In this document: one piece after another, positions 1 through 64,000 of the stretch
How the letters are laid out: the number at the start of each line of letters is the position of its first letter
Position numbering within the stretch: position 1 is the stretch's first letter
Assembly (NCBI RefSeq): GCF_000027125.1
Contig: NC_017626.1
Direction: 5' to 3' (one strand)
Length of the DNA: 64,000 nt
DNA from: Escherichia coli 042
GTDB lineage: Bacteria; Pseudomonadota; Gammaproteobacteria; Enterobacterales; Enterobacteriaceae
Made by a program: the position numbers and the translations under genes
The notes under the pieces: generated by a model
What the model was told of the DNA's origin: nothing
Databases searched by the model: none
What the model saw: the letters and a program-made list of their open reading frames with translations, nothing else

Positions 1-1645
1 CATTTGCCACAAAATATCTTGCCGTGCTCCTCGGCAACGCTTCTTGCCCGCGAATCATATCCGCTATTTTCTCGCCAATCATAATCGTCGTGGCGTTCAA
101 ATTGCCGGTGATAATCTGCGGCATAATCGACGCATCCACCACACGCAGGCCTTCTAACCCGTGTACGCGGCCTTCGGCGTCAACCACTGCCATCTCGTCA
201 TAACCCATTTTGCAGGTACCGCACGGATGAAACGCGGTTTCGGCGTGGTTACGCACGAACTCATCGAGCTGCTCATCCGTCTGACATTCCGTGCCGGGGC
301 TGATTTCGCGGCCACGGTATTGATCCAGCGCGGGTTGATGCATGATCTCGCGGGTGATGCGAATTGCGTCGCGGAACTCCTGCCAGTCCTGCTCGTGCGA
401 CATGTAGTTAAACAGAATCGCTGGATGCTGGTGCGGGTCGCGGGATTTAATCCGCACATGCCCACGGCTTGGCGAGCGCATCGAGCCGACGTGGCACTGG
501 AAGCCGTGCTCTTTCACTGCATTCGAGCCGTTATAGTTAATCGCCACTGGCAGGAAATGGTACTGAATATTCGGCCACGCAAATTCCTCACGGCTGCGAA
601 TAAATCCGCCTGCTTCAAAGTGGTTGCTGGCACCAACGCCGGTGCCGCCAAACAGCCACTCCGCACCGATTTTCGGCTGATTCCACCACTGCAGGGCAGG
701 GTAGAGGGAAACCGGTTCTTTGCACTCATATTGCAGATACATCTCCAGGTGATCCTGAAGATTTTCGCCGACGCCAGGTAATTCATGCACCAGCGGAATA
801 TCAAACTCCGCCAGCAGTCCAGCGTTGCCGACGCCGGAGCGTTGCAGGATCTGCGGTGAAGCAATCGCGCCTGCACATAACAGCACTTCTTTATTCGCCG
901 CCGCGCGGGTCGGAATGGTGCTGTCGCCTTCCAGCCACTCGACGCCCACCGCGCGTTTGCCGTCAAAAATGATGTGATCGGTCATGGCGTGAGTACGAAT
1001 GGTCAGGTTAGGGCGCGATTTGGCCTGATCGAGATAGCCACGCGCGGTGCTGGCGCGACGGCCATGCGGCGTGACGGTGCGATCCATCGGGCCAAAACCT
1101 TCCTGCTGATAGCCGTTGAGATCGTCCGTGCGCGGGTAGCCCGCCTGCACGCCCGCTTCAATCATCGCTTCAAACAGCGGATTGACGCCGGGTTTGGAGG
1201 TGGTGACGCTCACCGGGCCATCACCGCCGTGGTAGTCGTTCTCGCCCACATCGCGAGTCTCGGCCTTGCGATAGTAGGGCAGACAGTCGAGGTAGCTCCA
1301 GTTCTCCAGACCGGGTTCTTGCGCCCAGTTATCAAGATCCAGCGCGTTACCACGGATGTAACACATGCCGTTGATCAGTGATGACCCGCCAAGCCCCTTA
1401 CCGCGTCCGCACTCCATGCGACGGTTATTCATAAACGGTTCGGGCTCCGTTTCATAGGCCCAGTTGTAGCGTTTACCCTGTAGCGGGAATGCCAGCGCGG
1501 CGGGCATCTGGGTGCGGAAGTCAAAGCGATAGTCCGGGCCGCCTGCTTCAAGCAGCAGCACGGTTGTGTTCGGATCTTCAGTCAGACGGGTAGCGAGGAC
1601 GTTGCCGGCTGAGCCGGCACCAATAATGATGTAGTCAAATTGCAA
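1..1645 (-). CDS. betA: choline dehydrogenase BetA, 3' end runs off the left edge of the window
   Basis: Reverse-strand translation from 1645 reads (M)[14 protein letters not shown] (FAD-binding GxGxxG) and the window edge reads ...[20 protein letters not shown], matching the BetA C-terminus; first codon is TTG with GGAGG 5 nt upstream; absent from the ORF track because the stop lies outside the window. Confidence 0.9.
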
Positions 1646-1658
1646 ATAAACCTCCTGG

Positions 1659-3131
1659 TTAGAATATGGACTGGAATTTAGCCATCTCAACCTGGATGGA
1701 CTTCACCTGGGTGTAACTCTGGAGCGTCATCACGCCGTTCTCGCGACCAATGCCGGAGTGTTTGTAGCCGCCAACGGGCATCTCAGCAGGGGATTCGCCC
1801 CAGGTGTTGATCCAGCAAATACCCGCTTCCAGCTGATGAATGACGCGATGCGCGCGGTTCAGGTCCGCCGTCACGATGCCCGCCGCCAGGCCGTAGTCGG
1901 TATCATTGGCGCGGCGAATCACTTCGTCCTCAGATTCATAAGTGAGAAGCGACATCACCGGACCGAAGATCTCTTCGCGCACGATAGTCATTTCGTCGCG
2001 GCAATCGGTGAACACGGTCGGTGCAACCCATGCGCCGTTATCGAAGCCATCGCCTTTCAGTACATCGCCGCCGCACAGTACGCGCGCGCCTTCCTCTTTG
2101 CCTTTGGCGATATAGCGCAGCACGTTATCGCGATGCGGGAAGCTGACCAGCGGGCCGAAGTTAGTTTGCGGATCGAAAACGTCGCCCGCGCGAATGCGCT
2201 CAACGCGCGCCAGAATCTTTTGTTCAAATGTGGCTTTGCATTTCGCCGGAACGAAGACGCGGGTGCCATTGGTACACACCTGACCGGAGCTGAAGAAGTT
2301 CGCCATCATGGCGATATCAGCGGCGAGATCGAGATCTGCATCGTCGAAAACGATCAGCGGTGATTTACCGCCCAGCTCCATGGTCACTTCTTTCAGGGAG
2401 GAAGCCGCCGAATTAGCCATCACTTTTTTGCCGCTGGCGACACCGCCGGTAAATGACACTTTGGCAATGCCCGGATGCTCGGTCAGATACTGCCCGGTTT
2501 CCGCACCTACGCCCGGCAGCACGTTAAATACGCCGTCCGGCAGGCCCGCTTCGCTGTAAATTTCGGCCAGCTTTAACGCGGTAAGCGGGGTGACTTCGCT
2601 CGGTTTGAAAATCATCGCGTTGCCTGCCGCCAGCGCCGGTGCGGATTTCCACAAGGCAATCTGGATCGGGTAGTTCCATGCGCCAATCCCTGCCACTACG
2701 CCCAGCGGTTCGCGGCGAGTATAAACAAATGACGTCTCACGCAATGGGATCTGGCTGCCTTCCAGCGACGGGATCAGCCCGGCGTAGTACTCGAGCACGT
2801 CCGCGCCGGTAACGATATCGACGGTTGAGGTTTCCGAATACGCTTTTCCGGTGTCGAGGGTTTCCAGTTTTGCGAGTTCGTCATTGCGTTCACGCAGAAT
2901 ATCAACGGCCCGACGCAGAATACGCGAGCGTTCCATAGCGGTCATCGCTGCCCAGATTTTTTGCCCCTGTTGGGCACTCTTCACGGCGCGATCGACATCC
3001 TCACGCCCGGCGGCCTGCACGGTCGCCAGCACGTTACCGTTGGCCGGGTTAATGGTCTCGAAGGTGCGACCGCTGGTGGCGGAGGTATAACCACCATGTA
3101 TATAAAGCTGCTGTTCTGCCATTCGGGACAT
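1659..3131 (-). CDS. betB: betaine aldehyde dehydrogenase
   Basis: 491-aa ORF in track; aldehyde dehydrogenase family sequence; start set at the second codon ([17 protein letters not shown]) rather than the upstream GTG. Confidence 0.93.
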
Positions 3132-3144
3132 CACGTCTCCTCGG

Positions 3145-3732
3145 TTAATCGGTGGGTAAATGCTGAGAAATAAAGTGACGGGTCAGCGAGTGTGCGAGAG
3201 GTTTATCCAGCGGTTTGCCGCTCAGTGCCGCGCGCAGCCATAATCCGTCAATCAGCGCGGCAAGTCCGTAGCCCGCTTCCTGCGCCTGTTGGCGCGGTAA
3301 CTCGCGGCGAAATTCGCTCACCAGATTCGACAATAAGCGGCGGCTGCTCACCTGCTGCAAACGGTAAAGCATCGGCTGATGCATACTGCTGGCCCAGAAC
3401 GCCAGCCAGGCTTTCATCGCAGCATTACTGACCTGAGTCTCATCGAAATTCCCGTCAACAATCGCCTGTAATCGCTGCTCTGCACTGCCCTGCGGAAGTG
3501 CATGTAATCGATTCAAAACCGCGTCACGCAGCTGAGTGGTGATATCGCGCATGGTTGCTTCCAGCAGACCATTTTTGTCCCTGAAATAGTGGCTGATGAT
3601 CCCCGTAGAAACGCCTGCACGGCGGGCGATCTGCGCGATCGTTGCATCGTGCATGCCCACTTCATTTATTGCTTCCAGCGTGGCGTCGATCAGTTGTCTG
3701 CGCCGGATCGACTGCATCCCCAATTTGGGCAT
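3145..3732 (-). CDS. betI: TetR-family repressor of the bet regulon
   Basis: ORF 3145..3750; conserved N-terminus [22 protein letters not shown] places the start at 3732; TetR-type HTH. Confidence 0.9.
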
Positions 3733-3860
3733 TTTCGCCACTCCATTCATCAGCGTTGTTTATCTATTAAAGCGGTTATTGATTGGACGTTCAATATAAA
3801 ATGTGTCTTAATTGTTACGAATTTGATTTTAAATGGTAACAATAACAGTGGGGATACTGG
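3733..3860. promoter_or_regulatory. divergent betI / betT control region
   Basis: 128-bp AT-rich spacer between divergently oriented betI and betT; individual operator sites not resolved by eye. Confidence 0.5.
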
Positions 3861-5894
3861 ATGACAGACCTTTCACACAGCAGGGAAAAGGACAAAATCA
3901 ATCCGGTGGTGTTTTACACTTCCGCCGGACTGATTTTGTTGTTTTCCCTGACAACGATCCTGTTTCGCGACTTCTCGGCCCTGTGGATTGGCCGCACGCT
4001 GGACTGGGTTTCTAAAACCTTCGGTTGGTACTATCTGCTGGCGGCAACGCTCTATATTGTCTTTGTGGTCTGCATCGCTTGTTCGCGTTTTGGTTCGGTG
4101 AAGCTCGGGCCTGAACAATCCAAACCGGAATTTAGCCTGCTGAGCTGGGCGGCGATGCTGTTTGCTGCCGGGATCGGTATCGACCTGATGTTCTTCTCCG
4201 TAGCCGAACCGGTAACGCAGTATATGCAGCCGCCGGAAGGCGCGGGTCAGACGATTGAGGCCGCGCGTCAGGCGATGGTCTGGACGCTGTTTCACTACGG
4301 CTTAACCGGCTGGTCGATGTATGCGCTGATGGGCATGGCGCTCGGATACTTTAGCTATCGTTATAATTTGCCGCTCACCATCCGCTCAGCGTTGTACCCG
4401 ATCTTCGGTAAACGGATTAATGGGCCGATTGGTCATTCAGTGGATATTGCAGCGGTGATCGGCACCATCTTCGGTATTGCCACTACGCTCGGTATCGGTG
4501 TGGTGCAGCTTAACTATGGCTTGAGCGTACTGTTTGATATTCCTGATTCAATGGCGGCGAAAGCGGCACTGATCGCCTTGTCGGTGATCATCGCAACGAT
4601 CTCTGTCACCTCCGGTGTCGATAAGGGCATTCGCGTGTTATCGGAACTCAACGTTGCGCTGGCGCTGGGGTTGATCCTGTTCGTGCTGTTTATGGGCGAC
4701 ACCTCGTTCCTGCTTAATGCGCTGGTGCTGAACGTTGGCGACTATGTGAATCGCTTTATGGGAATGACGCTCAACAGTTTTGCCTTCGACCGTCCGGTTG
4801 AGTGGATGAATAACTGGACGCTCTTCTTCTGGGCATGGTGGGTGGCATGGTCGCCGTTTGTCGGCCTGTTTCTGGCGCGTATCTCGCGCGGGCGCACCAT
4901 TCGCCAGTTCGTGCTGGGCACGTTGATTATTCCGTTTACCTTCACGCTGTTATGGCTCTCGGTATTCGGCAATAGCGCGCTGTATGAAATCATCCACGGC
5001 GGCGCGGCATTTGCCGAGGAAGCGATGGTCCATCCGGAGCGCGGCTTCTACAGCCTGCTGGCGCAGTATCCGGCGTTTACCTTTAGCGCCTCCGTCGCCA
5101 CCATTACTGGCCTGCTGTTTTATGTGACCTCGGCGGACTCCGGTGCGCTGGTGCTGGGGAATTTCACCTCGCAGCTTAAAGATATCAACAGCGACGCCCC
5201 CGGCTGGCTGCGCGTCTTCTGGTCGGTGGCGATTGGCCTGCTGACGCTTGGCATGCTGATGACCAACGGGATATCCGCGCTGCAAAACACCACGGTGATT
5301 ATGGGGCTGCCGTTCAGCTTTGTGATCTTCTTCGTGATGGCGGGGTTGTATAAATCTCTGAAGGTAGAAGATTACCGCCGTGAAAGTGCCAACCGCGATA
5401 CCGCACCGCGACCGCTGGGGCTTCAGGATCGCCTGAGCTGGAAAAAACGTCTCTCGCGCCTGATGAATTATCCGGGCACGCGTTACACTAAACAGATGAT
5501 GGAGACGGTCTGTTACCCGGCAATGGAAGAAGTGGCGCAGGAGCTGCGGTTGCGCGGCGCGTACGTGGAGCTAAAAAGCCTGCCGCCGGAAGAGGGACAA
5601 CAGTTGGGGCATCTGGATTTGTTGGTGCATATGGGCGAAGAGCAAAACTTTGTCTATCAGATTTGGCCGCAGCAATATTCGGTGCCGGGCTTTACCTACC
5701 GCGCACGTAGCGGTAAATCGACCTACTACCGGCTGGAAACCTTCCTGTTAGAAGGCAGCCAGGGCAACGACCTGATGGACTACAGCAAAGAGCAGGTGAT
5801 CACCGATATTCTCGACCAGTACGAGCGGCACCTTAACTTTATCCATCTCCATCGTGAAGCGCCGGGCCATAGCGTGATGTTCCCGGACGCGTGA
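3861..5894 (+). CDS. betT: choline transporter (BCCT family)
   Basis: 677-aa ORF starting MTDLSHSREKDKINPVVFYTSAGLILLF, polytopic membrane protein. Confidence 0.93.
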   Translation: MTDLSHSREKDKINPVVFYTSAGLILLFSLTTILFRDFSALWIGRTLDWVSKTFGWYYLLAATLYIVFVVCIACSRFGSVKLGPEQSKPEFSLLSWAAMLFAAGIGIDLMFFSVAEPVTQYMQPPEGAGQTIEAARQAMVWTLFHYGLTGWSMYALMGMALGYFSYRYNLPLTIRSALYPIFGKRINGPIGHSVDIAAVIGTIFGIATTLGIGVVQLNYGLSVLFDIPDSMAAKAALIALSVIIATISVTSGVDKGIRVLSELNVALALGLILFVLFMGDTSFLLNALVLNVGDYVNRFMGMTLNSFAFDRPVEWMNNWTLFFWAWWVAWSPFVGLFLARISRGRTIRQFVLGTLIIPFTFTLLWLSVFGNSALYEIIHGGAAFAEEAMVHPERGFYSLLAQYPAFTFSASVATITGLLFYVTSADSGALVLGNFTSQLKDINSDAPGWLRVFWSVAIGLLTLGMLMTNGISALQNTTVIMGLPFSFVIFFVMAGLYKSLKVEDYRRESANRDTAPRPLGLQDRLSWKKRLSRLMNYPGTRYTKQMMETVCYPAMEEVAQELRLRGAYVELKSLPPEEGQQLGHLDLLVHMGEEQNFVYQIWPQQYSVPGFTYRARSGKSTYYRLETFLLEGSQGNDLMDYSKEQVITDILDQYERHLNFIHLHREAPGHSVMFPDA

Positions 5895-5910
5895 TTGTTA
5901 TTGCATAAAA

Positions 5911-5936
5911 CCGCGCCATGTCTGCATATGGCGCGG
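5911..5936 (+). terminator. candidate betT terminator hairpin
   Basis: ccgcgccat / atggcgcgg inverted repeat directly after the betT stop; weak U-tract. Confidence 0.35.
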
Positions 5937-6467
5937 GAATCATTGACTCGCTGTAAAAAATTATGCATATATTATATATGATTGTCATGTCATATCCTGC
6001 AATTCCTCTTGTATCACTTCATGATTTTATATTTTATTAATTAACGATTTTATTTTGTATTAGCTGAATGGATTCAGTCCTATAGAGTTATATATTTATT
6101 AATAAGACGATTCTTATATTTTGATACCTAATAAGAGTTACCACTTTTACCGGCTGTATATTAAATGTATTTCTCTTGCTTTTGTTTATATTTTGAGTTG
6201 ATTTGAGTTCCTGGATACATATAATGCGCAGGTATTAGAGACTGGGGGGGAATGTAATGATAAAGTTAAGAGTGTTAACTTAAAATAAGTTTTCAGTAGT
6301 AACTTGCTATTTTATTACCCTCTGAACTACATACTCAGATATGTGGTTGCCAATGCTATGCAAAATTTTTGAATTTTTATATGCGATGAACAGTAACCGG
6401 AATGGCATTTAATGCGTTGCTGTTTATGCAATCTTGGTTTTATTTGGATGTATTGCTGGAGATTGTG

Positions 6468-9400
6468 ATGAATAAAATATATCGGCTAAAGTGGAACAGG
6501 TCCCGTAACTGTTGGAGCGTCTGCTCGGAGCTGGGGAGTAGAGTAAAAGGAAAAAAGTCCCGGGCTGTTTTAATTAGCGCGATAAGTTTATATTCATCTC
6601 TGGCACTGTCTAAAGATGTCGCTGTAAGTGAAGATTACACAGCTGTATTCGGTAAAGATAACCAGACTATTGATTACCGTATTTCAGTGACCGACAATGC
6701 CAATCTGGTAATCGATGCGACAGATTCTTCTCGTCCACGTCTGACTCTCGCGTCTGGTGGTGGGCTGGATATCACTGGAGGGAAGGTGCATATCAATGGC
6801 TCGCTTAACTTTTTGTTAAAAGGGACGGGGTTTCTGAACGTCGCCAATGCTGGCAGCGAGTTATATGCTGATGATTTATATGAGTCTTACTCTAATATTA
6901 CCCACGATAGAGGCTATTTTAATGTCTCCAACGGCGGCAAAATCCATGTTAAGGGCACCAGCCGTCTGACCTATTTGCAGGGAAATGTCAGCGGTGAAGG
7001 CAGCCAGGTAAATTCTAAAACCTTCTTTATGGGCGTTTACGGCAGTTACGGTGGCAATCAGTATCTGTCAGTTAATAACGGCGGTGAAGTTAATGCCAGT
7101 GAAAAAATTAGCCTAGGCTATTATGATCAAGTCTCCGATACAACACTTGCTGTTTCGGAAGGTGGTAAAATTTATGCGCCGACTATTAGTTTAAGCACCA
7201 ACTCTGAGTTAGCGTTAGGGGCACAGGAAGGAAGTGCTGCGAAGGCAGCAGGGATTATTGATGCCGAAAAAATTGAGTTTGTGTGGGCAAAGACATCCGA
7301 TAAGAAAATCACCTTAAATCACACGGATAAAAACGCGACTATTTCCGCGGATATTGTCAGTGGCAGCGAGGGCCTGGGCTATATCAATGCGCTCAATGGC
7401 ACGACTTACTTAACCGGGGATAACTCCGCCTTTAGCGGTAAAGTCAAAATTGAGCAAAATGGCGCTTTAGGGATCACCCAAAATATAGGTACAGCAGAAA
7501 TCACCAACCGCGGGAAATTACACCTGAAGGCTGACGATAGCATGACCTTTGCCAATAAGATTTCTGGCAACGGTACAATAAGTATCGACAGTGGGACAGT
7601 GACGCTGACTGGCAATAACTATGCATTCAGCGGATATATTGATGTCGCTTCTGGTGCTGTCGCGGTTATTTCTGAAGACAAGAACATCGGCCGTGCAGAA
7701 CTGGATGTTGATGGCAAATTGCAAATTAATGCCAACAAAGATTGGGTATTTGATAACGATCTTGAAGGTAGAGGCATTGTTGAAATAAACATGGGGAATC
7801 ACGAATTCTCCTTCGATGAGTTTGCCTATACAGACTGGTTCCAGGGTTCACTGGCGTTCCAGAACACGACATTTAACCTGGAAAAGAATGCTGAGTTTCT
7901 GCAGAGAGGCGGGATCACTGCGGGTCAGGGAAGCCAGGTAACAGTGGGTAAGGGCGCTCACTCCATTAGCACTTTGGGATTCTCCGGCGGAACGGTTGAT
8001 TTTGGTGCCCTGGCAGCTGGTGCACAGATGACAGAAGGGACAGTCAACGTTAGTAAAACGCTGGATTTGCGTGGCGAGGGTGTGATTCAGGTTTCTGACA
8101 GTGACGTTGTCCGCTCTGTATCTCGTGATATTGACTCTGCGTTATCGCTCACTGAAGTCGATGATGGTAACAGCACCATTAAGTTGGTTGATGCGCAAGG
8201 TGCGGAAGTTCTGGGCGATGCGGGCAATCTGCAATTGCAGGATAAAAATGGACAAATCTTCTCCAGCAGCGCCCAACGTGATATTCAGCAGAATGGGCAA
8301 AAAGCGGCCGTCGGCACTTACGACTATCGTCTGACGAGTGGGGTAAACAATGACGGTCTGTATATCGGTTACGGCCTGACCCAGCTTGAATTGCAGGCTA
8401 CCGACAGTGATGCCCTGGTGCTGAGTGCCAACGGTAAAAGCGAGAATGCCGCCGATCTTAGTGCAAAGATTACCGGCAGTGGTGACCTGGCCTTCAGCAG
8501 CCAGAAAGGTCAGACCGTATCGCTTTCTAACAAAGACAACGACTATACCGGTATTACCGATCTGCGCAGCGGGACGCTTTTGTTGAATAACGATAACGTG
8601 TTGGGTAATACCCATGAACTGCGTCTGGCGGCAGAGACTGAACTGGATATGAATGGTCACAGCCAGATCGTGGGCACGCTCAATGGCAGCGCCGATTCAC
8701 TGCTGAGCTTGAACGGCGGGAGTCTGACGGTTACCAACGGGGGCACTTCAACCGGTTCGTTAACGGGGAGCGGAGAGCTGAATATTCAGGGCGGCACGCT
8801 GGACATCGCGGGCGATAACAGCAACCTGACGGCGAATGTGAACATTGCTAATTCGGCTAATGTCCTGGTAAGTCATGCGCAGGGATTGGGTAGCGCAAAC
8901 GTTGAGAACAACGGTACCCTGGCGTTGAATAATAGCGCTGAAAAAAGAGCGGCTGCGTCTGTGAATTACACCCTGGGCGGCAATCTGACCAACAACGGTA
9001 CGCTGATGACCGGAATGTCAGGACAGCAAGCTGGCAATATGTTAGTGGTGAAGGGGAACTACCACGGTAATAACGGTCAACTAGTAATGAATACGGTACT
9101 GAATGGCGATGACTCAGTAACCGATAAATTGGTTGTCGAGGGCGATACTAGCGGCACGACTGCCGTTACGGTGAATAACGCTGGCGGTACAGGTGCGAAA
9201 ACCCTTAACGGTATCGAACTTATCCATGTTGACGGTAAGTCTGAGGGCGAATTCGTTCAGGCTGGGCGTATCGTTGCGGGGGCATATGACTACACTCTCG
9301 CGCGTGGACAAGGGGCAAATAGTGGTAACTGGTATCTGACCAGCGGCAGTGATTCTCCTGAACTGCAGCCGGAGCCAGACCCGATGCCGAATCCGGAGCC

Positions 9401-10451
9401 AAACCCGAATCCAGAGCCGAACCCTAACCCGACACCTACGCCGGGTCCGGATCTGAATGTGGATAATGACCTGCGACCGGAGGCGGGTAGCTACATTGCG
9501 AACCTTGCAGCAGCGAATACCATGTTCACCACGCGTCTGCATGAGCGTCTGGGTAATACGTACTATACCGACATGGTGACGGGTGAGCAGAAACAAACCA
9601 CTATGTGGATGCGCCATGAAGGTGGTCATAATAAATGGCGTGATGGCAGCGGCCAGCTGAAAACCCAAAGCAATCGCTATGTTCTGCAACTGGGAGGCGA
9701 TATCGCGCAGTGGAGCCAAAACGGCAGCGACAGCTGGCATGTTGGGGTCATGGCGGGATATGGCAACAGCGACAGCAAAACCATTTCCTCGCGAACTGGT
9801 TATCGTGCTAAAGCGAGTGTGAACGGATATAGCACAGGCCTCTATGCCACCTGGTATGCCGATGACGAGTCGCGTAATGGCGCGTATCTCGACAGTTGGG
9901 CGCAGTACAGCTGGTTTGATAACACAGTGAAAGGTGATGATTTACAAAGTGAATCCTATAAATCAAAAGGATTTACCGCTTCACTGGAAGCTGGATACAA
10001 ACACAAATTAGCTGAATTTAATGGCAGCCAGGGAACGCGTAATGAATGGTATGTTCAGCCGCAAGCACAGGTTACCTGGATGGGAGTCAAAGCCGATAAG
10101 CACCGCGAAAACAATGGAACCCTCGTTCATAGCAACGGTGATGGCAATGTTCAAACCCGACTTGGCGTAAAAACCTGGCTGAAGAGCCACCATAAAATGG
10201 ATGACGGTAAATCCCGCGAGTTCCAGCCGTTTGTAGAAGTGAACTGGCTGCATAACAGTAAGGATTTCAGCACCAGTATGGATGGCGTGTCCGTCACTCA
10301 GGATGGAGCCCGAAATATTGCTGAGATAAAAACCGGGGTGGAAGGACAGCTAAATGCCAACCTGAATGTCTGGGGGAATGTGGGCGTTCAGGTTGCCGAT
10401 AGGGGATATAATGACACCTCTGCAATGGTTGGCATTAAGTGGCAATTCTGA
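6468..10451 (+). CDS. ehaA: AIDA-I-type (type Va) autotransporter adhesin, 1327 aa, EhaA-like
   Basis: ORF 6402..10451; start set at ATG 6468 (MNKIYRLKWNRSRNCWSVCSELG... extended autotransporter signal peptide) with GGAGA 6 nt upstream; repetitive Gly/Thr/Asn-rich passenger; Pro-rich PEPDPMPNPEPNPNPEPNPNPTPTPGP linker; C-terminal beta-barrel ending ...GIKWQF. Gene symbol is from memory of the EHEC autotransporter at this locus and is uncertain. Confidence 0.8.
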   Translation: MNKIYRLKWNRSRNCWSVCSELGSRVKGKKSRAVLISAISLYSSLALSKDVAVSEDYTAVFGKDNQTIDYRISVTDNANLVIDATDSSRPRLTLASGGGLDITGGKVHINGSLNFLLKGTGFLNVANAGSELYADDLYESYSNITHDRGYFNVSNGGKIHVKGTSRLTYLQGNVSGEGSQVNSKTFFMGVYGSYGGNQYLSVNNGGEVNASEKISLGYYDQVSDTTLAVSEGGKIYAPTISLSTNSELALGAQEGSAAKAAGIIDAEKIEFVWAKTSDKKITLNHTDKNATISADIVSGSEGLGYINALNGTTYLTGDNSAFSGKVKIEQNGALGITQNIGTAEITNRGKLHLKADDSMTFANKISGNGTISIDSGTVTLTGNNYAFSGYIDVASGAVAVISEDKNIGRAELDVDGKLQINANKDWVFDNDLEGRGIVEINMGNHEFSFDEFAYTDWFQGSLAFQNTTFNLEKNAEFLQRGGITAGQGSQVTVGKGAHSISTLGFSGGTVDFGALAAGAQMTEGTVNVSKTLDLRGEGVIQVSDSDVVRSVSRDIDSALSLTEVDDGNSTIKLVDAQGAEVLGDAGNLQLQDKNGQIFSSSAQRDIQQNGQKAAVGTYDYRLTSGVNNDGLYIGYGLTQLELQATDSDALVLSANGKSENAADLSAKITGSGDLAFSSQKGQTVSLSNKDNDYTGITDLRSGTLLLNNDNVLGNTHELRLAAETELDMNGHSQIVGTLNGSADSLLSLNGGSLTVTNGGTSTGSLTGSGELNIQGGTLDIAGDNSNLTANVNIANSANVLVSHAQGLGSANVENNGTLALNNSAEKRAAASVNYTLGGNLTNNGTLMTGMSGQQAGNMLVVKGNYHGNNGQLVMNTVLNGDDSVTDKLVVEGDTSGTTAVTVNNAGGTGAKTLNGIELIHVDGKSEGEFVQAGRIVAGAYDYTLARGQGANSGNWYLTSGSDSPELQPEPDPMPNPEPNPNPEPNPNPTPTPGPDLNVDNDLRPEAGSYIANLAAANTMFTTRLHERLGNTYYTDMVTGEQKQTTMWMRHEGGHNKWRDGSGQLKTQSNRYVLQLGGDIAQWSQNGSDSWHVGVMAGYGNSDSKTISSRTGYRAKASVNGYSTGLYATWYADDESRNGAYLDSWAQYSWFDNTVKGDDLQSESYKSKGFTASLEAGYKHKLAEFNGSQGTRNEWYVQPQAQVTWMGVKADKHRENNGTLVHSNGDGNVQTRLGVKTWLKSHHKMDDGKSREFQPFVEVNWLHNSKDFSTSMDGVSVTQDGARNIAEIKTGVEGQLNANLNVWGNVGVQVADRGYNDTSAMVGIKWQF

Positions 10452-10473
10452 TCTGAATAATGAGTAAAAGGAG

Positions 10474-10515
10474 AGAGAGCCGAACGGGAGATAATTCGGC
10501 TCTCTGTGTCATTTT
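10474..10515 (+). terminator. rho-independent terminator after the autotransporter gene
   Basis: agagagccgaa / ttcggctctct 11-bp stem with 10-nt loop, followed by a T-rich stretch (gtgtcattttctt). Confidence 0.6.
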
Positions 10516-10592
10516 CTTGCAGCCAGCTTTATCAGTCAGAGTGAAGACTCGCAGATTTAGCTGGCGCACAAGATTTAATCAAGGTGTGTTCA

Positions 10593-11681
10593 ATGGCTTC
10601 GCATGATTTGAGTGTTTTTTTGGAAGAGTTCGGGGCAACGGTGAATTTGACGTTGCCTGGTATCGTGTCCGAAAAAGAACGGCTTTTACTCAAGCTGCTA
10701 ATGGAGGGAATGTCGGTTACAGAAATCTCACAGTACAGAAATCGCAGTGCAAAGACAATTTCACATCAAAAGAAGCAGCTGTATGAAAAACTAGGCATCC
10801 AGAGTGATATTACCTTCTGGCGGGATATCTTTTTTCAATATCATCCGCAAGTCATCAGTGGCACGGGAAATAAAAATAATTTTTATATTCCTGATAACCG
10901 TTGTCACCATATCGTCACGCCTGAAGCCATCAGTCTGGCGTTGGAAAACCATGAATTTAAACCGTGGATCCAACCGGTTTTCTGCGCGCAGACTGGGGTA
11001 CTGACGGGCTGTGAGGTGCTTGTCCGCTGGGAACATCCACAAACGGGAATTATCCCACCGGATCAGTTTATTCCTCTGGCGGAGTCATCTGGTCTTATCG
11101 TCATAATGACTCGCCAGTTGATGAAACAGACTGCGGATATTCTGATGCCGGTAAAACATTTGCTGCCGGACAATTTCCATATTGGCATCAACGTCTCGGC
11201 GGGTTGTTTTTTGGCTGCGGGATTTGAAAAAGAGTGTCTGAACCTGGTTAAGAAATTAGGTAACGATAAAATCAAACTGGTTCTCGAGCTAACGGAACGT
11301 AACCCTATTCCGGTAACGCCAGAAGCCAGAGCGATATTTGACAGCCTTCATCAGCACAACATTACCTTTGCGCTGGATGATTTTGGTACGGGTTATGCGA
11401 CCTATCGTTATTTGCAGGCGTTTCCGGTCGATTTTATTAAGATCGATAAGTCGTTTGTGCAAATGGCGAGTGTCGACGAAATTTCCGGTCATATTGTGGA
11501 CAATATTGTCGAACTGGCGCGTAAGCCTGGTCTGAGTATCGTGGCGGAAGGGGTAGAAACCCAGGAGCAGGCGGATTTAATGATCGGCAAAGGCGTTCAC
11601 TTTTTACAGGGCTATTTGTACTCCCCGCCAGTTCCGGGTAATAAATTTATCTCTGAATGGGTAATGAAAGCAGGTGGTTGA
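10593..11681 (+). CDS. pdeL: c-di-GMP phosphodiesterase with LuxR-type HTH and EAL domain
   Basis: ORF 10584..11681; first ATG at 10593 gives 362 aa; LuxR-type HTH followed by an EAL domain. Confidence 0.88.
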   Translation: MASHDLSVFLEEFGATVNLTLPGIVSEKERLLLKLLMEGMSVTEISQYRNRSAKTISHQKKQLYEKLGIQSDITFWRDIFFQYHPQVISGTGNKNNFYIPDNRCHHIVTPEAISLALENHEFKPWIQPVFCAQTGVLTGCEVLVRWEHPQTGIIPPDQFIPLAESSGLIVIMTRQLMKQTADILMPVKHLLPDNFHIGINVSAGCFLAAGFEKECLNLVKKLGNDKIKLVLELTERNPIPVTPEARAIFDSLHQHNITFALDDFGTGYATYRYLQAFPVDFIKIDKSFVQMASVDEISGHIVDNIVELARKPGLSIVAEGVETQEQADLMIGKGVHFLQGYLYSPPVPGNKFISEWVMKAGG

Positions 11682-11722
11682 TGTAAACCGCTATTCACAG
11701 CGCATCGGGAGGTTGGCAGCGA

Positions 11723-12655
11723 TTAATTCTCCCGATGCAGTAAATCCTGATAGATCCCCGTTAATATGCCATTTGGCGCAAATTGTTTTTTAATCCACTG
11801 CGTCACCTGACCCGTAGCAGAATGCTGAGTCGCCAGTAACATGCGCGAATCCTGGCGCGGATTATGGATTTGTCGGGTAACCAGCAGGGATTGCGTCATC
11901 GCCTCACGGACCATGTAATCCGGCAAAAACCCAATTCCTTCACCTAAAATCTGGCACTGACATTTGGTGTTGAAATCTGGCACCAGAATCGACTCCTGCC
12001 CATGCAGCAACCAGCCCACTTTTTTATTAATCGTATGCGCGGTGTCCTCCACCATGATATTAGGATAGAGACGCAGTTGGCTTTCGGCGATCGGCTCCGG
12101 CACAAAGGCTAATGGGTGATCCGGGGCGATAGCAAAAGCCCAGCGAATTGCGCCAATCTCCGTGTAATCAATGCCGCCGCCGTCCAGCAGTGTGTCGGGC
12201 GCGCCGATAGCAATATTCGCCTGATTATTAATAATCGCATCCCAGACGCCGTTATACACTTCGGTCGTCACGGTAATCTGGCAGGTTGGAAACTGCTTTT
12301 TCAGTACCTGTAATAAGCGTGCGGTGTGTTTGGGCGTATAAAGCAGTTGGTTAATACAAATGCGCACCCGTGCTTCTATACCCTGCGAAATAGTATCGAT
12401 GCTGCGTTTGATGGCGTGAAAATCATTCAGCAGGTCGGTAGCTTTGCGGAAAAAATAACGCCCGGACTCCGTTAACTCAATGCTTCGGGTACTGCGAGTG
12501 AACAGCACCACATCCAGCCCTGTTTCCATTCGCTTGATGGTGTAGCTAATGGCGGAAGTGGTTAAACCCAACTCTTCTGCGGCTTTACTGAAACTGCCAA
12601 AACGCGCAGCGGTAGTAAATGCCAACAGATTCTCTTCGGTAAAAATTGAGTTCAT
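11723..12655 (-). CDS. yahB: LysR-family transcriptional regulator
   Basis: 310-aa ORF; N-terminal HTH (FSKAAEELGLTTSAISYTIKRME) and LysR substrate-binding domain. Confidence 0.88.
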   Translation of the reverse strand: MNSIFTEENLLAFTTAARFGSFSKAAEELGLTTSAISYTIKRMETGLDVVLFTRSTRSIELTESGRYFFRKATDLLNDFHAIKRSIDTISQGIEARVRICINQLLYTPKHTARLLQVLKKQFPTCQITVTTEVYNGVWDAIINNQANIAIGAPDTLLDGGGIDYTEIGAIRWAFAIAPDHPLAFVPEPIAESQLRLYPNIMVEDTAHTINKKVGWLLHGQESILVPDFNTKCQCQILGEGIGFLPDYMVREAMTQSLLVTRQIHNPRQDSRMLLATQHSATGQVTQWIKKQFAPNGILTGIYQDLLHREN

Positions 12656-12746
12656 TAAACCATTCCCGCCATTATCGAATATGAATTTCTCCAGCCATGA
12701 CTGTAGAGGTATCGGTTAAAGATAGATAATCATTTTTGAATAACTT

Positions 12747-13244
12747 TTAATACCCGTCGCGTTTAGTCGTCGCTTCGCTTAATTTTTGTCCGCCATATTC
12801 TGAAATTATCCCCACGCAGTTACCCGCCAGAAAACCCAGTAATGTCACTGTCCAGTTCATCCCGCTGGCAAAAAATAGCGTCATGCCGAGAAAGCCTCCG
12901 GGAATAAAAGACAATAAACCGAAACGTCCTTGCCAGACCACCACCGCCGAGAAGGGTACAGTCATAATCACGCTCGCCCAGAACGTGGACAATCCACTCA
13001 CCGAGGCCAGCCAGCCGGCAGCCAGCGCGGCGAAAAACGCCCACACCATCCCGGAATAATTAACCGCCAGACTTCTGATAAACCCCGATTTACCGCCGCC
13101 TGCGGCATAAAAACTGCAAAAGGCGACGAAGCCAATGGTTCCTAATAATTCCCATCCCTGAGAGAGCCCGACATGTGAAGACACTAACTGCCAAAGCCCT
13201 GCACAAATACCGACGGTGACACCCGTTGCCGTGAGTCCGTTCAT
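12747..13244 (-). CDS. yahC: small hydrophobic inner-membrane protein
   Basis: 165-aa ORF, strongly hydrophobic (multiple predicted TM helices). Confidence 0.8.
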   Translation of the reverse strand: MNGLTATGVTVGICAGLWQLVSSHVGLSQGWELLGTIGFVAFCSFYAAGGGKSGFIRSLAVNYSGMVWAFFAALAAGWLASVSGLSTFWASVIMTVPFSAVVVWQGRFGLLSFIPGGFLGMTLFFASGMNWTVTLLGFLAGNCVGIISEYGGQKLSEATTKRDGY

Positions 13245-13501
13245 CTTGTTCCCCTCTGGTTAGACATGGACGAAAGCTACTCTTACATGTGCAGACTATA
13301 GAGAAATAAAACCTGATTGAGTGAAAGGGTATCGGGTCAAAGAAACAAATATTGCACTACCGCACACTGCGAAAAGATTGTTGAACATCATTCAACAAAA
13401 AGGCGAAATACGGCGAATTAAATTTAAGCGGGTTCTTTTATCAGATTATCGTTGCTATTCTCAATTCATCGAAAACAGCCACAAAAACCAGGGGAATGTG
13501 A

Positions 13502-14107
13502 ATGACTATAAAAAATCTACCTGCCGACTATTTATTGGCTGCGCAACAGGGTGATATCGATAAAGTAAAAACCTGCCTTGCGCTGGGTGTCGATATTAAT
13601 ACCTGCGATCGTCAGGGGAAAACGGCAATTACGCTGGCAAGTTTATATCAGCAATATGCTTGCGTTCAGGCATTAATTGATGCCGGAGCGGATATTAATA
13701 AGCAAGATCAAATATGTTCAAATCCTTTTTTAATTAGCTGCCTGACCGGCGATTTAACCCTGTTACGGATTATTTTATCGGCTAAACCCGATCTTAATTG
13801 CGTCACCCGTTTTGGCGGTGTCGGCCTGACGCCTGCCTGTGAAAAAGGCCATTTAAGTATTGTAAAAGAGCTTTTGGCGCATACGGAGATTAACGTTAAC
13901 CAGACCAACCATGTTGGCTGGACGCCGCTACTGGAAGCAATTGTGCTTAATGATGGCGGGATTAAACAGCAGGCGATTGTCCAGTTATTGCTGGAACACG
14001 GTGCCAGCCCGCACATGACGGATAAATATGGCAAAACGCCGCTGGAACTGGCGCGGGAACGAGGCTTTGAAGAGATTGCGCAGTTACTGATTGCCGCAGG
14101 TGCATAA
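13502..14107 (+). CDS. yahD: ankyrin-repeat protein
   Basis: 201-aa ORF with repeated ankyrin-like motifs (GKTAITLAS..., GLTPACEKGHLSIVKELL, GWTPLLEAI, GKTPLELARERGFEEIAQLL). Confidence 0.85.
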   Translation: MTIKNLPADYLLAAQQGDIDKVKTCLALGVDINTCDRQGKTAITLASLYQQYACVQALIDAGADINKQDQICSNPFLISCLTGDLTLLRIILSAKPDLNCVTRFGGVGLTPACEKGHLSIVKELLAHTEINVNQTNHVGWTPLLEAIVLNDGGIKQQAIVQLLLEHGASPHMTDKYGKTPLELARERGFEEIAQLLIAAGA

Positions 14108-14146
14108 ACCGGGAGGCTTGCTATCAACACACCAGAAAGACGGTGT

Positions 14147-15010
14147 GTGTGGGCGCTAACTGCGGATGCTGATTTTCTGGCGCAGCGGGGGCAAGGACAG
14201 GTTGAACAGGTCTTTGCCAGAGCGGTAAATATCGCACTTCCGGCCCGCCAGCAGTTGCTGACGCTGCTTTGTGAAGAGTACGACAATGCGCCAAACAGTT
14301 GTCGGTTGGCACTCACTCACTTTGATGATCTGTTCCGGCATGGTGATAAGGTTCAGTTTGACGATCAAGGCATTACGGTTGGTCAACATCTTCATATAGA
14401 GATGAGTCGTTGTCGGCGTTGGCTGTCCCCAACCTTGCAAATGACCGCTGTGAATTTTCACCTTATCGCCTGGCAACAGTGGCATGACATTATTCATCAG
14501 CACCTGGGGGAAAATGAAACCCTGTTTAATTATCGCGGCGATAATCCGTTTTATCAGGCGTTAAATAAAGAATTACATATTAAACGACAGGCAGTTATTC
14601 AGGCAGTAAACGATAAACAAAATATCGCCTCAGCGGTCGTCAGTATGATGGGCTTAGGGATTGGCCTTACGCCATCAGCCGACGATTATTTAACAGGTCT
14701 GGCGCTTATTTTATTTATTTCCGGACATCCGTCGGAAAAATACAAAGAGGAATTTTATCTCGGTCTGCAACGCGGCAGAAATAATACCACGTTATTAAGT
14801 GCCATAACGCTGGAAGCCGCATTACAACAACGCTGCCGGGAAAATATTCATCGTTTTATTCATAACATTATTTATGACATCCCTGGGAACGCAACTCAGG
14901 CAATAGAAAAAATTAAACATATTGGCTCCAGTTCCGGCTGCGACATGCTGTATGGCATGGCCGATGGTTGTGCGCTGAGCCAAACCTACGGAGGGAATTA
15001 TGTCAGTTAA
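14147..15010 (+). CDS. yahE: DUF2877-family protein (YlbF-like)
   Basis: 287-aa ORF with GTG start; overlaps yahF start by 11 bp. Confidence 0.8.
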   Translation: MWALTADADFLAQRGQGQVEQVFARAVNIALPARQQLLTLLCEEYDNAPNSCRLALTHFDDLFRHGDKVQFDDQGITVGQHLHIEMSRCRRWLSPTLQMTAVNFHLIAWQQWHDIIHQHLGENETLFNYRGDNPFYQALNKELHIKRQAVIQAVNDKQNIASAVVSMMGLGIGLTPSADDYLTGLALILFISGHPSEKYKEEFYLGLQRGRNNTTLLSAITLEAALQQRCRENIHRFIHNIIYDIPGNATQAIEKIKHIGSSSGCDMLYGMADGCALSQTYGGNYVS

Positions 15011-16547
15011 AATAGTCATTAAACCGAATACCTATTTTGATTCTGTCTCGCTGATGTCTATCTCCACGCGTGCAAATAAACTCGACGGCGTCGAGCAGGC
15101 ATTTGTGGCGATGGCGACCGAAATGAACAAAGGCGTACTGAAGAATTTAGGGCTGCTGACGCCGGAGCTGGAGCAGGCGAAAAACGGCGACCTGATGATT
15201 GTCATTAACGGCAAAGCGGGCGCAGACAACGAGCAGTTGCTGGTGGAGATTGAAGAACTGTTCAACACCAAAGCGCAAAGCGGCTCGCACGAGGCGCGTT
15301 ACGCCACTATTGCCAGCGCCAAAAAGCATATCCCGGAAAGTAACCTGGCGGTGATTTCGGTCAACGGTCTGTTTGCTGCTCGCGAAGCGCGTCAGGCACT
15401 GCAAAACGATCTTAACGTGATGCTGTTTTCCGATAACGTCTCAGTTGAAGATGAACTGGCGCTCAAACAACTGGCCCACGAAAAAGGGCTGCTGATGATG
15501 GGGCCAGACTGCGGCACGGCGATTATCAACGGCGCGGCGCTCTGCTTTGGTAACGCCGTGCGTCGCGGCAACATCGGTATTGTTGGCGCATCTGGCACCG
15601 GCAGCCAGGAGCTGAGCGTCCGTATCCATGAATTTGGCGGCGGCGTTTCGCAACTGATTGGCACCGGCGGGCGCGACCTGAGCGAGAAAATCGGCGGCCT
15701 GATGATGCTCGACGCCATCGGGATGCTGGAAAACGATCCGCAAACTGAAATCATTGTGCTTATCTCCAAACCGCCTGCGCCTGCGGTGGCCCGCAAAGTG
15801 CTGGAACGCGCACGTGCCTGCCGCAAGCCGGTGGTGGTCTGCTTCCTCGGTCGTGGCGAAACGCCAGTGGATGAGCAGGGGCTACAGTTTGCCCGCGGCA
15901 GTAAAGAGGCGGCATTGAAAGCGGTGATGCTCTCCGGCGTGAAACAGGAACATCTCGAGCTGCATACGCTGAACCAGTCGTTGATTGCTGACGTGCGCGC
16001 TCGCCTGCAACCGCAGCAGAAATACATTCGTGGCCTGTTCTGCGGCGGTACGCTGTGTGACGAAACCATGTTCGCGGTGATGGAAAAACATGGCGATGTC
16101 TACAGCAATATTCAGCCCGATCCTGAATTCCGCCTGCAAGATATCAACCGCAGCATCAAACACACCTTCCTCGACTTTGGCGATGACGACTTCACCAACG
16201 GCAAGCCGCATCCAATGATTGACCCGACCAACCGTATCAGCCGCTTGATCGAAGAGGCGCGCGATCCAGAAGTGGCGGTGATCGTGATGGATTTTGTGCT
16301 CGGATTTGGATCGCATGAAGATCCGGTCGGTTCCACCATCGAGGCGATCAAAGAGGCGAAAGCGATCGCCGCTGCCGAAGGACGTGAGTTGATCATTCTC
16401 GCCTATGTGCTGGGTACCGATCTTGATACGCCATCATTAGAACAACAAAGCCAGATGCTGCTTGATGCCGGAGTGATTCTGGCAAGCAGCAGCACCAATA
16501 CCGGATTGCTGGCGCGTGAATTTATCTGCAAAGGGGAGGAAGCCTGA
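15000..16547 (+). CDS. yahF: FdrA-like protein with CoA-binding / succinyl-CoA-synthetase-like fold
   Basis: 515-aa ORF, GGAGGG RBS, Gly-rich nucleotide-binding motifs (GIVGASGTGSQE). Confidence 0.85.
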   Translation: MSVKIVIKPNTYFDSVSLMSISTRANKLDGVEQAFVAMATEMNKGVLKNLGLLTPELEQAKNGDLMIVINGKAGADNEQLLVEIEELFNTKAQSGSHEARYATIASAKKHIPESNLAVISVNGLFAAREARQALQNDLNVMLFSDNVSVEDELALKQLAHEKGLLMMGPDCGTAIINGAALCFGNAVRRGNIGIVGASGTGSQELSVRIHEFGGGVSQLIGTGGRDLSEKIGGLMMLDAIGMLENDPQTEIIVLISKPPAPAVARKVLERARACRKPVVVCFLGRGETPVDEQGLQFARGSKEAALKAVMLSGVKQEHLELHTLNQSLIADVRARLQPQQKYIRGLFCGGTLCDETMFAVMEKHGDVYSNIQPDPEFRLQDINRSIKHTFLDFGDDDFTNGKPHPMIDPTNRISRLIEEARDPEVAVIVMDFVLGFGSHEDPVGSTIEAIKEAKAIAAAEGRELIILAYVLGTDLDTPSLEQQSQMLLDAGVILASSSTNTGLLAREFICKGEEA

Positions 16548-17965
16548 TGAGCCAGTCACTGTTTAGCCAACCGTTGAACGTTATTAACGTCGGCATCGCC
16601 ATGTTTAGCGATGATCTGAAAAAGCAGCATGTAGAAGTGACCCAACTCGACTGGACGCCGCCGGGGCAGGGCAATATGCAGGTGGTGCAGGCGCTGGACA
16701 ACATTGCCGATTCCCCGCTGGCGGACAAAATCGCCTCCGCGAATCAGCAGGCGCTGGAGCGCATTATTCAGTCACATCCGGTGCTGATTGGTTTTGATCA
16801 GGCGATTAACGTGGTGCCGGGCATGACGCCGAAAACCATTCTTCACGCCGGGCCGCCGATCACCTGGGAAAAAATGTGCGGTGCGATGAAAGGCGCGGTC
16901 ACCGGGGCGCTGGTGTTCGAAGGGCTGGCGAAAGATCTCGACGAGGCGGCTGAACTGGCGGCCTCCGGGGAGATCTCCTTCTCGCCGTGCCACGAACATG
17001 ACTGCGTGGGATCGATGGCTGGTGTTACCTCGGCCTCGATGTTTATGCACATCGTAAAAAACAAAACCTACGGCAACATCGCTTACACCAATATGAGCGA
17101 GCAGATGGCGAAGATTTTGCGTATGGGCGCTAACGACCAGAGCGTGATTGACCGCCTCAACTGGATGCGCGATGTGCAGGGGCCCATGCTGCGCGACGCG
17201 ATGAAAATTATCGGCGAGATCGATCTGCGCTTGATGCTGGCGCAGGCGCTGCATATGGGCGATGAATGCCATAACCGCAATAACGCCGGGACTACGCTGC
17301 TGATTCAGGCGCTGACGCCGGGGATTATTCAGGCGGGCTATTCCGTCGAGCAACAGCGCGAAGTGTTTGAGTTTGTCGCCAGCAGCGACTACTTCTCCGG
17401 CCCGACGTGGATGGCGATGTGTAAAGCGGCGATGGATGCGGCGCACGGCATCGAATACAGCACCGTGGTGACCACGATGGCGCGTAACGGCGTCGAGTTC
17501 GGCCTGCGGGTCAGCGGATTACCGGGGCAGTGGTTTACCGGTCCGGCGCAGCAGGTGATCGGCCCGATGTTTGCCGGTTATAAGCCGGAAGATTCTGGAT
17601 TGGATATTGGCGACAGTGCCATCACCGAAACCTACGGTATTGGCGGATTTGCTATGGCGACCGCGCCTGCAATCGTCGCGCTGGTGGGCGGTACGGTGGA
17701 AGAGGCTATCGATTTCTCCCGTCAGATGCGCGAAATCACTCTCGGCGAAAACCCCAACGTCACCATTCCGCTGCTCGGTTTTATGGGCGTGCCGTCGGCA
17801 ATCGACATCACCCGCGTGGGCAGTAGCGGCATTCTGCCAGTGATCAACACCGCCATCGCTCATAAAGATGCGGGCATCGGCATGATTGGCGCGGGCATTG
17901 TGCATCCACCATTCGCCTGCTTCGAAAAAGCCATTCTTGGCTGGTGCGAACGTTACGGCGTCTGA
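16547..17965 (+). CDS. yahG: DUF1116-family protein (YlbE-like)
   Basis: 472-aa ORF; start overlaps yahF stop (TGATGA). Confidence 0.82.
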   Translation: MSQSLFSQPLNVINVGIAMFSDDLKKQHVEVTQLDWTPPGQGNMQVVQALDNIADSPLADKIASANQQALERIIQSHPVLIGFDQAINVVPGMTPKTILHAGPPITWEKMCGAMKGAVTGALVFEGLAKDLDEAAELAASGEISFSPCHEHDCVGSMAGVTSASMFMHIVKNKTYGNIAYTNMSEQMAKILRMGANDQSVIDRLNWMRDVQGPMLRDAMKIIGEIDLRLMLAQALHMGDECHNRNNAGTTLLIQALTPGIIQAGYSVEQQREVFEFVASSDYFSGPTWMAMCKAAMDAAHGIEYSTVVTTMARNGVEFGLRVSGLPGQWFTGPAQQVIGPMFAGYKPEDSGLDIGDSAITETYGIGGFAMATAPAIVALVGGTVEEAIDFSRQMREITLGENPNVTIPLLGFMGVPSAIDITRVGSSGILPVINTAIAHKDAGIGMIGAGIVHPPFACFEKAILGWCERYGV

Positions 17966-17988
17966 CCTGCAAAGTGCGCGTTGTCTCT

Positions 17989-18161
17989 GCCGGATGCGGC
18001 GTGAACGCCTTATCCGGCCTACGAGTGGCGCGAGAATCTGTAGGCCTGATAAGCGTAGCGCATCAGGCATTTGTCACCATTGCCGGATGCGGCGTGAACG
18101 CCTTATCCGGCCTACGAATGGCACGAGAATTCTAGGCCTGATAAGCGTAGCGCATCAGGCA
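17989..18161. repeat. BIME: four alternating REP palindromes
   Basis: gccggatgcggcgtgaacgccttatccggcctacg and gtaggcctgataagcgtagcgcatcaggca units, each present twice. Confidence 0.9.
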
Positions 18162-18210
18162 GTCTGGCGTTGGTCATAACCCCATCACCCTCTGTAGCGG
18201 ACATAACAAC

Positions 18211-19161
18211 ATGAAAGAACTTGTGGTCGTTGCCATTGGTGGCAACAGCATTATCAAAGATAACGCCAGCCAGTCGATTGAGCATCAGGCGGAGGCGGTG
18301 AAAGCCGTGGCCGATACGGTGCTGGAAATGCTGGCTTCCGATTACGACATTGTGCTGACCCACGGCAACGGGCCGCAGGTCGGGCTGGATTTACGCCGTG
18401 CGGAGATTGCCCACGAGCGTGAAGGGCTGCCCTTAATGCCGCTGGCGAACTGTGTGGCAGATACGCAAGGCGGCATTGGCTACTTGATCCAGCAGGCGCT
18501 GAACAACCGACTGGCGCGTCACAGCGAGAAAAAAGCCGTCACCGTGGTGACTCAGGTGGAAGTGGATATAAACGATCCGGGTTTTGCTCATCCCACCAAG
18601 CCCATCGGCGCATTCTTCAGTGAAAGCCAGCGTGACGAATTACAAAAGGCAAACCCTGACTGGCGTTTTGTTGAAGATGCCGGACGGGGCTATCGCCGCG
18701 TGGTCGCCTCGCCGGAACCGAAACGTATTGTCGAGGCACCTGCCATTAAGGCGCTGATCCAACAAGGCTTTGTCGTAATTGGTGCGGGCGGCGGTGGAAT
18801 TCCGGTAGTGCGTACTGACGCGGGGGATTACCAAAGCGTGGACGCGGTTATCGACAAAGATCTCTCTACCGCGCTGCTGGCCCGTGAAATTCACGCCGAC
18901 ATTCTGGTGATCACCACCGGCGTCGAAAAAGTCTGTATTCACTTTGGCAAGCCGCAGCAGCAGGCGCTGGATCGGGTGGATATTGCCACCATGACCCGCT
19001 ATATGCAGGAAGGGCATTTCCCGCCTGGCAGCATGTTGCCAAAAATCATCGCCAGCCTGGCGTTCCTGGAACAGGGCGGCAAAGAAGTGATTATCACCAC
19101 GCCGGAATGCCTGCCTGCGGCGCTGCGTGGTGAAACGGGCACCCACATTATTAAAACGTAA
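18211..19161 (+). CDS. yahI: carbamate kinase-like protein
   Basis: 316-aa ORF, amino-acid kinase fold (MKELVVVAIGGNSI...). Confidence 0.85.
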   Translation: MKELVVVAIGGNSIIKDNASQSIEHQAEAVKAVADTVLEMLASDYDIVLTHGNGPQVGLDLRRAEIAHEREGLPLMPLANCVADTQGGIGYLIQQALNNRLARHSEKKAVTVVTQVEVDINDPGFAHPTKPIGAFFSESQRDELQKANPDWRFVEDAGRGYRRVVASPEPKRIVEAPAIKALIQQGFVVIGAGGGGIPVVRTDAGDYQSVDAVIDKDLSTALLAREIHADILVITTGVEKVCIHFGKPQQQALDRVDIATMTRYMQEGHFPPGSMLPKIIASLAFLEQGGKEVIITTPECLPAALRGETGTHIIKT

Positions 19162-19170
19162 GGACGTAAG

Positions 19171-20550
19171 ATGAAAGAAAACAATAGCCGCCGTGAATTT
19201 CTGAGCCAGAGCGGTAAGATGGTCACCGCCGCCGCGCTGTTTGGTACCTCTGTGCCGCTCGCCCATGCGGCAGTCTCTGGCACAACCCACTGCGACGCGA
19301 ATAACACCATGAAAATCACTGACCCGCACTACTATCTCGACAACGTGCTGCTGGAAACCGGTTTTGACTACGAAAATGGCGTGGCGGTACAGACCCGCAT
19401 GGCGCGCCAGACCGTGGAGATTCAGGACGGTAAAATTGTTGCCCTGCGCGAGAACAAGCAGCATCCGGACGCCACGCTGCCGCACTATGACGCTGGCGGT
19501 AAGCTGATGCTGCCCACCACCCGCGACATGCATATTCATCTCGACAAAACCTTCTACGGCGGGCCGTGGCGCTCGCTCAATCGTCCGGCAGGCACCACTA
19601 TCCAGGACATGATCAAACTCGAGCAGAAAATGCTGCCGGAACTGCAACCGTACACTCAGGAACGAGCGGAAAAACTGATCGATTTATTGCAGTCGAAAGG
19701 CACCACCATTGCCCGCAGCCACTGCAATATCGAACCGGTTTCCGGCCTGAAAAATCTGCAAAATTTGCAGGCGGTGCTGGCGCGACGTCAGGCGGGCTTC
19801 GAGTGTGAAATTGTCGCCTTCCCGCAGCACGGTTTGCTGCTGTCGAAATCGGAACCCTTAATGCGCGAAGCGATGCAGGCAGGGGCGCATTACGTCGGCG
19901 GGCTGGACCCAACCAGTGTTGATGGCGCGATGGAAAAATCCCTCGACACCATGTTCCAGATTGCGCTGGACTACGACAAAGGCGTCGATATTCACCTACA
20001 CGAAACCACTCCGGCAGGCGTGGCAGCCATCAATTATATGGTTGAAACGGTAGAGAAAACGCCACAGCTGAAGGGCAAGCTGACCATCAGCCACGCCTTT
20101 GCGCTGGCAACGCTCAATGAGCAACAGGTAGATGAACTGGCGCACCGGATGGCGGCGCAGCAAATTTCTATCGCCTCGACGGTGCCGATTGGCACGTTGC
20201 ATATGCCGCTCAAACAACTGCACGACAAAGGCGTAAAAGTTATGACCGGCACCGACAGCGTTATCGACCACTGGTCGCCTTACGGCCTGGGCGACATGCT
20301 GGAAAAAGCCAATCTGTACGCGCAGCTCTATATTCGTCCTAACGAACAGAACCTCTCCCGCTCGCTGTTTTTAGCCACTGGCGATGTATTGCCGCTCAAC
20401 GAAAAAGGCGAGCGCGTGTGGCCCAAAGCGCAGGATGACGCCAGTTTTGTGCTGGTGGACGCCTCCTGTTCCGCCGAGGCGGTGGCGCGTATCTCGCCGA
20501 GAACGGCAACGTTCCATAAAGGACAACTGGTGTGGGGGAGTGTGGTGTAA
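19171..20550 (+). CDS. yahJ: Tat-exported amidohydrolase / deaminase (CodA-like metal-dependent hydrolase)
   Basis: 459-aa ORF; N-terminal SRREFLSQ twin-arginine motif followed by a hydrophobic stretch; HIHLD metal-binding motif. Confidence 0.85.
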   Translation: MKENNSRREFLSQSGKMVTAAALFGTSVPLAHAAVSGTTHCDANNTMKITDPHYYLDNVLLETGFDYENGVAVQTRMARQTVEIQDGKIVALRENKQHPDATLPHYDAGGKLMLPTTRDMHIHLDKTFYGGPWRSLNRPAGTTIQDMIKLEQKMLPELQPYTQERAEKLIDLLQSKGTTIARSHCNIEPVSGLKNLQNLQAVLARRQAGFECEIVAFPQHGLLLSKSEPLMREAMQAGAHYVGGLDPTSVDGAMEKSLDTMFQIALDYDKGVDIHLHETTPAGVAAINYMVETVEKTPQLKGKLTISHAFALATLNEQQVDELAHRMAAQQISIASTVPIGTLHMPLKQLHDKGVKVMTGTDSVIDHWSPYGLGDMLEKANLYAQLYIRPNEQNLSRSLFLATGDVLPLNEKGERVWPKAQDDASFVLVDASCSAEAVARISPRTATFHKGQLVWGSVV

Positions 20551-20669
20551 CGTTATCAGCGAGGATATCCGGGCAGGCACTATTCCGATTTTAAAACCCG
20601 ATATCCTCTGCGTTTTGCCCATGACGTACACTGCGGATTATCTTTTTTATCCAGGGATGGATAGACGCC

Positions 20670-21317
20670 GTGAAATTTCTTTGGTTATCGCTGTTGTTTC
20701 TGAGTCAGGCCGTCCTGGCAACTTGCCCTGCTGGAAATTCACAACACGAATGCGAGGCGGTGCGCATACAGCCCCTGGTCACGCCGGAGCAGAAAAAAGA
20801 TGCCTTAACGCAATTGCAAAAGTTTCAGCAAGCGCTGAGTGCAAAGAATGCCACGAAACTAAAAACCTTCTTAAAATTCCCCTACGATACCTATTTCGGC
20901 TTTCTCGCTGAGATTGAGTTGCCTGAATCTGAACCCTTCACAGAAGCACTATTTGATCGCCATTCAGAAACCATTATGCGGCGTCTGCATAATGTCACAA
21001 AATTCACGATACATCCGGGTACCCAATGGATTGATGATTATCTCAGTCATTCGCTGACGCCAGCGGAGCAAAAAAGAAAATATTATCCCCTCAATGATGG
21101 ACGTTTCTATTACGAAGAGAAAGGGGAGCGCCACTACGTCACGGGAATATGTGAACTGGCGATGTCGGGGAATATTTCTGACGATGGCATTACGCTGAAT
21201 ATTGGTTCGCAGGCTAATGAACAAATTCCACCGGCTGTTTGTGATGGCACAACTATACTGGAATTTGGCATGATTAACGGGCAGTTAAAGTTATTGCGTG
21301 TTTCTTTTGCGGGGTAA
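20670..21317 (+). CDS. hypothetical exported protein or lipoprotein, 215 aa
   Basis: GTG-initiated ORF, no upstream ATG in frame; N-terminus MKFLWLSLLFLSQAVLATC is a typical signal peptide (possible lipobox LATC); four Cys in the mature part; I do not recall an annotated K-12 gene between yahJ and yahK. Confidence 0.5.
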   Translation: MKFLWLSLLFLSQAVLATCPAGNSQHECEAVRIQPLVTPEQKKDALTQLQKFQQALSAKNATKLKTFLKFPYDTYFGFLAEIELPESEPFTEALFDRHSETIMRRLHNVTKFTIHPGTQWIDDYLSHSLTPAEQKRKYYPLNDGRFYYEEKGERHYVTGICELAMSGNISDDGITLNIGSQANEQIPPAVCDGTTILEFGMINGQLKLLRVSFAG

Positions 21318-21588
21318 ACGGCGTGTGCGTAATAATTGAATTTCACGGCAGTCTAATTCGCCAGTCACGATACCGCCCCGGTTTTAAGGCGGAAAAGGGA
21401 TATCGCTGGTGCCAGAAAGTGTGATCTGCCACGAAAAACGACACCACTATTGGTCATTAAACTCTCCGGTATCAACGTCTCAGAGCCCATCACGGGCAAC
21501 CATTCATTGGCTATATTGAATGAGCGAGTTTTGCTGCAAAGACGTTCCTCACATCATCCAGATACCTCTTCGAACAGGAGTGAATGCA

Positions 21589-22638
21589 ATGAATATCAAG
21601 GCTATTGGTGCTTATTCCGCGACGCAACCGCTGGAACCGATGGATATTACCAGGCGTGAACCGGGACCGCATGATGTCAAAATTGAAATCGCTTACTGTG
21701 GCGTCTGCCATTCCGATATCCACCAGGTCCGTTCCGAGTGGGCGGGGACGGTTTACCCCTGCGTGCCGGGTCATGAAATTGTGGGGCGTGTGGTAGCCGT
21801 TGGTGATCAGGTAGAAAAACATGCGACGGGCGATCTGGTCGGTGTCGGCTGTATTGTCGACAGTTGTAAACATTGCGAAGAGTGTGAAGACGGGCTGGAA
21901 AACTACTGTGATCACATGACCGGCACCTATAACTCGCCGACGCCGGACGAACCGGGCCATACGCTGGGCGGCTACTCACAACAGATCGTCGTTCATGAGC
22001 GATATGTTCTGCGTATTCGTCACCCGCAAGAGCAGCTGGCGGCGGTGGCTCCTTTATTGTGTGCAGGGATCACCACATACTCGCCGCTACGTCACTGGCA
22101 GGCCGGGCCGGGTAAAAAAGTGGGCGTGGTTGGCATCGGCGGTCTGGGACATATGGGGATTAAGCTGGCCCACGCGATGGGGGCACATGTGGTGGCATTT
22201 ACCACTTCTGAGGCAAAACGCGAAGCGGCAAAAGCCCTGGGGGCCGATGAAGTTGTTAACTCACGCAATGCCGATGAGATGGCGGCTCATCTGAAGAGTT
22301 TCGATTTCATTTTGAATACAGTAGCTGCGCCACATAATCTCGACGATTTTACCACCTTGCTGAAGCGCGATGGCACCATGACGCTGGTTGGTACGCCTGC
22401 GACACCGCATAAATCGCCGGAAGTTTTCAACCTGATCATGAAACGCCGCGCGATAGCCGGCTCTATGATTGGCGGCATTCCAGAAACACAGGAGATGCTC
22501 GATTTTTGCGCCGAACATGGCATCGTGGCTGATATAGAGATGATTCGGGCCGATCAAATTAATGAAGCCTATGAGCGAATGCTGCGAGGAGATGTGAAAT
22601 ATCGTTTTGTTATCGATAATCGCACACTAACAGACTGA
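21589..22638 (+). CDS. yahK: zinc-dependent NADPH aldehyde reductase
   Basis: ORF 21520..22638; start set at ATG 21589 (MNIKAIGAYSA); GHEIVGRV and GxGxxG motifs of the MDR/ADH family. Confidence 0.9.
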   Translation: MNIKAIGAYSATQPLEPMDITRREPGPHDVKIEIAYCGVCHSDIHQVRSEWAGTVYPCVPGHEIVGRVVAVGDQVEKHATGDLVGVGCIVDSCKHCEECEDGLENYCDHMTGTYNSPTPDEPGHTLGGYSQQIVVHERYVLRIRHPQEQLAAVAPLLCAGITTYSPLRHWQAGPGKKVGVVGIGGLGHMGIKLAHAMGAHVVAFTTSEAKREAAKALGADEVVNSRNADEMAAHLKSFDFILNTVAAPHNLDDFTTLLKRDGTMTLVGTPATPHKSPEVFNLIMKRRAIAGSMIGGIPETQEMLDFCAEHGIVADIEMIRADQINEAYERMLRGDVKYRFVIDNRTLTD

Positions 22639-22678
22639 AACAATTAATAAATACCCTGTGGTTTAACATATTAACTTC

Positions 22679-22711
22679 GCTCTCCACTTAACTTTTTAGT
22701 TAAGGAGAGCG
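22679..22711 (+). other. near-perfect stem-loop downstream of yahK
   Basis: cgctctccacttaac / gttaaggagagcg inverted repeat with a ttttta loop; no U-tract follows, so terminator function is uncertain. Confidence 0.3.
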
Positions 22712-22880
22712 AAATAATATCAAAGTAGCGGTAAAACCTATAACGTAAATTCAAATTGTTAAATTAACTCCCTCCAGGACACAATACTTCATACGTTAGT
22801 TATGAGCGATTTCTGATAGTGCCTGGTTTAATCAGGGCTTTATTATCTGCGACGTTTATTTTTATTTAAGAGAGATCGCG

Positions 22881-23696
22881 ATGATATCATTAAAAGCTCC
22901 GTACAATAATTTGATGCCATATACGCAACAAAGCATACTTAATACGGTTAAAAACAATCAGTTACCGGAGGATATCAAAAGCTCCCTGGTTTCCTGTGTC
23001 GATATATTCAAGGTTTTGATTAAACAATATTATGATTATCCTTATGATTGTCGTGATGATTTAGTCGATGATGACAAACTCATTCATCTCATGGCTGCCG
23101 TACGAGACTGTGAGTGGTCAGACGATAACGCACTTACCATAAATGTACAGTTTAATGATTTCCCGGGATTTTATGACTGGATGGATTACCCTGATTACCC
23201 GGTTAAGTTTGTTTTTCGCATACTTGAAAATCAAAAAGGGACAGTTTGGGTATATGACCAGGATGATGCGTTTCTTGATATTAAAGCAAATGTGCAGGCT
23301 GGACGCTTTACCGGGCTTAAGAAATTAGTGCAGTTTATCGATTCAGTGCGAACAGATTGCAAATGTATTCTTCTTGAACACCATATGCCTTTACTGAGAC
23401 TTTTCCCTAAAGGGAAAGAGTGTATGCATGTGGAAAAATGGCTTCGCGAAATGTCGTCTATTCCGGAGAGCGACGCACCAATTAAGCAGGCGCTTGCGCA
23501 TGGATTATTATTACACTTAAAAAATATCTACCCTGTTTTTCCTGAATCGCTGGTGATGTTATTGCTCTCTGTTCTGGACGTAAAAACATACAGAGATGAT
23601 GCGCGATTAAACGAATGGATATCGAATAGAGTGCAGGAATTAGGTGACAGATATTATCCTGTAAATAAGCACGTTAAAATCCGCTACACTCTTTAG
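22881..23696 (+). CDS. yahL: uncharacterised protein
   Basis: 271-aa ORF (MISLKAPYNNLMPY...) in an AT-rich context; position and length match yahL. Confidence 0.75.
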   Translation: MISLKAPYNNLMPYTQQSILNTVKNNQLPEDIKSSLVSCVDIFKVLIKQYYDYPYDCRDDLVDDDKLIHLMAAVRDCEWSDDNALTINVQFNDFPGFYDWMDYPDYPVKFVFRILENQKGTVWVYDQDDAFLDIKANVQAGRFTGLKKLVQFIDSVRTDCKCILLEHHMPLLRLFPKGKECMHVEKWLREMSSIPESDAPIKQALAHGLLLHLKNIYPVFPESLVMLLLSVLDVKTYRDDARLNEWISNRVQELGDRYYPVNKHVKIRYTL

Positions 23697-24108
23697 TTCA
23701 GAAAGGGTTCCACCTGCAAGTTGTTATTCCAGCAGAGAGTGAATCGCAAAGCAGGTGATCATTTCATCTGTATATCCGTATGCCAAATGGCATTCCACCG
23801 CCTTTTTCGCCGATATTTTGTTGTGATCGGCGACGCTTCGCTTAAAAAATCACCAGTAGTAGTTTTGCAGCTATGTGGTGTATAAAAAATGATCTCATGC
23901 AGGTGTTTTGTGAATGTGTGGGTTGACATTCATATGAAAAAAATCATAATTCCATCATGTTTGTGTGGGGTCTTTTCTGTACCTTACGCATCGCACTCAA
24001 GCCTGACAGAAAATATGCTGTAAGGCTCATATCAAAAACCGCCATTAGCTCATCAGGAAGAGCAGACGACAACCAGGATTGTTGTATGGTACGGGGTTCG
24101 AGGCCTCG

Positions 24109-24354
24109 ATGGCGGTCCAACTTTTCATAACTCTTCTGAATCAGCTCCCCTTATTATCATCCCTGCAAAGTGAAACATTGCCATTGTTTGGCTATTCAGG
24201 GCGGGTCAGAGCAATGAAAAAAGCCCACACAGGGGAGAGTGGGCTGAAATGGGAAGCTAAAGACTCAAGTAAACTTATCGGAAATAAGGACCACGCATTA
24301 CGGGGGCTATCATCGCCGATGACCGGGATTTGGCAAATCAGGTTGATTACGTAG
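24109..24354 (+). CDS. yahM: small uncharacterised protein, 81 aa
   Basis: ORF 24079..24354 begins at TTG; first ATG at 24109 (MAVQLF...) gives 81 aa. Confidence 0.6.
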   Translation: MAVQLFITLLNQLPLLSSLQSETLPLFGYSGRVRAMKKAHTGESGLKWEAKDSSKLIGNKDHALRGLSSPMTGIWQIRLIT

Positions 24355-24370
24355 AGAGTAAATTATCTGC

Positions 24371-25042
24371 TCACCGCTGCATCACCCCTTCGTAAATCAG
24401 GCGTAGCGCGAATATACCAATAATTGCACCAATAACCCGACTGGCAACGCGTTGCATACGCCCATAAGCACGACGCACAGCGGGCAAAGAAAACGCCTGA
24501 CTAAGAAAAACGCGCCAGATAACTGATGCGAGCACAATCCCCGCCCAGGCCATTAAACGTGCCCATGTTGGTGTTTCGGCATTTAATGTTACTGAGAAAA
24601 TACTGATAAAAAATAAAACGGTTTGCGGGTTAGAGAGATCGGTAATTAATCCACGTCGAAAAAAAACATACCAGGGGGCGCTAATCGGTTGTTGTAGTGT
24701 GCTCATTTGCGGTGTTGACTGGCGGCGCATGCTGCACCACGCAAACCATAAGAGATAAGCGCCGCCAACGATTCTGATAAGCAAAAAAATCTCCTCACAC
24801 TGCGTAATTAGCGTTGCAAGACCAAACAAACCCAACCCGGAATAAAATGCATCGCCCAACGCCACGCCCAGTCCGGTCAGCACTCCTGCGCGTCGACCGG
24901 AAGCCAGGCTGGTTTGTACTACCACAAAGAGATTGGCTCCCGGATTAAAAAAAGTAATCACGAACAGTCCTACGGTCAGATAAACGGCGTGCAAAGGATC
25001 CATAGTGATTTCATCCATAAATAAGTGAAGTAACTTCATCAT
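24371..25042 (-). CDS. yahN: LysE/RhtB-family amino-acid exporter
   Basis: 223-aa hydrophobic ORF of LysE-type translocator character. Confidence 0.85.
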   Translation of the reverse strand: MMKLLHLFMDEITMDPLHAVYLTVGLFVITFFNPGANLFVVVQTSLASGRRAGVLTGLGVALGDAFYSGLGLFGLATLITQCEEIFLLIRIVGGAYLLWFAWCSMRRQSTPQMSTLQQPISAPWYVFFRRGLITDLSNPQTVLFFISIFSVTLNAETPTWARLMAWAGIVLASVIWRVFLSQAFSLPAVRRAYGRMQRVASRVIGAIIGIFALRLIYEGVMQR

Positions 25043-25188
25043 ATTTCTACCAAAAATAATCGGGTGCGAGAGAGATCACAAAGTGTCTTATTTCCGGTTA
25101 CTGGCGTTTATGCCCTGACTGAACTAATTATTAATCAACCCAATAATGTGGGTGGGTGATAGTGTGATAACAACTCTGGAGCCGTAAT

Positions 25189-25464
25189 ATGAAAATAATC
25201 TCTAAAATGTTAGTCGGTGCGTTAGCGTTTGCCGTTACCAATGTCTATGCCGCAGAATTAATGACCAAAGCGGAATTTGAAAAGGTTGAATCGCAATATG
25301 AAAAAATAGGTGATATTTCAACCAGTAATGAAATGTCGACCGCAGATGCGAAAGAAGATTTGATCAAAAAAGCGGATGAAAAAGGGGCTGATGTGTTGGT
25401 ACTGACCTCTGGTCAAACTGACAATAAGATCCACGGCACGGCAAATATTTATAAGAAGAAGTAA
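25189..25464 (+). CDS. yahO: periplasmic DUF1471 (YhcN/BhsA-family) protein
   Basis: 91-aa ORF with signal peptide [21 protein letters not shown]. Confidence 0.85.
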
Positions 25465-25561
25465 TTCTGAACCCTATGTAAACATCCCCGATGCGTAAGT
25501 TTATCGGTGATCATCTATTGAAATTTATGCCGGAGAAAGCGTTCGCGCTGCATTCGGCAGT

Positions 25562-27148
25562 TCAGCTTTTCAGCCGCCGCCAGAACGTCGTCCGGCTGAT
25601 GCCTAAATAATTCGCCGCTGCTGTTTTATCGCCATTAAATTTCTCCAGTGCCTGTAGTGGTGTCAGCAAGGATGGGGCGGGAATTTTCGCCGACTCGCGC
25701 GCCAGTTCCGGCAGTAGCAGCTGCAAAAATTGCGGCGTTAAATCCGGCGTCGGTTCCACACTTAAAAACAGCGCCAGTCGCTCCATCATATTGCGCAGTT
25801 CACGAATATTGCCCGGCCAGTCGTAGTGCACCAGCACGGTTTCGCTTGCCTGTAATCCCTGGCGTAATGCGGCAGAAAACGGGGCGGAGAGCGCCGCCAG
25901 AGACACTTTCAAAAAGCTTTCCGCCAGCGGCAGAATATCCGTCACCCGCTCGCGCAGTGGTGGCAATTGCAGACGCAAAATACTCAGCCGATAAAACAGA
26001 TCACGGCGAAACTGCCCTTGCCGCATATCTTCTTCCAGATTGCAGTGAGTGGCGCTAATGACTCGCACATCCACCGGAACAGGCTGATGCCCGCCGACGC
26101 GGGTGACCTCTTTTTCTTCCAGCACCCGTAACAGGCGAGTCTGCAAAGGTAGCGGCATTTCGCCAATCTCATCCAGAAACAGCGTACCACCGTGGGCGAT
26201 TTCGAACAGCCCGGCGCGACCTCCGCGTCGCGAGCCGGTAAACGCCCCTTCCTCATAGCCAAACAGCTCTGCCTCCAGCAGCGATTCGGCAATCGCCCCG
26301 CAGTTGACGGCAACAAACGGATGTGACTTTTTGCCCTGTCGCGCATCGTGGCGGGCAAAATATTCCCGATGAATCGCCTGGGCCGCCAGCTCTTTGCCCG
26401 TCCCCGTTTCCCCTTCAATCAACACCGCTGCACTGGAGCGGGCATACAGCAAAATAGTCTGCCGTACCTGTTCCATCTGTGGTGATTGACCGAGCATATC
26501 GCCCAGCACGTAACGAGTACGCTGGGCGTTACGGGTGGCATCGTGAGTGTTATGGCGTAACGACATGCGCGTCATATCCAGCGCATCGCTGAATGCCTGG
26601 CGCACGGTGGCGGCGGAATAGATAAAAATTCCGGTCATTCCGGCTTCTTCTGCCAAATCGGTAATCAGCCCTGCGCCGACCACCGCTTCGGTGCCGTTAG
26701 CTTTCAGCTCGTTAATCTGCCCGCGTGCGTCTTCCTCTGTAATGTAGCTACGTTGGTCGAGGCGCAAATTAAAGGTTTTTTGAAACGCCACCAGCGCTGG
26801 AATGGTTTCCTGATAAGTGACAACGCCGATAGAAGAGGTGAGTTTTCCGGCTTTTGCCAGTGCCTGCAACACATCGTAGCCGCTCGGTTTAATCAAAATA
26901 ACTGGCACTGACAGGCGGCTTTTAAGATATGCGCCGTTAGAGCCAGCAGCGATGATGGCGTCACAGCGTTCGCTTGCCAGTTTCTTGCGGATGTAGGTCA
27001 CCGCTTTTTCAAAGCCAAGCTGGATAGGGGTAATGTTCGCCAGATGATCAAACTCGAGGCTGATATCGCGAAACAGCTCGAACAGGCGCGTCACCGATAC
27101 CGTCCAGATAACCGGTTTGTCGTCATTCAGCCGTGGTGGATGTGCCAT
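25562..27148 (-). CDS. prpR: sigma-54-dependent transcriptional activator of the prp operon
   Basis: ORF 25562..27160 begins at TTG; start set at ATG 27148 ([11 protein letters not shown]); AAA+ sigma-54 interaction domain ([13 protein letters not shown]) and C-terminal HTH. Confidence 0.9.
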
Positions 27149-27324
27149 AGCGCACCGCAAAGTTAAGAAACTGAATATTGGGTTTAGTCTTGTTTCATAA
27201 TTGTTGCAATGAAACGCGGTGAAACATTGCCTGAAACGTTAACTGAAACGCATATTTGCGGATTACTTCATGACTTTATCTCTAACAAATTGAAATAAAA
27301 CATTTAATTTTATTCAGGCAATTG

Positions 27325-27339
27325 TGGCACACCCCTTGC
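27325..27339 (+). promoter_or_regulatory. sigma-54 promoter (-24/-12) of prpBCDE
   Basis: TGGCAC-acccc-TTGC (GG-N10-GC) 48 bp upstream of the prpB ATG, downstream of the divergent prpR. Confidence 0.8.
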
Positions 27340-27386
27340 TTTGTCTTTATTAACGCAAATAACAAGTTGATAACAAAGGATGGGCT

Positions 27387-28277
27387 ATGTCTCTACACTC
27401 TCCAGGTAAAGCGTTTCGCGCTGCACTGACTAAAGAAAATCCATTGCAGATTGTTGGCACCATCAACGCTAACCATGCGCTGTTGGCGCAGCGTGCCGGA
27501 TATCAGGCGATTTATCTTTCCGGCGGTGGCGTGGCGGCAGGTTCGCTGGGGCTGCCCGATCTCGGTATTTCTACCCTTGATGACGTGCTGACCGACATTC
27601 GCCGTATCACCGACGTCTGCTCGCTGCCGCTGCTGGTAGATGCGGATATCGGTTTTGGTTCTTCTGCTTTTAACGTTGCGCGCACCGTGAAATCGATGAT
27701 TAAAGCCGGTGCGGCGGGATTGCATATTGAAGATCAGGTTGGTGCGAAACGCTGCGGCCATCGCCCGAATAAAGCGATCGTCTCGAAAGAGGAGATGGTG
27801 GATCGGATCCGCGCGGCGGTGGATGCGAAAACCGATCCTGATTTTGTGATCATGGCGCGCACCGATGCGCTGGCGGTTGAAGGGCTGGATGCGGCGATCG
27901 AGCGTGCGCGGGCCTATGTTGAAGCGGGTGCCGAGATGTTGTTCCCGGAGGCGATTACCGAACTCGCTATGTACCGCCAGTTTGCCGATGCGGTGCAGGT
28001 GCCAATCCTCGCCAACATTACCGAATTTGGCGCAACACCGCTGTTTACTACCGATGAATTACGCAGTGCCCATGTTGCAATGGCGCTGTACCCGCTTTCA
28101 GCGTTTCGCGCCATGAACCGCGCCGCCGAACATGTCTACAACGTCCTGCGTCAGGAAGGCACGCAGAAAAGCGTCATCGACACCATGCAGACCCGCAACG
28201 AACTGTACGAAAGCATCAACTATTACCAGTACGAAGAGAAGCTCGACGACCTGTTTGCCCGTAGCCAGGCGAAATAA
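27387..28277 (+). CDS. prpB: 2-methylisocitrate lyase
   Basis: 296-aa ORF, isocitrate-lyase/PEP-mutase superfamily. Confidence 0.92.
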
Positions 28278-28298
28278 AAAACGCCCGTTGGTTGTATT

Positions 28299-28770
28299 CG
28301 ACAACCGATGCCTGATGCGCCGCTGACGCGGCTTATCAGGCCTACGGGATGAACTGAACTGTAGGTCGGATAAGACGCATAGCGTCGCATCCGACAACCG
28401 ATGCCTGATGCGCCGCTGACGCGGCTTATCAGGCCTACGGGGTGAACTGAACTGTAGGTCGGATAAGACGCATAGCGTCGCATCCGACAACCGATGCCTG
28501 ATGCGCCGCTGACGCGGCTTATCAGGCCTACGGGGCGTGCTGAACTGTAGGTCGGATAAGACGTATGGCGTCGCATCCGACAACCGATGCCTGATGCGCC
28601 GCTGACGCGACTTATCAGGCCTACGGGGTGAACTGAACTGTAGGTCGGATAAGACGCATGGCGTCGCATCCGACAACCGATGCCTGATGCGACGCTGACG
28701 CGGCTTATCAGGCCTGCGGGGTGAACTGAACTGTAGGTCGGATAAGACGCATAGCGTCGCATCCGACAAC
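28299..28770. repeat. tandem REP/BIME array, about five copies of a 93-bp unit
   Basis: cgacaaccgatgcctgatgcgccgctgacgcggcttatcaggcctacgg...gtaggtcggataagacgcatagcgtcgcatc recurs at 28299, 28392, 28485, 28578 and 28671. Confidence 0.9.
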
Positions 28771-28809
28771 AATCTCGACCCTACAAATGATAACAATGAC
28801 GAGGACAAT

Positions 28810-29979
28810 ATGAGCGACACAACGATCCTGCAAAACAGTACCCATGTCATTAAACCGAAAAAATCTGTGGCACTTTCTGGCGTTCCGGCGGGCAATACGG
28901 CGCTCTGCACCGTGGGTAAAAGTGGCAATGACTTGCATTACCGTGGTTACGATATTATTGATCTGGCGGAACATTGCGAATTTGAAGAAGTGGCGCATCT
29001 GCTGATCCACGGCAAACTGCCGACCCGTGACGAACTCGCCGCTTACAAAACAAAACTGAAAGCCCTGCGCGGTTTACCGGCTAACGTGCGTACCGTGCTG
29101 GAAGCCTTACCGGCGGCGTCGCACCCGATGGATGTCATGCGCACAGGCGTTTCCGCACTCGGTTGCACGCTGCCAGAAAAAGAAGGGCACACTGTCTCTG
29201 GCGCGCGGGATATTGCCGACAAACTGTTGGCGTCGCTTAGCTCGATTCTTCTCTACTGGTATCACTACAGCCACAACGGCGAACGCATCCAGCCAGAAAC
29301 CGATGACGACTCCATCGGCGGTCACTTCCTGCATCTGCTGCATGGCGAAAAGCCGTCGCAAAGCTGGGAAAAGGCGATGCATATTTCGCTGGTGCTGTAC
29401 GCCGAACACGAGTTTAACGCCTCCACCTTTACCAGCCGGGTGATTGCGGGCACCGGCTCTGATATGTATTCCGCGATTATTGGCGCGATTGGCGCACTGC
29501 GCGGGCCGAAACACGGCGGGGCGAATGAAGTGTCGCTGGAGATCCAACAACGCTACGAAACGCCGGACGAAGCCGAAGCCGATATCCGCAAGCGCGTGGA
29601 AAACAGAGAAGTGGTCATTGGTTTTGGTCATCCGGTTTACACCATCGCCGACCCGCGTCATCAGGTGATCAAACGCGTGGCGAAGCAGCTCTCGCAGGAA
29701 GGCGGTTCGCTGAAGATGTACAACATCGCCGATCGCCTGGAAACGGTGATGTGGGAGAGCAAAAAGATGTTCCCCAATCTCGACTGGTTCTCCGCTGTTT
29801 CCTACAACATGATGGGCGTTCCCACCGAGATGTTCACCCCACTGTTTGTTATCGCCCGCGTCACCGGCTGGGCGGCGCACATTATCGAACAACGTCAGGA
29901 CAACAAAATTATCCGTCCTTCCGCCAATTATGTTGGACCGGAAGACCGCCAGTTTGTCGCGCTGGATAAGCGCCAGTAA
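28810..29979 (+). CDS. prpC: 2-methylcitrate synthase
   Basis: 389-aa ORF of the citrate synthase family. Confidence 0.92.
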
Positions 29980-30012
29980 ACCTCTACGAATAACAATAAG
30001 GAAACGTACCCA

Positions 30013-31464
30013 ATGTCAGCTCAAATCAACAACATCCGCCCGGAATTTGATCGTGAAATCGTTGATATCGTCGATTACGTCATGAACTACGAAATTAGCT
30101 CTAAAGTGGCCTACGACACCGCACATTACTGCCTGCTCGACACTCTCGGCTGCGGTCTTGAAGCTCTCGAATACCCGGCCTGTAAAAAACTGCTGGGGCC
30201 AATTGTCCCCGGCACTGTCGTACCTAACGGCGTGCGCGTCCCCGGAACTCAGTTCCAGCTCGACCCCGTCCAGGCGGCATTTAACATTGGCGCGATGATC
30301 CGCTGGCTTGATTTCAACGATACCTGGCTGGCGGCGGAGTGGGGCCATCCTTCCGACAACCTCGGCGGCATTCTGGCAACGGCGGACTGGCTTTCGCGCA
30401 ACGCGGTCGCCAGCGGCAAAGCGCCGTTGACCATGAAACAGGTGCTGACCGCAATGATCAAAGCCCATGAAATTCAGGGCTGCATCGCGCTGGAAAACTC
30501 CTTTAACCGCGTCGGCCTCGACCACGTTCTGTTAGTGAAAGTGGCTTCCACCGCCGTGGTCGCCGAAATGCTCGGCCTGACCCGCGAGGAAATTCTCAAC
30601 GCCGTTTCGCTGGCGTGGGTGGACGGTCAGTCGCTGCGCACCTATCGCCATGCGCCGAACACCGGCACGCGTAAATCCTGGGCGGCGGGCGATGCCACTT
30701 CCCGCGCGGTACGTCTGGCACTGATGGCGAAAACGGGCGAAATGGGTTACCCGTCAGCCCTGACTGCGCCTGTGTGGGGCTTCTACGACGTCTCCTTCAA
30801 AGGTGAGTCGTTCCGCTTCCAGCGCCCGTACGGTTCTTACGTGATGGAAAATGTGCTGTTCAAAATCTCCTTCCCGGCGGAGTTCCACTCCCAGACGGCA
30901 GTTGAAGCAGCGATGACGCTCTATGAACAGATGCAGGCAGCAGGCAAAACGGCGGCAGATATCGAAAAAGTGACCATTCGCACCCACGAAGCCTGTATTC
31001 GCATCATCGACAAAAAAGGACCGCTCAATAACCCGGCAGACCGCGATCACTGCATTCAGTACATGGTGGCGATCCCGCTGCTGTTCGGACGCTTAACGGC
31101 GGCAGATTACGAGGACAACGTTGCGCAAGATAAACGCATCGACGCCCTGCGCGAGAAGATCAATTGCTTTGAAGATCCGGCATTTACCGCTGACTACCAC
31201 GACCCGGAAAAACGTGCCATCGCCAATGCCATAACCCTTGAGTTCACCGACGGTACGCGATTTGAAGAAGTGGTGGTGGAGTACCCAATTGGTCATGCTC
31301 GCCGCCGTCAGGATGGCATTCCGAAACTGGTCGATAAATTCAAAATCAATCTCGCGCGCCAGTTCCCGACTCGCCAACAGCAGCGCATTCTGGAGGTTTC
31401 TCTCGACAGAGCTCGCCTGGAACAGATGCCGGTCAATGAGTATCTCGACCTGTACGTCATTTAA
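30013..31464 (+). CDS. prpD: 2-methylcitrate dehydratase
   Basis: 483-aa ORF of the MmgE/PrpD family. Confidence 0.92.
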
Positions 31465-31503
31465 GCAAACAGCGGTAAGGCGTAAGTTCAACAGGAGAGC
31501 ATT

Positions 31504-33390
31504 ATGTCTTTTAGCGAATTTTATCAGCGTTCGATTAACGAACCGGAGAAGTTCTGGGCCGAGCAGGCCCGGCGTATTGACTGGCAGACGCCCTTTACGC
31601 AAACGCTCGATCACAGCAATCCGCCGTTTGCCCGTTGGTTTTGTGAAGGCCGAACCAACTTGTGTCACAACGCTATCGACCGCTGGCTGGAGAAACAGCC
31701 AGAGGCGCTGGCGCTGATTGCCGTCTCTTCGGAAACAGAAGAAGAGCGCACCTTTACCTTCCGCCAGTTACATGACGAAGTGAATGCGGTGGCCTCAATG
31801 CTGCGCTCGCTGGGTGTGCAGCGCGGCGATCGGGTGCTGGTGTATATGCCGATGATTGCCGAAGCACATATTACTCTGCTGGCTTGCGCGCGCATTGGCG
31901 CTATTCACTCGGTGGTGTTTGGGGGATTTGCCTCGCACAGCGTGGCGGCGCGAATTGATGATGCTAAACCGGTGCTGATTGTCTCGGCTGATGCCGGAGC
32001 GCGCGGTGGCAAAATCATTCCCTATAAAAAATTGCTCGACGATGCGATAAGTCAGGCGCAGCACCAGCCACGCCATGTTTTGCTGGTGGATCGCGGGCTG
32101 GCGAAAATGGCACGCGTCAGCGGGCGGGATGTCGATTTCGCGTCGTTGCGCCATCAACACATCGGCGCGCGGGTACCGGTGGCGTGGCTGGAATCCAACG
32201 AAACCTCCTGCATTCTCTACACCTCCGGCACGACCGGCAAACCTAAAGGCGTGCAGCGTGACGTTGGCGGATATGCGGTGGCGCTGGCGACCTCGATGGA
32301 CACCATTTTTGGCGGCAAAGCGGGCGGTGTGTTCTTTTGTGCTTCGGATATCGGCTGGGTGGTGGGGCATTCGTATATCGTCTACGCGCCGCTGCTGGCG
32401 GGGATGGCGACTATCGTTTACGAAGGATTACCGACCTGGCCGGACTGCGGCGTGTGGTGGAAAATCGTCGAGAAATATCAGGTTAGCCGGATGTTCTCAG
32501 CGCCGACCGCCATTCGCGTGCTGAAAAAATTCCCTACCGCTGAAATTCGCAAACACGATCTCTCGTCGCTGGAAGTGCTCTATCTGGCTGGAGAACCGCT
32601 GGACGAGCCGACCGCCAGTTGGGTGAGCAATACGCTGGATGTGCCAGTGATCGACAATTACTGGCAGACCGAATCCGGCTGGCCGATTATGGCGATTGCT
32701 CGCGGTCTGGACGACAGGCCGACGCGTCTGGGTAGCCCCGGCGTGCCGATGTATGGCTATAACGTGCAGTTGCTTAATGAAGTCACCGGCGAACCGTGTG
32801 GCGTCAACGAGAAAGGGATGCTGGTGGTGGAAGGGCCATTGCCGCCGGGGTGTATTCAGACCATTTGGGGCGACGACGACCGCTTTGTGAAGACGTACTG
32901 GTCGCTGTTTTCCCGTCCGGTGTACGCCACTTTTGACTGGGGTATCCGCGATGCTGACGGTTATCACTTTATTCTCGGGCGCACTGACGATGTGATTAAC
33001 GTTGCCGGGCATCGGCTGGGGACGCGCGAGATTGAAGAGAGTATCTCCAGTCATCCGGGCGTTGCCGAAGTGGCGGTGGTTGGGGTGAAAGATGCGCTGA
33101 AAGGGCAGGTGGCGGTGGCGTTTGTCATTCCGAAAGAGAGCGACAGTCTGGAAGACCGTGAGGTGGCGCACTCGCAAGAGAAGGCGATTATGGCGCTGGT
33201 GGACAGCCAGATTGGCAACTTTGGCCGCCCGGCGCACGTCTGGTTTGTCTCGCAATTGCCGAAAACGCGATCCGGAAAAATGCTGCGCCGCACGATCCAG
33301 GCGATTTGCGAAGGACGCGATCCTGGGGATCTGACGACCATTGATGATCCTGCGTCGTTGGATCAGATCCGCCAGGCGATGGAAGAGTAA
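31504..33390 (+). CDS. prpE: propionyl-CoA synthetase
   Basis: 628-aa ORF with AMP-binding motif YTSGTTGKPKG. Confidence 0.92.
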   Translation: MSFSEFYQRSINEPEKFWAEQARRIDWQTPFTQTLDHSNPPFARWFCEGRTNLCHNAIDRWLEKQPEALALIAVSSETEEERTFTFRQLHDEVNAVASMLRSLGVQRGDRVLVYMPMIAEAHITLLACARIGAIHSVVFGGFASHSVAARIDDAKPVLIVSADAGARGGKIIPYKKLLDDAISQAQHQPRHVLLVDRGLAKMARVSGRDVDFASLRHQHIGARVPVAWLESNETSCILYTSGTTGKPKGVQRDVGGYAVALATSMDTIFGGKAGGVFFCASDIGWVVGHSYIVYAPLLAGMATIVYEGLPTWPDCGVWWKIVEKYQVSRMFSAPTAIRVLKKFPTAEIRKHDLSSLEVLYLAGEPLDEPTASWVSNTLDVPVIDNYWQTESGWPIMAIARGLDDRPTRLGSPGVPMYGYNVQLLNEVTGEPCGVNEKGMLVVEGPLPPGCIQTIWGDDDRFVKTYWSLFSRPVYATFDWGIRDADGYHFILGRTDDVINVAGHRLGTREIEESISSHPGVAEVAVVGVKDALKGQVAVAFVIPKESDSLEDREVAHSQEKAIMALVDSQIGNFGRPAHVWFVSQLPKTRSGKMLRRTIQAICEGRDPGDLTTIDDPASLDQIRQAMEE

Positions 33391-33396
33391 GGTATT

Positions 33397-33863
33397 GTCG
33401 GATGCGTCGTGTGGCGCATCCGACACCGTGCGCCGATGCCTGATGCGACGCTGACGCGTCTTATCATGCCTACAGGCCTGAACCGTAGGTCGGATAAGGC
33501 GCTCGCGCCGCATCCGACACCGTGCGCCGATGCCTGATGCGACGCTGACGCGTCTTATCATGCCTACAGGCCTGAACCGTAGGTCGGATAAGGCGCTCGC
33601 GCCGCATCCGACACCGTGCGCCGATGCCTGATGCGACGCTGGCGCGTCTTATCATGCCTACAGGTCTGAACCGTAGGTCGGATAAGGCGCTCGCGCCGCA
33701 TCCGACACCGTGCGCAGATGCCTGATACGACGCTGGCGCGTCTTATCATGCCTACAGGCCTGAACCGTAGGTCGGATAAGGCGCTCGCGCCGCATCCGAC
33801 ACCGTGCGCAGATGCCTGATGCGACGCTGACGCGTCTTATCATGCCCACAGGCCTGAACCGTG
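33397..33863. repeat. tandem REP/BIME array, about five copies of a 94-bp unit
   Basis: unit cgacaccgtgcgccgatgcctgatgcgacgctgacgcgtcttatcatgcctacaggcctgaaccgtaggtcggataaggcgctcgcgccgcatc recurs at 33421, 33515, 33609, 33703 and 33797. Confidence 0.9.
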
Positions 33864-33999
33864 GATAATTTTTCCCCCACCTTTTTGCACTCATTCATAT
33901 AAAAAATATATTTCCCCACGAAAACGATTGCTTTTTATCTTCAGATGAATAGAATGCGGCGGATTTTTTGGGTTTCAAACAGCAAAAAGGGGGAATTTC

Positions 34000-35259
34000 G
34001 TGTCGCAAGATAACAACTTTAGCCAGGGGCCAGTCCCGCAGTCGGCGCGGAAAGGGGTATTGGCATTGACGTTCGTCATGCTGGGATTAACCTTCTTTTC
34101 CGCCAGTATGTGGACCGGCGGCACTCTCGGAACCGGTCTTAGCTATCATGATTTCTTCCTCGCAGTCCTCATCGGTAATCTTCTCCTCGGTATTTACACT
34201 TCATTTCTTGGTTACATTGGCGCAAAAACCGGCCTGACCACCCATCTTCTTGCTCGCTTCTCGTTTGGTGTTAAAGGCTCATGGCTGCCTTCACTGCTGC
34301 TGGGGGGTACCCAGGTTGGCTGGTTTGGCGTTGGCGTGGCGATGTTTGCCATTCCGGTGGGTAAGGCAACCGGGCTGGATATTAATTTGCTGATTGCCGT
34401 TTCCGGTTTACTGATGACCGTCACCGTCTTCTTTGGCATTTCGGCGCTGACGGTTCTTTCGGTGATTGCGGTTCCGGCTATCGCCTGTCTTGGCGGTTAT
34501 TCCGTGTGGCTGGCCGTTAACGGCATGGGCGGCCTGGACGCATTAAAAGCGGTCGTTCCTGCACAACCGCTAGATTTCAATGTCGCGCTGGCGCTGGTTG
34601 TGGGGTCATTTATCAGCGCGGGTACGCTCACCGCTGACTTTGTCCGGTTTGGTCGCAATGCCAAACTGGCGGTGCTGGTGGCGATGGTGGCCTTTTTCCT
34701 TGGCAACTCGTTGATGTTTATTTTCGGTGCAGCGGGAGCGGCGGCACTGGGCATGGCAGATATCTCTGATGTGATGATTGCTCAGGGCCTGCTGCTACCC
34801 GCGATTGTGGTGCTGGGGCTGAATATCTGGACCACCAACGATAACGCGCTCTATGCGTCGGGCTTAGGTTTCGCCAACATTACCGGTATGTCGAGCAAAA
34901 CCCTTTCGGTGATTAACGGTATTATCGGTACGGTCTGCGCACTATGGCTGTATAACAATTTTGTCGGCTGGCTGACCTTCCTTTCGGCAGCTATTCCTCC
35001 GGTAGGGGGCGTGATCATCGCCGACTATCTGATGAACCGTCGCCGCTATGAGCACTTTGCGACCACGCGTATGATGAGTGTCAATTGGGTGGCGATTCTG
35101 GCGGTCGCCTTGGGGATTGCCGCAGGCCACTGGTTACCGGGAATTGTTCCGGTCAACGCGGTATTAGGTGGCGCGCTGAGCTATCTGATCCTTAACCCGA
35201 TTTTGAATCGTAAAACGACAGCAGCAATGACGCATGTGGAGGCTAACAGTGTCGAATAA
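34000..35259 (+). CDS. codB: cytosine permease
   Basis: 419-aa ORF with GTG start ([14 protein letters not shown]...), NCS1-family membrane protein. Confidence 0.92.
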
Positions 35260-36532
35260 CGCTTTACAAACAATTATTAACGCCCGGTTACCCGGCAAAG
35301 AGGGGCTGTGGCAGATTCATCTGCAGGACGGAAAAATCAGCGCCATTGATGCGCAATCTGGTGTGATGCCCGTAACTGAAAACAGCCTGGATGCCGAACA
35401 AGGTTTAGTTTTACCGCCGTTTGTGGAGCCGCATATTCACCTGGACACCACGCAAACCGCCGGGCAACCGAACTGGAATCAGTCCGGCACGCTGTTTGAA
35501 GGCATTGAACGCTGGGCCGAGCGCAAAGCGTTATTAACCCATGACGATGTGAAACAACGCGCATGGCAAACGCTGAAATGGCAGATTGCCAACGGCATTC
35601 AGCATGTGCGTACCCATGTCGATGTTTCCGACGCAACGCTGACTGCGTTGAAAGCGATGCTGGAAGTGAAACAGGAAGTTGCGCCGTGGATTGATCTGCA
35701 AATCGTCGCCTTCCCGCAGGAAGGGATTTTGTCGTATCCCAACGGTGAAGCGTTGCTGGAAGAGGCGCTACGCTTAGGAGCAGACGTTGTTGGGGCGATT
35801 CCGCATTTTGAATTTACCCGTGAATATGGCGTGGAGTCGCTGCATAAAACCTTCGCCCTGGCGCAAAAATACGACCGTCTCATCGACGTTCACTGTGATG
35901 AGATCGATGATGAGCAGTCGCGCTTTGTCGAAACCGTTGCCGCCCTGGCGCACCGTGAAGGAATGGGCGCACGAGTCACCGCCAGCCATACTACGGCAAT
36001 GCACTCCTATAACGGGGCGTATACCTCACGCCTGTTCCGCCTGCTGAAAATGTCCGGTATTAACTTTGTCGCCAACCCGTTGGTCAATATTCATCTACAA
36101 GGGCGTTTCGATACGTATCCAAAACGTCGCGGCATCACGCGCGTTAAAGAGATGCTGGAGTCAGGCATTAACGTCTGCTTTGGTCACGATGATGTCTTCG
36201 ATCCGTGGTATCCGCTGGGAACGGCGAATATGCTGCAAGTGCTGCATATGGGGCTGCATGTTTGCCAGCTGATGGGCTACGGGCAGATTAACGACGGCCT
36301 GAATTTAATCACCCACCACAGCGCCAGGACGTTGAATTTGCAGGATTACGGCATTGCCGCCGGAAACAGCGCCAACCTGATTATCCTGCCGGCTGAAAAT
36401 GGATTTGATGCGCTGCGCCGTCAGGTTCCGGTACGTTATTCGGTACGTGGCGGCAAGGTGATTGCCAGCACACAACCGGCACAAACCACCGTATATCTGG
36501 AGCAGCCAGAAGCCATCGATTACAAACGGTGA
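35249..36532 (+). CDS. codA: cytosine deaminase
   Basis: ORF 35234..36532; conserved start is GTG 35249 ([15 protein letters not shown]), overlapping the codB stop by 11 bp; HIHLD amidohydrolase motif. Confidence 0.92.
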
Positions 36533-36570
36533 TCGGCTGGGCTGTGTGTTGACAAAGCGAGCGTAGTTTA

Positions 36571-36651
36571 TGCCGGATGCGGCGTGAACGCCTTATCCGG
36601 CCTACGTAGAGCACTGAACTCGTAGGCCTGATAAGCGTAGCGCATCAGGCA
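36571..36651. repeat. BIME: two REP palindromes
   Basis: tgccggatgcggcgtgaacgccttatccggcctacg and gtaggcctgataagcgtagcgcatcaggca. Confidence 0.9.
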
Positions 36652-36664
36652 ATTGTGTCAGTGG

Positions 36665-37564
36665 TTACCGCGATTCATTCCCGCCAACAACCGCGCATTT
36701 ATCCAACGCCATTTGCAAAAATGCCTTCGCGGCGGCTGTCTGCCAGCTATTTTTCCGCCGCAACAAAACCGCCGTTCTCTTCAGTAGTGGTGGGGCAAGA
36801 GAAATAGCTTTAAGCCCTTCATGTTGTGTGGCAATCGCTGCTGGCAACAATGTGGAAAGGGAAGTGCGGCGAATCAGCTCCAGAACCGCGCTAATTGAGT
36901 TCGCCTCAATGACCACCTGTGGATGTAGCCCCGCTTTCTCGCAGTAGTGGTCAATTTGCTCTCTGGTGGCAAATTCCGCGCTGAGCAGGACCAGTTTTTC
37001 ATCATGCAAGCGACTCAACGCCACCTGTTCACAGGCAGCCAGCGGATGATGTTGCGCCACGACTAACGCTAAACTTTCTGTCAGTAAAGGAATTGCCTCC
37101 AGCTCCGGCGAATGCACAGGCGCGAAGGCAATCCCAACGTCCAACTCGTCGCGACAAAGCAGATCTTCGATTTTCTCCTGCGACATTTCCTGTAGCTGGA
37201 GCGTGATGCCGGGGTAGCGCGCATAGAAACCCGCCATTAAAGGGCCGATAAAGTAGCTTGTAAAGGTGGGAGTGACGGCGATACGCAGCGATCCTCGCGT
37301 CAGATCGGCAACATCATGAATCGCCCGTTTACCCGCCCCGAGTTCCTGTAACGCCCGGCTGGCGTACTGTCGCCAGACTTCTCCTGCATCAGTGAGACGA
37401 ATCGTTCGCCCGCTACGGTCAAACAGCGGCACGCCTAAACTCTCCTCTAACTGGCGAATCTGCTGGGAAAGCGCAGGCTGGGAGACGTGCAACACACTGG
37501 CGGCACGGGTGAAGCTGCCATGTTCAGCCACGGCAAGAAAATAATTGATATGTCGAGAGAGCAT
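36665..37564 (-). CDS. cynR: LysR-family regulator of the cyn operon
   Basis: ORF 36665..37588 begins at TTG; start set at ATG 37564 ([22 protein letters not shown]). Confidence 0.9.
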
Positions 37565-37673
37565 TCGCCAACCTATAAGTAAATCCAATAGAACTCATCA
37601 TAAATGAGTCTTTTACCTTATGACAATCGGCGAGTAGTCTGCCTCTCATTCCAGAGACAGACAGAGGTTAACG

Positions 37674-38333
37674 GTGAAAGAGATTATTGATGGATTCCTT
37701 AAATTCCAGCGCGAGGCATTTCCGAAGCGGGAAGCCTTGTTTAAACAGCTGGCGACACAGCAAAGCCCGCGCACCCTTTTTATCTCCTGCTCCGACAGCC
37801 GTCTGGTCCCTGAGCTGGTGACGCAACGTGAACCTGGCGATCTGTTCGTTATTCGCAACGCGGGCAATATCGTCCCTTCCTACGGGCCAGAACCCGGTGG
37901 CGTTTCTGCTTCGGTGGAGTACGCCGTCGCTGCGCTTCGGGTATCTGACATTGTGATTTGCGGTCATTCCAACTGTGGCGCAATGACCGCTATTGCCAGC
38001 TGCCAGTGCATGGACCATATGCCTGCCGTCTCTCACTGGCTGCGTTATGCCGATTCTGCCCGCGTCGTTAATGAGGCGCGCCCGCATCGTGATTTACCGT
38101 CAAAAGCTGCGGCGATGGTGCGTGAAAACGTGATTGCTCAGTTGGCTAATCTGCAAACGCATCCATCGGTGCGCCTGGCGCTCGAAGAGGGGCGGATCGC
38201 CCTGCACGGCTGGGTCTACGACATTGAAAGCGGCAGCATCGCAGCTTTTGACGGCGCAACCCGCCAGTTTGTGCCACTGGCCGCTAATCCTCGCGTTTGT
38301 GCCATACCGCTACGCCAACCGACCGCAGCGTAA
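37674..38333 (+). CDS. cynT: beta-class carbonic anhydrase
   Basis: 219-aa ORF with GTG start; CSDSR and HxxCG zinc-ligand motifs. Confidence 0.92.
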
Positions 38334-38345
38334 CCTTATTTTTAA

Positions 38346-38834
<489 letters not shown>

Positions 38835-38866
38835 CAACCATGCGCGACCATCAAAAGACGTTCACG

Positions 38867-40021
38867 ATGCTGCTGGTTCTGGTGCTGATTGGTCTTAATA
38901 TGCGACCACTGCTCACCTCCGTCGGACCACTGCTACCGCAATTGCGTCAGGCGAGTGGAATGAGCTTTAGCGTGGCAGCCCTGTTGACCGCTCTGCCGGT
39001 GGTTACCATGGGCGGGCTGGCGCTGGCCGGAAGCTGGCTTCATCAGCATGTCAGCGAACGTCGCAGCGTCGCCATCAGTTTGTTACTGATTGCCGTCGGT
39101 GCATTGATGCGTGAGCTTTACCCCCAAAGTGCGCTGCTGCTTAGCAGCGCACTGCTTGGTGGAGTGGGGATCGGCATCATTCAGGCAGTGATGCCTTCGG
39201 TAATTAAGCGGCGGTTTCAGCACCGTACGCCACTGGTGATGGGGCTGTGGTCCGCGGCTCTGATGGGCGGCGGTGGACTTGGTGCCGCCATTACGCCCTG
39301 GTTAGTTCAACATAGCGAAACCTGGTATCAAACACTCGCCTGGTGGGCGCTGCCTGCCGTTGTTGCGCTCTTTGCCTGGTGGTGGCAAAGCGCCCGCGAG
39401 GTCGCCTCTTCTCACAAGACAACAACCACTCCGGTTCGCGTGGTATTTACTCCCCGCGCCTGGACGCTGGGTGTTTACTTCGGTCTGATTAACGGCGGTT
39501 ACGCCAGCCTGATTGCCTGGTTACCCGCTTTCTATATTGAGATTGGTGCCAGCGCGCAGTACAGCGGTTCCTTGCTGGCATTGATGACGCTTGGGCAAGC
39601 AGCAGGGGCATTGCTGATGCCTGCTATGGCTCGCCATCAGGATCGGCGCAAACTTTTGATGCTGGCGCTGGCGTTACAACTGGTGGGGTTCTGCGGCTTT
39701 ATCTGGCTGCCGCTGCAATTGCCGGTATTGTGGGCAATGGTGTGCGGATTAGGTCTGGGCGGCGCATTTCCGCTCTGTTTGCTGCTGGCGCTCGATCACT
39801 CTGCGCAACCGGCTATTGCTGGCAAACTGGTGGCGTTTATGCAGGGGATCGGTTTTATCATCGCCGGGCTTGCTCCCTGGTTTTCTGGCGTGCTGCGTAG
39901 TATCAGTGGCAATTACTTGATGGACTGGGCGTTTCATGCGCTGTGCGTCGTTGGGCTGATGATCATAACCCTGCGTTTTGCACCAGCACGTTTTCCGCAG
40001 CTGTGGGTCAAAGAGGCATGA
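38867..40021 (+). CDS. cynX: MFS cyanate transporter
   Basis: ORF 38840..40021; start set at ATG 38867 (MLLVLVLIGLNMRPLL, 384 aa); the upstream ATG at 38840 is an alternative. Confidence 0.85.
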   Translation: MLLVLVLIGLNMRPLLTSVGPLLPQLRQASGMSFSVAALLTALPVVTMGGLALAGSWLHQHVSERRSVAISLLLIAVGALMRELYPQSALLLSSALLGGVGIGIIQAVMPSVIKRRFQHRTPLVMGLWSAALMGGGGLGAAITPWLVQHSETWYQTLAWWALPAVVALFAWWWQSAREVASSHKTTTTPVRVVFTPRAWTLGVYFGLINGGYASLIAWLPAFYIEIGASAQYSGSLLALMTLGQAAGALLMPAMARHQDRRKLLMLALALQLVGFCGFIWLPLQLPVLWAMVCGLGLGGAFPLCLLLALDHSAQPAIAGKLVAFMQGIGFIIAGLAPWFSGVLRSISGNYLMDWAFHALCVVGLMIITLRFAPARFPQLWVKEA

Positions 40022-40063
40022 TGCGACGCTTGTTTCGCCAGATAATGGAAGAGTGAATTATTG

Positions 40064-40090
40064 TCGGATGTGCCCAATGGCGCATCCGAC
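40064..40090. repeat. REP palindrome
   Basis: gtcggatgtgcccaatggcgcatccgac. Confidence 0.75.
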
Positions 40091-40108
40091 ATTTATTTCA
40101 GTGCTTAT

Positions 40109-40720
40109 TTAAACTGAAGGCTCAACTTTATAATCTTTGTAATAATAGTGCTTATCCCGGTCGTTTATTTCGCGAATAACCCGACAAGGAACGCCAGCAG
40201 CCACGACGTTTGGTGGAATGTCTTTTATGACGACACTACCCGCGCCAATAACAGAATTATCCCCGATGGTGACGCCTGGATTAATGACCACATGACTTCC
40301 GATCCAGACGTTATTGCCAATCGTTATCGGAAAAGAGTACATCTCACCGTTTTTTCTTAATTCATGGTGTACCGGGTGTCCCGTAACGGAAAGAGTAACG
40401 TTGGGTGCAATCAGTACGTTATCACCGATTGTTACCGTGTAGTCATCGACAATGGTTAAATTAAAATTTGCATAAAAATTGCGGCCTATATGGATGTTGG
40501 AACCGTAAGAGAAATAGACGGGAGGTTCTACCCAGGCGTTTTCCCCTACCGTGGCAAACATTTCTTTAATCAGGCTTTCTCTTTTTTCAACTTCTGATGG
40601 ATGCGAGTGATTAAACTCATACATTAACGTTTTCCCACGAAGTCTTTTTTCCGGTAAGCCTTCGCACATATCGGTAAATAGCTTGCCTGCTTTTATTCTT
40701 TCGGTCATTGGCATGTTCAT
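40109..40720 (-). CDS. lacA: galactoside O-acetyltransferase
   Basis: ORF 40109..40771 extends into a REP element; start set at ATG 40720 (MNMPMTERI, 203 aa); hexapeptide-repeat acetyltransferase. Confidence 0.92.
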   Translation of the reverse strand: MNMPMTERIKAGKLFTDMCEGLPEKRLRGKTLMYEFNHSHPSEVEKRESLIKEMFATVGENAWVEPPVYFSYGSNIHIGRNFYANFNLTIVDDYTVTIGDNVLIAPNVTLSVTGHPVHHELRKNGEMYSFPITIGNNVWIGSHVVINPGVTIGDNSVIGAGSVVIKDIPPNVVAAGVPCRVIREINDRDKHYYYKDYKVEPSV

Positions 40721-40746
40721 TGCGATCATTCCGTTATGATATGTTG

Positions 40747-40776
40747 GTCGGATAAGGCGCTCGCGCCGCATCCGAC
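40747..40776. repeat. REP palindrome between lacY and lacA
   Basis: gtcggataaggcgctcgcgccgcatccgac. Confidence 0.8.
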
Positions 40777-40785
40777 ATTGATTGC

Positions 40786-42084
<1,299 letters not shown>

Positions 42085-42090
42085 TTATTA

Positions 42091-45203
<3,113 letters not shown>

Positions 45204-45209
45204 CCACAC

Positions 45210-45240
45210 AACATACGAGCCGGACGCATAAAGTGTAAAG
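45210..45240 (-). promoter_or_regulatory. lacZYA promoter (-35 TTTACA, -10 TATGTT)
   Basis: reverse strand reads GGCTTTACACTTTATGCGTCCGGCTCGTATGTTGTGTGG. Confidence 0.9.
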
Positions 45241-45251
45241 CCTGGGGTGCC

Positions 45252-45275
45252 TAATGAGTGAGCTGACTCACATTA
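45252..45275. promoter_or_regulatory. CRP (CAP) binding site of the lac promoter
   Basis: reverse strand reads TAATGTGAGTCAGCTCACTCATTA (TGTGA-N6-TCACT). Confidence 0.85.
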
Positions 45276-45295
45276 ATTGCGTTGCGCTCACTGCC
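45275..45295. promoter_or_regulatory. lac operator O3, overlapping the lacI 3' end
   Basis: aattgcgttgcgctcactgcc, the reverse complement of GGCAGTGAGCGCAACGCAATT; about 92 bp from O1. Confidence 0.85.
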
Positions 45296-46370
45296 CGCTT
45301 TCGAGTCGGGAAATTTGTCGCGCCAGCTGCATTAAAGAATCTGCCAACGCCTGGGGAGAAGCGGTTTGCGTATTGGGCGGAAGGGTGGTTTTTCTTTTCA
45401 CCAGTGAGACGGGCAACAGCTGATTGCCCTTCACCGCCTGGCCCTGAGAGAGTTGCAGCAAGCGGTCCACGCTGGTTTGCCCCAGCAGGCGAAAATCCTG
45501 TTTGATGGTGGTTAACGGCGGGATATAACACGAGCTGTCTTCGGTATCGTCGTATCCCACTACCGAGATATCCGCACCAACGCACAGCCCGGACTCGGTA
45601 ATGGCGCGCATTGCGCCCAGCGCCATCTGATCGTTGGCAACCAGCATCGCAGTGGGGACGATGCCCTCATTCAGCATTTGCATGGTTTGTTGAAAACCGG
45701 ACATGGCACTCCAGTCGCCTTCCCGTTCTGCTATCGGCTGAATTTGATTGCGAGTGAGATATTTATGCCAGCCCGCCAGACGCAGACGCGCCGAGACAGA
45801 ACTTAATGGGCCCGCTAACAGCGCGATTTGCTGGTGACCCAATGCGACCAGATGCTCCACGCCCAGTCGCGTACCGTCTTCATGGGAGAAAATAATACTG
45901 TTGATGGGAGTCTGGTCAGAGACATCAAGAAATAACGCCGGAACATTAGCGCAGGCAGCTTCCACAGCAATGGCATCCTGGTCATCCAGCGGATAGTTAA
46001 TGATCAGCCCACTGACGCGTTGCGCGAGAAGATTGTGCACCGCCGCTTTACAGGCTTCGACGCCGCTTCGTTCTACCATCGACACCACCACGCTGGCACC
46101 CAGTTGATCAGCGCGAGATTTAATCGCCGCGACAATTTGCGACGGCGCGTGCAGGGCCAGACTGGAAGTGGCAACGCCAATCAGCAACGACTGTTTGCCC
46201 GCCAGTTGTTGTGCCACGCGGTTGGGAATGTAATTCAGCTCCGCCATCGCCGCTTCCACTTTTTCCCGCGTTTTCGCAGAAACGTGGCTGGCCTGGTTCA
46301 CCACGCGGGAAACGGTCTGATAAGAGACACCGGCATACTCTGCGACATCGTATAGCGTTACTGGTTTCAC
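45288..46370 (-). CDS. lacI: lactose repressor
   Basis: ORF 45288..46379; conserved GTG start at 46370 (KPVTLYDVAEYAGVSYQTVSRVVNQ, 360 aa). Confidence 0.95.
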   Translation of the reverse strand: MKPVTLYDVAEYAGVSYQTVSRVVNQASHVSAKTREKVEAAMAELNYIPNRVAQQLAGKQSLLIGVATSSLALHAPSQIVAAIKSRADQLGASVVVSMVERSGVEACKAAVHNLLAQRVSGLIINYPLDDQDAIAVEAACANVPALFLDVSDQTPINSIIFSHEDGTRLGVEHLVALGHQQIALLAGPLSSVSARLRLAGWHKYLTRNQIQPIAEREGDWSAMSGFQQTMQMLNEGIVPTAMLVANDQMALGAMRAITESGLCVGADISVVGYDDTEDSSCYIPPLTTIKQDFRLLGQTSVDRLLQLSQGQAVKGNQLLPVSLVKRKTTLPPNTQTASPQALADSLMQLARQISRLESGQ

Positions 46371-46446
46371 ATTCACCACCCTGAATTGACTTTCTTCCGG
46401 GCGCTATCATGCCATACCACGAAAGGTTTTGCGCCATTCGATGGTG

Positions 46447-47280
46447 TCAACGTAAATGCACGCCGCTTCGCCGTCCGGCCACCAGAATAGCCTGCGATTC
46501 AACCCCTTCTTCGATCTGTTTTGCCACCCGTTGTAGCGCCGGAAGATGCTTTTCCGCTGCCTGTTCAATGGTCATTGCGCTCGCCATATACACCAGATTC
46601 AGACAGCCAATCACCCGTTGTTCACTGCGCAGCGGTACGGCAATGGAGGCGATCTTTTCTTCTTGATCCCAGCCGCGGTAGTTCTGTCCGTACCCCTCTT
46701 TGCGCGCCCGCGCCAGAATGGCTTCCAGTTTTAACGGTTCCCGTGCCAGTTGATAGTCATCACCGGGACGGGTGGCTAACATTTCGATTAATTCCTTGCG
46801 TTCTTGTTCGGGGCAAAAGGCCAGCCAGGTCAGGCCCGAGGCGGTTTTCAGAAGCGGTAACCGTCGCCCGACCATTGCCCGGTGAAAGGATAAGCGGCTG
46901 AAACGGTGGGTGGTTTCGCGTACCACCATTGCATCAACATCCAGCGTGGACACATCTGTCGGCCATACCACTTCGCGCAACAGATCGCCCAGCAGTGGGG
47001 CCGCCAGTGCAGAAATCCACTGTTCGTCACGAAATCCTTCGCTTAATTGCCGCACTTTGATGGTCAAACGGAAACTATCATCGGAGGGACTACGCCGGAC
47101 ATATCCCTCTTCCTGCAGCGTCTCCAGCAGTCGCCGCACAGTGGTGCGATGCAGGCCGCTGAGTTCCGCCAGCAGCCCGACGCTGGCACCGCCATCAAGT
47201 TTATTTAACATATTTAATAACATTAGACCGCGGGTTAAGCCGCGCACGGTTTTGTATTCCGTCTGCTCATTGTTCTGCAT
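46447..47280 (-). CDS. mhpR: IclR-family activator of the mhp operon
   Basis: ORF 46447..47292 (MSINMQNNEQ...); start set at the second ATG, 47280, to match the N-terminus I recall; 47292 is an alternative. Confidence 0.85.
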   Translation of the reverse strand: MQNNEQTEYKTVRGLTRGLMLLNMLNKLDGGASVGLLAELSGLHRTTVRRLLETLQEEGYVRRSPSDDSFRLTIKVRQLSEGFRDEQWISALAAPLLGDLLREVVWPTDVSTLDVDAMVVRETTHRFSRLSFHRAMVGRRLPLLKTASGLTWLAFCPEQERKELIEMLATRPGDDYQLAREPLKLEAILARARKEGYGQNYRGWDQEEKIASIAVPLRSEQRVIGCLNLVYMASAMTIEQAAEKHLPALQRVAKQIEEGVESQAILVAGRRSGVHLR

Positions 47281-47312
47281 ATTAATTGACATTTATATAG
47301 TTAAAACAACGT

Positions 47313-47328
47313 GGTGCACCTGGTGCAC
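47313..47328. promoter_or_regulatory. palindromic candidate MhpR operator in the mhpR/mhpA divergent region
   Basis: ggtgcacctggtgcac (two GTGCAC hexamers) about 145 bp upstream of mhpA. Confidence 0.5.
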
Positions 47329-47470
47329 ATTCGGGCATGTTTTGATTGTAGCCGAAAACACCCTTCCTATACTGAGCGCACAATAAAAAATCATTTACAT
47401 GTTTTTAACAAAATAAGTTGCGCTGTACTGTGCGCGCAACGGCATTTTGTCCGAGTCGTGAGGTACTGAA

Positions 47471-49135
47471 ATGGCAATACAACACCCTGACATCCAGCCT
47501 GCTGTTAACCATAGCGTTCAGGTGGCGATCGCTGGTGCCGGTCCGGTCGGGCTGATGATGGCGAACTATCTCGGCCAGATGGGCATTGACGTGCTGGTGG
47601 TGGAGAAACTCGATAAGTTGATCGACTACCCGCGTGCGATTGGTATTGATGACGAGGCGCTGCGCACCATGCAGTCGGTTGGCCTGGTCGATAATGTTCT
47701 GCCGCACACTACGCCGTGGCACGCGATGCGTTTTCTCACCCCAAAAGGTCGCTGTTTTGCTGATATTCAGCCAATGACCGATGAATTTGGCTGGCCGCGC
47801 CGTAACGCCTTTATTCAGCCTCAGGTCGATGCGGTGATGCTGGAAGGATTGTCGCGTTTTCCGAATGTGCGCTGCCTGTTTTCCCGCGAGCTGGAGGCCT
47901 TCAGCCAGCAAGATGACGAAGTGACCTTGCACCTGAAAACGGCAGAAGGGCAGCGGGAAACGGTCAAAGCCCAGTGGCTGGTGGCCTGTGATGGTGGGGC
48001 AAGTTTTGTCCGTCGCACCCTGAATGTGCCGTTTGAAGGTAAAACTGCGCCAAATCAGTGGATTGTGGTAGATATCGCCAACGATCCGTTAAGTACGCCG
48101 CATATCTATTTGTGTTGTGATCCGGTGCGCCCGTATGTTTCTGCCGCGCTGCCTCATGCGGTACGTCGCTTTGAATTTATGGTGATGCCGGGAGAAACCG
48201 AAGAACAGCTGCGTGAGCCGCAAAATATGCGCAAGCTGTTAAGCAAAGTGCTGCCTAATCCGGACAATGTTGAATTGATTCGCCAGCGTGTCTACACCCA
48301 CAACGCGCGACTGGCGCAACGTTTTCGTATTGATCGCGTACTGCTGGCGGGCGATGCCGCGCACATCATGCCGGTATGGCAGGGGCAGGGCTATAACAGT
48401 GGCATGCGCGACGCCTTTAACCTCGCATGGAAACTGGCGTTGGTTATCCAGGGGAAAGCCCGCGATGCGCTGCTCGATACCTATCAACAAGAACGTCGCG
48501 ATCACGCCAAAGCGATGATTGACCTGTCTGTGACGGCGGGCAACGTGCTGGCTCCGCCGAAACGCTGGCAGGGTACGTTACGTGACGGCGTTTCCTGGCT
48601 GCTGAATTATCTGCCGCCAGTAAAACGCTACTTCCTCGAAATGCGCTTCAAGCCGATGCCGCAATATTACGGCGGTGCACTGGTGCGTGAGGGCGAGGCG
48701 AAGCACTCTCCGGTCGGCAAGATGTTTATTCAACCGAAAGTCACGCTGGAAAACGGCGACGTGACGCTACTCGATAACGCGATCGGCGCGAACTTCGCGG
48801 TAATTGGCTGGGGATGCAATCCACTGTGGGGGATGAGCGACGAGCAAATCCAGCAGTGGCGCGCGTTGGGCACACGCTTTATTCAGGTGGTGCCGGAAGT
48901 GCAAATTCATACCGCACAGGATAACCACGACGGCGTACTACGCGTGGGGGATACGCAAGGTCGCCTGCGTAGCTGGTTCGCGCAACACAATGCTTCGCTG
49001 GTGGTGATGCGCCCGGATCGCTTTGTTGCCGCCACCGCCATTCCGCAAACCCTGGGCAAGACCCTGAATAAACTGGCGTCGGTGATGACGCTGACCCGCC
49101 CTGATGCCGACGTTTCTGTCGAAAAGGTAGCCTGA
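47471..49135 (+). CDS. mhpA: 3-(3-hydroxyphenyl)propionate hydroxylase (FAD monooxygenase)
   Basis: 554-aa ORF with N-terminal FAD motif [18 protein letters not shown]. Confidence 0.92.
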
Positions 49136-49136
49136 T

Positions 49137-50081
49137 ATGCACGCTTATCTTCACTGTCTTTCCCACTCGCCGCTGGTGGGATATGTCGACCCGGCGCAAG
49201 AGGTACTCGATGAGGTCAATGGCGTGATTGCCAGCGCCCGCGAGCGTATTGCGGCTTTCTCCCCTGAACTGGTGGTGCTGTTTGCGCCAGATCACTACAA
49301 CGGCTTTTTCTATGACGTGATGCCACCGTTCTGTTTAGGCGTTGGAGCGACGGCAATTGGTGATTTCGGCAGTGCGGCAGGAGAGCTGCCCGTGCCTGTT
49401 GAGCTGGCGGAGGCCTGTGCGCATGCCGTCATGAAGAGCGGAATCGATCTTGCCGTTTCTTACTGTATGCAGGTGGACCACGGGTTCGCCCAGCCGCTGG
49501 AGTTCCTGCTCGGTGGGCTGGATAAGGTGCCGGTTCTGCCTGTGTTCATCAACGGTGTCGCCACGCCATTGCCCGGTTTCCAGCGTACCCGCATGTTGGG
49601 GGAAGCCATTGGACGTTTCACCAGCACTCTCAATAAACGCGTGCTGTTCCTTGGGTCCGGTGGGCTTTCCCATCAGCCACCGGTACCAGAACTGGCGAAA
49701 GCCGATGCCCATATGCGCGACCGTCTGTTGGGGAGCGGGAAAGATTTACCCGCCAGTGAGCGCGAATTGCGTCAGCAGCGGGTGATTAGCGCCGCTGAGA
49801 AGTTTGTTGAGGATCAGAGAACGCTGCATCCCCTCAACCCGATTTGGGATAACCAGTTCATGACTTTGCTGGAGCAGGGACGCATACAGGAACTGGATGC
49901 CGTCAGTAACGAAGAGCTTTCCGCCATTGCCGGAAAGTCGACACATGAAATCAAAACCTGGGTCGCCGCTTTTGCCGCTATTTCTGCGTTTGGCAACTGG
50001 CGTAGCGAAGGGCGTTATTACCGCCCAATCCCGGAGTGGATTGCCGGATTTGGCTCGTTAAGCGCCAGAACAGAGAACTGA
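49137..50081 (+). CDS. mhpB: 3-(2,3-dihydroxyphenyl)propionate extradiol dioxygenase
   Basis: 314-aa ORF starting 2 bp after the mhpA stop. Confidence 0.92.
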
Positions 50082-50098
50082 ATATGCAGGAGAAGATG

Positions 50099-50965
50099 AT
50101 GAGTTATCAGCCACAAACCGAAGCCGCCACCAGCCGTTTTCTGAATGTAGAAGAAGCGGGTAAAACGCTGCGCATCCATTTTAATGACTGCGGACAAGGC
50201 GACGAAACTGTTGTCCTGCTGCATGGTTCCGGCCCGGGTGCTACTGGCTGGGCGAACTTCAGCCGCAATATCGATCCGCTGGTAGAGGCGGGCTATCGGG
50301 TGATCCTGCTGGATTGTCCGGGTTGGGGTAAGAGCGATTCGATCGTTAATAGTGGTTCGCGATCGGATCTTAATGCGCGAATCCTGAAAAGCGTGGTGGA
50401 TCAACTGGATATCGCCAAAATCCACCTGCTGGGCAACTCGATGGGCGGCCACAGTTCTGTGGCGTTCACTCTTAACTGGCCGGAGCGCGTCGGCAAACTG
50501 GTGCTGATGGGCGGCGGTACGGGCGGCATGAGTTTGTTTACGCCGATGCCAACCGAAGGTATTAAGCGACTGAATCAGCTTTATCGTCAGCCGACTATCG
50601 AAAACCTGAAGCTGATGATGGATATCTTCGTTTTTGATACCAGCGATTTGACCGACGCCCTGTTTGAAGCGCGCCTGAATAATATGCTGTCGCGCCGCGA
50701 TCACCTGGAAAACTTCGTTAAGAGCCTGGAAGCCAATCCGAAACAGTTCCCGGATTTTGGCCCACGTCTGGCGGAAATCAAAGCGCAAACCCTGATTGTC
50801 TGGGGGCGCAACGACCGCTTTGTGCCGATGGATGCGGGTCTGCGTCTGCTGTCCGGCATTGCCGGTTCTGAACTGCATATCTTCCGCGACTGTGGTCACT
50901 GGGCGCAGTGGGAACATGCCGACGCTTTCAATCAACTGGTGCTGAATTTCCTCGCACGCCCTTAA
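50099..50965 (+). CDS. mhpC: 2-hydroxy-6-ketonona-2,4-dienedioate hydrolase (alpha/beta hydrolase)
   Basis: ORF 50036..50965; start set at ATG 50099 ([22 protein letters not shown], 288 aa); GNSMGG nucleophile elbow. Confidence 0.9.
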
Positions 50966-52727
<1,762 letters not shown>

Positions 52728-52731
<4 letters not shown>

Positions 52732-53741
52732 ACGGTAAAAAACTATATATCTCGGACGTCACGTTGCGTGACGGTATGCACGCCATTCGTCATCAGTATT
52801 CGCTGGAAAACGTTCGCCAGATTGCCAAAGCACTGGACGATGCCCGCGTGGATTCGATTGAAGTGGCCCACGGCGACGGTTTGCAGGGGTCCAGCTTTAA
52901 CTATGGTTTCGGCGCACATAGCGACCTTGAATGGATTGAAGCAGCGGCGGATGTGGTGAAGCACGCCAAAATCGCGACGTTGTTGCTGCCAGGAATCGGC
53001 ACTATTCACGATTTGAAAAATGCCTGGCAGGCTGGCGCGCGGGTGGTTCGTGTGGCAACGCACTGTACCGAAGCTGATGTTTCCGCCCAGCATATTCAGT
53101 ATGCCCGCGAGCTCGGAATGGACACCGTTGGTTTTCTGATGATGAGCCATATGACCACGCCAGAGAATCTCGCAAAGCAGGCAAAGCTGATGGAAGGCTA
53201 CGGTGCGACCTGTATTTATGTGGTGGATTCTGGCGGTGCGATGAACATGAGCGATATCCGTGACCGTTTCCGCGCCCTGAAAGCAGTGCTGAAACCAGAA
53301 ACGCAAACCGGCATGCACGCTCACCATAACCTGAGTCTTGGCGTGGCGAACTCTATCGCGGCGGTGGAAGAGGGCTGTGACCGAATCGACGCCAGTCTCG
53401 CAGGAATGGGCGCGGGCGCAGGTAACGCGCCGCTGGAAGTGTTTATTGCCGCCGCGGATAAACTGGGCTGGCAGCATGGGACCGATCTCTATGCGTTAAT
53501 GGATGCCGCTGACGACCTGGTGCGTCCGTTGCAGGATCGTCCGGTACGAGTCGATCGCGAAACGCTGGCGCTGGGATACGCTGGTGTTTACTCCAGCTTC
53601 CTGCGTCACTGTGAAACGGCGGCGGCGCGTTATGGCTTAAGCGCGGTGGATATTCTCGTTGAGCTGGGCAAACGCCGGATGGTTGGCGGCCAGGAGGATA
53701 TGATCGTTGACGTGGCGCTGGATCTGCGCAACAACAAATAA
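52728..53741 (+). CDS. mhpE: 4-hydroxy-2-oxovalerate aldolase
   Basis: 337-aa ORF; 4-bp overlap with mhpF. Confidence 0.92.
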
Positions 53742-53788
53742 TATTGACTGCCGAGAACGTGCATTTTGTATGCCCATCCCAGCACGAC

Positions 53789-53940
53789 TGCCGGATGCGG
53801 CGTGAACGCCTTATCCGGCCTACGGATGGCGCGAGAATTTGTAGGCCAGATAAGACGCGTTAGCGTCGCATCAGGCATCTGAGCACGACTGCCGGATGCG
53901 GCGTAAACGTCTTGTTCGGCCTACATTTCGCCTGTAGGCA
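53789..53940. repeat. BIME: three to four REP palindromes
   Basis: tgccggatgcggcgtgaacgccttatccggcctacg, gtaggccagataagacgcgttagcgtcgcatcaggca and a degenerate third copy. Confidence 0.88.
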
Positions 53941-54017
53941 GTCATTAAATGGTTCTGATTACGCGGCTGACAATGTATCAGCCGCGATTCACCTGCACTC
54001 GCAACGAGGTTCATCTT

Positions 54018-55229
54018 ATGTCGACTCGTACCCCTTCATCATCTTCATCCCGCCTGATGCTGACCATCGGGCTTTGTTTTTTGGTCGCTCTGATGGAAGG
54101 GCTGGATCTTCAGGCGGCTGGCATTGCGGCGGGTGGCATCGCCCAGGCTTTCGCACTCGATAAAATGCAAATGGGCTGGATATTCAGCGCCGGAATACTC
54201 GGTTTGCTACCCGGCGCGCTGGTTGGCGGAATGCTGGCGGACCGTTATGGTCGTAAGCGTATTTTAATTAGCTCAGTTGCGCTGTTTGGTTTGTTCTCAC
54301 TGGCAACGGCGATTGCCTGGGATTTCCCCTCACTGGTCTTTGCGCGGCTGATGACCGGTGTCGGGCTGGGGGCGGCGTTGCCGAATCTTATCGCCCTGAC
54401 GTCTGAAGCCGCGGGTCCACGTTTTCGTGGGACGGCAGTGAGCCTGATGTATTGCGGTGTTCCCATTGGCGCGGCGCTGGCGGCGACACTGGGTTTCGCG
54501 GGGGCAAACTTAGCATGGCAAACGGTGTTTTGGGTCGGTGGTGTGGTGCCGTTGATTCTGGTGCCGCTATTAATGCGTTGGCTGCCGGAGTCGGCGGTGT
54601 TCGCTGGCGAAAAACAGGCTGCGCCACCACTGCGTGCCTTATTTGCGCCAGAAACGGCCACCGCGACGCTGCTGCTGTGGTTGTGTTATTTCTTCACTCT
54701 GCTGGTGGTCTACATGTTGATCAACTGGCTACCGCTGCTTTTGGTGGAGCAAGGATTCCAGCCATCGCAGGCGGCAGGGGTGATGTTTGCACTGCAAATG
54801 GGGGCGGCAAGCGGGACGTTAATGTTGGGCGCATTGATGGATAAGCTGCGTCCAGTAACCATGTCGCTACTGATTTATAGCGGCATGTTAGCTTCGCTGC
54901 TGGCGCTGGGAACGGTGTCGTCATTTAACGGTATGTTGCTGGCGGGATTCGTCGCGGGGTTGTTTGCGACAGGTGGGCAAAGCGTTTTGTATGCCCTGGC
55001 ACCGTTGTTTTACAGTTCGCAGATCCGCGCAACAGGTGTGGGAACAGCCGTGGCGGTAGGGCGTCTGGGGGCTATGAGCGGTCCGTTACTGGCCGGGAAA
55101 ATGCTGGCATTAGGTACTGGCACGGTTGGCGTAATGGCCGCTTCAGCGCCGGGTATTCTTGTTGCTGGCCTGGCAGTGTTTATTTTGATGAGCCGGAGAT
55201 CACGAATGCAGCCGTGTGCCGATGCCTGA
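54018..55229 (+). CDS. mhpT: MFS 3-hydroxyphenylpropionate transporter
   Basis: ORF 53949..55229; start set at ATG 54018 (MSTRTPSSSSSRLMLTIGLCF, 403 aa). Confidence 0.9.
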   Translation: MSTRTPSSSSSRLMLTIGLCFLVALMEGLDLQAAGIAAGGIAQAFALDKMQMGWIFSAGILGLLPGALVGGMLADRYGRKRILISSVALFGLFSLATAIAWDFPSLVFARLMTGVGLGAALPNLIALTSEAAGPRFRGTAVSLMYCGVPIGAALAATLGFAGANLAWQTVFWVGGVVPLILVPLLMRWLPESAVFAGEKQAAPPLRALFAPETATATLLLWLCYFFTLLVVYMLINWLPLLLVEQGFQPSQAAGVMFALQMGAASGTLMLGALMDKLRPVTMSLLIYSGMLASLLALGTVSSFNGMLLAGFVAGLFATGGQSVLYALAPLFYSSQIRATGVGTAVAVGRLGAMSGPLLAGKMLALGTGTVGVMAASAPGILVAGLAVFILMSRRSRMQPCADA

Positions 55230-55330
55230 CGCGCCTTATTAAGTAGGGGCGAAAGGGACTTGCCCCCAATACACCTACGGCGTTTACAGGTATACTCGCT
55301 AAAAATTATTCAGCGGGTTTGGAAACAAAG

Positions 55331-55870
55331 ATGGCAAAACTTACCTTACAAGAGCAGTTGCTCAAAGCAGGATTAGTCACCAGCAAAAAAGCGGCGAAGG
55401 TCGAGAGAACGGCGAAAAAATCGCGCGTTCAGGCGCGTGAAGCTCGGGCGGCGGTAGAAGAAAATAAAAAGGCACAGCTTGAACGTGATAAACAGCTTAG
55501 CGAGCAGCAAAAACAAGCGGCGTTGGCGAAAGAATATAAAGCTCAGGTGAAGCAGCTCATTGAAATGAACCGAATCACCATTGCTAATGGCGATATTGGT
55601 TTTAACTTCACTGACGGTAATCTGATTAAGAAAATCTTTGTCGATAAGCTCACGCAAGCGCAGTTGATTAATGGTCGTCTGGCGATTGCCCGCTTGTTGG
55701 TCGATAACAATAGCGAAGGTGAATACGCAATTATTCCCGCCAGCGTTGCCGATAAAATTGCTCAGCGTGATGCCAGCAGTATTGTGTTGCACAGCGCGCT
55801 CAGTGCCGAAGAGCAGGATGAAGACGATCCGTATGCCGACTTCAAAGTGCCTGATGATTTGATGTGGTAA
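55331..55870 (+). CDS. yaiL: DUF2058-family protein
   Basis: ORF 55319..55870; start set at ATG 55331 (MAKLTLQEQLLKAGLV, 179 aa); Lys/Glu-rich. Confidence 0.85.
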   Translation: MAKLTLQEQLLKAGLVTSKKAAKVERTAKKSRVQAREARAAVEENKKAQLERDKQLSEQQKQAALAKEYKAQVKQLIEMNRITIANGDIGFNFTDGNLIKKIFVDKLTQAQLINGRLAIARLLVDNNSEGEYAIIPASVADKIAQRDASSIVLHSALSAEEQDEDDPYADFKVPDDLMW

Positions 55871-55890
55871 ACATAGATAAGTCGTGCGCA

Positions 55891-55980
55891 GATGCCTGAT
55901 GCGACGCTATGCGCGTCTTATCATGCCTACGGCCTGCGGGCGAAATGTAGGCGGATAAGGCGTTCACGCCGCATCCGGCA
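55891..55980. repeat. BIME: two REP palindromes
   Basis: gatgcctgatgcgacgctatgcgcgtcttatcatgcctacgg and gtaggcggataaggcgttcacgccgcatccggca. Confidence 0.88.
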
Positions 55981-55994
55981 GTCGTGCACTATTA

Positions 55995-56828
55995 TTAACG
56001 CATATTCAGTTTATTGGCGTGGTAGGCAATATGCTCGCCAATAAAACTGGAGACAAAATAATAGCTGTGATCATAACCCTCGTGATAACGGATTAACGTC
56101 TTGATATTCATCTCCTGGCAGATCTTTTCAAGATTTGGAGTCCGCAGCTGTTCTGCGTAAAAATCATCACTCAACCCCTGATCAACCATTATTTCCGCAA
56201 CGCGTTGACCTTGTGAAATAAGGCTCACCGGATCGTAATCCAAGCACGCCTCTTTATTTTCACCAAGATATGCGGTAAAGGCTTGCTGTCCCCACGGTAC
56301 TTGCGATGGGGAGACAATGGGCGAAAACGCCGAGACGCTGACATATTCATCTGGGTTACGTAACGCCAGCACCAGTGCGCCCAGCCCGCCCATAGAATGA
56401 CCTGAGATAGACTTTCTGGCCGTTGCCGGAAAATGTTGCATCACTAAATCCGGCAGCTCGTTGTGGATATAATCATACATTTTGTAATGTTCATTCCACG
56501 GCGCTTGCGTTGCGTTCAGGTAAAACCCGGCACCTTGCCCGAGATCGTAACGGTCGGCATCTGCGACATGACTGCCTCGCGGACTGGTGTCTGGCGCAAC
56601 AACAATAATGTTGTGCTCAGCCGCGTAACGTTGCATCCCCGATTTAGTAATGAAATTCTGCTCGTTGCAAGTCAGCCCTGAAAGCCAGTACAACACCGGC
56701 AATTTTTCACTTGCGGCTTTTGGTGGGAGATAGACGCCGACATTCATTTCACATTTCAGTGATGGGGAATAATGCCGATACACATTTTGCCAGCCGCCAA
56801 AGCTGGCATGTTTTTCAATGAGTTCCAT
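55995..56828 (-). CDS. frmB: S-formylglutathione hydrolase
   Basis: 277-aa ORF, esterase-D family with GHSMGG nucleophile motif. Confidence 0.92.
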   Translation of the reverse strand: MELIEKHASFGGWQNVYRHYSPSLKCEMNVGVYLPPKAASEKLPVLYWLSGLTCNEQNFITKSGMQRYAAEHNIIVVAPDTSPRGSHVADADRYDLGQGAGFYLNATQAPWNEHYKMYDYIHNELPDLVMQHFPATARKSISGHSMGGLGALVLALRNPDEYVSVSAFSPIVSPSQVPWGQQAFTAYLGENKEACLDYDPVSLISQGQRVAEIMVDQGLSDDFYAEQLRTPNLEKICQEMNIKTLIRYHEGYDHSYYFVSSFIGEHIAYHANKLNMR

Positions 56829-56919
56829 CAGTCATTATCTCACGGTTAATCCCCCGGACGGCTGCCCGGGGAGAGTATTAAGAACCCCGTCTGAACTGGA
56901 CGGGTAAACCTGCGGGAAA

Positions 56920-58059
<1,140 letters not shown>

Positions 58060-58063
58060 TCAG

Positions 58064-58339
58064 CTATTTAAGATAGGCACGAACCAGTTCAATAGTGTCG
58101 TCAACGGATTGGCTGACTTCGCGGCTGTAGCAGTCATTTCGGTCAAACGTTTCCCGGATATGGCTTTCAAGCACTTCTGCCATCAGCCCGTTAGCCGCGC
58201 CCCGAACGGCAGCGATCTGTTGGAGTATGGCACGGCATTCGGCATCACCCTCCAGCGACCGTTCCAGAGCATCAATCTGCCCCCGAATACGACGAACTCG
58301 AGTAAGGACCTTTTTCTTCTCTTCCGGAGTACTGGGCAT
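58064..58339 (-). CDS. frmR: formaldehyde-responsive repressor (CsoR/RcnR family)
   Basis: ORF 58064..58360 begins at GTG; start set at ATG 58339 ([21 protein letters not shown], 91 aa). Confidence 0.9.
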
Positions 58340-58363
58340 TTCGCACCTCATCATCTGCACGCA

Positions 58364-58416
58364 ATATACTATAGGGGGGTATGCTATATGTCAATGCATA
58401 CCCCCCTATAGTATAT
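58364..58416. promoter_or_regulatory. perfect 21-bp inverted repeat in the frmRAB promoter, candidate FrmR operator
   Basis: atatactataggggggtatgc - 11 bp spacer - gcatacccccctatagtatat, 25 to 77 bp upstream of the frmR start. Confidence 0.7.
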
Positions 58417-58454
58417 AACACTGGAGAATAAAATTTATCCGGTGAATGTGGTCG

Positions 58455-58502
58455 GAAAACAAAGAGGAAAGGGGGGGGCTAATCGGCAGGGAAGGCCCCC
58501 CC
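58455..58502 (-). terminator. rho-independent terminator of yaiO
   Basis: on the reverse strand a G7 / C8 stem (ccggggggg...cccccccc) is followed by tttcctctttgtttt; 23 bp downstream of the yaiO stop. Confidence 0.6.
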
Positions 58503-58524
58503 GGATAGCGGGCGGCAGAAGGAA

Positions 58525-59298
58525 TCAGAATTTCCAGGTCAGATGGGCTGCAAGTTGCAGACCGTTATAATCATCGGTTGGGGTGTCGTACCACACTTTA
58601 CCTGCCGTCAGCCCGAGATTAAGTTGCTCAGTCAGCGGTTGAATACGTTGCAGACTGACGCTCTTCATGCTGCCGTAGCGTGTTTCTGGCGTCCAGTCAT
58701 AGGTGTAAGCACCTGTTCCGCGGCTTAGCCATAGTTGCGTATAACCAGTGCCGCGCGGGTCATTCAGACGCACGGAAATCATATTGCTGTAACTACCACC
58801 TGCATCGCTGGAGTCATAATGGGTATAGCGATAGCTGGTGATCACCGGGCCAGTATAGAGGGATACGCCGCCTTGCCAGGCATCGACTTCGACATCATCG
58901 TAATATTTAGTGTAGCGATAACCGGTCGTGAAAAGCGTTTTTGGCAACAGTGCCAGGTTAATATCCTGACGAAAATCCTGGCGGGCAAAGACCGGCGTAT
59001 TATCCGCAAAGGCAATACCCGTTCGGGTTGTCAGCCAGTTATTCCATTTATACCAGACCGCACCCTGACCGCGAGTGGCATTGAAATGTTCAGTTTCATA
59101 ATCACGACGCCCCTGGGAAAGATTAAAAAGCAGCGTTGCGTTTTCAACTTTCGCCACCAGTTCAGCATACGCTAAATTACGGTTGCCATGATCGCCAGAA
59201 TAATCGGTAAAATCGTAGCCCGCGGTAATGGAAGTTAACCCGGCATAAGCGGGCAATGTGCTAAAAATTGCTGCCGCTAATAACGTCCGTTTTATCAT
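58525..59298 (-). CDS. yaiO: outer-membrane beta-barrel protein
   Basis: 257-aa ORF with signal peptide MIKRTLLAAAIFSTLPAYA and C-terminal ...HLTWKF. Confidence 0.88.
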   Translation of the reverse strand: MIKRTLLAAAIFSTLPAYAGLTSITAGYDFTDYSGDHGNRNLAYAELVAKVENATLLFNLSQGRRDYETEHFNATRGQGAVWYKWNNWLTTRTGIAFADNTPVFARQDFRQDINLALLPKTLFTTGYRYTKYYDDVEVDAWQGGVSLYTGPVITSYRYTHYDSSDAGGSYSNMISVRLNDPRGTGYTQLWLSRGTGAYTYDWTPETRYGSMKSVSLQRIQPLTEQLNLGLTAGKVWYDTPTDDYNGLQLAAHLTWKF

Positions 59299-59299
59299 T

Positions 59300-60010
59300 T
59301 TAATCTCCTGTACGGATAAGTTCTTGTCGGAGTGAATAAGTTCCGGTAGGTAAATTACGTTCTACAATCACGCGCGGGCCAAGTTGCGTGTTCGGGGAAA
59401 TAATTCGCCCAGGCAAAATAATAACTTGTACACCAAGGCGTGAACGCTGCCCGATATAACAACCTAATTTATCGCATTCGGTAGCGATAATTCCCTCTGG
59501 AGTTCGAACAGATACGGGCTGTTGATCCAGACGATGATTACTGGTACGTACTTGTGCGCCCAAATATGTCTGGTTTGCAACTACCGAGTCGGCGATAAAG
59601 CATTGCGGACCAATCGTTGCTTCCGCTTCAATAACCGCATTTTTAATTTCGGTGGCAAAACCAATTTTTACGCCATTGCTGATTATTGTGCCAGGACGAA
59701 TAAACGCATAATTACCTATCAGGCAGTTTGCGCCAATCACTACCGGACCCTGAATAACGGCACCGTGACAAATACGGGTATTCGCGCCGATAACAACTTC
59801 ACCTGCAGTTTCATCAATAATTACCTGGTCTGCAATCTGAATATTTTTCTCTTTAACATTAAGCTTCAGAAAGTTTTTCAGTTCCTGTGACAGAAGGTTG
59901 GGAATAAGCGGTTGACGCTTCCACCAGTGCGGAATAGCGGGTGGGTTTGTCGCGCTGAGGTTCGCGTCCAGTAAAAAAGGCAATAAGTCCATAAATAATC
60001 CAGATGGCAT
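59300..60010 (-). CDS. yaiX: hexapeptide-repeat (LbH) acyltransferase, uninterrupted; start codon uncertain
   Basis: 236-aa ORF with repeated [LIV]G-x-x-x-x-I hexapeptide motifs; the N-terminal ~50 codons overlap the yaiP 3' end in another frame; stop lies 1 bp from the yaiO start. Confidence 0.65.
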   Translation of the reverse strand: MPSGLFMDLLPFLLDANLSATNPPAIPHWWKRQPLIPNLLSQELKNFLKLNVKEKNIQIADQVIIDETAGEVVIGANTRICHGAVIQGPVVIGANCLIGNYAFIRPGTIISNGVKIGFATEIKNAVIEAEATIGPQCFIADSVVANQTYLGAQVRTSNHRLDQQPVSVRTPEGIIATECDKLGCYIGQRSRLGVQVIILPGRIISPNTQLGPRVIVERNLPTGTYSLRQELIRTGD

Positions 60011-61055
60011 AAGCTAATAATACATACACAACGGAAAGCGGTGCTAAAGGCACCAACAACCAGCAACGATGAAACCAGGCGCTAAAAGCACCAATAACAC
60101 AAACTACGCCGACCCAGATAAGCGGAAACATTGCCAACACCACACCATGCGGCCCGGTGGTAATGAATTCATTAAACCAGGTAGTGAGATAAATCCCAAC
60201 GCCATAAAGCACAACCAACAGCATAGGAAATATACTGAAGATACCGAAGCGGCTAAATAAAAGTCTTTTATGCAGGCGCATACAGACCGCGTAGCCCACA
60301 ATCCAACGCCGCCAGCGACGCCACTCCTCACGCGGGCTGTTGCATTCCTGTGGGTATACGATGCAGCGATTCGCCTGCCGAATACGGTAGCCGTTTGCCA
60401 CCAATGTCCAGGTGAGATCAAGGTCTTCGACTTTAGTACGATCCGAGAAACCGAACTTACGCAATACATCAGTACGGAACATCCCGCAGGCACCGCTGAT
60501 AATAAACGGTGCGCCGCCCACGAGCTGCTGTAGCGTGCGCTTCATAACAATCATCGGCAACTTTACGGTCGCGCGGATGTGTGGTAACAGACCCGCGCCT
60601 TTCAACGCAGTAGAGGGAATGCCGCCTACGGCATCGGCACCGCGCTCAATTTCTGCCAGCATATAGCCCATTCCGTCTTGATCGGGCGGAACATAGGTGT
60701 CGGCATCACTTAAAAAAACCTGGTCGCAGGTGGCGTAATTGAGGCCATTCATCAGCGCACCACCTTTACCGGTATTTTTTTGCGTGACGGCAACAAAGCG
60801 GTCGCCCCATTTGCGTTTGACTTCCTCCATGACCGATTCGGTATTGTCCGTGGAGCCGTCGTTTACGCAAATTACCCGGCAAAAATAAGGGTTACGCAGC
60901 AGATTATCCAGTGACTGTGCCAGACACGGGCCTTCGTTATAAGCAGGTATAATGGCGTCAATACAGCCTTTCTTTTGACTGGGTTTACGTTTTAGCGTAC
61001 TTAAAAACCATAGCAACATTGCTATGGACATACAGATAAATATCCAGGTTTTCAT
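59859..61055 (-). CDS. yaiP: family-2 glycosyltransferase with C-terminal transmembrane region
   Basis: 398-aa ORF; GT-A features (IIPAYNE, DGSTDNT, DAD, VEDLDLTW, ...REEWRRW) followed by several hydrophobic helices. Confidence 0.85.
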   Translation of the reverse strand: MKTWIFICMSIAMLLWFLSTLKRKPSQKKGCIDAIIPAYNEGPCLAQSLDNLLRNPYFCRVICVNDGSTDNTESVMEEVKRKWGDRFVAVTQKNTGKGGALMNGLNYATCDQVFLSDADTYVPPDQDGMGYMLAEIERGADAVGGIPSTALKGAGLLPHIRATVKLPMIVMKRTLQQLVGGAPFIISGACGMFRTDVLRKFGFSDRTKVEDLDLTWTLVANGYRIRQANRCIVYPQECNSPREEWRRWRRWIVGYAVCMRLHKRLLFSRFGIFSIFPMLLVVLYGVGIYLTTWFNEFITTGPHGVVLAMFPLIWVGVVCVIGAFSAWFHRCWLLVPLAPLSVVYVLLAYAIWIIYGLIAFFTGREPQRDKPTRYSALVEASTAYSQPSVTGTEKLSEA

Positions 61056-61064
61056 GCAATTTGC

Positions 61065-61736
61065 TCAAAGAATCATTTTATGAATTACAAAGCCTTCACC
61101 CAGATCGCTATTGACCTGTTGCCCGCGAAATTGTGCAACTGCACGCAGGCGATCCGGGCGCATATAATCACGATGGCCCTGGCTCTTATGCTGTTTTAAT
61201 GCAGCCAGTTTAATGGTGAAATATTCTTCTTCCACGGATTCAAAAACCTGTGGCATAAATGAAAGCCAGGTACTTGGCGTTTCATAGCCGAGAATTTGCG
61301 GAATAGCGCGACAGGCAACCATTGAGGCTTGATAGACTGCAAGATGATCCTGATGGCGGTCAGCATCATGCATGGTGTATACACGAATGATTTCTACATC
61401 AGACGGAATTTGTTTTTTAAGGACATCTTCCAGAGCGGAAATCATATCATTAAGTTGTAAATGAGTACGGGTGTCAGCAAAATTAAAATGAATAGTTTGT
61501 TGACACCCCAAAATGTTTAATGCTTCGAGTGATTCTTGATGTCGATTAATTATTTCACTCACGCCGGAATTACCCGATGTCATCACTACCGCTGCAATAT
61601 AGAACCCTTTTTTTGCAAGACGAGCGAGCGACGCGCCACAGCCCAATTCTATATCGTCAGGATGTGCGCCAATAGCAAGGATACCCTTTCTTTTATTTGC
61701 CGAAGAAAGGATGGCTGAATCTAAAACCTTATCCAC
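61065..61736 (-). CDS. yaiS: PIG-L/LmbE-family N-acetylglucosaminyl deacetylase
   Basis: 223-aa ORF with GTG start; conserved AHPDDIELG motif near the N-terminus; 9 bp upstream of yaiP. Confidence 0.8.
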   Translation of the reverse strand: MDKVLDSAILSSANKRKGILAIGAHPDDIELGCGASLARLAKKGFYIAAVVMTSGNSGVSEIINRHQESLEALNILGCQQTIHFNFADTRTHLQLNDMISALEDVLKKQIPSDVEIIRVYTMHDADRHQDHLAVYQASMVACRAIPQILGYETPSTWLSFMPQVFESVEEEYFTIKLAALKQHKSQGHRDYMRPDRLRAVAQFRGQQVNSDLGEGFVIHKMIL

Positions 61737-62343
61737 TTAATGACACTCCATTTTATTTATTATACTACAAGCACAACGATGCCCACAGAGACGTAATCTC
61801 TGGCGCAGACAGATGCTAATATTTAAGTGTTAAAAATTGCTGATAGCTGAAAAATAAGGGGCTTTCAGGTACGTGGATACGACTGCGTAATCTTTTATGT
61901 AGTTCATATGTTAAGTGTTTGTGTGTTTGGTTTGTATAGTTATTTTGTTTTATATATTGTATTTAGATGTGATTTAGTTTGTCAATTAATTACATATTAA
62001 AAATATGTTCTATGCACGAATATGGATTATATACATTATGTGAATATATTATGTGGTTGATTGAGAATGATACAGTTATATATGCAATGTGAATATAATG
62101 GTTTCATTATATGTATTGCTGTTAATAAAATAAAAGACATTATAATCTGCTTGTTTATGCATTAATAAAATGAAGTGCAGTAACTTACTGAATTGTCAGA
62201 GTGGGTGTAATTGCATATTTAATCTTTCCTTTGCCGCTTTTTTGCTAAGAATAAAATCATCTGTGCGATAACGACTAATTCTTTTAATGAATGTTTTTAT
62301 TCCTGAATACTGCTCCTATAACAAGACAGGGGAGCAGACAATC

Positions 62344-63306
62344 ATGGCAATTTCATCGCGTAACACACTTCTTGCCGCACTGGCATTCATCGCTTTTCAG
62401 GCACAGGCGGTGAACGTCACCGTGGCCTATCAAACCTCCGCTGAACCGGCGAAAGTGGCTCAGGCTGATAACACCTTTGCTAAAGAGAGCGGGGCGACGG
62501 TGGACTGGCGTAAGTTTGACAGCGGAGCCAGCATCGTGCGGGCGCTGGCTTCAGGCGATGTCCAAATCGGTAACCTCGGTTCCAGCCCATTAGCGGTGGC
62601 AGCCAGCCAACAGGTGCCGATTGAAGTCTTCTTACTGGCGTCAAAACTGGGTAACTCCGAAGCGCTGGTGGTAAAGAAAACTATCAGCAAACCGGAAGAT
62701 CTGATTGGCAAACGCATCGCCGTACCGTTTATCTCCACCACCCATTACAGCCTGCTGGCGGCGCTGAAACACTGGGGTATAAAACCCGGACAAGTGGAGA
62801 TAGTGAACCTGCAGCCACCCGCGATTATCGCCGCATGGCAACGGGGAGACATTGATGGTGCTTATGTCTGGGCACCGGCGGTTAACGCCCTGGAAAAAGA
62901 CGGCAAGGTGCTGACCGATTCTGAACAGGTCGGGCAGTGGGGCGCGCCGACGCTGGATGTTTGGGTAGTGCGCAAAGATTTTGCCGAGAAACATCCTGAG
63001 GTAGTGAAAGCGTTCGCTAAAAGCGCCATCGATGCTCAGCAACCGTACATTGCTAACCCAGACGCGTGGCTGAAACAGCCGGAAAACATCAGCAAGCTGG
63101 CGCGTTTAAGCGGCGTGCCGGAAGGTGACGTGCCGGGGCTGGTGAAGGGGAATACCTATCTGACGCCGCAGCAACAAACGGCAGAACTGACCGGACCGGT
63201 GAACAAAGCAATTATCGACACCGCGCAGTTTTTGAAAGAGCAGGGCAAAGTCCCCGCCGTGGCGAATGATTACAGCCAGTACGTTACCTCGCGCTTCGTA
63301 CAATAA
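62344..63306 (+). CDS. tauA: taurine ABC transporter periplasmic binding protein
   Basis: ORF 62287..63306; start set at ATG 62344 (MAISSRNTLLAALAFIAFQAQA signal peptide, 320 aa). Confidence 0.92.
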   Translation: MAISSRNTLLAALAFIAFQAQAVNVTVAYQTSAEPAKVAQADNTFAKESGATVDWRKFDSGASIVRALASGDVQIGNLGSSPLAVAASQQVPIEVFLLASKLGNSEALVVKKTISKPEDLIGKRIAVPFISTTHYSLLAALKHWGIKPGQVEIVNLQPPAIIAAWQRGDIDGAYVWAPAVNALEKDGKVLTDSEQVGQWGAPTLDVWVVRKDFAEKHPEVVKAFAKSAIDAQQPYIANPDAWLKQPENISKLARLSGVPEGDVPGLVKGNTYLTPQQQTAELTGPVNKAIIDTAQFLKEQGKVPAVANDYSQYVTSRFVQ

Positions 63307-63318
63307 AAGGAGGCGCGG

Positions 63319-64000
63319 ATGCTGCAAATCTCTCATCTCTATGCCGATTATGGCGGCAAACTGGCGTTGGAAGATATCAACCTGACGCTGGAAAGCGGCG
63401 AGCTGCTGGTGGTGCTGGGGCCGTCTGGCTGCGGCAAAACCACCTTGCTGAATCTGATTGCCGGTTTTGTGCCTTATCAGCATGGCAGCATTCAACTGGC
63501 GGGTAAGTGCATTGAGGGACCGGGAGCAGAGCGGGGCGTGGTTTTTCAGAATGAAGGGCTGTTGCCGTGGCGTAATGTGGTAGACAACGTGGCGTTCGGC
63601 CTGCAACTGGCAGGTGTAGAGAAAGCACTGCGCCTGGAAATCGCGCACCAGATGCTGAAAAAAGTGGGGCTGGAAGGCGCAGAAAAACGCTATATCTGGC
63701 AGCTTTCCGGCGGTCAACGTCAGCGGGTAGGGATTGCCCGCGCGCTGGCGGCGAATCCCCAGCTGTTATTACTCGACGAACCGTTTGGCGCGCTGGACGC
63801 CTTCACCCGCGATCAGATGCAAACTCTGCTGCTGAAACTCTGGCAGGAGACAGGTAAGCAGGTGCTGTTGATTACCCACGATATAGAAGAAGCGGTGTTT
63901 ATGGCAACCGAACTGGTTCTGCTTTCACCCGGCCCAGGCCGTGTGCTGGAGCGGCTGCCGCTCAACTTTGCTCGCCGCTTTGTTGCGGGAGAGTCGAGCC
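63319..64000 (+). CDS. tauB: taurine ABC transporter ATP-binding protein, 3' end runs off the right edge of the window
   Basis: ATG 63319 after AAGGAGG; translation [14 protein letters not shown]...GPSGCGKTT (Walker A) ...LSGGQRQR (signature) ...LLLDEPF (Walker B). Confidence 0.9.

Follow-up and report, generated by a model that had tools for sequence, protein, structure and literature searches.

The 238-bp region between prpR and prpB in a 64,000-nucleotide stretch of the chromosome of Escherichia coli 042, referred to here as the window, almost certainly represents the divergent regulatory region already known for the 2-methylcitrate pathway of propionate catabolism, which is controlled by sigma-54 and PrpR. 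The evidence supports assignment of the motif at 27324–27340 as the sigma-54 (−24/−12) promoter of prpBCDE, and of the divergent gene as that of PrpR, its enhancer-binding activator. Observed directly were the motif and its surroundings, the integrity of the PrpR domains, identity to K-12, and conservation across 80 species. Element positions are given below relative to 27351, a transcription start which, like the IHF site, is predicted from sequence.

25562–27148, minus strand: prpR, 528 amino acids, divergent from prpB, with a PrpR_N sensor, an AAA+ sigma-54 interaction domain, and HTH_8.
27168–27185, unstranded: palindrome AAACTGAATATTGGGTTT (inverted repeat I1), 20 nt from the prpR start codon.
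27192–27215, unstranded: distal dyad GTTTCAT-N10-ATGAAAC (−159 to −136; inverted repeat I9, 100% complementary).
27220–27251, plus strand: three further direct TGAAAC copies (at 27220, 27232, and 27244; −131 to −100; repeat family D2), the putative proximal enhancer.
27283–27295, minus strand: TTTCAATTTGTTA, a candidate site for bending by IHF that departs from WATCAANNNNTTR at one position (−68 to −56).
27324–27340, plus strand: sigma-54 promoter GTGGCACACCCCTTGCT, with GG at 27326–27327 (−25/−24) and GC at 27338–27339 (−13/−12).
27351, plus strand: transcription start as predicted, 12 nt beyond the C of the GC doublet, giving a 36-nt leader to prpB.
27360–27372, minus strand: perfect IHF core consensus TATCAACTTGTTA (+10 to +22), inside the conserved leader block TAACAAGTTGATAACAA.
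27376–27380, plus strand: Shine-Dalgarno sequence AAGGA, as read from the letters, 6 nt ahead of the prpB ATG.
27387–33390, plus strand: prpBCDE operon (prpB 27387–28277, prpC 28810–29979, prpD 30013–31464, prpE 31504–33390).

Genes in this part of the E. coli chromosome follow the order yahN, yahO, prpR (reverse), prpB, prpC, prpD, prpE, and codB, with prpR-prpBCDE arranged as in the K-12 annotation. PrpR, PrpB (methylisocitrate lyase), PrpC (2-methylcitrate synthase), PrpD (2-methylcitrate dehydratase), and PrpE (propionate-CoA ligase) all score above their NCBIfam equivalog cut-offs; rpoN, ihfA/B, and crp are all located outside the window. The preliminary description had set the left edge of the control region at 27161, a boundary that has to be moved: the TTG at 27160 is a mere ORF-finder start, and prpR begins at the ATG at 27148 (528 amino acids, as in K-12 and RefSeq), so the intergenic region spans 27149–27386 rather than 27161–27386.

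The prpB-prpC spacer (28278–28809) measures 532 bp, versus 439 bp in K-12, and at 28299–28770 contains 5.1 tandem copies, 96% alike, of a 93-bp REP/BIME-type unit. Four of these copies match Rfam naRNA4 (RF02564) above the gathering score on the plus strand. That the matches represent REP325 itself, the source of naRNA4, was rejected, as REP325 sits between yjdM and yjdN; the array is paralogous in sequence to REP325 and would be transcribed from the sigma-54 promoter.

The match to TGGCAC-N5-TTGC (GG-N10-GC), which had been described as lying 48 nt before prpB, is exact at 27325–27339 on the plus strand. It comprises TGGCAC (27325–27330), the spacer ACCCC (27331–27335), and TTGC (27336–27339), with a gap of exactly 10 nt between GG and GC (27326–27339). 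Counted from the end of the motif at 27339 to the prpB ATG at 27387 the distance is indeed 48, with 47 nt in between. The site is intergenic, is in sense orientation toward prpB, and precedes a short leader (36 nt, predicted), an arrangement expected of a sigma-54 promoter. The start was placed by the rule of PMC4591121: the centre of the motif is at 27332, and 19 nt are counted downstream from it. The predicted +1 position is T in the window and C in K-12.

Across the whole window, the motif is within chance expectation. TGGCAC-N5-TTGC has no second exact match in 64 kb, and 22 of 100 dinucleotide shuffles yield at least one; six one-mismatch matches were observed versus 7.3 expected. For scoring, a leave-one-out matrix was trained on the intergenic-sense sigma-54 sites that Bonocora et al. 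mapped by ChIP-seq (PMC4591121), with the prpB site set aside and 41 others retained. The prpB site reaches 15.15 bits (training sites 8.4–21.7, median 15.84) and ranks second in the window, and the top score, 15.22 bits, is equaled or exceeded by the best match in 127 of 200 random windows. Window-wide significance was accordingly rejected for both the exact pattern and the matrix score. The published score of the K-12 site, designated OS01, is 9.47, low in a range of 4.5–14.1 (PMC4591121). The word “textbook” in the preliminary description thus fits the GG-N10-GC core; taken over all 17 positions, the site is no more than average for a validated one. When the 238-bp intergenic region is shuffled, a sense-strand match scoring as high as the prpB site turns up in 14 of 20,000 trials. 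Because the motif is within chance window-wide, the case for the promoter has to be made from its context and its conservation.

The highest-scoring sigma-54-like 17-mer in the window, TTGGCATGTTCATTGCG (40708–40724, plus strand, 15.22 bits), lies antisense at the 5′ end of a lacA-like ORF (40109–40771, minus strand), beside lacY. It is absent from the high-stringency K-12 ChIP-seq sigma-54 sites and is probably a chance match. A separate 17-mer, TGGGCATACAAAATGCA (53760–53776, minus strand), is identical to the K-12 sigma-54 ChIP-seq site OA01, an intergenic antisense site whose nearest downstream gene is given as mhpR, at a distance of 6,496 nt. This would be a second experimentally bound sigma-54 site in the window.

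The reading of the opposite-strand gene as an AAA+ sigma-54 activator is supported, as prpR is full length with domains and motifs intact. PrpR scores 1005 bits against the NCBIfam PrpR equivalog (cut-off 703) and lies above the cut-offs of both equivalogs, NF011953 and TIGR02329. Pfam identifies PF06506 (PrpR_N), PF00158 (Sigma54_activat), and PF02954 (HTH_8), together with AAA_lid. The protein carries Walker A (GETGTGKE), Walker B (LFLDEIGE), and a sigma-54 contact loop, GAFTGS, which is a natural variant of the GAFTGA-type loop and is identical in K-12. Identity to K-12 PrpR is 98%, and the ten substitutions are all outside the Walker A/B and GAFTGS motifs. For Salmonella, 2-methylcitrate is reported as the PrpR co-activator (PMC4987338 and PMC5566544), and the PrpR enhancer consensus is given as CGTTTCATGAAACG (PMC4987338).

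Upstream of the promoter, five GTTTCA/TGAAAC hexamers fall within 58 bp (−159 to −102), where 0.04 would be expected per 60 bp. The remaining 37 such hexamers in the window are isolated, making the five-hexamer cluster unique in the window, and the cluster occupies the interval ∼100–160 nt upstream of the start in which a sigma-54 enhancer is expected. Half-sites of the distal dyad match the published Salmonella enhancer CGTTTCATGAAACG. The left part of the dyad (TGTTTCAT, TGTT, CAA) is invariant in 13 of 13 enteric sequences and its right arm, TGAAAC, is kept in 11 of 13; the dyad at 27192–27215 is likely a PrpR binding site. The proximal segment, 27220–27251, aligns with the contiguous dyad CGTTTCATGAAACG carried by Salmonella arizonae and Citrobacter, of which Escherichia keeps the right half only and has instead four direct TGAAAC repeats, spaced 10–12 nt apart. 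Because the contiguous Salmonella dyad is missing in Escherichia, the hexamers assigned here to PrpR in E. coli are predicted contacts.

Between enhancer and promoter, the usual though not universal place for IHF, the candidate site at 27283–27295 has CAA-N4-TTA core columns that are conserved in the enteric alignment, and an IHF bend may form there. The sole perfect IHF consensus of the control region, at 27360–27372, lies downstream of the predicted start; the exact core consensus has three matches in 64 kb, with 2.65 expected, and this is one of them. It is embedded in the leader block TAACAAGTTGATAACAA, which is invariant in Escherichia, Citrobacter, and Kluyvera and is a 78% direct copy of 27283–27300 (−68 to −51). 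A leader hairpin was considered as a structured element and rejected, as 27347–27400 folds at −5.6 kcal/mol (z = −0.32 versus shuffles). An Rfam search of the intergenic region returned no family at E ≤1, which leaves the conserved leader unexplained by any riboswitch or small RNA. The block could be an undescribed second IHF site or another regulatory site.

It appears unlikely that the Escherichia control region is functionally unlike that of Salmonella, with a direct TGAAAC array in place of the dyad and the leader TAACAAGTTGATAACAA with its IHF consensus as an addition. Shared by Salmonella enterica and the window are the distal dyad GTTTCAT-N10-ATGAAAC, the divergent prpR, and an equally distant sigma-54 motif, which reads TGGCATAGCCTTTGCTTT in LT2 and lies 49 nt before the ATG in subspecies arizonae and diarizonae. 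The Salmonella prp system is reported, for the pPro expression vectors (PMC5566544), as ∼3-fold stronger than that of E. coli, and the missing contiguous dyad in Escherichia may relate to this weaker E. coli system.

Toward prpR, the palindrome AAACTGAATATTGGGTTT at 27168–27185 is conserved as a block in Escherichia, Citrobacter, and Kluyvera, and a K-12 SNP (27172) falls inside it; it is possibly part of the prpR promoter or an operator. Scanning of 27050–27450 for sigma-70-like promoters and terminators found none, and for that reason the prpR promoter could not be placed. A CRP consensus with ≤3 mismatches was likewise not found inside the intergenic region, the only match (27141–27156) overlapping the ATG of prpR, and a position could therefore not be assigned to the CRP site that Lee et al. 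2005 describe.

Conservation of the promoter was surveyed by scanning one genome per species with PrpB, yielding 80 loci from Escherichia to the beta-proteobacteria, and by taking the best sense-strand matrix match in the 300 bp upstream of prpB at each locus. All 80 other species have a sense-strand sigma-54 motif there (12.4–20.9 bits, median 16.7), at 42–90 nt from the prpB ATG in 79 of them and at 190 nt in the remaining one (L071). In control scans, no antisense strand of the 80 loci scores above 10.5 bits, and a score of 12.4 bits is attained by 0.6% of shuffles. A divergent prpR is found within 2.5 kb at 66 of the 80 loci, and GTTTCA/TGAAAC hexamer clusters occur 115–300 nt before the prpB ATG in nearly all. 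GTTTCA-N10-14-TGAAAC, mostly with N11–12, is present in 57 of 80 species. Most Citrobacter, Salmonella arizonae, and a few other species carry the contiguous palindrome GTTTCATGAAAC, which is absent from Escherichia.

Loci of Janthinobacterium (L042, L044–L047, L053–L055, L060, L062, L065, and L082), Massilia (L084), and Xenorhabdus kozodoii (L029) have sigma-54 motifs of 17.5–19.8 bits and keep the GTTTCA/TGAAAC cluster upstream of prpB. No enhancer-binding-protein gene was found at these loci within ≤2.5 kb on each side of prpB, and prpR must therefore be encoded elsewhere in these genomes.

Published experiments bear on the same 17-mer or its ortholog. In K-12, ChIP-seq site OS01 is bound by sigma-54 in vivo and is letter-for-letter GTGGCACACCCCTTGCT, with a fold-above-threshold value of 17 and, in Table 1 of that study, a predicted start 36 nt before prpB (PMC4591121). 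EcoCyc at the time of that study listed the promoter as predicted only. In vitro, genomic SELEX with purified RpoN holoenzyme likewise gives a peak in the K-12 prpR/prpB spacer (PMC8743547). In Salmonella Typhimurium, prpBCDE was one of four operons listed as experimentally sigma-54-regulated before the study of PMC3844500, in which the promoter TGGCATAGCCTTTGCTTT was bound in ChIP-chip and prpBCDE expression was 45-fold higher in wild type than in ΔrpoN with a promiscuous activator supplied. PMC4987338 and PMC5566544 state that Salmonella prpBCDE expression needs PrpR, sigma-54, and IHF, and those articles together with PMC10101121 that cAMP-CRP acts on both prpR and prpBCDE. The results of Palacios and Escalante-Semerena 2000/2004 on Salmonella are cited as relayed by PMC4987338 and PMC3844500; findings of Lee et al. 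2005 and of Lee and Keasling 2008 are likewise given as relayed by later articles (PMC5566544 and PMC10101121 among them). For E. coli prpB, direct rpoN-mutant expression data were not found in the articles consulted.

Binding of sigma-54 does not prove promoter function, as Bonocora et al. caution (PMC4591121), and many intragenic sites may form closed complexes only. By this account, the motif would be a closed-complex site with no role in prpBCDE transcription, and another promoter, e.g., a CRP-dependent sigma-70 promoter, would drive the operon; CRP is known to affect prpBCDE expression, and motifs scoring as high as this one arise by chance in 64 kb. Such an arrangement is nevertheless very improbable, given the negative sigma-70 scan described above, retention of the site in position and strand in 80 of 80 species, a dedicated activator gene beside it in 66, and the dependence of the Salmonella operon on rpoN (45-fold; PMC3844500) and on prpR. 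In addition, plasmid pPro24 is built on the prpR-PprpB cassette of E. coli, which functions there as a system inducible by propionate (PMC5566544 and PMC10101121). Identity of the site with K-12, Salmonella genetics, and conservation thus support the initial assignment of a prpBCDE sigma-54 promoter facing a divergent activator gene. They argue strongly that the operon is RpoN-dependent in E. coli 042; that the sequence “confirms” such dependence, as first put forward, is too strong a wording for what is deduced from identity with studied strains and conservation.

Within E. coli, 233 of 238 intergenic positions match K-12, with SNPs at 27172, 27266, 27297, 27315, and 27351. None of these is in the −24/−12 core or any GTTTCA/TGAAAC hexamer, and one is at the predicted +1, where the rare T of this lineage might modulate output. 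A comparison of five E. coli lineages shows no variation in TGGCAC, TTGC, or any part of the enhancer, and variation in the N5 spacer and the AT-rich middle. A 351-bp query across the promoter region has a match in 5,219 of 5,426 complete E. coli genomes, with prpR and prpB as the features under the match, and lacks one in 207. The allele of the window is uncommon, since only 11 E. coli records are at least 99% identical to the query; strain BEC1-S17-ESBL-09 is identical to the window over 27100–27450. In E. coli RM8082 (L004, NZ_CP043825.1 348349–354391), a natural deletion has taken out prpR and the 5′ part of prpB along with the entire control region between them, such that yahO directly abuts a shortened prpB. 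That the promoter is intact and the circuit nonetheless weakened or altered in 042, through the five SNPs (one of them at +1), the ten changes in PrpR, or damage to rpoN or ihf, which lie outside the window, is suggested by the uncommon allele and by natural loss as in RM8082 and the 207 genomes with no match, but is highly improbable, with core and hexamers free of SNPs, PrpR motifs intact, and the four enzymes intact and above equivalog cut-offs.

Expression of prpBCDE from the sigma-54 promoter under PrpR control would proceed as follows. RNA polymerase containing sigma-54 (RpoN) would bind GTGGCACACCCCTTGCT to form a closed complex unable to initiate alone, and PrpR, encoded divergently, would bind the GTTTCA/TGAAAC half-sites at approximately −159 to −100 (27192–27251). 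Propionate would be converted by PrpE and PrpC to 2-methylcitrate, which would activate PrpR through the N-terminal PrpR_N domain, and the AAA+ domain would then oligomerise. A bend introduced by IHF, probably at 27283–27295, would bring PrpR to the polymerase, and ATP hydrolysis by PrpR would open the promoter. Transcription would begin near 27351 and run through prpBCDE, with cAMP-CRP adding catabolite control.

This arrangement is closest to K-12 PprpB (OS01, the pPro24 cassette), with which the window shares the 17-mer, the five hexamers, their spacing, the leader, and the gene order, and from which it differs by the five SNPs, the ten PrpR substitutions, and an additional REP unit of 93 bp in the prpB-prpC spacer. 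It is also reminiscent of atoDAEB, controlled by AtoC, which has a nearly identical core (CTGGCACTCCCCTTGCT) and a leader of 35 nt versus 36 nt (PMC4591121). Both operons share the logic of a distant enhancer, DNA looping, and an AAA+ activator; they have different activators, ligands, and enhancer sequences. AtoC belongs to the two-component response regulators; unlike AtoC, PrpR senses 2-methylcitrate directly through PrpR_N.

The prpBCDE sigma-54 promoter is thus real, ordinary, and already known, and adds no new biology. Through it, propionate catabolism in E. coli is tied to RpoN, PrpR, and 2-methylcitrate, and it underlies the propionate-inducible plasmid pPro24 and propionate biosensors. 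The added value is modest and comparative: Escherichia lacks the contiguous dyad by which the PrpR enhancer of Salmonella is defined in the literature, and the −24/−12 element and the GTTTCA/TGAAAC cluster are conserved from Escherichia to the Oxalobacteraceae.

Follow-up and report, generated by a model that had tools for sequence, protein, structure and literature searches.

A five-unit BIME-2 tandem array between prpB and prpC of Escherichia coli 042 and its possible part in raising prpB over prpCDE

What is the repeated DNA that separates prpB from prpC in Escherichia coli 042, and does it do anything for the operon in which it lies? The question arises from a 64,000-nucleotide stretch of the E. 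coli chromosome (NC_017626.1), with ykgE at one end and tauB at the other, which we refer to as the window. A sequence-only reading of this stretch had proposed that about five head-to-tail copies of a 93-bp unit, each holding two inverted REP palindromes, fill the prpB-prpC spacer of a sigma-54-driven operon, and it had suggested a tandem-repeat search and a comparison of copy number across strains as checks. REP and BIME-2 arrays have been known since the 1980s-1990s. This particular array is itself already known, being annotated in K-12 as REP25, with a difference in repeat number between strains on record (PMC7360682). The best explanation, and one that we consider reasonably probable, is that the array is a BIME-2 element that acts through its RNA to raise prpB over prpCDE.

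The repeat itself is not in doubt. Tandem Repeats Finder (TRF) returned the same coordinates as the original reading, with a period of 93, 5.1 copies, 96% matches and no indels, and an independent seed-and-extend repeat search placed the copies in register at steps of 93, 93, 93 and 93; the periodicity is real and far above chance. The only comparable array in the 64-kb window lies at 33415-33862. The prpB-prpC array is richer in G and C than the window as a whole (59.3% vs 52.5%), and pairwise identity among whole units is 92-99%. Over window positions 27900-29200, strain Ecol_316 and some 30 further records match the sequence at 100% identity; across the full 64 kb, the window and Ecol_316 are not base-identical (there is, for example, a 3-bp offset by yahN).

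The setting is also as proposed. NCBIfam equivalog models identify the flanking products as PrpB and PrpC; prpB stops at 28277 and prpC starts at 28810, and the array falls wholly between them. Placed in the spacer of a sigma-54/PrpR operon, it therefore occupies most of the untranslated 532 bp between the two genes. The exact consensus TGGCACN5TTGC has a single match in the window, 48 nt 5′ of prpB, and prpR is divergently oriented, which bears out the assignment to sigma-54. To the right of the array, a Shine-Dalgarno sequence lies 4 nt before the prpC ATG, and the motif ..CCCTACA..ATGACGAGGACAA is kept in Escherichia, Citrobacter, Salmonella and Kluyvera. Within 27100-29100 we found neither a sigma-70-like promoter nor an intrinsic (Rho-independent) terminator, that is, a GC-rich hairpin with a U tract, and a reading of the array as such a terminator was rejected on that scan. 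Because there is no such internal promoter or terminator, and because prpC has a Shine-Dalgarno sequence of its own, the array should be cotranscribed with the rest of the prp operon. The positions of these and other features are collected in Table 1.

Table 1. Features at and around the prpB-prpC array, in window coordinates
Feature	Position	Strand	Basis or remark
prpR	25562-27160	-	PrpR by NCBIfam equivalog model; divergent from prpBCDE
Sigma-54 (-24/-12) promoter consensus TGGCACACCCCTTGC of prpBCDE	27325-27339	+	Exact TGGCACN5TTGC
prpB, methylisocitrate lyase, upstream of array	27387-28277	+	NCBIfam NF008455, 560 bits
179-aa ORF, almost certainly spurious, "hypothetical protein" WP_001526095.1	28223-28762	-	RefSeq/PGAP; 31-residue period
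Left-flank hairpin, 10 bp	28286-28310	+	RNAfold -11.7 kcal/mol; starts 8 nt after prpB stop
Tandem array, 5.1 x 93-bp BIME-2 unit (z2 iREP, 15-nt linker, y REP, 5-nt linker)	28299-28770	.	TRF 874
z2 REP no. 1, TGCCTGATGCG..CTTATCAGGCCTAC, iREP orientation, 3′ CTAC	28309-28345	+	Regex; 34/37 vs z2 reference
z2 REP copies 2-5	28402-28438, 28495-28531, 28588-28624, 28681-28717	+	Copy 5 ends CTGC
IS621 natural target ATCAGGCCTAC, exact	28335-28345; also from 28428, 28521, 28614	+	Target sequence from PMC11208160
y REP no. 1, GTAGGTCGGATAAG..CATCCGACA, variant GTCGGAT foot, 5′ GTAG	28361-28396	+	Regex; 29/35 vs y
y REP copies 2-5	28454-28489, 28547-28582, 28640-28675, 28733-28768	+	Pattern coordinates
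y+z2 hairpin pairs matching Rfam RF02564 (naRNA4)	28364-28435, 28457-28528, 28550-28621, 28643-28714	+	Covariance model
Right flank, unique, with prpC Shine-Dalgarno GAGGA (28801-28805)	28771-28809	+	Sequence reading
prpC, 2-methylcitrate synthase, downstream of array	28810-29979	+	NCBIfam NF009006, 720 bits
PrpD	30013-31464		NCBIfam equivalog model
PrpE	31504-33390		NCBIfam equivalog model

On the sense strand, each unit consists of a 37-nt palindrome that ends in CTAC, a 15-nt linker, a 36-nt palindrome that starts with GTAG, and a 5-nt linker. Five z2 and five y palindromes recur at 93-bp steps, in keeping with the two inverted REPs per unit of the original proposal; of these ten, nine have the exact GTAG/CTAC foot and one has CTGC. 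Types were assigned by comparison with the published E. coli y, z1 and z2 sequences quoted in PMC11208160. The y-type REPs agree with the y reference at 28-29 of 35 positions and have the diagnostic CGGATG/TTATCCG in place of CTGATG/TTATCAG. In their foot, both sides of a C-G pair have been replaced to give U-A (GTCGGAT..ATCCGAC). The y assignment is weaker than that of z2 (28-29/35 vs 34/37).

Folded singly with RNAfold, the z2 and y hairpins have predicted energies of -23.5 and -19.2 kcal/mol, and each contains an internal bulge (C10/U25 in z2, AA/GC in y). The RNA of the entire spacer folds at -266 kcal/mol, compared with -186 +/- 7 for shuffled sequences (z = -11.6). The structure can also be read from an alignment of 20 distinct units drawn from the window, K-12, O157, strain 2A, another E. 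coli, E. albertii, a cryptic Escherichia and two paralogous arrays: the two-hairpin model is paired in 97.4% of 500 cells, with four pairs altered on both sides, whereas controls in which the partners were slid by 1-3 columns gave 23-42% pairing. The conserved internal mismatch and the compensatory changes that characterize REPs are thus both present in the array hairpins. One pair in the z2 stem, 28320/28331 and its equivalents in each unit, is unpaired in eight of the 20 distinct units. Most window units have C-G at this place, most K-12 units have a C.A mismatch, the first K-12 unit has U-A and E. albertii has U-G.

A further hairpin precedes the first REP. It arises from complementarity between the unique flank CGTTGGTTGT and the first copy of the y-to-z2 linker, ACAACCGATG, and it persists when the whole spacer is folded to its minimum free energy. 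The same hairpin occurs in the one-unit E. coli strain 2A and in E. albertii, and it is slightly altered in most other filled alleles. The effect of REPs close to stop codons, reportedly described by Liang, Rudd and Deutscher, requires that a REP lie within about 15 nt of the stop. In the window, the first REP stem begins 32 nt past the prpB stop, and what stands at 8 nt is only the non-REP hairpin of the flank.

We regard it as virtually settled that the array is a classical BIME-2 element of five tandem units and the ortholog of K-12 REP25. BIME-2 elements are defined as z2 and y REPs in inverse orientation, in many tandem copies separated by short linkers (Ton-Hoang et al., PMC3333891), and the copies at any one locus are well conserved, while their number differs from strain to strain (the Bachellier/Gilson scheme as summarised in PMC3333891). 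The array alternates inverse y and z2 REPs in five units of period 93 with linkers of 15 and 5 nt; it is extragenic over its whole length, and its number varies between strains, spacers of 44-532 bp corresponding to 0-5 units. Its palindromes are of z2 length (37 nt) and not of z1 length (30 nt), and linkers of 5 and 15 nt exclude by their length the long L linker with an IHF site that is the hallmark of BIME-1. In its z2/y composition the array resembles the rest of the family, from which it differs by the variant y foot (29/35 to the y reference). The covariance model of the Rfam family naRNA4 (RF02564), which derives from the y+z2 unit of REP325 (Rfam), agrees: four hairpin pairs score 67.4, 67.4, 63.5 and 61.8 bits, all above the gathering score of 59.5 bits, and in the alignment the array y REP falls on the y half of naRNA4 and shows compensated pairs. 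A CRISPR array can be set aside, for the sequences between the palindromes are repeated linkers and not unique spacers.

The closest relatives are instructive. In K-12, REP25 is listed as a tandem prpB-prpC element at NC_000913.3 349606-349970 (supplement of bioRxiv 10.64898/2026.03.23.713779), and it shares flanks, 93-bp unit and orientation with the window array; it has four units in a 439-bp spacer, compared with five units in 532 bp in the window. The z2 stem of most window units reads GCGGC where K-12 has GCGAC, and this restores C-G pairing at a position that is mismatched (C.A) in K-12. Apart from this lineage-specific G/A variant there is no clear signal of homogenisation, mean unit identity being 0.955 within the window array and 0.951 between the window and K-12 arrays.

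REP325, between yjdM and yjdN, is the nearest analog that has been studied. Like the prp array, it places alternating tandem y/z2 hairpins between cotranscribed genes, with y before z2 in the sense of the mRNA; its period is 100, with 5.8 copies and 12 hairpins (BW25113), compared with a period of 93 and ten hairpins in the window, and its linkers of 12 and 17 nt and canonical GCCGGAT y foot contrast with the 5 and 15 nt and variant foot found here. Experiments show that REP325 stabilises the gene upstream of it and attenuates the one downstream: in its absence yjdM expression falls and yjdN expression rises (bioRxiv 10.64898/2026.03.23.713779). The same preprint describes a ladder of RNAs ending at the hairpins, and an increase in read-through with bicyclomycin that indicates partial Rho dependence without C>G skew; it also reports that tandem gene pairs containing REPs have, genome-wide, a higher ratio of upstream to downstream expression, and that the stabilising effects of REPs are context-dependent (10.64898/2026.03.23.713779).

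How the array varies within the species could be followed at a locus present in 5,220 of 5,426 complete E. coli genomes, and the comparison across strains that had been proposed as a check yields alleles of zero to five units. Read directly from the sequence, the spacer is 44 bp with no unit (ZH48 is an example), 159 or 155 bp with one (strain 2A and O157:H7, respectively), 253 bp with two (cS100a), 346 bp with three (ET896), 439 bp with four (K-12 and BL21) and 532 bp with five (the window, E. coli 042). A systematic sample of 60 records, obtained with a flank-only query from what is a biased collection and not a census, contained 25, 15, 1, 2, 14 and 2 alleles of zero, one, two, three, four and five units, plus one deletion of the locus (about 42, 25, 2, 3, 23 and 3% for zero to five units). 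An earlier sample of 40 agrees, with 15, 11, 0, 3, 8 and 2 in the same class order and one deletion. In roughly 18 records the two flanks came out as separate matches, which makes these records candidates for IS621, IS1397 or other insertions in the array. The five-unit allele of the window is the largest among the sampled records.

Unit number differs between lineages, from zero to five, by the gain or loss of whole units. The three-unit array of ET896 is that of K-12 minus one unit, and the first unit of the two-unit allele is a hybrid; unequal recombination between units would be expected to produce both. Across the array, about 151 records match the window at 99% identity or more. The best 60 of these, from human, poultry, wild-bird and water sources on several continents, all have the five-unit length except two with a 5-bp deletion. 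From this uniformity across hosts and countries it follows that unit number is stable within lineages and not hypervariable.

The REP-free allele deserves separate mention. In ZH48 (locus 679-722, corresponding to window 28278-28809) the spacer also lacks a 9-bp segment of ATGATAACA type located 5′ of the prpC ribosome-binding site; this segment is present in filled E. coli alleles, and a similar form occurs in Kluyvera and some Citrobacter. Its absence suggests that the empty allele is derived, and with the outgroups taken into account the allele is most simply read as a secondary loss. Alignment of the zero-unit flanks reveals no clean excision. The single locus deletion is of another kind. 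In SCU-171 (NZ_CP054363.1, ~4184792-4184934), only the first ~120-145 bases of the queries match, a stretch in the interior of prpB ~250-380 nt before its stop, and the match abuts a gene annotated as "cytosine permease." This arrangement suggests a deletion from inside prpB through prpCDE to codB, possibly one between the two BIME arrays that flank prpCDE.

A scan of other species, in which we measured the prpB-prpC spacer in one genome for each species with PrpB, places this variation in a wider frame. E. albertii has the same element, with four units in 405 bp, and a cryptic-clade Escherichia has one unit. Spacers of 80-125 bp in Citrobacter species and of 93-111 bp in Salmonella subspecies arizonae and diarizonae contain one or two REPs of their own sequence types, and Kluyvera has a REP remnant at the junction. 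REPs in E. albertii, Citrobacter and Salmonella imply that the occupation of the prpB-prpC junction by REPs is old; growth to at least three units was seen, among the species scanned, only in Escherichia. The measured spacers of Pseudocitrobacter and Shimwellia contain no REP, and those of Xenorhabdus, Photorhabdus, Providencia and genera of the Oxalobacteraceae are short, mostly <70 bp. Morganella psychrotolerans, with spacers of 187 and 136 bp, carries a long unrelated palindrome, CATTCAGGATGCAGG...CCTGCAGTTTGAATG, so that in this distant genus the junction holds a different structured element.

What might such an element do? The sequence-only reading named stabilisation or attenuation of mRNA and targeting by IS or REPtron activity, and these are roles that published work gives to elements of this class. 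Between genes of an operon, REP hairpins of the malE-malF type act as mRNA stabilisers, and the upstream gene is expressed at a higher level. That stabilisation was reportedly described by Newbury, Higgins and co-workers in 1987-88. The malE-malF cases involve 2-3 REPs, as opposed to the ten hairpins of the prp array, and for prp a connection with RNase R and oxygen has been reported in addition. Working on the prp locus, Pobeguts et al. (PMC7360682) found that K-12 and the Crohn's disease isolate ZvL2 differ in repeat number and, by RT-qPCR, that prpB is induced more strongly than the downstream genes. A passage of that paper, citing Simonte et al. 2017, states that RNase R "may target the repeats" (PMC7360682). 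As cited in PMC5371410 and PMC10240344, Simonte et al. 2017 report that RNase R hydrolyses prpBCDE mRNA and that deletion of rnr confers a gain of anaerobic propionate use.

By analogy with these systems, we propose that the array may be a dual element, one that stabilises the upstream prpB message and attenuates prpCDE or exposes it to decay, and we would call the prospects of this particular function evenly balanced. Once the operon is induced, the array would be transcribed within the prpBCDE mRNA and would fold into ten stable hairpins. These would block 3′-to-5′ exonucleases and thereby protect the upstream prpB segment. The long, untranslated and pause-prone stretch would cause part of the transcription to be lost by attenuation that is partly Rho-dependent, and RNase R, which is competent to degrade structured RNA, would start the decay of the operon mRNA at the array; the net outcome would be a level of prpB above that of prpCDE. 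The strength of this effect probably scales with the number of units. As regards Rho, the spacer has a C/G ratio of 0.91, with no C>G skew, and its RNA is strongly structured; a single Rho-binding fragment is listed near K-12 REP25, antisense and with a 4-nt overlap (10.64898/2026.03.23.713779 supplement). About 40% of the sampled E. coli have no REP in the spacer (44 bp), so any function of the array must be dispensable.

A serious alternative, which we consider possible if somewhat doubtful, is that the array is neutral or selfish: a REP doublet that settled in a tolerant spacer and was amplified and contracted by unequal recombination, slippage or a RAYT, with no role in prp expression. The coexistence of alleles of zero to five units, with roughly 40% of the sampled genomes having none, is what such a history would leave, as are the hybrid first unit of the two-unit allele and the origin of the ET896 array from that of K-12 by loss of one unit. 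Variation in number between strains is, moreover, general among BIME-2 elements, and RAYT-promoted recombination of BIMEs has been obtained in vitro (Ton-Hoang et al., PMC3333891). It is harder to reconcile with neutrality that E. albertii, Citrobacter and Salmonella have REPs of species-specific types at the same junction, that the published RT-qPCR places prpB induction above that of the downstream genes, that the analogous REP325 has measurable local effects, and that five-unit length is constant, across many hosts and countries, in all but two of the best 60 matches.

REPs serve as targets for IS elements. In its DNA form, the array would offer sites to the REP-specific elements IS621 and IS1397 and to a RAYT transposase; exact IS621 targets number four in the array and two in the rest of the 64-kb window. 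A REPtron was considered and rejected, there being no tnpA-REP (RAYT) gene among the 59 features annotated across the Ecol_316 counterpart of the window. No RAYT gene or IS element is annotated over the 64 kb in this closely related record. The array could still be the target, in trans, of a RAYT encoded elsewhere.

It seems to us highly improbable that the array functions mainly as DNA, as a site of gyrase binding and cleavage or as a topological barrier, and not through RNA. BIME-2 elements are indeed enriched for gyrase cleavage sites, preferentially in their y REPs and independently of transcription, but only a subset of them is cleaved (PMC6379681). Neither prpB nor prpC appears in the two supplementary text files of that Topo-seq study (PMC6379681), which therefore lend no support to a gyrase role at this locus; nothing in the sequence itself separates a role as DNA from a role as RNA. 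Less credible again is the suggestion that the array is a source of naRNA4-like RNAs that condense the chromosome together with HU, even with four units above the Rfam naRNA4 gathering score and with the proposal originally made for REP325 (PMC4550694) as a precedent. Deletion or overexpression of REP325 has been found to leave nucleoid volume unaffected, and no REP-REP contacts were detected (10.64898/2026.03.23.713779), in a 2026 preprint whose authors include one from the original naRNA proposal. The HU/nucleoid function is thus disputed for the founding member of the family, and the prp operon is silent unless induced.

One consequence of the repeat concerns annotation. The sequence-only reading held that the unit is open in several frames and gives rise to periodic pseudo-proteins. 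A periodic product is indeed annotated by PGAP, as WP_001526095.1, a 31-residue peptide repeated five times; the claim of several open frames has to be narrowed to two of six, both on the minus strand, which stay open because 93 nt equal 31 codons. WP_001526095.1 is annotated in most five-unit genomes and is absent from the zero- to four-unit genomes examined, and Pfam found no family at its cut-off in the minus-strand ORFs. That this open frame, annotated as it is, should be a real protein-coding gene can be virtually dismissed, since its product is periodic purely because 93 = 3 x 31 and matches no Pfam family, the frame runs antisense to the 3′ end of prpB, it shrinks or vanishes with unit number, and it cannot exist at 179 aa in alleles of zero or one unit; judged from the sequence, WP_001526095.1 is almost certainly a mis-annotation.

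REPs occur at other sites in the window as well. The second array, in the 985-bp prpE-codB spacer, is BIME-2-like, with a period of 94, 4.8 copies, 97% matches and four naRNA4 matches; REP26, which corresponds to it in K-12, has a listed length of only 171 bp, and the prpE-codB array is therefore expanded in the window strain. The best naRNA4-type REP pair of the window (78 bits; 18043-18112, minus strand) takes up exactly the final 70 nt of yahG as annotated (16694-18112), and the C-terminus of YahG as annotated would therefore be encoded by a REP. A further naRNA4-type pair, of 65 bits, lies in the mhpE-mhpT spacer on the minus strand (53844-53921) and corresponds to K-12 REP31.

The array accounts for two practical matters. 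It explains the recurrent "hypothetical protein" mis-annotation of five-unit genomes, and it explains assembly breaks at prpB-prpC, the "prpB // prpC repeat" being listed among those that break 454 assemblies (PMC3045373). Beyond these, the natural series of alleles from zero to five units, situated in a well-understood inducible operon, is in our opinion the one modestly useful result of this work, as it can be used for a quantitative test of tuning by REP hairpins and of sensitivity to RNase R and would make the idea of a REP dial directly testable. In its full form, which goes beyond the dual function proposed above and which we put forward as speculation that is probably too ambitious, that idea holds that unit number, ranging from zero to five and stable within lineages, is a heritable dial that sets the ratio of PrpB to PrpCDE and an RNase R-dependent, oxygen-conditional shut-off of propionate use. 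Were this true, lineages of E. coli would differ in their use of propionate in the gut by virtue of a noncoding array, and selection for the same uncoupling would lie behind the repeated occupation of this junction by REPs in Citrobacter and Salmonella.

Follow-up and report, generated by a model that had tools for sequence, protein, structure and literature searches.

The intergenic region between prpE and codB of Escherichia coli 042 contains a tandem REP array with a period of 94 bp, which on its sequence is almost certainly of the BIME-2 type. This kind of element is already known, and the array is an ordinary E. coli intergenic palindrome cluster. The explanation that best accounts for the locus as a whole, and one held here with high confidence, is a BIME-2 REP cluster in the prp 3′UTR, upstream of the codBA promoter region. 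The term window refers to the full 64-kb stretch of E. coli 042 DNA that was analysed.

Tandem Repeats Finder (TRF) places the prpE-codB array at positions 33415–33862, with a period of 94, 4.8 copies, 97% matches, 0% indels and a score of 847. A repeat search finds four 188-nt copies spaced 94/94/94 nt with 89–100% identity. In an alignment of the units, units 1 and 2 are identical and units 3–5 are 1–4 substitutions apart; exact matches between adjacent 94-bp units extend up to 133 nt. The array has a G+C content of 63% vs 52.5% for the window. Only one other tandem array in the 64-kb window reaches a TRF score of 80 or better; it is termed the sister array here. The initial annotation had described about five copies of a 94-bp unit at 33397–33863, and both the period and the copy number are borne out by TRF. 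The copies lie exactly 94 nt apart on self-alignment, and the limits found here, 33396–33862, agree with the earlier ones to within 1–2 nt. The array and its surroundings are as follows.

33396–33862, not assigned to a strand: whole tandem REP array, very probably BIME-2 type, prpE-codB intergenic region (TRF, repeat search, unit alignment, REP parsing)
31504–33390, + strand: prpE, propionate–CoA ligase, whose 3′UTR holds the array (Pfam ACAS_N/AMP-binding/AMP-binding_C; RefSeq annotation of near-identical records)
34000–35259, + strand: codB, cytosine permease, the downstream same-strand gene (Pfam Transp_cyt_pur; RefSeq annotation of near-identical records)
33884–33912, + strand: sigma-70-like promoter match TTTGCA-17-TATATT, between the array and codB (consensus match only)
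28299–28770, not assigned to a strand: sister array, prpB-prpC, Z2(+)/Y(−), period 93, 5.1 copies (TRF, REP parsing)

In near-identical E. coli RefSeq records the gene order is prpR, prpB, prpC, prpD, prpE, codB, codA, cynR, cynTSX, lacA, and this order places the array in the prpBCDE 3′UTR. It is extragenic, as prpE ends at 33390, ahead of it, and codB begins at 34000, beyond it, and Pfam and RefSeq annotation agree with the flanking genes named earlier. The promoter match at 33884–33912 is consistent with a position of the array upstream of the codBA promoter region. A terminator pattern scan showed no hairpin-plus-U-run on the + strand of 33396–33862; in the window a T5 run starts ~19 nt past the last Z2 hairpin. 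An intrinsic (Rho-independent) terminator was considered and rejected, since no hairpin in the array is directly followed by a U-run. Thus any termination would need to be factor-dependent.

REP pattern search and linker parsing give the plan of the 94-bp unit. It consists of a 36-nt Z2-type REP on the + strand (GCCTGATGCGACGCTGACGCGTCTTATCATGCCTAC), an 11-nt tail-to-tail linker (AGGCCTGAACC), a 34-nt Y-type REP on the − strand (GTCGGATGCGGCGCGAGCGCCTTATCCGACCTAC) and a 13-nt head-to-head linker (ACCGTGCGCCGAT). Positions 33396–33862 are made up of a lead hairpin, four full 94-bp units and a partial fifth. After the fifth Z REP come its linker and just the initial GT of the next Y REP; beyond this the sequence is unique. 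The palindromic elements are listed below in order.

33396–33425, + strand: lead hairpin TGTCGGATGCGTCG-TGTG-GCGCATCCGACA, a degenerate Y-like palindromic unit (inverted-repeat search, folding)
33438–33473, + strand: Z2-type REP of unit 1, 36 nt (34/36 identical to the long Z consensus, 33/36 to REP325 Z2)
33485–33518, − strand: Y-type REP of unit 1, 34 nt (30/35 identical to the Y consensus)
33532–33567, + strand: Z2-type REP of unit 2 (REP pattern search)
33579–33612, − strand: Y-type REP of unit 2 (REP pattern search)
33626–33661, + strand: Z2-type REP of unit 3, loop GCTGGCGCG (35/36 identical to the long Z consensus)
33673–33706, − strand: Y-type REP of unit 3 (REP pattern search)
33720–33755, + strand: Z2-type REP of unit 4, variant GATACG (REP pattern search)
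33767–33800, − strand: Y-type REP of unit 4 (REP pattern search)
33814–33849, + strand: Z2-type REP of unit 5, tail CCCAC instead of CCTAC (REP pattern search)

There are thus 9 canonical REPs, in the orientation series +-+-+-+-+, and the REP pairs proposed by the initial annotation are found as an alternating Z2(+)/Y(−) series. Against the long Z consensus (as given in PMC11208160) the Z copies show an identity of 34–35/36, and against the REP325 Z2 one of 33–34/36; for the Y copies the identity to the Y consensus is 30/35. CCTAC/GTAGG is present in 8/9 canonical REPs, the exception being the CCCAC of the last Z2. When folded, the canonical hairpins show internal mismatches, whereas the lead hairpin has neither a mismatch nor a GTAG. 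Both arrays carry the Y stem variant GTCGGAT...ATCCGAC in place of the consensus GCCGGAT...ATCCGGC, which is a paired change.

The lead hairpin begins 5 nt past the prpE TAA (33388–33390). It forms a perfect 13-bp stem with an RNA delta G = −23.2 kcal/mol, displays GTAT instead of GTAG, and is kept in every allele inspected, the shortest included. It is not a canonical REP, and by its position it is a putative ribosome staller. The RNA fold of positions 33380–33900 gives an MFE of −257 kcal/mol vs −200 ± 6 for shuffled sequences (z = −8.9), and single hairpins of the array show values of −14.8, −17.4 and −23.2 kcal/mol.

REP and BIME-2 arrays, their tandem structure and their copy-number variation among strains have been described (PMC3333891, PMC4550694). 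In BIME-2, z2 + y with a short S linker is repeated several times in tandem; within a locus the copies are well conserved, and strains differ in how many they have (PMC3333891). The prpE-codB array shows a Y + Z2 composition by its identities to the consensus sequences and to REP325, and its tandem copies are conserved (97% match) and variable among strains (0.8–8.8 units). It is extragenic, and its canonical REPs carry GTAG/CTAC together with stem mismatches. BIME-2 linkers differ in length and sequence (PMC3333891). Here they are 11 nt tail-to-tail and 13 nt head-to-head; 13 nt is also the length of the REP325 'l' linker, a comparison of lengths and not of motifs. With BIME-1 the array shares inverted REP pairs and an extragenic location. 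However, BIME-1 is z1 + y, in single copy, with a long linker that carries an IHF site (PMC3333891), whereas the long Z (Z2), short linkers and tandem copies are found here. A CRISPR array was also considered and rejected, as the inter-REP segments are near-identical in every unit and there are no unique spacers.

The closest comparison is with REP325, situated between yjdM and yjdN, which is the source of naRNA1-6 and the basis of RF02564. REP325 of K-12 consists of six Y-l-Z2 units (PMC4550694). Parsed from the K-12 record, it shows a 34-nt Y(−), a 13-nt linker, a 36-nt Z2(+) and a 17-nt linker, with a period of 100. Both elements have Y alternating with a 36-nt Z2 in tandem units, a 13-nt head-to-head linker and a short tail-to-tail linker. 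Both lie between same-strand genes, in the 3′UTR of the upstream gene, and in both Y is inverted and Z2 direct relative to transcription. They differ in period (94 nt here vs 100 in REP325) and in the tail-to-tail linker, which is AGGCCTGAACC (11 nt) here vs AAATTCCCGCACCCTCC (17 nt) in REP325. Unlike REP325, the prpE-codB array has the Y stem variant GTCGGAT/ATCCGAC and an extra degenerate hairpin beside the stop codon. In a literature search that covered sources other than the supplements of PMC3333891, where BIME loci are given, prpE-codB was not named as a REP or VNTR locus, and the retrieved feature tables of K-12 RefSeq records show no REP features.

The prpE-codB locus is nearly universal in 5,426 complete E. 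coli genomes. None of them has a sequence identical to that of the window, the best match being 99.2% over a 1,051-nt query. Inter-strain comparison of copy number, which the initial annotation had proposed as a check, shows that the array is polymorphic and ranges from 0.8 to 8.8 units. The prpE-codB intergenic lengths among strains are 236, 329, 424, 516, 609, 612, 893, 900 and 985 bp. Alleles of individual records are given here with the reservation that assembly errors may affect their lengths.

19KM1776: array of 99 bp, 0.8 units (lead hairpin + one Z2)
K-12: array of 192 bp, 1.8 units
O157:H7 M1300706002: array of 287 bp, 2.8 units
EC2641: intergenic region one unit shorter than in the window, 3.8 units
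Window and EcPNK004: array of 472 bp, 4.8 units
O157:H7 EC4115: array of 475 bp, 4.8 units
O157:H7 86-24: array of 756 bp, 7.8 units
2017C-4173W12: array of 763 bp, 7.8 units
THO-008: array of ~848 bp, 8.8 units (17 canonical REPs + lead hairpin)

The K-12 allele (MG1655/BW25113) is orthologous: its lead hairpin, unit structure and flanks all agree with those of the window. It has 1.8 units, 3 canonical REPs and 192 bp, vs 4.8 units, 9 REPs and 472 bp in the window. It also ends differently, with ...CCTACCCACTGTTTTTACAC in K-12 vs the tail-to-tail linker + GT in the window.

A systematic sample of 60 records, evenly spread down the ranking of all matches, was distributed as follows.

0.8 units: 15 (25%)
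1.8 units: 28 (47%)
2.8 units: 3
4.8 units: 1 (the top match)
Long arrays with the right flank unjoined: 6, of which two were inspected and have 7.8 units
Truncated like strain LH09-a (IS621 inserted): 3
Irregular: 1
No locus: 3

The five-unit allele of the window is thus intermediate in length and belongs to a minority. Within O157:H7, three genomes whose PrpE and CodB proteins are identical have 2.8, 4.8 and 7.8 units, in nested unit patterns. The unit order is A A B C T in the window and A B C D T in EcPNK004, and THO-008 has nine units; the right-end haplotype is common to all three, and the THO-008 flanks are 99.4–99.9% identical to the window. Nested alleles are the pattern to be expected if whole units are gained or lost within the array. 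Such changes may arise when 94-bp units recombine unequally or when replication slips from one to another, and activity of the REP-associated transposase (TnpAREP) is a possible further contributor.

Both arrays are also present in Escherichia whittamii at orthologous sites, with 92 bp × 2.1 and 95 bp × 2.7. Thus both predate the E. coli / E. whittamii split. E. whittamii was the only other species matched in one scan of GTDB species representatives with a unit-specific linker pattern, a pattern that 0.8-unit alleles or alleles with diverged linkers cannot match.

A role of the array as message stabiliser and attenuator at the prpE-codB locus, suggested by analogy with REP325 and the BIME-2 family, is an evenly balanced proposition. 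When the region is transcribed from the prp promoter, ~10 stable hairpins would block 3′→5′ exonucleases and in this way stabilise the upstream prp message. The hairpin stack may also attenuate transcription in part, probably in a Rho-dependent manner, and so limit readthrough into codBA. REP325, with 12 hairpins, is reported to have both roles: it is an mRNA stabiliser and a partly Rho-dependent attenuator that gives a ladder of hairpin-ended transcripts (bioRxiv 10.64898/2026.03.23.713779). REP effects are, however, context-dependent and not uniform (bioRxiv 10.64898/2026.03.23.713779). Liang et al. 2015, as summarised in PMC12306157, report that terminating ribosomes are stalled when a REP lies within 15 nt of the stop codon, and that translation of the gene upstream is lowered. 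The lead hairpin, 5 nt past the stop, falls within this distance (≤15 nt) and by that account could have such an effect on prpE. At the DNA level the array is a predicted gyrase site by its BIME-2 family, BIME-2 being bound and cleaved by DNA gyrase in vivo (Espeli & Boccard 1997, as cited in PMC3333891).

The natural copy number of 1 to 9 units speaks against a tight constraint on array length, which fits either a weak or redundant function or a largely neutral expansion. The alternative that deserves most weight is that the array is largely neutral or selfish REP/REPIN-like repeat DNA with no locus-specific host function; it is a possible reading but a somewhat doubtful one. Changes in size, by slippage, unequal crossing-over or TnpAREP, might then simply be tolerated in a non-essential intergenic region, which is a suggestion to be held just as tentatively. 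The spread from 0.8 to 8.8 units, with differences among O157:H7 isolates of identical PrpE and CodB, is in line with the neutral reading, as is the fact that short alleles are the commonest (25% with 0.8 units and 47% with 1.8 units, n = 60 records). In at least one strain IS621 is inserted into the array without obvious harm, and TnpAREP cleaves and recombines BIMEs in vitro (PMC3333891). On the other hand, the element already occupied this site before E. coli and E. whittamii diverged and has been kept there, and the lead hairpin and at least one Z2 REP are kept in every allele inspected. Stem complementarity is preserved by the paired changes in the Y stem, and REP325 measurably affects its operon (bioRxiv 10.64898/2026.03.23.713779), points that likewise count against the neutral reading.

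The stabiliser/attenuator reading has an extension, in which the number of units (1 to 9, varying even within O157:H7) would be a fast-evolving heritable 'dial'. This is unlikely. If true, the dial would set prp readthrough into codBA, the lifetime of the prp message or the amount of PrpE, and a BIME-2 VNTR would be a contingency-like regulatory locus.

Four Y-linker-Z2 pairs of the array match the Rfam model naRNA4 (RF02564), at the following positions.

33488–33564, + strand: Y-linker-Z2 pair matching naRNA4 (Rfam)
33582–33658, + strand: Y-linker-Z2 pair matching naRNA4 (Rfam)
33676–33752, + strand: Y-linker-Z2 pair matching naRNA4 (Rfam)
33770–33846, + strand: Y-linker-Z2 pair matching naRNA4 (Rfam)

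Their scores are 70.2–72.4 bits vs a gathering score of 59.5, which makes them members of the family by the Rfam threshold, and they lie on the strand transcribed from prpE. The units could accordingly be read as genes for nucleoid-associated small RNAs (naRNA-like), which together with HU would bridge REP cruciforms and condense the chromosome; naRNA4 from REP325 binds HU and condenses DNA (PMC4550694). However, the window holds 10 naRNA4 matches above threshold, including those in the sister array and in two other REP clusters. The model therefore recognises BIME-2 units generally and not a specific gene: it represents a generic Y-linker-Z2 pair, so that any BIME-2 unit matches. A 2026 preprint, whose authors overlap with those of the naRNA4 work, contradicts the part in nucleoid organisation that had been proposed for naRNA4 (PMC4550694). 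According to this preprint, deletion or overexpression of REP325 leaves nucleoid volume unchanged (bioRxiv 10.64898/2026.03.23.713779), and REP-REP contacts are not formed (10.64898/2026.03.23.713779). It is therefore quite improbable that the array consists of naRNA-like genes.

The sister array lies within the operon, between the prpB end (28277) and the prpC start (28810). It resembles the prpE-codB array in its Z2(+)/Y(−) series, its ~5 copies, its Y stem variant and its variable length among strains, but it differs in its position inside the operon and its period of 93. Its linkers are 15 and 7 nt vs 11/13 nt in the prpE-codB array, and its unit is ~80% identical to the 94-bp unit, with REP order and orientation shared. 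K-12 carries both arrays, and the prpB-prpC intergenic region is 439 bp in K-12 vs 532 bp in the window. The earlier statement that the prpCDE block is bracketed by two long arrays is correct. The description of the two as different subtypes applies to linker lengths and a few stem positions, but not to the REP classes (Z2 + Y), their order or their orientation, which are the same. The claim of an unusual density holds against the genome average, with ~20 REPs in 5.6 kb here and about 584 REPs in K-12 (PMC3333891), roughly 1 per 8 kb; however, it is a conserved and previously seen property of the locus. A 'prpB // prpC repeat' is given as an assembly contig break (PMC3045373).

Recombination between the two directly oriented arrays could delete or amplify the prpCDE block. 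The arrays have the same orientation and ~80% unit identity, and the longest exact stretch common to both is 26 nt. A length of 26 nt is about the minimum for RecA-dependent recombination. Beyond this one stretch, however, exact identity between the arrays is present only in short runs. Recombination between the arrays in population genomes, which the initial annotation had raised as a point to check, was searched for in 5,426 complete E. coli genomes with chimeric 900-nt queries, 450 nt from each side of the predicted junction. The deletion junction (prpB 3′ end + codB 5′ flank) was joined in 0/5,426 genomes, and so was the duplication junction (prpE 3′ end + prpC 5′ end) in 0/5,426, for hybrid arrays up to ~950 bp, longer ones being such as would escape these queries. 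Deletion or amplification of prpCDE through the arrays is thus highly improbable.

Several open reading frames are found on the reverse strand of the array.

32497–33561, − strand: 354-aa open reading frame that starts inside unit 2 and runs antisense through the prpE 3′ end, judged spurious (ORF list)
33470–33655, − strand: 61-aa open reading frame, in or around the array (ORF list)
33564–33749, − strand: 61-aa open reading frame, in or around the array (ORF list)
33658–33894, − strand: 78-aa open reading frame, in or around the array (ORF list)

The sister array likewise displays a repeat-encoded reverse open reading frame of 179 aa (28223–28762, − strand). Its period of 93 is a multiple of 3, which gives a long in-frame reverse reading frame. 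In EcPNK004 this frame is annotated by PGAP as 'hypothetical protein' WP_001526095.1, and a 'hypothetical protein' overlapping the prpB 3′ end is annotated in many other genomes. A similarity of the sister-array frame to TTC3_9th (21.6 bits vs a cutoff of 27) was the sole sub-threshold Pfam match and was judged to be noise. The frames of the prpE-codB array exist, as does this annotated counterpart, but the 354-aa and 78-aa sequences, the two that were scanned, give no Pfam match, and all four are absent from the annotation of the RefSeq records examined (K-12, EcPNK004). A period of 94 is not divisible by 3, so each successive unit moves the frame by one and the length of the open reading frame depends on copy number. 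REP hairpins and the prpE antisense strand account for the sequence in full, so that there is next to no chance that these frames (354 aa; 61–78 aa) encode real proteins, and the initial annotation was right to call the reverse frames overlapping the prpE 3′ end spurious.

The array has little importance beyond correct annotation. Arrays of this kind break short-read assemblies, the contig break at the sister array (PMC3045373) being an example, and they seed false open reading frame calls, as with the PGAP 179-aa 'hypothetical protein' in the sister array. They match Rfam naRNA4 and so risk being mislabelled as sRNA genes, and they offer IS621 natural landing sites. The alleles of 0.8 to 8.8 units form a convenient natural panel for asking whether the number of REPs tunes the function of a 3′UTR.

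REP sequences are also found in the window as clusters and as three single units:

17989-18115, cluster of Y, short-Z and Y REPs
36572-36605, single REP
40743-40776, single REP
53790-53924, Y-Z-Y cluster, Rfam score 65.4 bits
55894-55930, single REP

The best match in the window to naRNA4 (Rfam RF02564, built on K-12 REP325) is the Y-Z pair of the first cluster, at 18043-18112 on the minus strand (78 bits). The single unit at 40743-40776 is a Y REP, which is the same as the Y copy of the prpE-codB array apart from its tail.

The prpE-codB array, of alternating Z2 and Y REPs, and the tandem REP array between prpB and prpC share an exact match of 26 nt (28677-28702 versus 33433-33458), because the last Z2 copy of the prpB-prpC array carries GCGACGCTGACGCG, matching the prpE-codB array. 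The presence of GCGACGCTGACGCG in this copy may stem from a point mutation or be left over from gene conversion. Both arrays are found at the orthologous sites in the sister species Escherichia whittamii Sa2BVA5, where the prpB-prpC array (positions 1088-1282 of the record) has 2.1 copies with a 92 bp period and the prpE-codB array (5925-6176) has 2.7 copies with a 95 bp period. Approximately 195-202 of 5,426 complete E. coli genomes give no match to either the prpB/codB or the prpE/prpC flank queries and therefore do not have the region at all. An example is the K-12-type strain O16:H48 PG20180054, which may have had its lac region deleted in the laboratory.

The 93-bp period of the prpB-prpC array is a multiple of 3, thus an open reading frame stays in frame throughout the array. 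Two repeat-encoded open reading frames are present:

28223-28762, minus strand, 179 aa, running through the prpB-prpC array
28098-28928, minus strand, 276 aa, spanning the prpB-prpC array

The 179 aa open reading frame is labelled a hypothetical protein (WP_001526095.1) in the PGAP annotation of the near-identical E. coli record EcPNK004, and in many other genomes a hypothetical protein is annotated overlapping the 3′ end of prpB. These are probably a recurrent false gene call.

In most alleles compared, the right end of the prpE-codB array reads ...CCTAC CCACTGTTTTTACAC, followed by GATAATTTTT, and a T-run is situated 6 nt past the last Z2 hairpin. The window (33850-33862), EcPNK004 and THO-008 do not have the CCACTGTTTTTACAC segment, and their right end consists of the tail-to-tail linker and GT. 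Termination might differ between the two right-end haplotypes.

E. coli LH09-a carries a copy of IS621, an IS110-family element with a bridge-RNA recombinase, inside the prpE-codB array (about 3674-4946 of the record), with its target in the last Z2 REP. The exact insertion point, ...TTATCAGGCCT|TGTAT...ACAGTATCT|AC..., is the CT core of ATCAGGCCTAC, described as the natural target of IS621 (PMC11208160). Among the sampled records, two more (H155 and H157) show the same truncated match as LH09-a. In the window array, none of the five Z2 REPs has ATCAGGCCTAC; they read ATCATGCCTAC (33462-33473 in the first copy and the equivalent position in every other), except the last, which reads ATCATGCCCAC. 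In several other alleles ATCAGGCCTAC is kept only by the terminal Z2, the site of IS621 in LH09-a.

The longest allele seen is that of E. coli THO-008 (2951-3798 of the record), with 8 full units and a partial one between flanks 99.4-99.9% identical to those of the window. Its 18 palindromic units, including the degenerate lead hairpin after the prpE stop, exceed the 12 of REP325, itself reported to be one of the longest REP elements of K-12. Within O157:H7, strains 86-24, EC4115 and M1300706002 carry 7.8, 4.8 and 2.8 units, respectively, in nested unit patterns, and their PrpE and CodB proteins are identical. Thus, unless some of the assemblies are collapsed, the array changes fast enough to vary within one clone.

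Follow-up and report, generated by a model that had tools for sequence, protein, structure and literature searches.

The closest described system to the locus studied here is the frm promoter (Pfrm) of E. coli K-12. Denby et al. (2016; Sci Rep 6:38879, PMC5146963) described a "large inverted repeat" upstream of frmRAB as tandem type I FrmR sites, which have ATAC/GTAT flanks and 9-bp G/C-rich cores; the repeat was centred at -29. EcFrmR bound to Pfrm DNA with a Kd of ~220 nM by BLItz, vs. ~3600 nM for an unrelated control promoter, and formaldehyde dissociated the complex (PMC5146963). In the same report, in vitro transcription was repressed by EcFrmR and this repression was relieved by formaldehyde. 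Methylene bridges between Pro2 and Cys35 underlie the release, according to the literature. In Salmonella Typhimurium (frmRA; Osman et al. 2015, 2016; PMC4528141, PMC5016687), an orthologous regulator recognizes the same type of site: FrmR binds to a 33-bp promoter fragment with a C6 tract and a flanking T/A-rich inverted repeat, mutation of one T/A flank abolishes binding, and the interaction, followed by fluorescence anisotropy, is weakened by formaldehyde. Only a single C6-tract site, taking two tetramers, was described there, whereas E. coli has two sites in a larger palindrome. In a 2024 study (PMC11127321), insertion of ATACN9GTAT sites made the constitutive promoter J23100 repressible by FrmR; a frmR promoter shortened so as to keep both sites but not the upstream DNA reportedly lost repression. 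Given the latter result, both sites might be insufficient in the native context.

Two further systems are more distantly comparable. As cited in PMC5146963, E. coli RcnR (Iwig and Chivers 2009), a paralogous DUF156 protein, occupies tandem type I sites between rcnR and rcnA, each taking one tetramer and consisting of a G6 tract within an AT-rich inverted repeat (TACT-G6-N-AGTA). The RcnR operator differs from that of FrmR in its flank motif, in its core length and in its centre spacing (19 bp vs. 32 bp), and the effector is Ni/Co rather than formaldehyde. The operators of CsoR (Tan et al. 2014, PMC3902906) are likewise promoter-located pseudopalindromes with a G tract, to which tetrameric DUF156 repressors bind; however, they belong to copper-responsive regulons and have other flanks, and FrmR is only distantly related (E ~1e-6 to CsoR structures).

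How does the present locus compare with these systems? The window, by which we mean the whole 64-kb stretch of DNA that was analysed, contains the same locus and the same element as E. coli K-12 Pfrm, differing from it in allelic detail only; the window carries fully perfect 21-bp arms. Besides matching the FrmR equivalog model from end to end (Table 1), the 91-residue product of frmR aligns with the PDB 5LBM chain over residues 1–91 (E 4e-55), and its translation has the sensing residues Pro2 and Cys35 (EGDAEC(35)R) as well as His60. Its score against the RcnR model was 68 bits, below the cutoff of 138. An upstream GTG start at 58360, which would yield a 98-residue open reading frame, was dropped: the 91-residue form fits the FrmR model in full and is also the RefSeq annotation. 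The frmR intergenic region was found in 5,415 of 5,426 complete E. coli genomes, nearly always as a single copy.

Table 1. Features of the frmR promoter region and the adjoining genes, in window coordinates.
Feature	Coordinates	Strand	Remarks
Whole inverted repeat	58364..58416	none	Probable FrmR operator region overlapping the frmRAB core promoter; described in PMC5146963
frmR-proximal arm	58364..58384		ATATACTATAGGGGGGTATGC
frmR-distal arm	58396..58416		GCATACCCCCCTATAGTATAT
Spacer between the arms			TATATGTCAAT
G6 tract	58374..58379
C6 tract	58401..58406
frmR-distal FrmR site, ATAC-TATAGGGGG-GTAT	58398..58414	-	Within the distal arm; ends 3 nt upstream of the -35 hexamer
frmR-proximal FrmR site, ATAC-CCCCCTATA-GTAT	58366..58382	-	Within the proximal arm; overlies the -10 hexamer together with most of the promoter spacer
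-35 hexamer, TTGACA	58389..58394	-	In the 11-bp spacer; 10/12 promoter match
-10 hexamer, TAGTAT	58366..58371	-	17-nt spacer; in the proximal arm
Alternative -10 hexamer, TATAGT	58368..58373	-	15-nt spacer; in the proximal arm
Predicted transcription start region	58356..58361	-	3–8 nt downstream of the repeat
Shine-Dalgarno-like GAGGTG	58344..58349	-	5' of the frmR ATG; from sequence
frmR	58064..58339	-	91-aa DUF156 (CsoR/RcnR-family) repressor; NF008464 FrmR equivalog, 189 bits, cutoff 133, residues 1–91 of 91
frmA	56920..58029	-	S-(hydroxymethyl)glutathione dehydrogenase, co-transcribed target; TIGR02818, 743 bits
frmB	55995..56828	-	S-formylglutathione hydrolase, co-transcribed target; TIGR02821, 391 bits
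yaiO	58525..59298	-	YaiO family outer membrane beta-barrel domain; TIGR04390, 184 bits, cutoff 32

A repeat search of the window returned the element as two arms that are complementary at 21 of 21 positions and separated by 11 nt. Read on the frmR strand, the order is ATATACTATAGGGGGGTATGC-ATTGACATATA-GCATACCCCCCTATAGTATAT-TGCGTGCAGATGATGAGGTGCGAA-ATG, and 24 nt separate the end of the proximal arm from the frmR initiation codon (58339, minus strand). The initial annotation had reported a perfect 21-bp inverted repeat with an 11-bp gap and G6/C6 cores just upstream of frmR; its coordinates, its complementarity and its placement before a confirmed FrmR equivalog were all verified. That annotation had also deemed such a palindrome improbable by chance, and our simulations bear this out. 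A search for the full repeat pattern gave one hit in the window, compared with zero hits across 100 dinucleotide-preserving shuffles. Among perfect inverted repeats of the window with loops of up to 30 nt, this one is the longest, and the runners-up reach 11 bp; in 30 windows simulated with a second-order Markov model, perfect inverted repeats reached 12 bp at most. The element is not a dispersed repeat of the REP, MITE or IS-terminal type: it is present once in the window, and in E. coli genomes it occupies a median of one place and a maximum of two.

Each arm contains one complete match to ATAC-N9-GTAT, and these two are the only matches in the 64-kb window. The arm layout is ATAC-TATA-GGGGGG-TAT, i.e. 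the G6 tract is set between ATA and TAT inside ATAC...GTAT. The two sites lie in opposite orientations at a distance of 32 bp, whether measured start to start or centre to centre, or about three turns of the helix. Denby et al. give a centre-to-centre distance of 31 bp, compared to the 32 bp that we count. We compared the arms with the definition of a type I CsoR/RcnR-family operator taken from PMC5146963. Each arm has a G/C tract in the prescribed range (3–8 bp) flanked by an AT-rich inverted repeat. The operon whose promoter carries the sites encodes the cognate regulator; there they overlap the -35/-10 region 24–77 nt upstream of frmR, and the site is kept upstream of orthologous regulators, as detailed below.

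TTGACA-17-TAGTAT on the frmR strand is the only sigma-70-like match between 58000 and 58700, with the -35 hexamer in the spacer and the -10 hexamer in the proximal arm. The position of the -10 hexamer led to the predicted start region given in Table 1, and a second estimate is in accord: because the centre of the repeat is at 58390 and Denby et al. centre it at -29 from their predicted start, +1 would fall at ~58361. The TTGAC core was unchanged and oriented toward frmR in all 90 metagenome contigs surveyed, and it was found in 38 of 65 orthologous promoters.

From these data, we consider it very probable that the repeat is the operator of an autoregulated frmRAB promoter, with one 17-bp type I site per arm. 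Each arm would present a CsoR/RcnR-family site, ATAC-N9-GTAT, in which the N9 consists of a G/C tract beside TATA. One FrmR tetramer would presumably sit on each site; bound at the distal site, 3 nt short of the -35 hexamer, and at the proximal site, over the -10 hexamer, FrmR would be expected to occlude RNA polymerase. The exact protein-DNA contacts are likewise inferred. Formaldehyde would cross-link Pro2 of one subunit to Cys35 of another, the DNA-binding face would be remodelled and FrmR released, and frmR, frmA and frmB would then be transcribed.

The initial annotation named the palindrome as the natural candidate for the FrmR operator. Placement of an FrmR operator in the frmR promoter agrees both with the published binding, formaldehyde release and in vitro repression (PMC5146963) and with the comparative footprint described below. 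A refinement is called for, in that two sites rather than a single dyad make up the operator, each arm holding one full 17-bp pseudo-palindromic site. Both the operator and the formaldehyde-inducible frmRAB promoter are already known from published work, and in this respect the element is an ordinary one; Pfrm is already in use as a biosensor part. A sort-seq analysis of Pfrm is reportedly the subject of Rohlhill et al. 2017 (ACS Synth Biol 6:1584). Within the literature examined here, we found no footprint of the E. coli promoter and no arm-by-arm mutagenesis; the word "footprint" occurs 0 times in PMC5146963.

As an independent test of the operator reading, we assembled a comparison set of 80 loci encoding FrmR relatives (52–100% identity). 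They span the gamma-, beta- and alphaproteobacteria, and include Enterobacterales, Aeromonas, Pasteurellaceae, Neisseriales, Burkholderiales, Xanthomonadales and many Rhizobiales. Of the 80 loci, 65 had an exact ATAC-N9-GTAT in the 120 nt that precede frmR, vs. an expectation of ~0.0015 per 120 nt; this expectation was derived from the remainder of the same 80 loci, where five matches turned up over 396,901 nt. From 59 distinct orthologous proximal sites, we derived the consensus ATAC-TCCCCTATA-GTAT, followed by AT; the proximal site of E. coli shares 16 of its 17 positions. In the alpha- and betaproteobacteria and the xanthomonads, most promoters carry only one site, and in 23 single-site loci, mostly from Rhizobiales, the site starts inside TTGACA (TTGACATAC...). 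Two sites, with a homologous distal copy, were observed in 18 of the 80 loci; the hosts are Escherichia, Pantoea, Edwardsiella, an Enterobacter sp., Providencia, Morganella, Serratia, Erwinia, Aeromonas, Deefgea and Paraburkholderia.

The two-site promoters are not uniform in their architecture. Among these species, the spacing between sites takes values of 23, 32, 33, 34 and 35 bp. In Erwinia endophytica, the sites at -79 and -46 relative to frmR flank TTGACC in direct orientation (ATACTGGGATATAGTAT, ATACTGGTGTATAGTAT); their N9 cores differ at two positions when aligned as direct copies vs. seven when aligned as inverted ones. This promoter is thus a natural test, and it shows that an frmR promoter can do without the large palindrome. 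The cores of the two sites in Deefgea and Paraburkholderia are unrelated in both orientations. The Citrobacter-type promoter was observed to have a distal element with a 10-nt core (ATAC-N10-GTAT).

These differences bear on a variant of the operator model, in which the sites are the same but the stoichiometry is not: one FrmR tetramer might bridge both sites with two faces, or the DNA might wrap around FrmR, bending the promoter. Bridging was raised by Denby et al. (PMC5146963), since the FrmR sites are ~31 bp apart, vs. 19 bp for RcnR. The loss of repression in the truncated promoter that retained both sites (PMC11127321) hints at a role for flanking DNA, and wrapping of DNA has been reported for RcnR (Iwig and Chivers 2009, cited in PMC5146963). 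However, the distance between the sites differs from one two-site species to another, most lineages rely on a single site for repression, and the single-site 33-bp Salmonella fragment already takes two tetramers (PMC4528141, PMC5016687). A search of the PDB returned no FrmR-DNA structure. On balance, we regard bridging or wrapping as an unlikely, though not a negligible, alternative to one tetramer per site.

The sequence directly upstream of the distal site is itself well preserved. In an alignment, the flank at 58417–58440 (minus strand) reads TTATTCTC(C/T)A and is invariant across Escherichia, including E. albertii, and a similar TTTATTCTTAG is located 5' of the distal site in Edwardsiella-type promoters. 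This flank may contribute to repression, for example by DNA wrapping as proposed for RcnR.

Does selection act on the perfect symmetry of the E. coli repeat, or on the sites that it contains? The 53-bp sequence is identical in ~3,554 of 5,135 matching E. coli complete-genome records, and the same holds for 66 of 90 metagenome contigs. The variants seen most often in E. coli affect the two innermost arm positions, which are outside the 17-bp sites; they occur on one side only and are uncompensated. A C-to-A or similar inner-arm change is present in ~30% of E. coli genomes, including strain THB42-F2. E. albertii has three uncompensated differences in the repeat. In nine species with two inverted sites, we asked whether the arms covary; core mismatches averaged 1.67 within species vs. 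2.11 between species, and 1,378 of 20,000 permutations reached the observed total, which is not significant. A selected stem was consequently rejected: arm complementarity within species is not significantly better than between them, and the natural variants are uncompensated.

Because most lineages have a single site, the Erwinia sites are direct and the E. coli variants are uncompensated, the functional unit is the 17-bp ATAC-N9-GTAT site rather than the stem, with the large-scale symmetry dispensable. The perfect 21-bp palindrome of E. coli would have come about incidentally, from two near-consensus copies in inverted orientation and two additional matching bases at each end and, judging from the sequence comparisons, is lineage-specific and dispensable. 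What the present analysis adds to the published description is thus modest: the conserved unit is a 17-bp site, with one copy in most proteobacterial frmR promoters and two mainly in enterobacteria. This unit is relevant to promoter engineering and to the question of how FrmR tetramers engage DNA.

Several rare E. coli promoters could serve as natural alleles for testing the requirements of the sites. Strain 1EC187 (L081) has TTGAAA rather than TTGACA as the -35 hexamer. In O145 RM12275-C1 (L084), the distal tract is G5, not G6, and there is a further inner-arm change; in 06-00048 (L091), GG is replaced by CA in the distal tract.

One E. coli genome has a more drastic rearrangement. In FJ_Ec_21 (L086, NZ_CP143627.1:3528725-3528897, corresponding to 58382–58398 of the window), an inversion affects the central 15 bp, made up of the spacer and 2 bp from the inner end of each arm, such that the region reads ...GGGGGGTAT-TCTATATGTCAATGC-ATACCCCCC... 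Reverse-complemented, its centre is identical to that of the common "GA" allele. Because the arms are identical, the flip yields a promoter of equal quality in the opposite direction: an equally good TTGACA-17-TAGTAT points away from frmR, and only a 9/12 match is left on the frmR strand. Conceivably, then, the palindrome could act as a tiny flip-flop in which inversion of an 11–15-bp core redirects the FrmR-controlled promoter antisense into the 3' end of yaiO and away from frmRAB; the -35 hexamer lies in the asymmetric spacer and a -10-like hexamer is found in both identical arms, which makes this arrangement possible in principle. If true, low-frequency flips in populations would cause heterogeneity in formaldehyde detoxification capacity.

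The survey data argue against such a device. Two discriminating queries of 5,426 complete E. coli genomes returned no second flipped spacer (i.e. 1/5,426), and an orientation-anchored pattern found none in the 90 metagenome contigs. An apparent flipped candidate, H82, proved to be in the normal orientation on inspection. The locus does not resemble a fimS-like invertible promoter switch: the flip is a singleton, and the neighbours that were characterised are frmA, frmB and yaiO, none of which is a recombinase. An invertible core of 11–15 bp is also far shorter than those of known switches. We therefore read the FJ_Ec_21 allele as a one-off inversion or template-switch event via the inverted repeat, with an assembly error less likely, and not as a regulated switch; the flip-flop itself strikes us as exceedingly improbable.

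The inverted spacer does require that the arms interacted with each other once, and as such it lends something to the view that DNA secondary structure is the functional entity, namely that a cruciform formed under negative supercoiling, or hairpins on the lagging strand, modulate the promoter or its recognition by FrmR. A single-stranded DNA fold of the 73-nt region also recovers the full 21-bp stem (-21.5 kcal/mol, z = -7.4). The corresponding RNA fold has the full stem as well (-45.2 kcal/mol, z = -5.6); folding of the full stem, whether as DNA or as RNA, is what any perfect palindrome would give. Against a functional cruciform, the most frequent variants of E. coli disrupt pairing in the inner stem on one side only, the three differences in E. 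albertii are uncompensated, arm complementarity is not significantly better within than between the nine two-site species, the Erwinia sites are direct and most lineages have one site. An 11-nt loop disfavours cruciform extrusion in vivo. The cruciform suggested in the initial annotation accordingly finds no support in the comparative data, which display neither compensation nor covariation, and we judge a role for DNA secondary structure to be very unlikely.

Could the repeat act instead at the level of RNA? As a hairpin, it might be a stability or translation element of the frmR 5'-UTR, or a barrier to read-through from yaiO. The latter gene is on the same strand, meaning that read-through transcripts would carry the repeat. 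However, both promoter hexamers fall within the repeat, whose centre was placed at -29 (PMC5146963), so that the frmR transcript is predicted to start past it; with the predicted start downstream of 58364, frmR mRNA would include neither arm. No U-run follows the stem, the next sequence being TGCGTGCAG, and the terminator scan called no terminator. A separate terminator-like G8/C7 hairpin with a T-rich tract is positioned between yaiO and the repeat. A search of Rfam at a permissive E-value yielded only generic miRNA precursor matches of at most 27 bits, vs. gathering scores of at least 73, and membership in a known RNA family was rejected. Finally, the stem is without covariation. The suggestion of a 5'-UTR hairpin thus founders on the promoter hexamers inside the repeat, and a function as an RNA hairpin appears extremely remote compared to the preferred reading, a pair of FrmR sites in the core promoter.

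The terminator-like hairpin between yaiO and the repeat merits description. At 58471–58502 (minus strand), just downstream of yaiO, there is an inverted repeat of G/C runs, GGGGGGGGCT / AGGCCCCCCC, with 10-nt arms that are 90% complementary and a 12-nt loop, followed by TTTCCTCTTTGTTTT. Its sequence has the look of a terminator for yaiO. With a loop longer than 8 nt it escaped the terminator scan, and its fold energy is ordinary for its composition (z = -0.5).

Examination of the comparison set also revealed two groups of unrelated hosts that share near-identical frmR promoters along with FrmR proteins of ~84–91% identity to the query. The first comprises an Edwardsiella anguillarum plasmid, an Enterobacter sp. 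and Morganella (L008, L010 and L018 as listed); the second comprises a Citrobacter freundii metagenome-assembled genome, Klebsiella grimontii and "Maribrevibacterium" (L006, L009 and L011 as listed). Such sharing suggests either a horizontally mobile frm operon or contamination.

In seven loci from Xanthomonadales (L030, L034–L036, L053, L056 and L078), the upstream region ends in ATACTCCCCCCCACT right at the start of the tblastn match. Because ATACTCCCCCCCACT directly precedes the match, an operator-like element adjoins or overlaps the inferred frmR start in these species; either translation of frmR really starts at a codon further downstream, or its mRNA has almost no leader.

Follow-up and report, generated by a model that had tools for sequence, protein, structure and literature searches.

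The G homopolymer that lies between yaiO and frmR in the window, the 64-kb stretch of Escherichia coli 042 DNA analysed here, belongs to an ordinary variable spacer and is not a conserved regulatory device. With moderate confidence, it is read as a hypermutable homopolymer, assumed to be near-neutral, which sits in the C-rich 3′ region of yaiO and is accompanied by a private base change that perfects a quasi-palindrome. A first-pass annotation of the sequence had paired this G8 run with a nearby C7 run as the stem of a yaiO terminator, the strength of which would change with tract length; the G8/C7 hairpin exists in one strain only, because it depends on a private point mutation.

Genomic context and sequence features

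The coding sequences of yaiO (58525–59298; an outer-membrane beta-barrel protein), frmR (58064–58339), frmA (56920–58029) and frmB (55995–56828) are all on the minus strand, and a spacer of 185 bp (58340–58524) lies between the yaiO stop codon (UGA, 58527–58525) and frmR. As observed from these coordinates, the G8 tract is located in the 3′ untranslated spacer, 47 nt past the yaiO stop and approximately 110 bp upstream of the predicted frmR start, which bears out the earlier placement of both tracts directly 3′ of the yaiO stop on the yaiO strand. The annotation had further proposed read-through into frmR antisense. The observed gene orientation reverses this part of the proposal: since yaiO and frmR are co-directional, transcription leaving yaiO crosses the frmR promoter and operator in sense. 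An open reading frame of 42 aa on the plus strand, running over the tract (58442–58570), was considered as a gene and rejected, as the natural length variants are non-triplet and would shift its frame.

A 231-nt query matched the locus in 5,415 of 5,426 complete E. coli genomes, with full-length matches in 4,280. Approximately 20% of E. coli lack yaiO and have other genes adjoining frmR; genomes of the ST131 and O157 types have the frmR promoter and lack the yaiO segment entirely. The yaiO–frmR spacer is the DNA commonly cloned as the formaldehyde-inducible Pfrm promoter. The K-12 strains ZK1142 and ZK1143 are reported to differ from ZK126 at an frmR/yaiO intergenic site (PMC7858067). On the frmR side of the spacer, the neighbouring G6/C6 palindrome (58364–58416; perfect inverted-repeat arms of 21 nt including the G6 and C6 runs), which had already been taken for the frmR operator, is the published FrmR operator and matches its tandem type I sites centred at −29 (PMC5146963). 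It overlaps the predicted frmR promoter on the minus strand (−35 TTGACA, 58394–58389; −10 TAGTAT, 58371–58366).

Both runs named by the first-pass annotation were confirmed by direct reading of the sequence and by a regular-expression scan: G8 at 58471–58478, corresponding to C8 in the yaiO-sense RNA, and C7 at 58496–58502 (plus-strand letters), the latter depending on a private G>C change at 58498. A repeat search identified a perfect 8-nt inverted repeat, GGGGGGGC (58472–58479) and GCCCCCCC (58495–58502), with 15 nt separating the arms. Six G or C runs of at least 6 nt occur in the 64-kb window, four of them inside 58374–58502 (G8, C7, and the G6 and C6 of the frmR operator). Under Markov models of orders 5 to 1, the window is expected to hold 1.6–5.0 runs of at least 7 nt (3 seen) and 0.3–1.1 runs of at least 8 nt (1 seen); as these counts are within expectation, the number of long runs is not abnormal for the composition. 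The unusual feature is the presence of two complementary runs 17 nt apart, rather than the number of runs.

Length polymorphism of the G tract

The comparison of tract lengths across E. coli genomes that had been suggested as a check of the terminator proposal revealed G6 to G11 as well as interrupted forms, and the tract is hence far from invariant. Alleles were searched with queries of 69–71 nt with an unmasked right flank, which matched 4,349 complete genomes, and their frequencies were estimated from identity bands and evenly spaced row samples (60 rows). The alleles read directly comprised G7, G8, G9 (Nissle 1917), G10 (K-12 MG1655), GGGGGTGGGG, GGGGATAGGGG, and a divergent GAGGGGC haplotype. 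By these estimates, the observed distribution among complete genomes was dominated by G7 (~27%), G8 (~21%; ~857 exact matches) and G10 (~15%; ~641 exact matches), followed by G9 (~8%), 11-nt forms such as G11, GGGGATAGGGG and similar ones (~7–8%), and interrupted tracts of the GGGGGTGGGG type (~7%). The divergent GAGGGGC haplotype accounted for 336 records, and a 6-nt tract, deduced from length, for at most ~1% (at most 58 records in its identity band).

Among 64 metagenome contigs, G7 (18), G8 (16), G9 (8), G10 (5), G5TG4 (5) and G4ATAG4 (3) were found together with six rarer forms. Some of the length differences between assemblies may be long-read errors at homopolymers, but the metagenome contigs, assembled from short reads, show much the same spectrum, which suggests that the variation is mostly real. 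When 55 contigs were aligned over 400 nt, no columns varied nearly as much as those of the tract, and length varied on identical 400-nt SNP haplotypes, from G6 to G9 on the commonest, G7 to G9 on the second, and G9 to G10 on the K-12-like one. Interrupted tracts followed distinct haplotypes. The four genomes nearest to the window comprised three with G7 and one with G8, a difference to which assembly errors could contribute.

Within each laboratory lineage, tract length appears stable: G10 is carried by the K-12 derivatives MG1655, NCM3722 and DH10B, the tract of XL1-Blue is also 10 nt long, and G8 is shared by BL21 and ATCC 11303, two B strains. This apparent stability argues, indirectly, against fast switching. 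Judged from these alleles, the tract shows the pattern of a slippage-prone homopolymer that is not rapidly switching. The tract may correspond to an intergenic mononucleotide repeat already used for typing (Gur-Arie 2000; Diamant 2004), the gene then being called yaiN. The rate of indels climbs steeply with homopolymer length (PMC11754648), and the pattern of the tract fits this relationship.

With the contingency loci of Neisseria, Haemophilus, Helicobacter and Campylobacter, and with the mononucleotide typing loci of E. coli, the tract shares a poly-G run of 7–10 and a length that differs between, and sometimes within, close lineages, consistent with replication slippage. A run of at least 7 is present (G8 here, G6–G11 elsewhere), and its length differs among close relatives and on one haplotype; however, the tract lies in a 3′ untranslated spacer, outside any reading frame or promoter spacer, so that no on/off switch would result from its length. 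Unlike contingency loci, moreover, it is stable in laboratory lineages (G10 in K-12, G8 in B), and many of its natural alleles are stabilised by an interrupting T or A.

In 87 genomes, the IS110-family element ISEc20 is inserted within the tract. The tract is thus a recurrent landing site for ISEc20, and could help define the target specificity of this element.

A private base at position 58498

A 62-nt query over the C7 run matched 3,834 complete E. coli genomes, all with at most 98.4% identity, so that 0 of the 3,834 carried the identical C7 allele. In every other allele read, position 58498 is G, giving CCGCCCC. Likewise, C at 58498 was found in 0 of 64 metagenome contigs by a scan accepting either base, all of them having G.

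The closest complete genomes are 99.7% identical to the window over 18 kb, i.e. about 0.3% diverged. Between 54000 and 64000, the nearest of them, SCU-105, differs from the window at four sites (56244, 60348, 58471 and 58498). The difference at 58471 is a tract indel, G7 in SCU-105 versus G8 in the window, and these 32 bases hold half of the differences found over 10 kb. In BEC1-S17-ESBL-09, another close relative, G8 is found together with G at 58498, the transversion being the only local difference from the window.

Alternative folds of the yaiO 3′ region

Two hairpins can be drawn in the yaiO-sense RNA. Hairpin A (58495–58516, minus strand) joins GCCGCCC (58516–58510) to GGGCGGC (58501–58495) in a 7-bp stem with an 8-nt loop, and begins 8 nt after the yaiO stop codon. 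Hairpin B (58472–58502, minus strand) has an 8-bp G/C stem (58502–58495 with 58479–58472) and a 15-nt loop, and is followed on its 3′ side by the U-rich tail UUUCCUCUUUGUUUU (58456–58470, minus strand). Because both use 58495–58501, the two hairpins are mutually exclusive. In the common alleles, the DNA segment GCCGCCC (58495–58501) is perfectly complementary to GGGCGGC (58510–58516), which yields hairpin A.

Minimum free energy (MFE) folding placed hairpin A, with the C-run unpaired, in all seven other alleles, and hairpin B in the window only, where the MFE structure is the 8-bp GGGGGGGC/GCCCCCCC stem (−19.4 kcal/mol; z of only −0.55 against dinucleotide shuffles). The same switch was observed in silico over the ensemble, in which hairpin A had a probability of 0.98 and hairpin B of 0.002–0.003 in the common alleles (G7, G8 and G10), versus 0.00 and 0.97, respectively, in the window allele; the pairing probability of the G-tract in the common alleles was 0.002. 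Hairpin A has an energy of −16.0 kcal/mol, and hairpin B of −18.3 kcal/mol in the window and about −12 to −13 kcal/mol in the common alleles, where it consists of 3 bp, a C/C mismatch or a bulged C, and 4 bp. The common alleles folded as hairpin B (about −13 kcal/mol) only when segment 1 was held open, the first 18 nt being forced unpaired.

Hairpin A pairs in 98% of cells over eight distinct alleles, that of E. whittamii included, and the window SNP is its sole break; a single C>U change, in E. whittamii, keeps the pairing as U·G. No compensatory change in hairpin A was found among these eight alleles, which amounts to conservation and not covariation, and this conservation could merely reflect young sequences. 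Hairpin B pairs in 88% over the same alleles, its central pair being G–C in the window only, and showed no covariation among the alleles compared. The proposed pairing of the G-tract with the C-tract consequently holds for the window allele (MFE structure; P = 0.97) and fails for the common alleles, which form hairpin A instead (P = 0.98). As C7 is private and hairpin A is favoured in the common alleles, the G/C-tract stem is confined to one strain and, on these fold predictions, is a one-strain structure.

Termination of yaiO transcripts

The designation of the hairpin as the yaiO terminator is not sustained by its features. Its stem in the window allele, 8 bp and perfect, is within the range of intrinsic terminators (~5–14 bp, GC-rich), but its loop has 15 nt rather than ~3–8 nt, and the tail is separated from the stem by one spacer C in the window, and by three C's in the G10 allele of K-12, the U-tract of UUUCCUCUUUGUUUU being further broken by C and G. 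A consensus terminator scan of 57900–59400 on both strands, which required a loop of 3–8 nt, called no terminator-like site.

A rough score of the d'Aubenton-Carafa type, the values of which are indicative only, was −25 for hairpin B of the window, from −21 to −67 for hairpin B of the common alleles, and −26 for hairpin A, versus +30 for the trp t control and +40 for the his attenuator control. The window SNP combined with a hypothetical 7-base tract, which would leave no spacer C, scored −1.5. The rrnB T1 control, at −25, was flawed, its stem definition having taken U's into the stem. On the same rough scale, the tail of hairpin B in the window scored 1.9 versus 4.2–4.7 for the trp t and his attenuator controls, and the tail value fell with tract length, from 3.2 (7) to 1.9 (8) and 0.66 (10). 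A tract-length effect on termination is conceivable, because extra C's would push the U-rich tail away from the stem of hairpin B.

Conservation is also at odds with an intrinsic terminator, as the C7 arm is found in none of the genomes (3,834) or contigs (64), and hairpin B is absent in E. whittamii. Three loci were available for the cross-species comparison, of which that of E. whittamii was informative and two from Citrobacter had unrelated downstream sequence; E. whittamii keeps hairpin A and has neither a C-run nor a U-rich tail at the orthologous position. The supplements of two studies of experimental 3′ ends in E. coli list neither yaiO nor frmR (PMC7815308; PMC12207403), and papers naming yaiO as well as a terminator use the gene as a PCR marker or are otherwise unrelated. 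Rfam 15 returned no match at gathering score; its chance matches (13–27 bits vs 53–139, mostly miRNA-type) fell on the frmR operator palindrome, none being centred on the G/C tracts.

Taken as the intrinsic terminator of yaiO, with slippage tuning its strength and hence read-through toward frmR, the G/C-tract hairpin would resemble those of E. coli in having a GC stem followed by a U-rich stretch, on the same strand and 3′ of a coding sequence, a likeness restricted to the window allele. In this allele, a perfect 8-bp stem (−18 to −19 kcal/mol) and the U-rich tail do lie just past yaiO; the tract is truly variable in length, every G above seven inserts a C between the stem and the U-tail and thereby cuts the tail score, and the tail of the divergent haplotype, UUUCCUUUUUGUU, is better. 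Nevertheless, we regard this model as unlikely, given that the C7 arm is unique to the window sequence, that hairpin A wins in the common alleles (0.98 vs 0.002) and is transcribed first, and that any read-through would be sense and not antisense. Loop length (15 vs the usual 3–8 nt), the spacer C and the broken U-tract set hairpin B apart from typical E. coli terminators, in keeping with the absence of a scan call and with rough scores of −1.5 to −67 vs +30/+40 for controls; its stem is not conserved and hangs on a private SNP, and E. whittamii has no C-tract or U-tail at the position. Hairpin B would be at best a weak, strain-specific terminator.

The composition of the yaiO 3′ untranslated region (58413–58524, minus strand) is C-rich, G-poor and rut-like. 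The C/G ratio of the yaiO 3′ tail is 1.9–2.7 in 78-nt windows, which corresponds to the 98th–99.8th percentile of the 64 kb on both strands, and its first 78 nt contain 26 YC dimers. The region thus has the extent and composition of a rut site (at least ~70–80 nt untranslated, C-rich, G-poor), and C-richness persists in E. whittamii. Like Rho-dependent terminators, it offers ~80–110 nt of untranslated, YC-rich sequence with a C/G ratio of 2–2.7 right after a stop codon, and its C-rich character is retained in E. whittamii despite a different sequence; unlike them, it contains a stable GC hairpin. From this composition, we infer a possible involvement of Rho: across E. coli as a rule, yaiO transcripts would probably be ended by Rho, or else leak toward the frmR promoter region.

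Origin of the change at 58498

In the relatives of the window strain, the two arms form a quasi-palindrome, GGGGGGGC ... GCCGCCCC, with 7 of 8 positions complementary, whereas in the window the second arm is GCCCCCCC and all eight are complementary. The G>C change of the window falls exactly on the mismatched position, turning the quasi-palindrome into a perfect repeat and breaking hairpin A. Mutation-accumulation spectra of E. coli place G>C transversions among the least frequent spontaneous substitutions. Template-switch mutagenesis at quasi-palindromes is established in E. coli (PMC7202029), and we infer it here as the mutational mechanism, the 58498 change being a candidate natural quasi-palindrome-templated mutation. 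A template switch would also account for the otherwise rare class of transversion; as this is a single event, such an origin is indistinguishable from an ordinary transversion. As in the Ripley model and in the thyA and lacZ reporters of the Lovett laboratory (PMC7202029), an imperfect repeat is perfected by a single base change; unlike in those systems, one natural event is involved, and the change destroys an overlapping perfect palindrome, that of hairpin A.

The C at 58498, and thus C7 and the perfect hairpin, might instead be an artefact of sequencing or assembly in the source sequence, which is rather improbable. Private SNPs are to be expected in a lineage about 0.3% diverged over 18 kb, although an error would account for the absence of C at 58498 from the other E. 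coli searched (3,834 genomes and 64 metagenome contigs) and would be favoured by the location of the base within a GC-rich, hairpin-forming stretch that is hard to base-call. The rarity of G>C among spontaneous substitutions also speaks for an error. Conversely, the change is exactly the one that quasi-palindrome templating predicts (PMC7202029), and a private mutation is retained as the preferred reading.

Regulatory alternatives

The mutual exclusion of hairpins A and B recalls an attenuator. In a ribosome-coupled switch of this kind, hairpin A (segments 1:2) would be the anti-terminator and hairpin B (2:3) the terminator, and a ribosome at the yaiO stop would set the balance: by masking part of segment 1 it would free segment 2, allowing B to form, while untranslated RNA would form A and permit read-through, the length of the slippage-prone C-run setting the gain. 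As in the trp and his attenuators, there are three segments, 1:2 and 2:3 exclude each other, and a U-rich tail follows 2:3 only; in addition, segment 1 begins 9 nt past the end of the stop codon, and forcing the first 18 nt of the common alleles to be unpaired does produce B (−13 kcal/mol). In contrast to those attenuators, the elements lie at the 3′ end of a full-length gene and not in a leader peptide, and the pairing of 2:3 gives a weak hairpin in almost every strain and lacks covariation.

Several points make such a switch very improbable. In the common alleles, hairpin B has one mismatch, a 15-nt loop and a poor tail; neither A nor B covaries, and E. whittamii does not preserve the arm and tail of B. 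By textbook footprint sizes, a ribosome at the stop codon would shield just ~2–3 nt of segment 1, and approximately 20% of E. coli have no yaiO, with frmR beside other genes. Were the switch true, E. coli lineages or subpopulations would differ in FrmR-independent sense transcription into frmRAB, the operon for formaldehyde detoxification, and the window strain would be a locked-terminator mutant.

Barely credible, and dismissed here, is the idea that the G-tract acts on the frmR promoter as an auxiliary FrmR site or as an A-form DNA or G-quadruplex element: proteins of the CsoR/RcnR family do recognise G/C tracts, and this tract is similar in length to those of their type I operators and lies within ~100 bp of true FrmR sites, beside the G6/C6 operator and ~110 bp upstream of the frmR start, but its flanks (AGGAAA and CTAATC) form no inverted repeat and contain no ATAC/GTAT or TACT/AGTA match, so that the flanking AT-rich inverted repeats of the type I operator definition (PMC5146963) are missing, its length is neither conserved nor constrained, T or A interruptions occur in many strains, ISEc20 splits it in 87 genomes, and the segment is absent from ST131- and O157-type genomes that keep the frmR promoter.

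Proposed model and significance

In the reading preferred here, G8 would be a slippage-prone, near-neutral homopolymer between the yaiO stop and the frmR promoter, present in yaiO mRNA as a run of C's within a tail that is very rich in C and poor in G. The conserved structure of this tail would be hairpin A (58495–58516), as opposed to the hairpin of the G and C tracts. A private G>C at 58498, confined to one strain, has perfected GGGGGGGC...GCCGCCCC, as a quasi-palindrome template switch would do; by breaking hairpin A, it is predicted to flip the fold to hairpin B, followed by the U-rich tail. In this strain, hairpin B may serve as a weak intrinsic terminator of yaiO or stabilise the 3′ end of its RNA. 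Elsewhere in E. coli, the most likely fate of the yaiO transcript is termination through hairpin A together with Rho acting on the C-rich tail, or else leakage in sense into the frmR promoter region.

For users of Pfrm, it follows that the distal part of the spacer carries a G6–G11 length polymorphism and no convincing terminator insulating the promoter from yaiO. For biology at large, the finding has little significance, as it concerns a commonplace polymorphism of an intergenic homopolymer, with a hairpin private to one strain. It provides an instance of known phenomena, i.e. slippage polymorphism, quasi-palindrome correction and a weak terminator-like hairpin, and the locus is a clean natural case of one base flipping a predicted RNA fold between two overlapping hairpins.

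Homopolymer runs and the frmR operator

Elsewhere in the 64-kb window, the G7 run at 6244-6250 was the only other G/C homopolymer of at least 7 nt. The C-run formed when the G-tract (the length-polymorphic G8 run at 58471-58478 on the plus strand) is read in yaiO-sense RNA was absent at the E. coli position from E. whittamii (locus L016), the spacer of which carries a separate C6 run approximately 40 nt further downstream (L016 2060-2070, GATATCCCCCCACATTC), the E. coli sequence opposite being TTTTCCGACCACATTC. Within K-12, a published comparison records a difference at a frmR/yaiO intergenic position in strains ZK1142 and ZK1143 relative to the ZK126 reference (PMC7858067), which might represent a change in tract length inside this lineage.

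The frmR operator (58364-58416) is a perfect palindrome with 21-nt arms and G6 and C6 cores, and would fold into a 21-bp hairpin in any yaiO transcript continuing in sense towards frmR. Searching the palindrome against Rfam returned chance matches only, mostly to miRNA precursors. Variants of the G6 and C6 runs were rare in metagenome assemblies, each occurring in a single contig.

The accessory yaiO segment

The yaiO-side part of the spacer belongs to an accessory segment that also comprises yaiO, yaiP, and the acetyltransferase gene. Its edge was located from homology breakpoints in two compared loci (L010 and L011) at window positions 58431-58442 and leftward: homology ended at about 58442 in ST131 genomes, with frmR and then REP-like sequence and tauA, and at about 58431 in an O157-type genome, followed by fbpC. 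The frmR-proximal part alone was matched in approximately 1,135 of 5,415 genomes.

The acetyltransferase gene, named yaiX in K-12, adjoins yaiO on the minus strand (59300-60010) and is listed in the window as a 711-nt ORF, versus 582 nt in the RefSeq annotation. This ORF is unbroken in the window, as it is in most strains; the K-12 MG1655 copy, yaiX, is a pseudogene interrupted by IS2.

Insertion sequences in the yaiO-frmR spacer

ISEc20, an IS110-family element of 1,449 bp, splits the G-tract (58471-58478) in 87 of 5,426 complete E. coli genomes (loci L009 and L084). The element was also found at two further, unrelated sites (loci L085 and L086), at one of which it interrupts an rtcB-family gene, and G runs again lay on either side (left, G6, G6 and G7; right, G6, G5 and G5). 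As these runs recur at unrelated sites, either ISEc20 has G5-G7 runs as its target, or the G runs are part of its own ends.

A second element, the IS4-like IS421, lies in the spacer of strain SCU-104 (locus L083) at approximately window position 58489, with the G-tract on one side of the insertion point and the CCGCCCC segment, the common-allele form of 58496-58502, on the other. The yaiO-frmR spacer tolerates insertions, which argues against the presence of an essential element there.

Follow-up and report, generated by a model that had tools for sequence, protein, structure and literature searches.

The yaiS-yaiP-yaiX-yaiO cluster of Escherichia coli 042: a candidate synthase-type operon for a GlcNAc-derived surface glycan

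On balance, we read the four adjacent genes yaiS-yaiP-yaiX-yaiO of Escherichia coli 042 as a self-contained, horizontally mobile operon that would build a GlcNAc-derived glycan, either a polymer or an oligomer, and pass it to the cell surface. The genes were taken from the list of open reading frames at positions 58525-61736 of the window, by which we mean the whole stretch of 64,000 nucleotides that was analysed. All four lie on the minus strand:

yaiS, 61065-61736, minus strand: 223 aa, GTG start; PIG-L/LmbE (CE14) zinc-dependent de-N-acetylase without a signal peptide
yaiP, 59859-61055, minus strand: 398 aa; membrane-integrated GT2 of the processive-synthase type, as modelled
yaiX, 59300-59992, minus strand: 230 aa, conserved ATG at 59992; left-handed beta-helix acyl/acetyl-transferase
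yaiO, 58525-59298, minus strand: 257 aa; outer-membrane 14-stranded beta-barrel with a Sec signal peptide (…LPAYA/G) and a C-terminal Phe

The gaps measure 9 nt between yaiS and yaiP and 1 nt between yaiX and yaiO, while yaiX overlaps the 3' end of yaiP over 134 nt. This is the spacing described in the original prediction, and genes that abut or overlap in this way suggest translational coupling. The same prediction had named a deacetylase, a GT2 glycosyltransferase, a hexapeptide acyltransferase and an outer-membrane barrel, and domain searches back all four assignments. The longest reading frame of yaiX runs from 59300 to 60010, and its start was inferred by alignment of 18 loci. The start M-D-L-L-P-F-L-L-D is common to the enteric clade and is followed downstream by a P-x-W-W motif that is conserved across taxa. 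PGAP places a CTG start that yields 193 aa, and we reject it because it leaves out the conserved W-W motif.

The central enzyme is YaiP. It matches the GT2 family in Pfam (PF00535, E 1e-27) and has one N-terminal and three to four C-terminal hydrophobic helices. Its motifs (D66, DAD at 117-119, SGxCGxF at 187-193, ED at 210-211 and RWRRW at 247-251) are invariant or nearly so in 44 orthologues; the DxD, ED and RW-type motifs and the C-terminal membrane helices that had been claimed for it hold up. Identity across orders is 52-69%. Taken together these are the D, DxD, ED and Q/RxxRW of a processive GT2 synthase, for which a transmembrane channel may be inferred. The best NCBIfam match is PgaC_IcaA (TIGR03937), over residues 22-286 and with 101.9 bits against an equivalog cutoff of 422.3 bits. 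The identity to E. coli PgaC is 29% over the GT domain, and the catalytic motifs of the two proteins align residue for residue. The NodC profile (TIGR04242) matches residues 24-125 alone with 29 bits, against a cutoff of 550 bits, and there are weak matches to the ArnC, GtrB-type and Glyco_transf_21 families. A Foldseek search with the AF2 model of YaiP (pLDDT 81.7) placed XlHAS1 and CvHAS at the top (TMq 0.63-0.66), with BcsA at 0.53 and GtrB and ArnC at 0.33-0.37. Its AFDB neighbours are PNAG-synthase-like GT2s, many with fused NodB/CE4 deacetylase domains, and some are labelled beta-monoglucosyldiacylglycerol (MGlcDG) synthase. Modelling thus supports the view that YaiP is a GT2 of the membrane-integrated synthase type. 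Pfam found no PilZ, PgaD, PelD, Alg44 or MshEN domain in any of the four proteins, and a site of the PgaCD type carries no domain signature. The YaiP tail R-E-P-x-R-D-K-P-T-R is invariant in the 44 orthologues and, speculatively, could be a candidate c-di-GMP site.

The two putative tailoring enzymes can be placed at the level of family. YaiS carries a PIG-L domain in Pfam (PF02585, E 9e-23) together with AHPDDIELG at residues 24-32 (AHPDD at 24-28) and HQDH near residue 138, and with this domain and the AHPDD and HxxH motifs it belongs to PIG-L/LmbE (CE14). It falls under the cutoffs for the specific equivalogs BshB1, MshB and Mca, the BshB1 profile matching residues 19-221 with 74 bits against a cutoff of 182. 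Among solved structures it is nearest to archaeal diacetylchitobiose deacetylases (E 1e-10, residues 4-218). The full length of 223 aa is kept in all orthologues. PGAP labels yaiS a pseudogene with a missing C-terminus in the identical strain and in most others, which we regard as an annotation artefact because the 223-aa frame is open in all sampled genomes and the orthologues match to the last residue. The one sampled record without this label, STEC308, is also without an antisense ykiC-like CDS. YaiX has Hexapep and LbH matches in Pfam. Its match to archaeal GlmU (TIGR03992) covers the C-terminal half of that profile (E 6e-37; 127 bits against a cutoff of 292), so that the LbH half alone of a GlmU-type enzyme is represented and Pfam finds no nucleotidyltransferase domain. 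The nearest solved relative is the C-terminal domain of Sulfolobus ST0452 (E 3e-21), a GlcN-1-P/GalN-1-P N-acetyltransferase domain. As neither YaiS nor YaiX has a signal peptide, both would be expected to act on the cytoplasmic side.

YaiO belongs to its own family over the full domain, with 184.3 bits against a cutoff of 32 for TIGR04390 (positions 1-230 of the 230 in the profile) and a match to PF19413. The model is confident, has 14 strands and is most like CymA and OmpG, with FadL and TodX also similar. At 257 aa the protein is barrel only and is without the N-terminal hatch domain of FadL. It has no detectable homology to PgaA and is not a 16-18-stranded export porin homologous to PgaA, BcsC, PelB or AlgE, and Pfam gave no TPR match, and so no periplasmic scaffold, in any of the four proteins. 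Larger or TPR-fused relatives tying the family to PgaA, BcsC or PelB are rejected, since a HMMER search of 1.84 billion representatives returned 118 matches and essentially all of these are stand-alone proteins of ~260 aa. A profile search for further YaiO relatives added nothing.

From these parts we propose a pathway, probably of synthase type, in which a GlcNAc-derived glycan would be made and its N-acyl groups edited in the cytoplasm. The family resemblances of YaiP (to PgaC), YaiS and YaiX make GlcNAc the most likely sugar. By its fold and motifs, YaiP would be an inner-membrane processive GT2 that polymerises N-acetylhexosamine, probably from UDP-GlcNAc, and the chain may leave through a transmembrane channel of the enzyme itself, as happens in the synthases of hyaluronan, cellulose and PNAG. 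On the cytoplasmic side YaiS would take the N-acetyl group off a GlcNAc unit and YaiX would put an acyl group onto the free amine, or O-acetylate. Together they may edit the N-acyl substituent on a precursor, a primer or the chain end, and precedents for such deacetylation and reacylation are found in NodB/NodA, LpxC/LpxD and teicoplanin tailoring. It is mechanistically awkward to tailor a chain in the cytoplasm during its extrusion, which favours a precursor, a primer or short oligomers as the substrate. The 14-stranded barrel of YaiO would then provide the passage through the outer membrane. The lack of a TPR scaffold, of a periplasmic modifying enzyme (Pfam found none among the four proteins) and of a recognisable c-di-GMP receptor counts against the proposal, which names no route for the chain across the periplasm. 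None of the known systems is described as joining a synthase to tailoring enzymes in the cytoplasm and to a minimal porin. A more specific version, in which the N-acetyl of a GlcNAc oligomer or polymer is swapped for another acyl group in the cytoplasm, on the pattern of Nod factor or lipid A, and export is TPR-free by way of 14-stranded glycan porins of a new class, strikes us as quite unlikely. If true, it would add a fifth architecture to the synthase-dependent glycan systems, one that plasmids have carried into enteric, Stenotrophomonas, Acinetobacter and Pseudomonas lineages.

Comparison with the known systems shows that the cassette is not a member of the pga, bcs, pel or alg group. What it has in common with pgaABCD/icaADBC, the systems for poly-beta-1,6-GlcNAc (PNAG), is a membrane GT2 whose catalytic motifs are the same and the presence of a de-N-acetylase and an outer-membrane barrel within one operon. 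However, YaiS is a CE14/PIG-L enzyme and apparently cytoplasmic, whereas PgaB is a periplasmic CE4 lipoprotein; YaiO is a stand-alone 14-stranded barrel with no TPR and no detectable PgaA homology; and the cassette has an extra LbH acyltransferase and no PgaD-like or c-di-GMP module that we could find. The parallel to pgaABCD drawn at the outset therefore stands, loosely, for the GT2, but not for the deacetylase class, the barrel or the PgaD/c-di-GMP module. Class I hyaluronan synthases and BcsA give the best structural matches to the whole YaiP model, membrane part included, and share the D, DxD, ED and Q/RxxRW architecture, but the identity is 14-18% and YaiP has 398 aa compared to about 500-870 aa; a PilZ domain and a BcsB partner are both missing. 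NfrB has a C-terminal c-di-GMP-binding domain, and NfrA is large and has TPR repeats. By this description the yai proteins differ, as Pfam finds neither a c-di-GMP-binding domain nor TPRs in them. The likeness is that NfrB/NfrA, a c-di-GMP-controlled synthase for the N4 glycan receptor in E. coli (PMC8669469, PMC8669472), also pairs a GT2 with an outer-membrane protein and is a recently recognised and earlier cryptic synthase system. The xagABCD operon for a biofilm exopolysaccharide in Xanthomonas (PMC3609779) has four genes around a PgaC-like GT2 and is required for biofilm, and in iron-oxidising bacteria a BcsB-like gene replaces xagA. When two invariant YaiP peptides were run against 100,044 species genomes, they turned up in Stenotrophomonas and Lysobacter but in no Xanthomonas, which makes it unlikely that the yai cluster is xagABCD. 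The two are probably different systems.

The main alternative to a polymer or oligomer synthase is a glycolipid or lipid-carrier pathway, in which YaiP would add a single GlcNAc to a membrane lipid such as undecaprenyl phosphate or diacylglycerol, YaiS would de-N-acetylate it and YaiX would N-acylate it to give an N-acyl-glucosaminyl lipid, which a FadL-like YaiO would place in the outer membrane. The weak matches of YaiP to ArnC, GtrB-type and Glyco_transf_21 families and the AFDB neighbours labelled beta-monoglucosyldiacylglycerol synthase point this way, and a cytoplasmic deacetylase with an acyltransferase fits a logic like that of LpxC/LpxD in lipid A. We nevertheless consider it unlikely, as the whole-chain fold matches HAS and BcsA at TMq 0.53-0.66 and GtrB and ArnC far less well, at 0.33-0.37, the three to four C-terminal helices and G-x-C-G-x-F are typical of polymer synthases, and YaiO, a barrel alone, has no FadL hatch. 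R-x-x-RW motifs and similar folds do also occur in lipid glycosyltransferases, which counts against the polymer reading.

The rhizobial Nod factor core offers another comparison. It consists of the NodC GT2, the NodB deacetylase, the NodA acyltransferase and the LbH O-acetyltransferase NodL, and its logic runs from GlcNAc chains built by a small GT2 in the membrane, through an amine freed by a cytoplasmic deacetylase, to the modification of that amine by an acyltransferase. The yai cassette would follow the same logic, with the differences that YaiS is CE14 and not CE4, that YaiX is an LbH protein and not NodA, and that an outer-membrane barrel stands in place of the NodIJ exporter. One could then suppose that YaiP makes a short GlcNAc oligomer, that YaiS deacetylates its non-reducing end, that YaiX re-acylates or O-acetylates it, and that it exits via YaiO as a signal or surface decoration. 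YaiP is of NodC size (398 aa, 1+3 helices) with a weak NodC profile match, the enzymes nearest to YaiS deacetylate chitobiose at its non-reducing GlcNAc, tailoring of released oligomers is feasible in the cytoplasm, a 14-stranded CymA/OmpG-like pore would suit oligosaccharides, and there are AFDB neighbours with fused NodB-homology domains. Despite this the reading seems rather improbable to us: the NodC match is weaker than the PgaC match, no cassette has a NodA homologue or a NodIJ-type ABC exporter, and chain length cannot be read from sequence.

The distribution of the cassette speaks to whether the genes belong together. Wherever the flanks are long enough, the order S-P-X-O is identical, even where YaiO identity falls to 24-30%, and the carriers include Escherichia, Citrobacter, Superficieibacter, Stenotrophomonas, Lysobacter, Acinetobacter, Pseudomonas viridiflava and alphaproteobacterial MAGs, with additional copies on genomic islands and on plasmids of the IncF type. 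Values of dN/dS are 0.04-0.23, both inside Escherichia and in the comparison to Citrobacter, and all four genes are under purifying selection. Conserved order and selection support the four acting as a single functional unit. In 4250 of the 5426 complete E. coli genomes at least 80% of the region lies together at a single site, with IS-interrupted copies counted as well, and all four frames are open in 8 of 8 sampled E. coli genomes other than K-12; intact clusters are the rule in this species. Truncated YaiP and YaiO variants occur in some E. coli. It had been proposed that IS2 splits yaiX in K-12 and that 042 may keep a pathway that is dead there. We find the insertion in a K-12 derivative and, in addition, a CAG-to-TAG nonsense codon in K-12 yaiS that truncates the protein at residue 185 with loss of the last 38 residues. 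The pathway is thus defective in K-12, but 042 is not special in having it intact. That the cluster is a silent, decaying island of unrelated neighbours with no coherent pathway is very unlikely, for dN/dS is about 0.04-0.2 in all four genes, every sampled genome is intact and the same gene order spans several bacterial orders on plasmids and islands; this outweighs the two independent K-12 lesions, the truncated variants, the AT-rich, H-NS-marked control region, and the antisense RNA and small antisense ORF that lie inside the K-12 cluster. Uptake and catabolism of chito-oligosaccharides, with YaiO as import channel and YaiS as catabolic chitobiose deacetylase, is scarcely credible even though YaiO resembles the sugar-uptake channels CymA and OmpG and YaiS is closest to catabolic diacetylchitobiose deacetylases, since catabolism has no use for a membrane GT2 synthase or an acyltransferase and the conserved cassette is without an inner-membrane transporter, kinase or glycosidase. 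PADLOC gave no match on the cluster, and a role in anti-phage defence is rejected.

Three synthase-type surface glycans are known in E. coli, namely cellulose, PNAG and the NfrB product, and the yai product, if the proposed glycan pathway is right, would be the fourth. It has likely been missed because the reference strain K-12 carries two inactivating lesions. We found no study of the function, product, phenotype or expression condition of the cluster in the literature on yaiP, yaiS, yaiO and yaiX; the one functional paper that turned up deals with overexpressing the YaiX fragment of K-12, and the cluster lies outside its subject. New here are the fixed four-gene cassette, the selection on it, the synthase fold, the type of the YaiO barrel, the apparently cytoplasmic setting of YaiS and YaiX with their nearest solved relatives, the second K-12 lesion, in yaiS, and the finding that intact clusters are usual in E. 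coli. Since most E. coli carry the cassette, as do plasmids, islands and opportunists (Stenotrophomonas maltophilia and Acinetobacter among them), a surface glycan of this kind could matter for how biofilms form, for phage receptors, for immune recognition and for the cross-reaction of vaccines or antibodies with PNAG.

The flanks of the operon contain three further features:

Sigma-70 promoter-like site TTGACA-18-TACAAT, 61956-61985, minus strand: ~220 nt upstream of yaiS
yaiS-tauA intergenic control region, 61737-62286, no strand: AT-rich, GC down to 29% in the composition profile
Probable operon terminator, 58472-58502, minus strand: GC-rich hairpin and then a U-rich tail, CUUUCCUCUUUGUUUUC

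The promoter-like site matches the consensus at 11 of 12 positions. The same hexamers appear in the RpoD genomic SELEX list as a constitutive promoter for yaiS, where the yaiS-tauA spacer also carries an HNS mark (PMC3946193). Transcription would start from this sigma-70 promoter inside an AT-rich, H-NS-marked spacer, from which we would expect the operon to stay largely silent in laboratory culture. A leader RNA or riboswitch ahead of yaiS is rejected, because the region 5' of the gene has no Rfam family match and folds no better than shuffles; weak Rfam matches there are chance miRNA matches on a palindrome at the frmR promoter. At the other end, the terminator that had been assigned to yaiO is not of canonical form and the terminator consensus scan was negative, as the loop is longer than 8 nt, but the GC hairpin with its U-rich tail is present, 22 nt past the yaiO stop, with eight G-C pairs and -19.4 kcal/mol.

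The yaiS-yaiP-yaiX-yaiO cassette lies between frmR and tauA as four packed minus-strand ORFs, at exactly the coordinates originally predicted. yaiS and yaiP stand 9 nt apart, yaiX overlaps the 3' end of yaiP, and a gap of 1 nt separates yaiX from yaiO.

Features of the cassette and its promoter
61985-61956, minus strand: near-consensus yaiS promoter, TTGACA-18-TACAAT
61065-61736, minus strand: yaiS, 223 aa, GTG start
59859-61055, minus strand: yaiP, 398 aa
59300-60010, minus strand: longest ORF of yaiX, an LbH protein
59992, minus strand: ATG, the conserved yaiX start by alignment (230 aa; yaiP overlapped by 134 nt)
58525-59298, minus strand: yaiO, 257 aa

The region is 100% identical to that of strain BEC1-S17-ESBL-09. 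Domain searches upheld all four assignments: YaiS is a PIG-L protein (PF02585, E 9e-23) with AHPDD and HQDH motifs, YaiP a GT2 (PF00535, E 1e-27), YaiX a hexapeptide/LbH protein, and YaiO scores 184 bits against the YaiO barrel family (cutoff 32). The reading toward which we lean, by a modest preference, is a compact synthase-type pathway in which a GlcNAc-derived glycan undergoes cytoplasmic N-acyl editing and leaves through a minimal outer-membrane channel.

The synthase part of this reading comes from YaiP. In it a single hydrophobic helix at the N-terminus precedes a cytoplasmic GT-A domain and 3-4 helices at the C-terminus, in line with the membrane helices first proposed. The DxD, ED and RW-type motifs are likewise present, since D66, DAD117-119, SGxCGxF187-193, ED210-211 and RWRRW247-251 are invariant or nearly so in 44 orthologues. 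The AF2 model (pLDDT 81.7) has hyaluronan synthases as its top fold matches (E 3e-15, fold-match score TMq 0.63-0.66), ahead of BcsA (TMq 0.53). Its AFDB neighbours are PNAG-synthase-like GT2s, many with fused NodB/CE4 deacetylase domains. A glycolipid or lipid-carrier pathway is the next reading to consider, and an unlikely one. Some of these neighbours bear automatic MGlcDG-synthase labels, which count in its favour; against it, GtrB and ArnC, which are non-processive lipid-carrier enzymes, have a TMq of just 0.33-0.37 to the YaiP model.

The parallel to pgaABCD that was drawn at the outset holds loosely, and for the GT2 alone. The catalytic motifs of YaiP line up with those of E. coli PgaC (29% identity over 241 residues), but its top NCBIfam match, PgaC_IcaA, scores 102 bits where 422 is the cutoff, which by profile makes YaiP a relative of this family and not a member, and profile comparison found no homology between YaiO and PgaA. 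No TPR scaffold, homologous porin, periplasmic modifying enzyme or recognisable c-di-GMP receptor was found in the four proteins, and on these grounds we do not place the cassette with pga, bcs, alg or pel. After its last membrane helix YaiP has an invariant tail, G-R-E-P-x-R-D-K-P-T-R-Y (residues 364-374, window ~59934-59966), with an RxxxR pattern that may recall c-di-GMP-binding motifs; model confidence is low past residue 376. This tail and the W-W N-terminus of YaiX are candidate contact sites in a putative complex of YaiP with YaiX and YaiS.

YaiO is, as proposed, an outer-membrane beta-barrel protein, with a Sec signal peptide, a C-terminal Phe and a 14-stranded barrel in its AF2 model (pLDDT 92.5). 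The family is small (118 representatives among 1.84 billion proteins) and practically always stand-alone. From the predicted barrel, the missing match to PgaA and the stand-alone family, it is therefore plausible that YaiO is a glycan channel outside the known TPR-porin class.

In YaiS an acidic N-terminus precedes the PIG-L fold, which begins at residue 20, and YaiX of non-enteric taxa begins right at M-W-W; this leaves no space for a signal peptide in either, and we infer that both are cytoplasmic. Nearest to YaiS by sequence are archaeal diacetylchitobiose deacetylases (E 1e-10, almost full length), followed by BshB-type enzymes. Nearest to YaiX are archaeal GlmU and the GlcN-1-P/GalN-1-P N-acetyltransferase domain at the C-terminus of Sulfolobus ST0452. 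Acyl exchange would be the economical reading of this pair, because a deacetylase and an N-acyltransferase working in one compartment on the same acyl group would be futile; the precedents among established pathways are NodB/NodA, LpxC/LpxD and teicoplanin tailoring. A short Nod-factor-like oligosaccharide may also be considered as the product, and we hold it to be improbable.

The start of yaiX was judged from an alignment of 18 loci, in which the W-W motif is kept across taxa. W-W comes right after the start codon in most of them, and the overlap with the GT2 gene is 14 nt. The enteric clade has another residue in place of this Met and begins further upstream, at the conserved M-D-L-L-P-F-L-L-D. 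The 193-aa CTG start annotated by PGAP leaves out the W-W motif and was rejected. The stretch at 59859-59992 is thus 134 nt of dual coding for the YaiP C-terminal tail and the YaiX N-terminus in different frames, and a V-V-E consensus in the YaiP tail is probably explained by the YaiX W-W codons (TGG TGG).

The expected IS2 insertion in K-12 was seen splitting yaiX in a K-12 derivative. A second K-12 lesion, CAG to TAG, cuts YaiS short at residue 185, and all YaiS orthologues align as far as residue 223. The present strain is not special in keeping the cluster intact, as the intact state is common in E. coli: all four ORFs are open in 8/8 sampled non-K-12 genomes. Out of 5426 complete E. coli genomes, 4970 match the region and 4250 have at least 80% of it in one place, the latter count taking in IS-interrupted copies.

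Relatives of YaiO and YaiP led us to loci in other genomes and metagenomes, including Escherichia, Citrobacter, Superficieibacter, four Stenotrophomonas, Lysobacter, Acinetobacter, Pseudomonas viridiflava and alphaproteobacterial MAGs. The order PIG-L, GT2, LbH, YaiO is the same at every locus with sufficient flank. YaiP keeps a striking 52-69% identity across orders, whereas YaiO falls to 24-41%. Two copies that diverge from each other occur in Citrobacter braakii ATCC 51113 (loci L016 and L019). Some E. coli carry a second cassette in a transposase-flanked island, which on the 10034292-3 chromosome (L031) has a PAPS-reductase/ParB pair, and another copy is on the IncFIB plasmid pMTY9754_IncFIB-I (L032). 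The Salmonella cassette (L004/L005) adjoins a PapB-family regulator, ccdAB and an integrase. Where synonymous divergence is unsaturated, dN/dS is 0.04-0.23 for all four genes. These comparisons indicate that the genes are working and that they travel and are selected as a unit. Lesions such as those of K-12 could be read as a decaying relic, which beside such dN/dS values is very improbable, and uptake and catabolism, in which neither YaiP nor YaiX would have a part, is the least credible reading of all.

Several smaller observations concern variation within E. coli. In the present strain yaiS and the yaiS-tauA spacer (61100-62200) form a divergent allele with 70-92% identity to typical E. coli (dS 0.46); for yaiO, yaiX and yaiP the figure is 95-100% (dS 0.04-0.06). 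Second-copy cassettes have a YaiS of just 62% identity, against 94-96% for YaiP, YaiX and YaiO. The cassette's 5' end appears to be a recombination hot spot. Among the E. coli protein clusters (P0250, P0251, P0284 and others), a 319-aa form of YaiP (94-97% identity, 62-64% query coverage) occurs on dozens of contigs, and hundreds of sequences belong to several shortened forms of YaiO, 147-210 aa long; the pathway may have been lost in some non-K-12 lineages, or these short forms may be contig-end artefacts.

Most records carry a PGAP tag on yaiS, "pseudogene, missing C-terminus", which we treat as an annotation artefact because the ORF is open. Antisense to the yaiS 3' end, at 61080-61199 on the plus strand, an ORF of 39 codons is open. 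Its K-12 homologue is YkiC, a small protein that was found by epitope tagging (PMC6001520). Where yaiS is full-length, the whole of this antisense ORF falls inside the yaiS coding sequence; in K-12, ykiC overlaps the yaiS 3' end and a stretch past the premature stop. Annotation of this ORF coincides with the partial-pseudogene call, and the sole sampled record without the tag is also without the ykiC-like CDS.

Our literature search found no study on the function of this cluster. In the sole functional paper found, which does not consider the operon, overexpression of a 71-aa K-12 YaiX fragment raised drug tolerance and silkworm virulence, and a 236-aa form had a weaker ampicillin effect (PMC13058169). 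Where novelty is concerned, the chief uncertainty is xagABCD of Xanthomonas (xagA XOC_3785, xagB XOC_3784 and neighbours; XAC3522-3525), a four-gene biofilm EPS operon around a PgaC-like GT2, which could be related to the cassette. When 100,044 species genomes were scanned for invariant YaiP peptides, no Xanthomonas came up, and xag-type operons of iron oxidisers have a BcsB-like gene in place of xagA. The cassette would be a glycan system that is widespread, under selection and open to experiment, and whose product the reference strain K-12 is predicted to be unable to make.

The yaiS promoter is also known from RpoD genomic SELEX, where the spacer is marked as H-NS bound (PMC3946193). GC content in the yaiS-tauA spacer drops to 29%, and an Rfam search found no riboswitch or leader RNA family upstream of yaiS. 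A GC hairpin with a U-rich tail 3' of yaiO is a probable terminator, although a consensus terminator scan did not pick it up. Further on, the frmR promoter TTGACA-17-TAGTAT shares sequence with a long perfect palindrome (…CTATAGGGGGGTATGC…GCATACCCCCCTATAG…) at 58364-58418, which gave chance miRNA matches in Rfam and is presumably the FrmR operator.
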